This document shows, piece by piece, positions 1-32,000 of a DNA stretch of 32,000 nt. The DNA comes from Wallemia ichthyophaga EXF-994. Taxonomy: Eukaryota; Fungi; Basidiomycota. A program made the position numbers and the translations under genes. How positions within the stretch are numbered: position 1 is the stretch's first letter; each line of letters opens with the position of its first letter. The notes under the pieces were generated by a model. That model did not search any database. It saw only the letters and a program-made list of their open reading frames with translations, and was not told the DNA's origin. The DNA is taken from NCBI RefSeq assembly GCF_000400465.1, contig NW_008806294.1, positions 80,944 through 112,943 on the forward strand, written 5' to 3'.

Positions 1-355
1 TCAACGCCTAAACCAAACTGACCAAAGTCACCAGTACCAAAGACTAAAAGAGTTTTAATTTGATTAGTTGAAGTTAATTTTGGCAGCGGATTCAAAGAAA
101 CTGGTTCGATCGCGGGTAAGCGGGGTTTGGCTGGCTGGCGACGTTTAGTTGGCTTAGAAGGCTCATCATCGCTATCATCGCTTGCCTTCCTCTTCTTGGA
201 AGCGGTGGAAGAAGTGTGTGCGCGTTGAATTGGTTTCGTAGGGGATTTAGGGATATTTGAGGCGACTCTTTTAGATTGACGCGTTGGCTGGGAATCTTTG
301 GGTTGTAAGTGGGTGTAAAATACCTCTATTACAATCACTAACTCTTCACGGGCAT
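1..355 (-). CDS. RCC1: RCC1-family Ran GEF (Pim1/Srm1-like), 5' part only; gene runs off the window start
   Basis: Manual translation: ATG at 355, 47-nt GT-AG intron 342-296, basic low-complexity N-terminus (KKRKASDDSDDEPSKPTKRR), then LLVFGTGDFGQFGLGV, typical of the first RCC1 repeat. Confidence 0.8.
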
Positions 356-420
356 ATCAAACACTCTTGGTGGATTAGAACCGAGGGAATCACATCGAGG
401 AAATCAAATACAAATACATT

Positions 421-912
421 CTAGCCAATATTAAAATTACTATGCACTCTCTGTCCTGCTTGCTTCTTCTGATACGCGAGATCCAACTTTGAACTTCCGA
501 GGTTGATAATTTTCACGCAGCCATCTCTATCTTTTTCGAGTGTGGTGCATTCTGAGGGGAATTAGTGGTGTACTAGGAAGTATTCAGACCCACCTGCACA
601 ATAATATGCGTCTGAAATACCTGGACCACCGCAAATAACACCTAATGTAAGCGTGAGTGGTGTAAATGAATAAATAAAAAGGATAAAACAAACATTTACC
701 ACCGAATGTACCAAACGCACATTCATCGCAGATCTAAATTAAAGTTATTTGTGTCCATTATAGCCATTCATTTAACGCACTTTAACAATCGTCTGTGGCC
801 TCACATAGGAATCACAAACAGGGCACTTTCCATCACATTTGTCACATAGCCTCCCGATTGATATTCCTGGCTGTCTTCTACACATGATTAGGTCTGGGTG
901 GTGTTTGGACAT
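421..912 (-). CDS. RDS3: PHF5A/Rds3 U2 snRNP (SF3b) zinc-knot protein, 4 exons
   Basis: Missing from the ORF track. The spliced translation [104 protein letters not shown]... closely matches the highly conserved PHF5A sequence. Three short GT-AG introns. Confidence 0.97.
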
Positions 913-968
913 TTTGGCCGTTGGAAGAAGACGGGAAAATGAATCAATTTGATTGGTTAAACACCATT

Positions 969-1437
969 TTACACCGGAGACTGTCTAGATCCAGCAACTT
1001 TATTCGCAATAGTTGAAATAACGGGTAAATTGAGTAGACTGCCGATGACTGGCAGTTGCCTGAGGAAGTTGAGGATTACGGGGAAGAAAGAGCCAAATAG
1101 GTTGAGGAATCCAATGCACTCAACTACAAACCCAATGAAGGTATACTTGAGGAGTACTAGTGTTATTCCCCCAACGAAACACAGCGTACCTCTAAGCTTA
1201 TAAGGCCTACTGAAAAATACAATAGTCTTCTGCATCCCAATTAGAAGTATAAGCCCTGTTAAGAAGAGCAAATTCCCCAAAGCCAGCAAACTAGCGTCGA
1301 AGAAGAGTACGACACCTAGAAGCGTGAATAATCCACCGAATGAAGTCAGACCAACACCGATTTCTGGGTTTTATAAGGTTATTATGGTACACGCGCCAAA
1401 CCCACCCAAACTCACTCTGTAAATCTGTTAAAAACAT
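969..1437 (-). CDS. GOT1: Got1 vesicle-transport membrane protein, 2 exons
   Basis: ATG at 1437, intron 1415-1364. [44 protein letters not shown]...[16 protein letters not shown] matches the Got1/GOT1B family pattern. Confidence 0.93.
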
Positions 1438-1480
1438 TCTCCCACTTCTTGGTTATATACGTCCAAGAGTTACGTTCAAG

Positions 1481-4400
1481 ATGGAAGATGCCTTGTTCAA
1501 AATCAGGTGTCACTTGAATTCTAAGCTGCCCAATCAGAGGCAACCAGCGTTGCTCCTCGTTGCTCTCGAGGAAACTATCAAAGAACAATCCCCAGAGCAA
1601 TCTCAAAGCCCACTGCCAATCAGCTACCACAGCTTAATCTTGAGTACTCTCGATGAAGCAATCAGCTCAAATAATACTGAGATCATCTCCTCTGCAATAT
1701 ACTTGGAAGCCACCGTTATCAAATTCATCGACAAGAAGATATTGCACAACCAATATCAAATCTTTGAATCCCTATTGCAGCTACTGAGCAAGTTCACTAG
1801 CAACACTCCCACTCTCAAGTCCTTACTTGTTGTCTACGAGGAGTTCTTTAAATCCTTAGACACCCAACAACTCCAATTATCCTCCTTCAAATCTGCTTAT
1901 AATGACATATTGAAGCTATCCATCGACAACAGACCAAAAGTTAGAAAACTGGCTCAATTTTCAATCTCAAACATCCTCACAGACACCCCCAATCATCCAC
2001 ACACTTACCTTCCTATAACCACCTCTTGGGTTATCAAGTCTTTCAACGATTTGGTTAAAAGATCCACACACGCCCCTTCTGAATCTGGTATTCACTTGTG
2101 TGCCTTTGTGCACTCACTCGATTCCATCTGGCCAATTCAATCCCTCCCTAAATTGGCTAATTCCCTCTTAAACACTCCACACCTCGGCAATTCATACCTC
2201 ACTTCATCCTCCTACCACCTTCTCAGTCAATTACTCGCCAACAAATCCTCTCACACCACCTTCGATCAAGAGAAGCTCAAAACTCTCGTCGATTCCATCA
2301 CTTCTTCTCTCCCTAAACCTGATGACACCCTTTTGCTCTCTCCTTGGCTCGGTATACTTGACGCTGCAATCTCTGCATACGCTAGACTTGACCCAAATGC
2401 TGCCGCTCTTGTTATTTTGAACGTTTGGCCGAAAATTTTCAATTCTCACGGTCTAGCCAGTACCAGCACCGATGTGCGTAAATCTGCCGAAATTGCATGC
2501 TGTGGTATCATCAGATGGGGTGTGAGTTTGGATATGATAAAGAACACTATAGACAACAACGGTGGTGTCAACCTATCTCCGATCCTCGACTCTATTCTCG
2601 CAAGCTTAAAGGGTATCTCACACCGTCACTCCATTCCAAACGTCCTCAATGTTCTCAACGCGCTCATCAGCAAACTTAGAGTGCGTTTCTCATATCCAGG
2701 CCCAACAGCAGCACAGTGTGAGTCAGCTTGAGAACTCTTGATACACATCAACTAACCACCTCATCTTAGCTCTCATCGCACCACATCTCACAACTATCGC
2801 CGATCTCCGCCAGATGCCAAACTTCGAATACAGGGAGAAGACGGACGATGTATTTGGTATGGCATTGGAAGTGTGTGGACCAGCCTATGTGCTTGAACTC
2901 CTCCCTCTCAATCTCAGCCCATCTCTCCAAGCCAAGGGCAAAGAAGGCCGTGCGTATCTGCTGCCAATTATGCGCTCACGCATAACCAACACCTCTCTCA
3001 ACTACTTTGTCAAAGAATTGGTCCCACTCTCATCGCAGATGTTCGAGTTCGCCTCGCAGTCCAAAAACCAGGGCAAGGAACTCGAAGCAAAGATATACAG
3101 CACTTTGATGGAGCAGATCTGGAACACCTTCCCCTCATTCTGCAATCTGCCAGTAGATATGACTGTTGGTTTGAATGATGAGTTCGCAAGCATGCTCAGC
3201 AATGTACTCTACTCGCAGCCTCAGTTGAGGTCATTCGTGTTGAAAGGACTGCGCAACCTCATCGAAAAGAATGTATCTTTGCAAAAGTCACAGGGACCAA
3301 CAGAGGAGCTCAAGAAAGCGTTCAATGGAATGGGTCAAGAGGAGGCAACAGTCAACATCAATTACCTCAAGACCATCGCACCAAATCTTCTCTCAGTGCT
3401 ATTTGACCTTTTCGGCACAGTCAGCAGGGAAAGCAGAGGTATGGTTGGTGAAGTTATAGCCGACTACCTAACCATAGCCTCTGAAAAGGTTTGTTGGGTG
3501 CTGGGATGATAGCATTCTCTCGCTAACACGCACACAGGACATTAGCGGCACGTATAAGAAGATGTCCAAGTCACTCCTTGAGACGCTCCCACAGCACAAC
3601 GTCAAGATGGCGAAAGCAGCGAAATCTAACAAGACATTCAACGCAGCATCTGACAATCTAGTAGCACCACACACGACGATGGATCTGCTAATCCTACTCT
3701 CACCCCATCTCAGTGCAAAATTGGGTGCAAATGCCTGGGAACTCGCTACGTCTGAGCAGGTGCTAATGAGCGAAGACCAGGCTGTTCAGAAAAAGGCTTA
3801 CAGGATGCTCAACAGACTGTGCGAGAACCACAGCGGACTCTTCACACATGACGGCAGCAGAATCGAGAAAGCCATCAACACACTCACTAACACTGACAAT
3901 ATCAGCGGTGGTGTGAAGAGAGATCGCTTAGAGGTATTCACGCTGCTTGTGCGGTTCATACCGTCAGATAAACTCCACTATATCGTTTCTGTCGTCCCCG
4001 AAGCGGTGCTTGGAGTGAAGGAGACTAACGAGAGAGCGCGATCTGCTGCATTCGAGCTGTTATTAGAATTAGGGAGTAAAATGGCACGCGGTGGCAAGAT
4101 AGAGAGGGGTGTGATGGGTGAACATGAGCATGAAGCTGATGGGATGGAAGCAGAAGCAGCAACATCAACTGAGACAGTGGATGCCGATATCAATGAATAT
4201 TTCACCATCCTCTCAGCAGGTCTAGCTGGTTCTACGCCGCATTTCATCTCTGCCACGCTCACGTCTCTTGCGCGCGTTCTCTTCGAATTCAAAGAGTCAA
4301 TCGACACAGCTCTAGTGGATAATCTGCTTGGCACGCTGCACATCTTCGTCGGTAGCACCAACAAAGAAATCGTCAAGTCAGGTATCGGGCTGGTCAAGGT

Positions 4401-5483
4401 GGCTATAACGTCGCTCTCCTCGGAATTAGTTTTCGCGCATCTCGCCACTCTCATACCCGCGCTGCTTGGATGGAAGAGCGAGAACAAGAATCACTTCAAG
4501 GCGAATATCCGCCATATATTCGAGCGTCTAGTGAAGAAGTTCGGAGTCGATGTTGTCGATGCGCATACACCGGCTGCGGACAAGAAACTCATAAGCAATA
4601 TCCGCAAGCGCACACAGAGAGCGAAGAAGGGGAAGAGTGACAAGGATAGAGAGGACGAAGGCGACATGCTCGACCAGGATGAAGATGCAGGCAAGAAAGC
4701 TAAAGGCACGGACGCGTTCGAAGACGCTCTCTACGGATCTGAGTCTGAGTTCGAGGAGAGCGACGACGAAGATGGCAAGGAGAAGGGCGCTAAAGGTACT
4801 GGCAAAGACAAAGGCGGTAGAAAGGGTGCGAAGAAGAATACCAACAACGCTTCTGATACTTACATACGTGAGGATGATGGCGAACTTGTCGATCTGCTCG
4901 ATAAGAGCGCTATTAATAACCTCACCTCATTCGATCCATCCAAGCAATCAAAGAGGAAACAACCAGGCCAGGAAGCGCAGAAATATGAGCTCGACGATAT
5001 GGGCAAGTTGGTCATCAAGGATGATGACAACAAGGAAGCAGAAGAACAACCTGACAAGGTCGCCGGTTCTGCCTACATCCACAACTTGGAATCAGAAGAT
5101 GGTATCACGATGGGCAAGGATGGTAGAGTGAGATTCAACAAGAAGAAACGCGACAGGAGCGTCGAAGGTGATGACGATGACGATGCTCAAACTGATGTCA
5201 AGATGAATGACGATAGTGATGCTTCCAAGAAGAAGAAAAAGAACAAACAGGGCACTGTGGGTGTTGGAAAAGAATTCAAATCAAAGGTGGGTGAAGAAAT
5301 GAGTTTAAATAACTTAAAACTAACCTCATAATACAGCGTGCAGGCGGCGATGTTACTGCTAAAGGCGGCCAGCAACCTTATGCTTACGTACCTCTCAACC
5401 AGACCAAAAAGCTCAGCAGAGGTGGCCAGGGTCCTCGTCTTGATGTCACTGGTAAGAAGAAGGGTAGATCTGGAAAAAAGTAG
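1481..5483 (+). CDS. RRP12: Rrp12 ribosome biogenesis/export HEAT-repeat protein, 4 exons
   Basis: ATG at 1481 (MEDALFKIR). Introns at about 2718-2769, 3489-3537 and 5287-5337 join the track ORFs in frame. Motifs IDNRPKVRKLA, YLLPIMR and a C-terminal RAGGDV...QPYAYVPL are Rrp12-like. Confidence 0.93.
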
Positions 5484-5942
5484 CCAATTATATAGAGTAG
5501 TATTTATTTTGGATCAATTTAATTTATGTCATTCAATAAAATGTCCATGTATAGATGGTTTAGAGTACAATGTGTGTTTGCAAGATTTGCTAGTGTCCTG
5601 TTTCGTTACGGAGTTTTGCTTTTGTTCGTTATTGGTGGTGTCGTTAGTATTACTGCTGTTGCGATTACTACTAGCGCGCGCGACTGGCACCTAGTCAAGA
5701 AGACTAAAACTACATATATAAGATGTTTATCTTGTTTCTTTTCGTAAATGTAGAATTGATTATTGCCGTACATGCGTTGCTTGCTCTTGTTATTCGTATG
5801 TGAACTATTAAGAGGTTTCACGTGGTCATCTGGAGACTTATAATTTTCACCTGGATGCCTGGGAGGCTTTGCTTCACCACCCGAGGCCTTGTGGATTAGC
5901 GGTAAATATATCATATCCTCCCAATTTTTGTATACTGTTGTA

Positions 5943-6824
5943 TTATTCTGCTCCTCTCTCCCTGTCCATCTCCTTGGCTGCTAATTTTCTCTCTTCTGTC
6001 TCATCCCCTGTCTCCTCCTCAATATTCTCCTCATCGCTGACATCACAGTCTGCAATAAATCTGCGATCATCGAGTTCTCCTCCACGTAAGACAATTTTCT
6101 CATTTAACTCCAGCAAATGCTTCGCGTTATTATCATCCTCTTCGAGCTTCGAGCCTGGATCAACGCAGTCGGACGGAGGGAAGGAGGTATATGGGTATGG
6201 TGTTGTTAACAGATCGATTTTGCTCATCGTGAGTGGCATACTTGGCGCGCTGTCGAAGATGCTGACTTGAGGTATCTTACTGTGGAAATACAACTGCTGT
6301 CTATGTTCAAGAAGAACGTCGTTTATCATTTTCGAACTGTACGGTAATATCTCAGTGCAGCTCTGGACAAGTGTTGCGGGGATATAGCAACCTGTTACCA
6401 TCATTCTGGAGAGAGCGGTCGCGATCTTGGCATTATGTGGATCGTGATAGATTATAACTGCGTATCTAGAGTTGCTAAGGGGTTTGTTCGTCTCTATGTG
6501 GATGTGACGAATAGGACCTAGATGATTGAGAGGGTACACTACATCAATGCTGTAAAGACCCACCAGCTGATCTGAATACACCAATCAATGACATATCCGT
6601 TGCTAAATCCGGCTTATAATTACACCATCAATGTTTGTCAACAACATCTTGAGCTCACAGGTGTCAGACACGTTGTCTACGCATATAGTACTCCCTATCC
6701 GCTTTTCGTAGTAATTATACTCATCTTTGAGACTTTACCAACTTTCGTTGCTCCCGAAGCTCCCAAAGCTCCTCCTATTAAAGGAAACGCGTGAACGTAA
6801 AGGCGACGAGTTCATAGACATCAT
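5943..6824 (-). pseudogene. Orphan gene with a weak RRM-like segment and an in-frame TAA at codon 30; possibly defective, or it starts at an internal ATG
   Basis: ATG at 6824 opens 29 codons, then TAA (6737-6735). The same frame continues (SLKDEYNYYEKRIGSTICVDNV...), and a 54-nt GT-AG intron (6625-6572) joins it to the 213-aa track ORF that ends in an acidic tract. No family confidently recognised. Confidence 0.35.
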
Positions 6825-7032
6825 ATGCATTGATGCCGTGTAAAGCGCAATTTAAATTGCCTGGTAATGTTGGTTGTATTGATATCCCTAAAAAGAAAGA
6901 CAAGACAAAGACAAGAGTAATTCAATAAAATTGCATTAGATAATAATAATTACAAAGCATTACACATTTCGTCATTTCAGTTTGTGTGTCTAGTTGCGTC
7001 CAATTGCGTTTGTCGCGTCAATCACTTCACCC

Positions 7033-7809
7033 TTAGTAGATGAGGAAACCACCGTCAACAAAGACTTCAGAACCAGTCATGTAGCTTGCGAGCTCTGAGA
7101 GCAAGAAGACGACTGGTGATGCTTGTTCACTTGGTTCAGAGAATCTCTTCATTGGAACCAATTGTGATTGAGCGTTAAGGATCTTTGGATCCATACCTTG
7201 AGTTTGGTCAGTCTTGATGAAACCTGGTGATGCAATGTTCACTCTGATGCCGTGCTCAATCCACTCAGCAGCAAGACCCTTGGCAACTGAGCTGACAGCA
7301 GCCTTGGATGCGTTGTAGAATACTTGACGGAGTGGGTCAGCTGGTCCTTGGACGTTGTAAATTTGTGATGACATGGATGCGATCATAACGATGGATCCCT
7401 TCTTATATCCAGTCTCGACCCACTTCTTAGCAGCTGCCTTGGCAATGTTGAATGAACCGAGAACGTTGATCTTCATGATGTAATCGAAAGTTTCTTCGTT
7501 TTGCTCAAATGCTGGCTTTGGTACGGAGACACCTGCGTTGCAAACAACACCTGCAACCTCACCGAAGTCTTTGATGATTTGTGCAAATGTCTCGTCAACC
7601 TTGCTTTCAATACCAACATCACATTGGTATGACTTGGCCTTGACGTTGAACTCCTTAGCGATAGCATCAGCTGCTGCTGAAGCCTCTGAGCGAGAGAGCA
7701 TGACAACGTTACCGCCAGCTCTGGCGACGTCCTTGGCAATGGCGTTGCCTAATCCCTTGTTTCCACCGGTGACGACGTAGGTCTTGTTGCTGAAATCAAT
7801 GCCGATCAT
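7033..7809 (-). CDS. mtdh: Short-chain dehydrogenase/reductase, NADP-dependent mannitol dehydrogenase-like, intronless, 258 aa
   Basis: True ATG is likely 7809 (MIGIDFSNKTYVVTGGNKGLG). It has TGGxxGxG, NAG, and the YxxxK motif in QVFYNASKAAV. The stretches SMSSQIYN, QVFYNASK, GLAAEW, TDQT and YMTG..FVDGG recall Agaricus bisporus MtDH. Substrate specificity is inference. Confidence 0.88.
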   Translation of the reverse strand: MIGIDFSNKTYVVTGGNKGLGNAIAKDVARAGGNVVMLSRSEASAAADAIAKEFNVKAKSYQCDVGIESKVDETFAQIIKDFGEVAGVVCNAGVSVPKPAFEQNEETFDYIMKINVLGSFNIAKAAAKKWVETGYKKGSIVMIASMSSQIYNVQGPADPLRQVFYNASKAAVSSVAKGLAAEWIEHGIRVNIASPGFIKTDQTQGMDPKILNAQSQLVPMKRFSEPSEQASPVVFLLSELASYMTGSEVFVDGGFLIY

Positions 7810-8160
7810 TTTGTTCTTGTTTTGAAGATGAAAGTTGTAAAGAAACAAGCTGTGGATCTGTGGATATTTATGTCTGTGGAGTGCAACCCTAGCATCATTA
7901 CAATAAAAATCGATCTGATTAACAAATCTAGCCTGAAAATGAGCAGTATGATTGCAAGAGCTAGCCTTCATCCCACGCTATCTTTGCGCTATTCTTCGAT
8001 GTGTCAAAATTTTGCGATTTTACGCCAACAGCAGGTGGGGTAAGGCGTAATAATTACGTATTACATTCCCCAAAGATCACTAGAATGAATGAGGCATCAT
8101 AAGGCTGTGAATCGCTGAGTAAGCGAACTTTCTAGCAAGATCTACCGCAACTCCTCGGAG

Positions 8161-8341
8161 TGACGTCATCTCCGGATAGCGCCCATGATGTAGTGGGTGT
8201 GTAGTGGGTGGACGGACAGGAAAACTAAAATCTTTCAATTCGTCACCGCAGATTTCGGCACATGAATAGGTTAGCTTACCCTGGCAATTGAGCTTGGTGC
8301 AAACGCCGAGCGAAAACAACAAACGGATGTCAATTACGTCA
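8161..8341. promoter_or_regulatory. CRE-type bZIP sites upstream of the mannitol dehydrogenase-like gene
   Basis: TGACGTCA at 8161-8168 and TTACGTCA at 8334-8341, plus a near-match TTACGTAT at 8054-8061. All lie within about 530 bp upstream of the ATG at 7809. Function untested. Confidence 0.45.
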
Positions 8342-9168
8342 CTGATTTTTATATCACTTGAAGTAGCATACAGAGAAATTGCTTTTAAAGCGATAGCCAC
8401 TTTTTCCCTTTAAGCATCATAGCGGCGTCGTTTCTACAGGAAATGCAAAAAAAGAATTGTTTAGCTCCGGTCGGGAAGATTGCAAGTTTTCATCTGTGTT
8501 GGCATATTAAATATATGCGCTTACCCAAGATCAATGTAGCCAAGACTGGCAGTTTTCAAGTTAAAGCATTGTCACTTGATAGATAGGCATTATGAGATAT
8601 AGTTAAATAGTTACAAACAGACCCAAAAGCCAAATACCCCTATCGCTCTGACGCAAATACGTTGGTTGATGAATAGGAATAGCTGTCGGAATGATTAGGT
8701 GTTTTCGTTGATCAGAGGCTTCCAGATTCGATTAGCTACAAAGATCTTGACATATACATAGGTGAGAGTGCAGTACGTGATGAAAATGATTTATTCGACG
8801 AATGTTCAACATTGAAATCCAATTCATTCCTATCACCTGTCTCACCCATCCCTAGATAACTGTCAAGATTTTTCAGCTAATTGAATTTAAAAGAGACATT
8901 GAAAGTCAGCAAACAGAAACTTCTCACATTTTGTAGCGACGAAAACTTTCACCTTTTTACACATGGATCATCTCACGGCGTCTTTCCAACGATAATAATG
9001 CTATTTCAAGATTTTCAGTCGTCATTTTCTTCCAAAAACACTTCTTGTCTCTAGTATTATCCCTGTTAGCCAGCCAACACCCGTACACGAAGAAAATTTT
9101 GTACTACGTAGGTTAAATAAAGTTAATATTATAATATAAACATTTTAAATACAGACCACGCAAACCAT

Positions 9169-12100
9169 CTAAAACTTGGAGCGCAAGTATAGCTGAAGTT
9201 GGCTCAGTTGCTCTCTGATCTCTTTGACATCGATAGGTGCGGAGATATTAGCATAGGGAGCACTTGAAAGGAGAGCGAGATATTCCGAGACGCTTTCATC
9301 GACTCTGCGGATGGGCAGGGCGCCCTGACCGGTGGCGAAGTTGAGTGTGTGCGACCTCAGCCAAGCCTCCACCATAACGACGACATCAGCAACGAGAAAC
9401 ACGATAGCGTTTTGTGTCTGCCATGGAGGTATTTGAGACTCGAGCATCGTATCCATAACTTCATAAATAGCTGCATATGGTACGCCTGCGTCGTTGAGCG
9501 TCGTAGGTACCCAACCAGCCTTCTTCACGCCATGCTCATAGCTGTACTGCTCGAGGATGTTTATGACGGTGTCTGTGGTCTGTTAGTGGATGCAATGGTA
9601 ATGATAATGCCACGGGTTGACCTACCTAACGGGAATGATATCTTGGATGGGTAGAAACGACGCGCGAGTGAGTACACTACCCCAGCAACAGCATCAAATC
9701 GCTCATCAGGCTGCAGCTCCACATTTAAATAGTGAGTGTGTTCCACTAACACTTCCCATGTCTGCGCTATCAGACTAGGGTCGTAGAAATCAGCAATGTG
9801 GAAAATAAGTAGCTGCACCTCAAGCAAAGCTAGTGGTTCAGCGAACTCTCTGAAAAGCTCACTGACATTATACAAACGCTGTTCGAGCATTTGTTGCATA
9901 TTTTGCTTGGCGTCGGGCGCAACTTCCGTGTGTTCCTTCACTGCACGGTAGATCTCCACCTGTACTTGTGCAACCTCAATCTTTTCCTCGAGGTTGGTCA
10001 TGAACTCTACATCACCAATATCAGACGCAGAAGCGGGATGACGTTGTGATTTTGCATTCGAAAGTGCGAGTGAGAGGTACTCGAGACGTCTCGATAAAGA
10101 TAAGGGGAACTCGACAGAATCTGCCAGAGATGCTAAAACTCTGGCTGCATCGTAGAAACGCGACCTGCGCACGTAAAACTGCCAAAGCAGCTCGCATTTC
10201 TCGAGTGTGAGTGGGTCTCTCATGAGATGTTGTTCGAGATATGGCGACTGTATGTCTAGCAGGAGATCAGTCAGACCCTGAGAAACCAACCAATCATAAA
10301 AACAAGAGTGGAAAACAGCGTCATATGATTCTATCGCACGTCTAAACGCATTGCGACGGTACTGCTCGACCTCTTCCACTCTTTCATGTTTCGACACTGC
10401 CTGCTCCACCTTGTCCTTAGCCTCGGCAAGTGTTTCGAAAATGCACTCGTAACAGCTCTGACGGCGCTTGTATGCATGTACTCTAGTATCATTGTGCACC
10501 TCGATAGGGACTTCCAGTTTACTGTTAGGTTGGAAATAAACACTTCTGCCCTCATTCCAGAATTGTAATCCTAACTCCGCTGCGTCCCACTCTCTTGCGC
10601 AGATGAGCGACAAATCTATAGCTCCAGATGCAAATTCTAACAGTCTATACTCCGTGATAACCTCTTTGAGCTTCTCGATGGATAAATTTCTGGCTGCCTT
10701 TCCAAACAATCTCAAACTCTCTCTTAAAATGGTACCACGCTCAGCTTTATCTCTTGTTTCGTGTGCTTTTCTAACATTCTCGATGGCTTTATACAGCAAG
10801 ACATCGTCTGCTGAACAGAAAGATCCGCAACGTTGTTGAAGAATTTCGGAGATAGCGTCGATTGAGATTTGTTTCGAAATTTGCTGATTAATTACTTCAT
10901 TTACGACATTTCTTGCGATATCCCGGCCGTGGTTTGTTGTCAACAAATCGACGTATGTCAGATTAAGGAACTGCTCTTGAAGATTTTGTTCACAGTGTGA
11001 AAGCGTTTCCGAGAGGTTATAGTCGATAAGCAGTAGAATGAAGGATATGCCTTCGATGCACTGCTTTATAAGATGATCAATACCAATCAAAGACGCATGC
11101 TCAGCTTTCCATGCGGACTGATCAGTGCGATCGCGTGAGTCGCCTGCTGTCGTTGCGAATAATTGCTGATTGCTTTTTAAGAAAACTTGTAAATCTGCTA
11201 TATTCCTCTGCGCATTGGACAAAAGCGTATCTGAGATGTTACTAATTTGGCGACGAAGGTTGAAATTGGTTGGGGATAACTTGGTCACCTTCTCCTTCCA
11301 TATTGGACGCAAGAGGCGTGAGAGGTAGAGAACCAATCCGTTGTGACGACCACTAAACAATATTTCAGTATTTGTAGAGAGAGCTATTAAAAATGTCAGC
11401 TTGTAAACGACTGCAAACAAACCACCTCACCATCTAAATTCATACTCGTAGCCGCAGCTGGGTATCCTCTATCAATGGAGACAGGCCTACCGCCAAAGTC
11501 ATAAAAGAGTCTTCTGGCACTCTGAGTGATATCGGCGGAGAGAGTTGCAGGAGGAGCAGGCTCAGTTGCGATATTTGATCCAGCCGGATAGAGGTCCTCA
11601 CCCATCGACAGAGCAATTGGGTTACCAGCAGCAATCGCCAATGCCATTGCACATGACTGATCTTTACCGAAATTGTTGAAGAAGGAGACAATTTCTTGAT
11701 CTCTGCTACTAGTGCTGCTTGATTCGAGGATGTTTCTCAAAACGTCGACTGGACGCTGTTTTGCTATTACACTCAATCCCATGTTGGTAAGAACAAGAAA
11801 GCGTCTTGGAAGATAAGCTGTTTGTACCGTCAGCTCACTCATCGCTACTTGCTCCTTGCCTTGTAATCCTTTGCGCATTGATTGGGGAAGTTTATTTGCA
11901 TTAGCTAACATGCTGCTCTCTTCGCCAATTGCCCATGTCCTACCTTCCAAGATAAGATTGGAGGCACCTTCGACAAGAGATGGTCTGACATTTGCGGTTG
12001 TTGTTGTCGTCACTGTTGGTGCTACCGGTTGTTGCTGTGGTATAGTCAAACCAGCAGTACCGACGTCCTGGCCTGTGCATAACAAGCTGTCAAATTCTTC

Positions 12101-13346
12101 AGAGTTTGCTGATGCAGCAATGTACAAACCGTGACCGTAGTAGATAGAATCGGAGCTGATAAGATTCTTAATAGTGTTCTGATTAGGCTGGGTGGACTGA
12201 GGAGGAGGTCTGACGTGGAGCAATTCGAGACCAGTTGGAGCGGCAGAGGGCGAAGGGGTCATGTAAAAGCCATATGAGCGACGATGGTGTGTAAAGTAGA
12301 GTCTGACGCCGGTGGAAGTAACAGCCATCAAGTGAACAGACGAGGACTCTGCTGGTGAAATGACGAAAATGCGCTTAATGGAGAAAGTGCGCTGATCTAA
12401 TATCTGAGGGAAACCGGGACAGAGCATGGCAGCCTGTCTGGCGATTTCAGAAGCGGATGCGACCTTTTGAGTAGCGTGGCCATCCTTACCAAGGTGGTAT
12501 AGCTCGATAACGGAGTTTGAAGAGAGTGTGTAGAGGCAATTCCGGGCGTCATCGATGGCCAAACCAATGATAGGATCAGTAGAAGATTGCTTGAGGAACG
12601 TAGGCACAAAGTTAGCAATAGGGGAGGCAGAGTGATTCGACAAGCTGCAGCGACTCTTGAACCAGCCTTCTTCAGCTTGGTAGTTGAGTTCGTAGAGACA
12701 ACTGTCAGAACCAGAGAGGAAGATTCTACCGTCTTGGGTGCTAGTAATTGAGACCATATCGACGCCATCCGTGTTTACGGATATCCCAGTGGAGTACAGA
12801 GCCAGCTCCCTGGACGGGGAAGGAGCGGCAGAGAGACCCAACAAAGACACGGTAGAAGAAGTGCAAATTACGAGTAAATGCTTGATAGTTTCTACGAAGA
12901 CGCCAGGCTTTGGCTTAACGAGACCAACGGTGACTATGAGTTCTGGTAAATCTTCGTACGAGGCAAAGTCAATGCCATCGACGTAATCCCACAAGTAGAG
13001 CTTGTTGTCTATAGTGATCCAAGCTCTGTCGATATCTGGGAACAAGCCCATGAAGCAACGGCATTGCAGTCTGTTGTATTGCTCGAACAGGCTATCTGGG
13101 AGGTGGATAGTTTTGCGCTTAACGAACGCGTTCCAGGAAGGGGAAGGTGGGAGTGTGTAAGAGGTGCTTGCGGATGCTGTATAAGGTGTTAGCGGGTTGT
13201 TGTAGCTGGTAACATCTGGTAATATCTACCGACTCACAATTAATCAAATCATCCAATTCTGGTATTTGTTCTGCGTCTTTGGTAAGCCATTCATTTATAC
13301 AGCTACGCGCTTCATCCAATGGCTTGTAGAATGCTTCTAACGACAT
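9169..13346 (-). CDS. NUP170: Nucleoporin Nup170/Nup157/NUP155, 4 exons
   Basis: MGLFPDIDRAWITIDNKLYLWDY, HLMAVTSTGVRLYF, LFSGRHNGLVLYLSRLLRPIW and CGSFCSADDV are characteristic of the family. Short introns link the exons at about 13240-13180, 11411-11365 and 9625-9573. Confidence 0.95.
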
Positions 13347-13410
13347 GGCTTGGTTGATTCAAGAGAAGGTGTATATATGAAATTCAAAAATACATGTCAA
13401 GTACAATTTC

Positions 13411-14299
13411 TTACGCTTCCTTGTATGGATATGTTAGCTTTGGGCTATCTTTGCGACGCCAGAGCTTCTTTCTGTCGCGATGTAATGTCAGAAGCCGTTG
13501 GAGAGGATATGTGCTTATCCTTACTTTTTACCACTGCGATCTTCACCCCAAACTTCAATAGCGTGTTTTGCTTTAAATTCGCGTATGAATCGAGGATCCC
13601 TGGTTTGTGGATTTCTTTGTGAGCTTATTCGAGCAACAGCACGCGTAATAGCAAGCACAGAAGCACGAAAAACTCACCAGAGTTCACTGGCAATTCCAAG
13701 ATCCTTGCAGCATCTCATGAGTGCATTCGATTTAGCCGCTTCTGTCGCGGTTGATATTCCCGTTGGATCAAAGTACTCCTGTTCTCCACGAGCGATGGAG
13801 AATAGTCTACCACCACAAACCAGTGCGTATTCTCTGCTAACTATTTTACTATCGACTTGTACGCTCGTACGTGGTGCCAATCCCCATCCACCTGGACCAA
13901 AAGCCTTATTGAGTATGCGTCTGTATTTAATTTCAGGGAGGTATATCAAGCCATCTATCATAATAAACCGGTTAAATCGGCTGTTGAGATTCATTGTTTT
14001 CACCCACCGGGCTTCACTTCAACGTCAAGCTGGTCGACTGGTTGTGTGAGCAACTTCTCCACTTCAGGTTCAACGCGCTGGGTGGAAAGGCCACTAAAGC
14101 TCTTACTCCAGTCATCACTGAACAATGTCGCGTCTTCCGGCTGCTGTTGTAGTTCTTGTTGTGGCTGTTGTTGTGGATATTGTTGTGGTTTCTGCGTTGC
14201 TGGTGATGCCGATGCCGATGCCGATGGGGGCTTAAACGCAACTCTAGACTGAAACCTCAGTGTATTCGTTGATATTCCCCGTGAGGATATTTTCCACAT
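13411..14299 (-). CDS. MGM101: Mitochondrial genome maintenance protein Mgm101 (Rad52-like), 4 exons
   Basis: Presequence-like [11 protein letters not shown]; core [29 protein letters not shown] and [33 protein letters not shown]; C-terminus [21 protein letters not shown]. Confidence 0.97.
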
Positions 14300-14374
14300 G
14301 TTCGCAGTATGAGACAAAGGAAACGCATAAAAAGGGAAATGAAAATAAATAAATGAACCAAGTAAATCAATTGC

Positions 14375-14941
14375 CTAAACATCATTTTGGAATGGACCAT
14401 ACCGCCTAACCAATTGCTTATACTTCCTATTACTCTTCTTGATTCGATTACGTAGCTGCTTCTCAAGCAAAAGAACACAGAAGATAACGAGATCAACGTT
14501 ATTCAACGATTTGCGCTCTTCCACACACTGGCTAAGCACTATATACGGATTTCGCCTATCTGAGTGACTCCCCTCGTGGAATGAGCCAAGACACTTGCCT
14601 TGCAAATCTCTAAATCTATTTGCAATGTAAACCCAATGCGGTCCATTAGCGTTCGAAATACTGTGAATGTGCGTTGATGGCCTCTTTTCAATACGTATTT
14701 GCGGAAAATGAGATTCAATCTCTGTATAAACAAACCTATTCGCTGCTTTAGCATCTTGTATATCATGCACACCTCCTCTAAGTGTGAAAATTGGCCACAT
14801 TCCCCCACTTAGCAATGCTATTTCCTCCTTTTCGGCTACTTGTCGGTGTACCACTGTAAGGTCCAGCTTCTGGCAGTAGAATCTTGTCGGATCGAATAGT
14901 CCAGAGGGATATAGCTTCACTAGATCACTTGCAAACGACAT
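14375..14941 (-). CDS. Hypothetical protein, weak resemblance to the basidiomycete DUF6593 family
   Basis: Uninterrupted ORF of about 188 aa from the ATG at 14941, in a gap between known genes. The C-terminal VDLVIFCVLLLEKQLR resembles the DLIVVTFVYIEK-type ending of DUF6593 proteins (from memory, unverified). Confidence 0.5.
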   Translation of the reverse strand: MSFASDLVKLYPSGLFDPTRFYCQKLDLTVVHRQVAEKEEIALLSGGMWPIFTLRGGVHDIQDAKAANRFVYTEIESHFPQIRIEKRPSTHIHSISNANGPHWVYIANRFRDLQGKCLGSFHEGSHSDRRNPYIVLSQCVEERKSLNNVDLVIFCVLLLEKQLRNRIKKSNRKYKQLVRRYGPFQNDV

Positions 14942-15129
14942 GAATGTATAAGCCAAGAAAATAATGCAGATTCTCACGCGCAGGCACATTATATGTCACT
15001 TGACCTACAAGCTGACCAAGACATTCTTGCCAAAACACCAACAAGCATAACCGTTAAGAAGAATGAATCGAAATTATAACAAGAACAAAGGATTTAAGTT
15101 TTCGACTTGTACGTTTACTAATTATGTGC

Positions 15130-16530
15130 TTATTGGTTCTTACAGTCACCACCCTCACCTTGTGGAGGAGGTTGAGGAGCATCTTCGTCATCATCGTCGT
15201 CTTCATCCTCATCCTCATCCTCACTCTCAAAGTCCTCGTCATCCGCCATATTAGTGAATTCGAGTGCTTTGCCAGTGAAGTAGTCGACTGCGCGTGGTAT
15301 AACTCTCTCCTTCAATTCCTCACCCAACGAAAAGTCCATCTCTAATCTCTCATCGAGCTCTGCCATTTCATCCTCCTCCTCTTCATCTTCGTTCTCCTCG
15401 ATACGCGCATGTGGTGGCTTTGGTGGATTGAAAAAGTTGAAAAATGAGTCATCTGGGACAACCTTCTTAACGACTCTGGTTCTGTTAGTGTTTTTGTTGC
15501 GCTGCTTCTTTACTTCGATGCGCTTAGTGAGGTCTTTTTCGCCGTCTTCACCCTTCCAACTGATCTCACAGCCCTCAGCTCTGTCGTAGATAAAGTCACC
15601 AGTGTAGCCAACTTCATCTTGGTAGTAGTAAGTCTTTGTAAGAGCTGAGTTGGAGAAGTAGTCATTCTCCGCAAAGTGGAAAGTGAGCTGGAAGCCAGCT
15701 TGTTGAGATTCTGAGCCAGGTTGTGGAAGGTACGACAGTCTAATGTCAACCAGACGCTCTAAAGCCTCATTGTCACGCTCATTAATTACATCAGCAATTC
15801 CTGGGTGATTTTGAAGGGCAGTCAACCAGAATTGAGGGATACCTTTAACGTCGCCGAGTTGCTTAGATGATTCCGATGCTTGAGGGGCTTGTTCGTCGGT
15901 TTCTAATTGAAGACCATCCTCTTTATCCACCTCTTCGCCCTTGATAAGCTCCTCAGGCGAAGGCTCCTGTTCACCGGCAATAAGCATCTTACGACGCTGG
16001 TAAATTGGTTCATAACGGAGCGCAAACTTCTTCTCTAACTCGAGAATTTCTTTTTGGAACTGAGATTCAATCTTGTTGTGATCAGATTGTAAAGCTTTCA
16101 ATGCAGAAACGCGCTGCTTGACTTCCTCGGGGAGTGATTCGATGTAGCCTGATGATTTTCCAACTAAGCCAGCGAGGCGGCCTGCATTGAGTATGAGATG
16201 ATTTACGGGCAGCATTATAAGCCTTTACCTTGCATCAATTGCTGGAGTGCGCCTACAGGCAAATTGGCTGCTGCAGAGGATTCACCAGCTTCATCTTCGC
16301 CAATTGCAGCGACAGTTGGCCTGGAATAACCCTCTCTTCCAAGTGGTGCAGCGTTGAGTGGAGCTGTACATCGTCTGAGATTATTTCTGAGTAATTTGGA
16401 TGACTAACTGTTCTGTGGCGTAGGAGCTCCTGCAGCGCCCTGATTCGAGCTATTAGTCGTTTATTAGGTTAAGTTAGGTTTAACGCACTTTTCTCTCTGG
16501 AATTGAGTGTCCGTCTTCTTGGCTACTCAT
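15130..16530 (-). CDS. NAP1: Nucleosome assembly protein Nap1, 4 exons
   Basis: The spliced N-terminus contains APTPQNTP and RLAGLVGKSSGYIESLP. The core has KGIPQFWLTALQNH, FYFAENDYF-like FHFAENDYFSNSALTKTYYY, GCEISWK and SFFNFF. Acidic tail ending in CKNQ. Confidence 0.97.
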
Positions 16531-16767
16531 TGGTGGTTTCTGTTTGAGGCACTACGGACGCAGCTTTCAAGTTTTACAAACCCAAATTTTGATATTAACT
16601 AGTTCTTTATTGGGTGTTGGTGTGACTTGTAGTCTATACGTTTATATATGCCTCCCCATTGCACACCTCCCAGCACACATCATACCATTCACACATGTAC
16701 TTGAAACGCAATATTCAAAATACTTTATATTTGTTATTATGGACGCTTGTTTTATTCATTTCCCCGT

Positions 16768-18074
16768 TTACTCTGGCCCTGTGCCATTTTCTGTTGTTTT
16801 TTCAGCTTTTTCATCTGGCTTTGAGGTGTCTTGAGTGCCCTGATCAGCTGGTTTCTCAGTGTTCTCTGGGTTTGATGTGTTGTCTGCTTGGTTTGAATTG
16901 TTTGCATTGTCTGTATTCTCCTTCTTATCCTCCTTCTTATCTTCCTTATCCTCCTCCGCTGGCTTATCGGCATTTTCATCGACCTTCTCATCGACTTTTT
17001 CTTCCTTGCTATCATTTTCTTCTTTCTTTTCCTCATCTACCTTCATCTCCTCTTGCTCACCTTCCTTCTTATCACCTTGCTCACCCTCCTTTTTCTCCTC
17101 CTTCTCGCCTTCTTCTTCCTCCTTCTTTTCATCGGCACCATTAGCAGCCAGTATCTTCTCAAATTTGTCGTAGAGCACCTGTGAACGCTCACGAATCTTG
17201 TACTCATTGTCCTCTGGAATATTCTCCATTCCAATGATACGCTTGAGTACCTTGTTAATCTTAGAAGTAGTAATCGCTTCGACAGACACATCGCTATCAC
17301 CCTCGATCATCTTATACTGAGCATCAGCTTTAGGCATAACTTCAGCCTTGACGGGTTCAAAGCCCAAGAAGATACGCTGCAACTCGTGTCTCCAAGACTT
17401 AACCTTTGTTGGCTCATCCGTCTCATCTTCGACGTCGCTGCCAGTAACCTTGTTAGTTTTTCTATGTTCCGTCTTTGTCTTCTTAGCGGAGCTCTTTCCA
17501 GTACCCTTACTGCGACGCTTGCTGCCAGCGGCCTCCTCGTCCTCCTCATCGTCCAACTCGTCCTCTGCTTCCATCTCAGCCAGTCTTCTCTCGTGCTCCT
17601 CCTCCCAGTCGACGGGATCGAGAGCGATCTGATAGCCCTTGCGCAAATCGCCCTCGCGCTTCTTGCTGCTGTCGTCGAGGTACTTTGTGATTTCGCCTTT
17701 GGTGAGGGCGCTCATCTCCTTTGTATTCGCCCACATATACTCGCCCGTGGGATAGAAGCGTATAGCGTAGACGTCCTTCTTCTTCTTAGGCTTGTCTCTC
17801 TGAACGCGGGGTGGGACGTTCTCCGACTTGATAATCTGGGTGAGTGGGAGAGTGAGTGTGTATCCAACGCGTACAAACACACCCACTAACCTTCCCCGGC
17901 CACGCTGGATAGCCTTTGATCTTTCCAAGCACGATATCGCCCTCGTTGTACTTGTGCTCTGCGTCTCCCGCGACGAATGGCTCTGACCTGCGTTTATCCA
18001 ATTGTAAATATAATTAATCCCCGCTGATATCCTCCGCACACTCACTTGCGTCCTCCTTTCTTGTTTGCTGACAT
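16768..18074 (-). CDS. PWWP-domain chromatin protein (Pdp3/Ioc4/HDGF-like), 3 exons
   Basis: ATG at 18074. YNEGDIVLGKIKGYPAWPGK, an intron, then YAIRFYPTGEYMW form a PWWP domain. Later WRHELQRIFL...ITTSKINKVLKRI helical domain and an acidic/lysine-rich tail. Confidence 0.88.
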
Positions 18075-18158
18075 GCCTCTCGATTCGTACGCGACTGTAA
18101 TGAAGCAAGAAGTTGGGTAATTCATCGCGTCGGTTTATCGTTTAGTCTATTTTACAAG

Positions 18159-19927
18159 TTACAGCTCTGGCGTACGGGCGCTGTCTCTGGTCATTATTTT
18201 CTCCCGCGCGTACTCTTTCACTGTGTTAGCGTGCTCAGTGAGGATGCGAGCGGCGTTGGCAAGTGAATCGTAGACTAGCCAGCCAAATCTAGTCACCCAT
18301 GTATACACGGTATACTCAGTATACTCAGTGTTTTCTGTTGCTGCCTGTGTCGCTACCCCCGTCTTCCTCGCCTCGTACAGCTTCCTAAACACCTCTATAT
18401 TCTCAATAGATTCGGATATTCTATGGAATGTATTGAACAGCGCCACCACTTCTGAGCGTTGTAGTGTATTCGGCTGTCTGTACTTGGTTAGCCTTACACA
18501 GACGCTCTATCTTACCTACTTGATTTCATCTCCATCCAATCCGAATAGTATTTTCAACGCCGCGCCTATCCCACTCACTTGCACTTTACCCCAGAGTCTG
18601 CACTTATCGCAACCGACGCAATCCATTATCCGCGACACGTTCCGGAAATGTGCCTTGAATTCCTCCTTGAGTATCTGCTTGCCGGGACCACCATCAAAGA
18701 TGGTACCCTCTTGGAAAGTATCCCCGCACGCTGTAACTCTGTCCATTGTATCGTTCATGTACTGACGCGTGAGCGCATCTGCTATGCCATCTCCAACTGA
18801 CGTGTCATAGTGATCGAGGAGAGGCCTAGCTCTTGCGACGGCGCGTGTGAGTAGGGCGTGCAAGAAGTATATATTCTGTATCCTTTCCGGATACTGCGAG
18901 AGTTTAGTGGTGAAGCAATCCAAATTTGGACTCTGGAACGGGTGTGTGAGTGTGGTGAAAAACTTGAAAATTCTACTCAAACGCACCCATTCGCCAGTCT
19001 CCTGGTTGAGCCACTCGGAGCATATGTGCATGGATATAGAGGAGTGCAATCCGCTAATGAGCTTGTAGTACACCCTCTTCTCCACACACATGTCGTTCTC
19101 GCCGTCGAGATCGATATCAAAGCCGGGTTCGAGACCTGGTTGCCCAGCACCTAAAGCGCCACCAGCGCCCGTCAACAGACCGAGTGAGGGTGGTGCCTGA
19201 CTGACCTGGGCTACGCCACTCTGTAGCCTTCCTGAAGACTCAAAGAAGTCAGCCACGCCGAAGCAGTTCTCCTTGTAAATGGTATCCCATACGCGCTGCG
19301 CAGATGGTCCTGAATACCCCGTAAAACGTTCAGGATTCCGTGCAAGATCAACGTACACTCCTGAAGGAGAAGAATCGTCTGGAGTGTAGCAGAAATCAGA
19401 CACGCGTGCAAAACACGCTGGATGATTGCTGTCGTTGGCATCTTGAACGTCGTTGAGGCTTGAAAGTGCTTGTGCTCGCCATTTATGAGGAATTTTAGAC
19501 TATTTGGGTTTATTTAGGGGACAGATAGTGCGCTGGCATGTCTTACATACCTCGTCTTCCTCAGTTTCAACGCCACAGTCTCTGCTCATGCAGAGAGAGT
19601 CTTCCTGCCAGAATGGGCACTCTTCAAAGAGGTCCACCTTGAAATAACGGAAGAAAGGCGTGTGTACGAGGTGGCTAAGTGGCTCGTAGAGGTTGCTAGT
19701 AGCGTCCTCAATGGTCTCATAGAGGCAGTACGCGTCTTCAATTTGGCCAGAAGGCTGTCTGTGTGTTATTGGGTTGTATCCAAGGCTATCAGGGCCATAT
19801 CACTCACGCTGCAATACCTATCAGAATCACTGGGATGCTCGAGGACATTAGCAACACCCTGGTTTGATAGGCTGTGGAGGCTGTTGATTAAACCACAGAT
19901 TATAAGGCTAACACAGGCATATCTCAT
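18159..19927 (-). CDS. ERO1: ER oxidoreductin Ero1, 5 exons
   Basis: Signal peptide (MRYACVSLIICG), FRYFKVDLFEECPFW, NPERFTGYSG, LISGLHSSISMHIC, and the inner active site RIMDCVGCDKCRLWGKVQ. Ends in ...PEL, similar to an ER-retention signal. Confidence 0.97.
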
Positions 19928-19982
19928 TGGAGTGTGTAAACAAGAGTGGATTCCTCTTTGAACCCAAACTTCCATCATCAAA

Positions 19983-21038
19983 ATGGCTAGCAAGCAAGAC
20001 TTAATGGCTATGGGATTTGAAGAGGCGCGTGTTGATTGGGCTTTGAGTGGTGTGTTCGATTGTTCGTGACATAATCAATCTCAACTACAATCAGCCACAA
20101 AGAACGGCAATATGGATGTTGTCCTTGATCACATTGAATCAAATGCGGAGAATCAAGTCCCAGATATTTCAGAGCAGGCAGAACATGCAGAACAAGTGGT
20201 GTGTATTCCTCGTCTTCTCTGTCTTCTCAGCACTCCCCACTCACACCGCGAAGCCAGCAAGCATCAGATGCGACGACTGCAACAAACTCTTCAAAGACCA
20301 GGCTCTGGCTGGCTACCACGCTGAGAAATCTGGCCACGCCTCTTTCTCTCAATCCACAGAGGAAATCAAACCTCTGACTGAGGATGAGAAGGCTGAGCGT
20401 CTCCAACAGCTCAAATCTAAAATGGACGAAAAGCGCAAGGTACAGGCTGAAGCTGGTAAAGAGGACGATAAGAGGAATGAGCTCATAAGGGTACAGCGTG
20501 GAAAGGTTGGTTGACTGAATCTGCACAATCTTTTCTTATTTCCCCTTTTTCACAGGAAGATCAAGCTGTTAGAGAGGAGTTGAAAGCAAAGGAGCTTAAA
20601 AAAGATCTTGAAAAGAAGAAAAAGGAGAAAGAGGAGGATAAGAAGGCTATGGCACGCGTCAAGCAGCAAATTGAAGCTGATAAGAGGGAGAGAGCTGAGA
20701 AGGCTGCCAAGGATAAGGCTTTAAGGGAGGGTAAGGTTGATACAGCAACACCCGCACAACCATCAAAGCCAGTGATCCCTAAGGTATCCACTTCAAATGC
20801 TACGGATACGAGACTTCAGCTACGTACTCCTAGTGGACCACTCACAACCACCCTCAAGGTCGACAATACTCTCACAGATGTTAGTGACTTCATCGCTACT
20901 CAACAGATGGTTGAGGCTTCCAATCTGACTTTCTCTACTACTTTCCCTGCACGCACCTTCACAGATGATGAAATGAGCAAATCATTAAAGCAACTCGATT
21001 TAGTCCCTTCTGCTGCGCTGATTGTGAAGTTCAAGTAG
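19983..21038 (+). CDS. UBA-C2H2-UBX Cdc48/p97 adaptor (UBXN1/SAKS1-like), 4 exons
   Basis: N-terminal UBA (LMAMGFEEARVDWAL...MDVVLDHI), zinc finger SIRCDDCNKLFKDQALAGYHAEKSGH, coiled coil, and C-terminal UBX (TRLQLR...FSTTFPARTF...LDLVPSAALIV). Confidence 0.92.
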
Positions 21039-21212
21039 AGTGAAAATCTTCATGACATAACGAGAGTAATTTTGTACAAGCAGTGATATATAATTGCATT
21101 TGATATACATTTGCAACAAGGCACCTTCAAAACATTTTTACTATACTTGCAATTTTCCAAATCAACATCCACTAGCCGTGCCGCTGCCGCGAACGACTCG
21201 AATGGAAATCTC

Positions 21213-24200
21213 ATGAGCAGATTGAGTATCTACGAACAAAAACCACCGAATTGGCGGCTGCCAATCTCCTCTACGTCATTAGAATATCCAGATTACCAGC
21301 CACCAATTCCAGGCAAGGATGAGGATATCATCAACCAGAGTACCGTGCGGAATGGCTACACAGCGCCCCCAGCGGTACAGAACGAAACGTTTAGCTGCCA
21401 CCAGCTAATTATAGACAGCCTACAAACCAATAACGTTGCTCAAAATCTAAATTTCATCTTCAAATCAGCATTGGACATTCGACACACCCGAAATCACCCG
21501 CAATCAAACTATATTAGAGATGGCGGTGGTGCGGATGCTCATATATACTTCCAGCAGCTCGCATCTCCCGAAATCCCGCTTCAATCTCTCCTTAAACTCC
21601 CCAGGAACCTAAAGCCAGAATCTATCCTAAATCACCTGGAACAGCACCACGTGGATCCACAGAGATCCGTTTGGCTGGTCAAGCTAGCTAGCAGACAATC
21701 CTCCAACTACACGCAGCTATCGATGGAATGGTCCAATCTCCTCACTCAGCGCCTATCTAGTAAGCTTGTTGAGCTTCCGATTCCTGAGAGTACAAGCACT
21801 CCAAACGGCTCATCCACCACGAATCACTTGAACAGCCATTCCTGGCTTTCTCAGTTTTCTTTCTTGTGAGTTGGTAATGTTGGTGGTGATTCTCCTTCTA
21901 ACCCAGCACACAGACTCGACATTCTACGCGCTTTCATCGCTAATGGCTTATTAGATAGTCTCACTCTCCATCAGTGGCTGTTAAACCACCTCAAGCACAT
22001 CCATCTCGCTAGACTCCCTCTGATTGCTACACTCGCGCTGGAGAACATTGAAGCTTTCTACTCGTCGCATCAACTCAGTAATGTTTTAGTGGCAGCTGCA
22101 TGTCGCCGTATCATCGAGCTCAGGGTGGCTCATGCCAATGAGCACTTGACTTGTCTTGCTCGCTCACTCGAGCGTATTATCGTTGTAGGTGAACATCCAC
22201 ATTAGAATCGCCTCCAATAACATCACAACCAGCTCACATTTGATCGCTTTTCGTATTCATTCATATCCCCAAAACTCTGGCTGGAATTTTCACCCCTGTT
22301 TCAGTCCCTGCTCCACACGCATTCTATTTACCCGGAAATCAAGCTGCGCAATAACAGACTACTTTACGGTAACAAAGATAAGGCACACACATACACACAC
22401 TACTGCCCTCGTCAATCCCTCATGCGCGATATCAACGTCCTTGATTCAATTAACACCCATACCAACATACGTGCCTTGGCGTTGGACTTTTTCGAGCCTA
22501 GCAATCACAGCAACGCACGCTCTTTTACAGATAAAGTAAATACTTTGCTCGAATGGGCTGTCAGCGACTACCGCAGCAGCCAGCACAGATGCTACGCTGT
22601 TGCTACTCTCCTGCGTTTCTACGTCTCTCTTCAACTCAAACTCAACCAAAAACCTTGCTCAAAAGACGCTATTAAACACGAAATACAGCATCTCGTTTTT
22701 GTTTGGCTAGAAGGGGAGTCTAGGGGGCGCAGAGAGTGTGATATCCATAAGCTTCTCAGCGAGCTTGTTAGGAGACGCGTTTTCAACTACAGTCTGTACA
22801 TGCAGCATATTATAGCATCCGGACTGATGGCCAACCCGAAAAAGAAGGCCATTCACTCAAACGTACTTCTCAACATGCCTCTCTTCGATGCTTCGATATC
22901 TGTTGTCAATCTCCGCCGTATGGCCATGGATTGCGATGTCAACGCTAGTTGCGAGAAATCAATGGAAAATCTTACGCGCAATTTTCGCGCACTCTTACCC
23001 AGGCTGTATAAGAAGACGGAGAGTATCCCTGCAATCACCACACTCGATTTGGAGAATACATTCAGCCCATACAAGAAATTACCGCTCTTCTACCAGTACC
23101 GCGCTATACACAGCAACCTACTCCCATCAGTTGCAGCCTTTACCGATGCTAAAACGGGCGAATCGAGGTTAGGTGTGGAAGAGCTCGCTACTATCATCAG
23201 CATACTAGAGTACTTTGAAGACTACGCATCGGTCCACGCACTGATAGAGGGTTTGCTACCGACGATAAATAACCGTCAGGTATTGTTCTTGCTGATGGAC
23301 GCAATCCGCCGCAGCTGGACGGTGCTGGTTAGTATGAACGCGATGGCGGCGCTGACAGTGAAGTTCATAGCCAAGTATGACATGGTCCACTCAAGTGGGG
23401 GGCAAGTACGACCGCTGGTACTTCTGCTCGTGACAGCGCGAGAGCACATGCAGCTACCTGCGCACCTCGAGCGACCAGTGCAGGAAGCCGTCTCCTCGCT
23501 GGAAAAGTCCCTCACGACGACCGTGTCGTCATCCGCCCCCCCGCGAAGCATTGCGGATGTGCAGATGCTGCTACATGACAACAGTGCGGCAAACGCAGCA
23601 GACCTGGCGACGACGCTGTGGTACCGTCACTCGGCACATACCCAATGGGGTGCGTCGGTGTGGGAGGGAGTTCTCGATGCGCTGCGCGTCGGCCACGCTC
23701 GCGACATCGCTATTACTAAGCACCACCTCACTTGCTTCGCGGTGTTCCTACACGAAGTCAACAACCGCGCTGCGGGCGGGCTCGAGCGGTACATTACGGC
23801 GAGTCTCGCTGCTCATCCACAGACTCTGCTTGGGGGGGAGCTGGAGCTGAGCGATGCAGTAAAAAGCATAGTCGTTCAGATGGTCGTGCGAAGGGTCGTC
23901 CAAACTACCGCTTTTATCGAGGACGTCTATCTGCCCCTGATGTCGCGCGGGGTGGGCGCAAAGGTGGTGGTCTGTCTTAACAATATACTGCTGGCGGTGC
24001 TGGCGCCTGAGACGCAGCCGCCCATGGTGCTCAGCGATTATCAACACCTCGTCACTCGCAGAGGGAAGGCTTACAGACAGCCGCACCTCGCCAGACTCGC
24101 TCAAGTCCTGCCCACCCTCGTCGCACTCGAAGTGGGCGGGAGCGGGAACGGGAATGAGTGCGCCGATGGAAATCCCCCCCATCTCTCAGAATCTGCCAAA

Positions 24201-25706
24201 AACAGCTGCAGGGCTCTCCGCGAGGCGCTGTCCGCTCAGAAGGTCTTCGCGGCCGCGTGCATGCGCAACATGGACAGCGTGTACGACGCCCTCATGTCGC
24301 GTGCAACCGTACACACGCAGCAGCTGTCCATCGACACACTCAAGGCACTCACCTCGTTCGGACCTGCAGACACGACCGACTGCGATATCGCCGCGCTCAC
24401 CTCGGAGGCGAACCCATGGACGTTCTGTCGGCACAAGATTGCCCTCCGGATCGTCCTTAATTACGGCAGCCACGCGCAGACGTGTCGCGCTGTCATGTCC
24501 GACCTGCTACCCAAGATGCAGGCCAACGGACTGGTGAAGGATATGCTGAGAGGCATTAATGGCCGCGCGGGCACTGAGGTGGGTGCAAGTGTAGTGAGGT
24601 GTTCATTTCCGCTAACAACCCCTTTGCAGCTCGCCAACATGAGCTTCGACAAGATCTTGAGGCTCCTGCTCTCTCTCAAGAACGCTATCGACGCTAATTG
24701 GCTGGCGGATGAGTCGCGTGTCGCCGCTGAAATATACGCCACTGTCGAGTCTATATCTGACGTTCTCCTCTTTCATAAAGCCGTCTTACCGGCTTTCGAT
24801 AAGGACATATACACCAATACAGTCACCAATCTGACGAGCTGTTTCCACGCAATCTTTGCTCCGCGCGAGGAAGCACTGGAGAACGGCGAGGTTGTCGAAG
24901 ACAGCGGGAGTGGGAGTAATAGTGATAACGACGGGCAGTCGCTCGAGGTGTTGTGCAAGTTGCTGCAGTTGCTGCTGCGCACGCCCGACGCGTCGACCGA
25001 CCTGAATAGTCCTTATCTCGGACTCGGCGATGCAGTGCTCCCGTACCTTCTGCGCCGTCTCACCGCGGTGCACGACGAGACGACGTACGACACCGCAGTA
25101 GCCATTCTCGACGCTCTGCCAGAAACGCCACGGAAGGCATTCGATGCGGTGGACACTGCGAATGCTTCTCTCTCGTCGGAGGTCATACGACTGCTCCCCC
25201 CACCCCAGACGCCCTCCGCCGCCAGCCAAACAAGCCACACGTGGGAGCTGCTCGACCAGATTCCCGAGTCTGAGGGCGGTGATAGGCGCGTGCAGTTCAA
25301 CGCCCCCCAACTGCATAAGTGGCTCGACGCCCGCCTCGTTAACGATCACCTCCTTCACGCTAACAAGCACATACCGCTTGAGTACGAGAGGAACGTGCCT
25401 GGAGATGGCCTGGAGGCGGGCCCTGTGCTTGCGTATCAGTTCAGGAGGTCCTTGCGCACCGTGGATCAGATTATGGGCATGAACTCAGTGGCCGATGTTG
25501 GGGATGAGGGTAGTGTTGATGCCGATGGCGATCTCGCCTTTCATTCTAACCTAAAAAAACGTAAGGCTGACGGAGAAGAGGGGGGACTGAGTAATGGCAG
25601 CGTTGACAGCCTCGGTAGCTTCGCGCAGGCTATCATCCACCCTGCACAGCCTCTCGCCACCACAACCACGCAAGCACGAAGAACATCACATAGACGTCGC
25701 ATGTAA
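21213..25706 (+). CDS. MED12: Mediator kinase-module subunit Med12/Srb8, about 4 exons
   Basis: The N-terminal YEQKPPNW...YPDYQPPIPGKDED...VRNGY and LASPEIPLQSL...RSVWLVK match the fungal Med12 N-terminal domain; later LLEWAV...HRCYAVATLL. Introns at 21866-21913, about 22186-22233, and 24579-24629. Confidence 0.85.
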
Positions 25707-26170
25707 GCAATTATACCTAATAGCATCATTGAATTAGAATTGTACATTGTACAGCACAAGGTCTCTCCTCACCGAGACGAAGCCTGTGCAGAATTACAAC
25801 GCTTTCGTCGGAAACCTCGTCAGCCTCAAGGTAACGTCCGGCGTGCACGCGAAGCGGCTCGATGCACTTTGTGCGAGTGTGCAATCCGTCGCCGATAAAA
25901 TCGAATTCACCAGCTCAGCCAGCGGATTCCTCATCGTGAAGGGGAAATGCGATTGCAGGGCTAAGGATATCGGAAAGCTCGTTTACGATAAATTGGATAG
26001 GCTGGTTCTCGACGACATCACTAACGCGTCTGGGTGGTTGCTCGTTCTGCTCGTTTCGCTCGTTTCACTCTCCTGTTTACGACACTATGTACTATCCATG
26101 TATACTAATCCCAACCCTCAATGACCGGTAACATAGGCTCAAGATCCCTCAACTGGATTACCTGCCTTCT

Positions 26171-27022
26171 CTAACGATGCCTTCCCGCTCGCTGAATCAG
26201 CTGCTCCAATTGTCTTTGTCTTCTCTGTTTTCTCTGTCTCTTCCTCTCTCCCTTTTTGTCTACTGCCTGAGCACCCTTCTCAATTGGTGTTATACCCGGC
26301 TTCTCCGGGCTGCGCGCGTCCAATACCTCAATGCAACCGCGTGACGCAACAAACACAATCGTAGAGATGACAATCCAATTATTAATCAAATTATTAACTT
26401 TGGAGCTATCCCATATACTTCTATCTGTCATAAAGTAGCTGTATTTCACGGTGAAGGACGTAAAAGTGTGGAAAATTAAAGTCCCAAATGATGTCCCCAT
26501 AATTGTTAGCAAGACTAAACTGAAGGGGTTATTTTGCCCAAGTCATTATTCATTAGCGCTTTGTAAACAAACAGCTTTTCGGAGATAACGACAGCCAGGA
26601 AAAATGTTCCAGGAGTTATGCAGGGTGCTAAGTAGTCTTTCAGTGTATTGTACCACCTAAGATTTGGTACGGTGATATAGCTGTTAAAGCTCACGTCGAT
26701 TGGGGGAGTAGTGGGATTGATAGCACCAGAACGACGATAACATGTTCAAAACACTTGGCTTTTGGGTTCGATTGTTCAGCTCTAGCGGGTTTATTAGGTG
26801 GTGAAATCTGAATATATGAATTCCTAGGAAATATCCTTCCACCAAAATAAAATAATAGAAAAATCAAAGCTAGGCTCCATAAAACGACAATCAAAAGCAC
26901 AGGACTATCCTTATTAGTTAACATTGGGATTAATGATTTTAATCTTGTTACTGTTTCGACCACGAATATTGATAATTTCACTAATTTTCTAAAAGCAAAC
27001 CCCAAATCAAAAATCGCATCAT
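26171..27022 (-). CDS. Orphan multi-pass membrane protein, about 236 aa, 4 exons
   Basis: Introns 27000-26951, 26694-26657 and 26572-26520 (all GT-AG) join four exons totalling 711 nt in one frame. There are about four hydrophobic segments and a basic C-terminal tail. No family recognised. Confidence 0.55.
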
Positions 27023-27143
27023 TCTACACAAAACTGAAACCGTGTCCATGGTTTAAGTCAGGACTGCCGAGTTCGGGAACGCGGCTCGAGCGAGTGTCGA
27101 GTAAGAATAAAATTAACCGTAAGCGGTTCCTTTCGAAAGCATA

Positions 27144-27713
27144 ATGCACAAAGGTATTCCAGATGTTATGATACCTTTTCTGTCATGTGCTTTTGGGCTC
27201 GAACGGGGCACTAGCTAGCGGTGACAGGGTGTGCGAAGGTGGTTACAGTGTTTTTGCTTGTGTGCTGTGCGCTCTTTACGTAGCTTATTGTGGGGGTCGG
27301 TTGCGCTGGCTAAATGTGGAATATTCCAGATTAGCAGGCCAAATAGTCCTGCAGGTTGCTACACTCATCAAAAGCACTCTGCTGCTATCGGTTCAAGCTG
27401 TTTGTTACTCAGAGATTTTGTTGGCAATAGCCTTGTTCTTCCTGCGAAGGCCGAGTCCACCACGATGCTCACTGCGCTCAACAGATACCTTAACCATGTA
27501 GACCACTCTGTCCTCGATTGGTGGCTTTTATTTGACAGAACTCACTATGTCTAGAGGTATTCAAGCAAGAATGGGCTTTGCGAGGATAAGGAGGATGTCG
27601 TGATCAAATACCTTGACTGGTTTTCTCTTTGCCGGCTCAACGACGATCCCGCTGGTGTTGCTCCCTCAACGAAGTTTAATTCCAGCTATGTAATCTGCGC
27701 ATACACGCGCTAA
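27144..27713 (+). CDS. Possible small hypothetical protein; exon structure uncertain
   Basis: The frame of the 27231 track ORF resumes after TAG (27552) if 27498-27554 is a 57-nt intron, and then ends at TAA 27711-27713. The 5' end is unresolved. Confidence 0.25.
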
Positions 27714-28377
27714 TGATCCGACCACCTTAATTCCTGAGGATATTTAGTGTGCAGGGGAGCGATGGCGTTTGTGCTTTCGGATGCCCGGTCAGCGTGTGCA
27801 TTTGCTGGTGCTGCTGCGCAATGTATTATCTGACTCAACGCTATTCATCGCGCACTTGCAGGATAGAATATAATTACCGACGAGCTTCTGCGAATGTGAC
27901 GTTGCTGAGGGAGGGGCGCCATGACGCCATAATTGACGAAAGCAAATTTTCTCACCCACCGGCCTCGAACGCGTGGTCCCGCATACAGCGCTGCTCTCCA
28001 CTCTCTTTGTGGTGCAGCGGGAAGCGAGCCCGCGCGGAAACCGCTCTCGGACCCAAACAGCTCGACCGCAGGCGCGAACATCCGACCCCCACCCACGCAC
28101 TTCCCGATGCGCTGATGATGATGAGATATGATTTTGATGTTAAGACGATACGTGTTAATAACTGTGTCCATCAATGATTTTTAAAAAATGAGGATAAAGG
28201 GGGTGCTGAATTTACTGGAAGCGTTTCTTAATTAGCGTCGCAATTTTCAAATTGTTGGTGATTCTCAATTAAACTGAACCGCCGGACCCCGCTGCGCCAC
28301 CACGCACCTGCTTGTCAGAGCCACTCGCTTTAATTGCGGATTAATATATAGCCAAGCGTCCTGCTGAAGAGAGGCAG

Positions 28378-28903
28378 TGTAAACGTCTTGATTTTTGTGA
28401 GGTTAAAGTGCACACAAAGAGCAAGGCGCTGAGATTAATAAGAGAATAAGTCTAAATGTATAAGAGTCAAAAAGGAATCGTTCAAATAGTTTAGATTTGG
28501 GGTCTTTCCATTGTTCTTTATTCTCATTGTTCTCATAGCGACCATGATGTCATGTTACCTGTTCCTGCATCTTGCCCGCTGTATTACCTACGAAGGTAGG
28601 GGCACATCCTTATATGCCTACAAGGATGTGGTCCTCCCCGATCAGGTTGCACGGCGGGCGTGACGCAGGAACATGGAGGACAATGGGTTTTAGTGAGAAC
28701 AATGAGAATAAAGAACAATGAAGATTATGCATGATTATGCACGAGAACAATGAAGATAACGAAACAATGGAAATAAAACCTAGAATCTAAACTATTTAAA
28801 CAACTGCTTTTCTTTTGATATATCTCAGACTTAATTCTTTTATTAATCTCAGCGCCTTGCTCTTTGTGTGCAGTTTAAGCTTACAAAGATCAGAGCATGT
28901 ACA
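28378..28903. mobile_element. 526-bp foldback/MITE-like element that is one imperfect palindrome, with TGTA...TACA termini and a 6-bp flanking direct repeat
   Basis: The left arm 28378-28614 is the reverse complement of the right arm 28619-28903, around a TGCC loop. Perfect blocks of 33 bp (28409-28441 / 28840-28872) and 27 bp (28509-28535 / 28694-28720). AGGCAG flanks both ends. No ORF inside. Confidence 0.78.
28509..28770. repeat. Internal ACAATG/CATTGT repeats within the foldback element
   Basis: CATTGTTCT twice in the left arm (28509, 28525). ACAATG five times in the right arm (about 28680, 28699, 28715, 28747, 28764). Tandem GATTATGCA(T/C) at 28723-28742. Confidence 0.8.
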
Positions 28904-28904
28904 A

Positions 28905-28992
28905 GGCAGGATGGCCGAGTGGTCTAAGGCGCACGGTTAAGGCGACAGCATCCGTGTTCGAAAGAGCGAGGGTTCGAATCCCTCTCCTGTCA
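28905..28992 (+). tRNA. tRNA-Leu(AAG) with an 8-nt intron at the canonical 37/38 position
   Basis: Acceptor stem GGCAGGA/TCCTGTC plus discriminator A; D arm GCCGAGTGGTCTAAGGC; anticodon stem CACGG/CCGTG with AAG at 28939-28941; intron CGACAGCA 28943-28950; class II variable arm; T arm GAGGG-TTCGAAT-CCCTC. Confidence 0.95.
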
Positions 28993-28995
28993 AAC

Positions 28996-29000
28996 TTTTT
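28996..29000 (+). terminator. RNA polymerase III oligo-T terminator
   Basis: TTTTT begins 4 nt after the tRNA discriminator base. Confidence 0.8.
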
Positions 29001-29301
29001 GCCTGTAGTATCAGGCTAACCCTATTAGGCTTGGTCTCAGGTTGTCTAATGCATCGAGAATCAGTGTAGTTTTGACTGCTATATAGCAGCTTGAAAGGTC
29101 ATGTTATATAGCCCCTTGTAGCTCCAGTAATTCGATTATTGCATTCAAATTCCGTAACACATACTCAGCACACAACCACACCATCCCCGTATCACAAACG
29201 CGCTCACTTGACCAGTAATTATGCATAGAAGTACAAATGCGATATTAAATATTGTGTTCGAGTTCGCTGGACAGACCGCCAGCGTAAGACAGCACCCAAG
29301 C

Positions 29302-29768
29302 TTAGACGATTGGGAGAGGGGTACAACCTGAAGTGTCAGTTAGCAATGCAAGGTACCATAGTAATCGTATTTACGCACCCAAACCAATGAGGCCGTCTGA
29401 TTCCATGCCCTCGCAACAGACCGGGGTGTTCTTACACTCATCTAGCGCTTTGTCAGCAATGTTTAGGGTGCAACGAAAGAGTACAAACCTTGCAAAGCAA
29501 CTCCGATCAAGAGTGGGACCTGATCACATTGAACACCGACTTGGGACGCAATGTCGCCGGTGGAGATGAGGGAGTCATCCTTGCCGGTGCTGGTTTGAGC
29601 CTTTTTGTTCAAGTCACCTTGGAAGTGTAAGATGGTGTCATGCTACATATACCTATACTTACAGCATGAGACTTTGCCGGTGTTGCATGAGCCAGTCTCG
29701 CTCTTGTCTTCCCAGCCAGCAGAGGCAGCAGCGATAATACCAACAGTGAAGAGAGTTTGAGCGATCAT
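29302..29768 (-). CDS. Class I hydrophobin, 107 aa, 4 exons
   Basis: Missing from the ORF track. Spliced: MIAQTLFTVGIIAAASAGWEDKSETGSCNTGKVSCCDLNKKAQTSTGKDDSLISTGDIASQVGVQCDQVPLLIGVALQDECKNTPVCCEGMESDGLIGLGCTPLPIV. Signal peptide plus C-X6-CC-X29-C-X14-C-X5-CC-X12-C. Confidence 0.95.
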
Positions 29769-31610
29769 TGTGGAGAGATTGGAGATTTTGTTGTAGAAAA
29801 AGAGCAAGAGCACCTCAGCTATTTATGAAGCCAGCATGCCTACGCTAAAAGTCGCATCGAGGACTTGTGGTGAGTATAGCAAAGAGATTCGCATTCATTC
29901 GTCACTAGGCACGAGTATGTGATTATATATCAAACGCGGAAGAATAACTCAACACAGGCGGCATGACCTTAAGATTGCTTTTGTAAGCCATTAATAAATC
30001 TTGCCTCAACTTGATTGTCAAAGGCCTTCAACATTTCACATTTTCCAAGCTGAAACTTACAAGTGGAAACCAAGACACCATGAAGGCGGTGCAGCATGCG
30101 AAATGCAGCGCCCACACTAATACCGTACATATTTAAGTAAATGTGAAAGTGCTGCGAATGGCATGCAGCAATCCAAATTTCGCAAGTAACCTAGAGACGT
30201 TATGAGACCTCAAAACCACTCATCTTGCGACTCATATCTACATCAATGATATCCCGGGACAAATTAATGAGATGGCGGGGATAGTTTCAATTGTGTAAAT
30301 GTTTATATTGACGACCTTAATAAGACAAATCAATTGGACGACTTGAATCTCTCAGAGTTGTTTGAAACTTGGATCGAGCCCTGTACCAACAAAATCTACA
30401 ATCTAGCCATTTCACAGGCTCTCAAGCATTCTAAATCTATACAGATCTCCGCTGTCCCTGCAGTCCACCAGCGTTAGGCAGATCGTTGAGGTTACACTGA
30501 GAGCACTTGAAGGTTTGCAGACTCAACTATCATCGGTTTTGGTTGTTAACTCTGCTCAGCCAAGGAATGGCTTACAGGGAGGGTTTGTGAAAGGGATTGA
30601 TATACATATGCAATAAATTACTGAGGGATTGGATATTTTACGACAGTAGTTTTACTCGGCATATATGAAAAATAAAACTCAATCTGGGAATCTTTTGTGG
30701 GATTCTGGTGACGTGACGAAGAGTTCATGGGATGGCAAGGCACTTCATATGCTGACAATTTGTATAGTTTAGCAAAAATGGCGTTTAATTGCATCCTCAG
30801 CATTCTAGCTACATCTCCATCTCAACCATACGCTCAAAGTATACCTAGTTAGATTTTTCTACTACTGCCTGTCTCACCTCAATGGCTGTTTCACGAGTTT
30901 TGATGATCTCCAAATAAAAGGCTTTATCTGTAGCTCTGGCTGAAATTAATATGATTTTCCCAGATTTATATCGCTGACACACCGAATTGCGCCCTGCACG
31001 CTGTTCAGAAGCGGTGATCCGACATTGCTCTGAAGCATGTCATAGACGAGATGCTGTGGATTTAACTGAATTCAACAACAAAAGCAATATTCTCCCACTG
31101 ATAGCGATTACTAGCATCCCAAAATCTCAATTATTTACCCATCTAGACGCGTTTTACGTCTTCCGACGCTTAGAGTCTACAGAACTTCATATTAGCACCA
31201 GGGGAAAAGCAAGACCCCTTTTATTCGTTGCATACCCGGAGAAAAGTGCTTAAGTGCAGAAAAGTAGGCGTTAATCATACTCCGAAATCGGGGGTTTGGC
31301 TTCTGATAGTACATTTCGAAAAACCAAATAATGGGAATGGAGAACTAGATAGGTTTGCATTAGAACCTTCGGAAGTACGATAGTAATTCTAGTTACTCAT
31401 CTTGACATAGAGAGCTCATTGAACAGACGTACATAAAAGAAATCGACCATCCTAGCACAGTAGCTGTTTAGAAGACTAGAATCTTGTTGAACACTCATAA
31501 CAGCAAACCAATAACTCAAGAATTATGCATAGAGGTACAGATACGAGATGAGTTGGGTAGTGTTCTAGAGCTGGTCAAGTAGGATGCCAAATTAAGCAGT
31601 AAATCTCAGT

Positions 31611-32000
31611 TTAGACGATTGGGAGAGCGTCACAGCCTGTGCAAAAGGTGAGACAAGTAGATAGATATCAAACCCCAACTTACCAAGACCGATTGCAGAC
31701 TCGCTGTCGTAGTCCTCGCAACAGACTGGGGTGTTCTTGCACTCGTCTGTAGATCGTCAGCTTTAAGAAGGATATGAAACTTTTACGAACCCTCGATAGC
31801 AACTCCGATCAAGAGTGGGACTTGGTCACATTGTACACCGATTTGGGATGCAATGTCGCCGGTGGAGATGAGAGCATCGTTCTTTCCGGTGCTGGTTTGA
31901 GCCTTCTTGTTCAAATCGCCTTAGGAGTGTGAGATGATGTCAAGCTACACATCTCACATACTTACAGCATTGAATAGAACCAGTGTTGCAAGAGCCAGTC
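31611..32000 (-). CDS. Class I hydrophobin paralog, 5' end beyond the window
   Basis: Spliced: ...TGSCNTGSIQCCDLNKKAQTSTGKNDALISTGDIASQIGVQCDQVPLLIGVAIEDECKNTPVCCEDYDSESAIGLGCDALPIV*. Same 8-Cys spacing and same three intron positions as the 29302-29768 gene. Confidence 0.95.

Follow-up and report, generated by a model that had tools for sequence, protein, structure and literature searches.

A 526-bp palindrome at the 5' end of an intact tRNA-Leu(AAG) gene in Wallemia ichthyophaga is probably the relic of an old non-autonomous DNA transposon

Immediately upstream of a tRNA-Leu(AAG) gene in the window analyzed here (the whole stretch of 32,000 nucleotides from W. ichthyophaga EXF-994), a 526-bp imperfect palindrome is bordered on both sides by exact copies of the hexamer AGGCAG, the right one of which extends into the tRNA gene. 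The tRNA gene is intact, the palindrome is present in all strains of the species that were examined, and it is absent at the orthologous locus of Wallemia hederae. We interpret it as an old, fixed, non-autonomous relic of a foldback/MITE-type cut-and-paste DNA transposon with a 6-bp target-site duplication, a reading to which we assign a probability of roughly 60%. The features of the locus, with the basis of each assignment in brackets, are:

28372-28377, forward strand: AGGCAG, left copy of the putative 6-bp target-site duplication (sequence read)
28378-28903, no strand: imperfect palindrome, foldback/MITE-like, 526 bp, termini TGTA...TACA (inverted repeats, DNA fold, arm alignment)
28378-28614, forward strand: left arm, 237 nt (arm-to-arm alignment)
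28509-28535, forward strand: perfect 27-nt inverted repeat, left copy, CATTGTTCTTTATTCTCATTGTTCTCA (repeat search, 100% complementary)
28536-28693, no strand: central 158-nt segment, in an orientation that differs from four other strain assemblies (pairwise matching)
28615-28618, forward strand: central loop TGCC, 4 nt (fold and arm alignment)
28619-28903, forward strand: right arm, 285 nt (arm-to-arm alignment)
28694-28720, forward strand: perfect 27-nt inverted repeat, right copy (repeat search, 100% complementary)
approximately 28721-28772, forward strand: about 52 extra nt in the right arm only, with further GAACAATG-type repeats (alignment gap block; short direct/tandem repeats)
28904-28909, forward strand: AGGCAG, right copy, equal to tRNA position -1 plus bases +1 to +5 (sequence read, Rfam)
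28905-28992, forward strand: tRNA-Leu(AAG), class II, intact (Rfam, 48.3 bits; gathering score 29)
28939-28941, forward strand: anticodon AAG (canonical 37/38 intron reading)
28943-28950, forward strand: tRNA-Leu(AAG) intron, 8 nt (canonical 37/38 intron reading)
28996-29000, forward strand: T5 run, expected RNA polymerase III terminator of tRNA-Leu(AAG) (sequence read)

The palindrome begins with TGTAAACG at 28378 and finishes with CATGTACA at 28903. An inverted-repeat search placed its outermost arms at 28378-28447 and 28834-28903 (70 nt, 86% complementary), i.e., exactly at these two positions, and the ends are therefore fixed by complementarity and not by choice. The global alignment of the arms comprises 187 matches and 39 mismatches (83% over the aligned bases), with a 52-nt block that is found in the right arm only. 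Folded as single-stranded DNA, the palindrome reaches -139.2 kcal/mol, compared to -50.8 +/- 4.8 kcal/mol for shuffled sequences (z = -18.5), and none of 100 shuffles folded as well; the structure is thus far beyond what chance would produce. Repeat search, arm alignment and fold agree with the anatomy described in an earlier note on this DNA, which had listed the arm lengths, the 4-nt loop and the TGTA...TACA ends and had considered the element to be non-coding. The latter is borne out by the longest open frame in the EXF-994 copy, which spans 58 codons. A 126-codon open frame in the copy of strain L007 had no match in a search of a protein collection, and an Rfam scan of the palindrome returned no family.

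The same note had pointed out the exact hexamers on both sides and had placed the right one at positions -1 to +5 of the tRNA. Both copies are read in EXF-994 and recur in L007 and L016, and the position that Rfam gives for the tRNA confirms the overlap. For an exact 6/6 match at boundaries that the inverted repeat itself determines, the chance is approximately 1 in 4096. A single 6-bp match, though unlikely at this rate, remains one event. As the note had also proposed, a tRNA locus with an ordinary 5' flank remains when the palindrome is removed together with one AGGCAG. In our comparison, the orthologue in W. hederae exists without the palindrome.

The identity of the tRNA deserves a comment, since ARAGORN with default settings missed the gene at 28905-28992 and, in intron mode, proposed Ala(AGC), which needs a non-canonical intron position. 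Three features favor Leu(AAG), and the assignment rests on them: the tRNA has a class II shape, the intron can be read at the canonical 37/38 position, and ARAGORN calls the orthologue of W. hederae Leu(AAG). The tRNA sequence is identical between EXF-994 and L007, and its exons are 100% identical to those of the W. hederae orthologue (38 + 29 nt), with differences in the intron and the variable arm. The T5 run downstream is presumably the terminator, judging from what is known of Pol III termination. Elsewhere in the neighborhood, a pair of direct repeats (29299-29650 and 31608-31952) that could be read as LTRs corresponds to tandem hydrophobin paralogues in the gene tables. Of nine open frames in a species-specific region of 2 kb upstream (26174-28180), none had a Pfam match, and a larger transposon remnant is therefore not seen on this side. 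For the ORFs of 78 and 142 aa that adjoin the palindrome, a look-up found no record.

In the reading that we prefer, the old transposon relic, a DDE transposase or integrase acting in trans would have recognized the inverted termini TGTA...TACA and would have cut the two strands of the target ...GAAGAG-AGGCAG-GATGG..., on the 5' border of the tRNA gene, with an offset of 6 bp, after which gap repair would have duplicated AGGCAG. The right copy, holding bases +1 to +5, would have rebuilt a complete gene, and the intactness of the tRNA after the insertion would thus follow from the extent of the duplicated hexamer. The insertion would have taken place in the W. ichthyophaga lineage after the split from W. 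hederae and would since have become fixed in the species, the arms having diverged by about 17% after insertion, with a 52-nt indel in one of them. We infer transposition itself, the type of enzyme and the age of the insertion; an integrase-like enzyme is suggested by the TG..CA ends in combination with the 6-bp duplication. Given that the arms are only 83% identical, the element is either old or never was a clean transposon.

The overall build of the palindrome is in line with this interpretation. It is shorter than ~800 bp, non-coding and provided with inverted termini directly abutted by a target-site duplication, and in these respects resembles a MITE; its AT-rich body and its subterminal repeats add to the resemblance. 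However, a high copy number is part of the definition of a MITE family, and here a single copy is known. The extension of the inverted repeat over the whole element is shared with foldback elements, although the classic foldback families duplicate 7 bp (Galileo, of the P superfamily) or 9 bp (Drosophila FB), compared to 6 bp here. The motif GAACAATG occurs 5 times in the palindrome and once in the remaining 31.5 kb of the window, with 2 of the motifs on the opposite strand of the left copy of the 27-nt repeat. Short subterminal repeats are frequent in MITEs, where they serve as transposase-binding sites.

The same 5 motifs could also be taken to indicate that the palindrome has been kept for a function, be it as a cluster of HMG-box-type sites (AACAATG), as a tRNA boundary or upstream promoter element, or as a hairpin-RNA locus, since GAACAATG, as we read it, matches the HMG/Sox-type core, and the palindrome makes up the entire -1 to -526 region of a conserved tRNA gene and is found in all strains examined at the ~1% divergence of its surroundings. 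Yet the differences between strains accumulate inside it at an approximately neutral rate, the drift of the arms to 83% identity and the 52-nt indel argue against selection on a hairpin, and the palindrome has neither an Rfam match nor a W. hederae counterpart. We therefore regard a retained function as very improbable.

The comparison of strains included the EXF-994 window and assemblies of L001, L007, L008, L009 and L016, all from W. ichthyophaga, a salt-loving fungus. The palindrome occupies the identical junction in 6 out of 6 assemblies, with the left junction AGGCAG|TGTAAACG common to all five of the additional strains. EXF-994, L007 and L016 (the latter two being IDBA-Hybrid assemblies) contain the complete palindrome with both AGGCAG copies, while L001, L008 and L009 (Logan assembly) contain partial copies that keep the left junction. 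One further Wallemia contig, L012, stops before the tRNA locus. The EXF-994 and L007 palindromes differ at 12 positions, which are clustered in the termini, and the divergence between strains (~1%) equals that of the surrounding sequence. The empty site for which the note had proposed to look in other strains was not found; all six genomes have the copy in a syntenic position and show no insertion polymorphism, which is one half of what the note had named as refuting its proposal. At the orthologous tRNA-Leu of W. hederae, no palindrome or inverted repeat lies upstream, and neither arm resembles this upstream region. As the flank of the orthologue is unalignable to W. ichthyophaga, the ancestral empty state is deduced and not directly seen. 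A GAGCATG in the W. hederae upstream region recalls the right end of the EXF-994 palindrome, but this is a 7-mer match that we attribute to chance, and it is not kept in L007 and L016 (AAGGCATG and AAGACATG, respectively).

One part of the palindrome does not agree between assemblies. The segment 28509-28720 of the window matches L007 and L008 (100%) as well as L001 (99.5%) in reverse orientation only, L016 has its center oriented as in L007, and flipping the central segment brings EXF-994 and L007 into complete agreement across the center. The EXF-994 reference was built with SOAPdenovo at K=21 (PMC3849046), and the inversion of the central 158 nt relative to the other strains may be an artifact of this assembly, in which case the reference would be mis-oriented inside the palindrome; alternatively, the arms may still be exchanging sequence with each other. 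The short K-mer size and the deviating center might raise the suspicion that the whole structure is an artifact of the short-read reference. This is hardly credible, as complete copies exist in L007 and L016 and partial ones, with the left junction preserved, in L001, L008 and L009, so that independent assemblies of other strains carry the palindrome, and an artifact can concern only the orientation of the center.

A palindrome next to a tRNA gene could also have arisen locally and without any transposition, if the DNA broke or a fork stalled at the tRNA and repair by fold-back priming or template switching duplicated adjacent sequence in inverted orientation, with the AGGCAG copies due to chance or microhomology. 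tRNA genes are replication-fork barriers and fragile sites, and complementarity in the palindrome leaves a loop of just 4 nt, a product typical of fold-back repair; likewise, a possible exchange of sequence between the arms (the inverted center, a homogenized patch) and the lack of any further known copy would fit. Such an origin, however, predicts inverted sequence beyond the arms or an arbitrary junction and not 6-bp repeats exactly where complementarity stops, both the ends (TG..CA) and the clustering of short repeats near them recall transposons, and the arms are unlike the region upstream of the W. hederae orthologue. We consider a local origin of this kind unlikely.

Regarding the affiliation of the presumed transposon relic, the earlier statement that the combination of features matches no known family was too strong, since IS3EU/GingerRoot elements, Polintons and LTR integrases each share parts of it (PMC10045372; PMC12730594). 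IS3EU/GingerRoot elements produce a 6-bp target-site duplication (PMC10045372) and have terminal inverted repeats that exceed 30 bp in the fungal rust families, Basidiomycota being included in their range (PMC10045372; PMC12730594), and both features recur here. Complete IS3EU families, however, end in TA..TA, and those of rusts in TAYGG..CCRTA (PMC10045372; PMC12730594), in contrast to TGTA..TACA here; the termini of GingerRoot are at times TG..CA (PMC10045372; PMC12730594), and only this minority form fits. An association with tRNA genes is not reported for IS3EU/GingerRoot in these two papers (PMC10045372; PMC12730594). The enzyme that mobilizes this group is an IS3/IS481-like DDD/E transposase. 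Polintons duplicate 6 bp as well (PMC10045372). The palindrome combines this duplication length with inverted repeats that are likewise long, and a deletion derivative of a Polinton reduced to little more than its two inverted repeats would form a palindrome. In Polinton/Maverick elements, which encode polymerase B and a retroviral-type integrase, the terminal inverted repeats reach hundreds of bp, but the termini are 5'-AG...CT-3' and differ from the TG..CA seen here. No Polinton genes were found near the palindrome.

Ends of the TG..CA (TGT..ACA) type are typical of integrase-type elements, such as Ty3-like LTR elements and Ginger1/Ginger2 (TDD), and the palindrome resembles these in its termini and in a duplication within the 4-6 bp that integrase-type enzymes produce. 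The integration sites of Ty3 are the start sites of Pol III, a short distance upstream of tRNAs. A Ty3-like solo LTR was rejected: LTRs are not palindromic and the palindrome has no LTR structure, its duplication is 6 bp and not 5 bp, and its junction lies at -1/+5 and not upstream of the mature 5' end, where the Ty3 duplication is located without overlap. LTR integrases duplicate 3-6 bp (PMC10045372; PMC12730594) and Ginger1 and Ginger2 4-5 bp (PMC10045372), the latter compared to 6 bp here. The Dada DNA transposons come close with respect to their target, as they insert at tRNA (including tRNA-Leu), U1 and U6 genes with 6-7-bp duplications within the RNA gene (PMC3706591); the 6-bp duplication described here covers -1 to +5 of a tRNA, with the gene unsplit. 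The earlier statement that Dada lacks long terminal inverted repeats was correct: these elements of 4.7-11 kb have no terminal inverted repeats but only subterminal ones of 7-9 bp, which resemble the target, split the gene body, and end in AGG.../...G next to the duplication, with published junctions such as AGGAAC, AGGCTG and AAGGAAG (Kojima and Jurka 2013). Dada was rejected on account of the end-to-end inverted repeat, the terminus TGTAAACG instead of AGG..., and the tRNA gene that is left whole.

The position of the palindrome raises the question of whether tRNA genes are its target. It could belong to a multi-copy, undescribed family of DNA transposons that targets -1/+5 of tRNA genes and regenerates the gene through its duplication, i.e., uses it as a safe harbor. 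The insertion exactly at the mature 5' end, with a duplication that overlaps the first five tRNA bases, speaks for such a family, for which Ty3, tethered to Pol III genes, and Dada at tRNA genes would be precedents (PMC3706591), and strategies of this kind are favored in compact genomes. Furthermore, the contigs of several short-read W. ichthyophaga assemblies stop within the palindrome, as they do at repeats: those of L001 and L008 end at its GAGAACAATGA repeats and that of L009 ends 28 nt into it. These breaks can, however, be explained by the internal GAGAACAATGA repeats and low coverage. In particular, the L009 break could be taken as the k=31 repeat-boundary sign of multiple copies, but it is not diagnostic, because the sister Logan runs L014 and L015 break ~150 bp before the palindrome, which points to low coverage.

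The search for relatives returned a single copy. BLAST found only the self-match in the 32-kb window and ~36 kb of additional Wallemia sequence, and neither a transposase nor an autonomous relative was detected in the Wallemia sequence examined. A 20-mer from a conserved part of the arms hit 4 loci in metagenome contigs, all of them chance matches of 21-27 nt, and a 21-mer had 0 matches in prokaryotic genome contigs and 0 in viral contigs. The single known copy, its fixation in all strains examined without insertion polymorphism and a genome with only 1.67% repeats (PMC3849046) speak against a multi-copy family, as does the 17% divergence of the arms, owing to which recent activity is not seen; in our estimation such a family is improbable. 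A related proposal, which we rate slightly lower still, is that the palindrome is what survives, as a non-autonomous member, of an undescribed lineage of integrase-like DNA transposons in Wallemiomycetes, whose enzyme is aimed at the first tRNA bases and whose 6-bp duplication rebuilds the 5' end. Such a lineage would be the equivalent, among DNA transposons, of Ty3 or Dada, with the difference that the targeted gene continues to function. In addition, the long hairpin may recombine arm to arm, with flip-flop inversion of the center. For the transposon relic itself, the position at the tRNA edge may reflect targeting, or simply that an insertion which did no harm has persisted although the genome is very compact.

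In practical terms, short-read assemblies of W. ichthyophaga are prone to break at this locus. As an insertion, the palindrome illustrates neatly that duplication of the target site can protect a gene from an element that integrates right at its border, here in a fungal genome that ranks among the most compact and the poorest in repeats (9.6 Mb, 1.67% repeats). If more copies were to be found at other tRNA 5' ends, this would be the first known DNA transposon that targets tRNA genes without disrupting them. Targeting of tRNA genes, if true, would bear on tools for safe-harbor integration and on the persistence of mobile elements in streamlined genomes.

The window belongs to scaffold KE007244.1 of Wallemia ichthyophaga EXF-994. 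The element (526 bp) is an imperfect palindrome flanked by an exact direct repeat and followed by a tRNA-Leu gene. Its features, and the terminator of that gene, are as follows:

28372-28377: AGGCAG, left copy of the exact direct repeat, adjoining the left arm on its outside
28378-28903: the element, with 5' end TGTAAACG and 3' end CATGTACA, as read from the sequence
28509-28532 and 28697-28752: clusters of the octamer GAACAATG inside the element
28509-28535 and 28694-28720: perfect 27-nt inverted repeat with two GAACAATG motifs per stretch, from the repeat finder
28904-28909: AGGCAG, right copy, adjoining the right arm on its outside (tRNA positions -1 and +1 to +5)
28996-29000: T5 terminator, 3' of tRNA-Leu

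The arms measure 237 nt (left) and 285 nt (right). Aligned globally, with the right one reverse-complemented, they share 187 matches against 39 mismatches (83%), with one 52-nt block unique to the right arm; a TGCC loop lies between them. According to the repeat finder, the outermost inverted arms run exactly from 28378 to 28447 and from 28834 to 28903. Folded as single-stranded DNA, the element reaches -139 kcal/mol compared to -51 +/- 5 for shuffled sequences (z = -18.5). Furthermore, GAACAATG occurs five times within the element (twice in the left and three times in the right arm), compared to once in the other 31.5 kb of the window. This octamer resembles an HMG-box/Sox-type core, but its copies may simply be subterminal repeats bound by a transposase. 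Sequence, repeats, alignment and Rfam bore out in every detail how the earlier note had described the element, the AGGCAG copies and the position of the tRNA.

The sole tRNA that Rfam detected in the whole window lies at 28905-28992 (48.3 bits), and the right AGGCAG therefore comprises position -1 and the first five bases of the gene. It belongs to class II and has a long variable arm; with an 8-nt intron at the canonical position 37/38 (28943-28950), the anticodon reads AAG (28939-28941). ARAGORN missed the gene by default and in intron mode called it Ala(AGC), with an 8-nt intron at a non-canonical position. This label is wrong, since it needs that intron position and the Wallemia hederae orthologue is called Leu(AAG) by the same program; annotation pipelines could mislabel the gene likewise. 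A permissive Rfam search of 28300-29050 matched the tRNA and no other RNA family. The window copy of the element has no open frame above 58 codons, and a 126-codon frame in another strain's copy had no relative among 5.8 billion proteins. The element is thus neither coding nor a known RNA.

Five further W. ichthyophaga assemblies of the locus were found via the neighbouring Mediator-12 protein, whose frame in the window is 99% identical to W. ichthyophaga proteins, and a nearby ORF. Two of them, L007 (GCA_004918345.1) and L016 (GCA_004918305.1; a contig common to five samples), span the locus with a full 527-bp element between two AGGCAG copies, and their tRNA is identical; an assembly artefact is excluded as the source of the whole element. 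L001 and L008 share the left junction and end within the right arm at GAGAACAATGA repeats (window 28745 and 28722), and the Logan contig L009 ends at about 28405, 28 nt into the element. The element is therefore a recurrent breakpoint at which three independent short-read assemblies stop, owing to its own internal repeats and to low coverage in Logan runs; these breaks are not evidence of multiple copies. Strains diverge by about 1% across the surrounding 16-22 kb and similarly inside the element, where L007 differs from L016 at three positions and from the window at 12, most of which fall in the outermost 45 nt of the two arms. The earlier note had proposed looking for an empty site in other strains, and none was found among the W. 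ichthyophaga assemblies examined. Retention in strains is the sole positive support for a selected function, be it as clustered HMG-type sites, as an upstream element of the tRNA or as a hairpin RNA, and we regard such a role as very improbable. Separately, NCBI gene models in the resequenced strains (L001, L007, L008 and L016) fuse UBX with Mediator-12 (1884/1900 aa), ERO1 with PWWP and NAP (about 1300 aa), and Mgm101 with a nucleoporin (about 1565 aa).

The W. hederae locus (L002) is syntenic, running from Mediator-12 through tRNA-Ala and tRNA-Leu to hydrophobins, and its tRNA-Leu exons (38 + 29 nt) match those of W. ichthyophaga at 100% identity. The 1.5 kb around the W. hederae tRNA-Leu contains no inverted repeat of at least 20 nt, and the sequence upstream of it does not align with that of W. 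ichthyophaga. The palindrome, absent there and present in every W. ichthyophaga strain examined, is therefore confined to the lineage of W. ichthyophaga, in which it is fixed; the two loci do not make up a true before/after site pair. In W. hederae, the interval from Mediator-12 to tRNA-Leu contains a 316-aa gene and tRNA-Ala(AGC) (L002 14925-16415); the W. ichthyophaga counterpart of about 2 kb (26365-28371) is without detectable homology, annotated gene or Pfam match, and given the compactness of the genome it is unusually long for DNA free of genes. Downstream of tRNA-Leu, long direct repeats are accounted for by tandem hydrophobin paralogues on the minus strand (29299-29770 and 31608-32000) of 80-91% identity; a third one, inverted, lies just past the window (21308-21760 of L011, which matches window 11213-32000 at 100%).

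The best reading, to which we give a probability of about 0.6, is that a transposon-like element inserted long ago, duplicating 6 bp and sparing the tRNA, and is now inactive. Cut-and-paste insertion, mobilised in trans, is favoured because of the sharp inverted termini, the exact 6-bp repeat, the TG..CA ends and a short body that is non-coding and has its subterminal repeats in clusters. The target ...GAAGAG-AGGCAG-GATGG... would have been cut in a stagger of 6 bp, and gap repair would have doubled AGGCAG; as bases +1 to +5 of the tRNA lie within this motif, its right copy would rebuild the whole gene, which is intact and conserved. That the insertion is old and inactive is suggested by arms that have diverged by 17%, by the 52-nt indel and by its being fixed in all strains. 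A palindrome could also stem from local fold-back duplication at a fragile site associated with the tRNA; however, such a duplication leaves unexplained why AGGCAG sits exactly where arm complementarity stops (about 1 in 4096 by chance), and we consider it unlikely.

The earlier note held that this combination of features fits no known family, yet IS3EU/GingerRoot, Polinton, hAT6 and LTR integrases give such features. Polintons carry long terminal repeats. Duplications of 6 bp are made by Polinton (PMC10045372) and hAT6 (PMC12730594), and LTR integrases combine 3-6-bp duplications with TG..CA ends (PMC10045372). [quoted passage not shown] Among DNA transposons, Dada is the one superfamily described as targeting tRNA/snRNA genes; in line with the note, it lacks terminal inverted repeats, and it has AGGAAC/AAGGAAG termini, measures 4.7-11 kb and splits its target gene (PMC3706591). 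On each of these points membership of the element fails, and only a 6-7-bp duplication is shared. The element fits best among orphan foldback MITEs, and an integrase-like DDE enzyme probably mobilised it. The interpretation in the earlier note is supported in part, in that a transposon-like insertion which duplicated 6 bp and spared the tRNA is the best reading. Searches of viral, metagenome and prokaryote DNA collections gave chance matches only. A tRNA-targeting transposon family, of which this would be the single known copy, is unlikely.

Between the two perfect 27-nt repeats, the 158-nt centre (28536-28693) is oriented in EXF-994 opposite to L001, L007, L008 and L016, which match window 28509-28720 at 99.5-100% in reverse only. 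The EXF-994 reference was built by SOAPdenovo with K=21, a value below the 27-nt length of the repeat, and the other strains were assembled by IDBA-Hybrid (k up to 120) with this reference as a guide. Mis-orientation in EXF-994 is therefore no less likely than a real flip. A real inversion would mean that the arms of the element recombine with each other. Furthermore, left-arm positions 28404-28420 of EXF-994 are complementary to the right arm, so that a 33-nt perfect inverted repeat results, whereas L007 (18423-18440) and L016 have other sequence there and lack this repeat; this suggests either gene conversion from arm to arm or, once more, an effect of the assembly.
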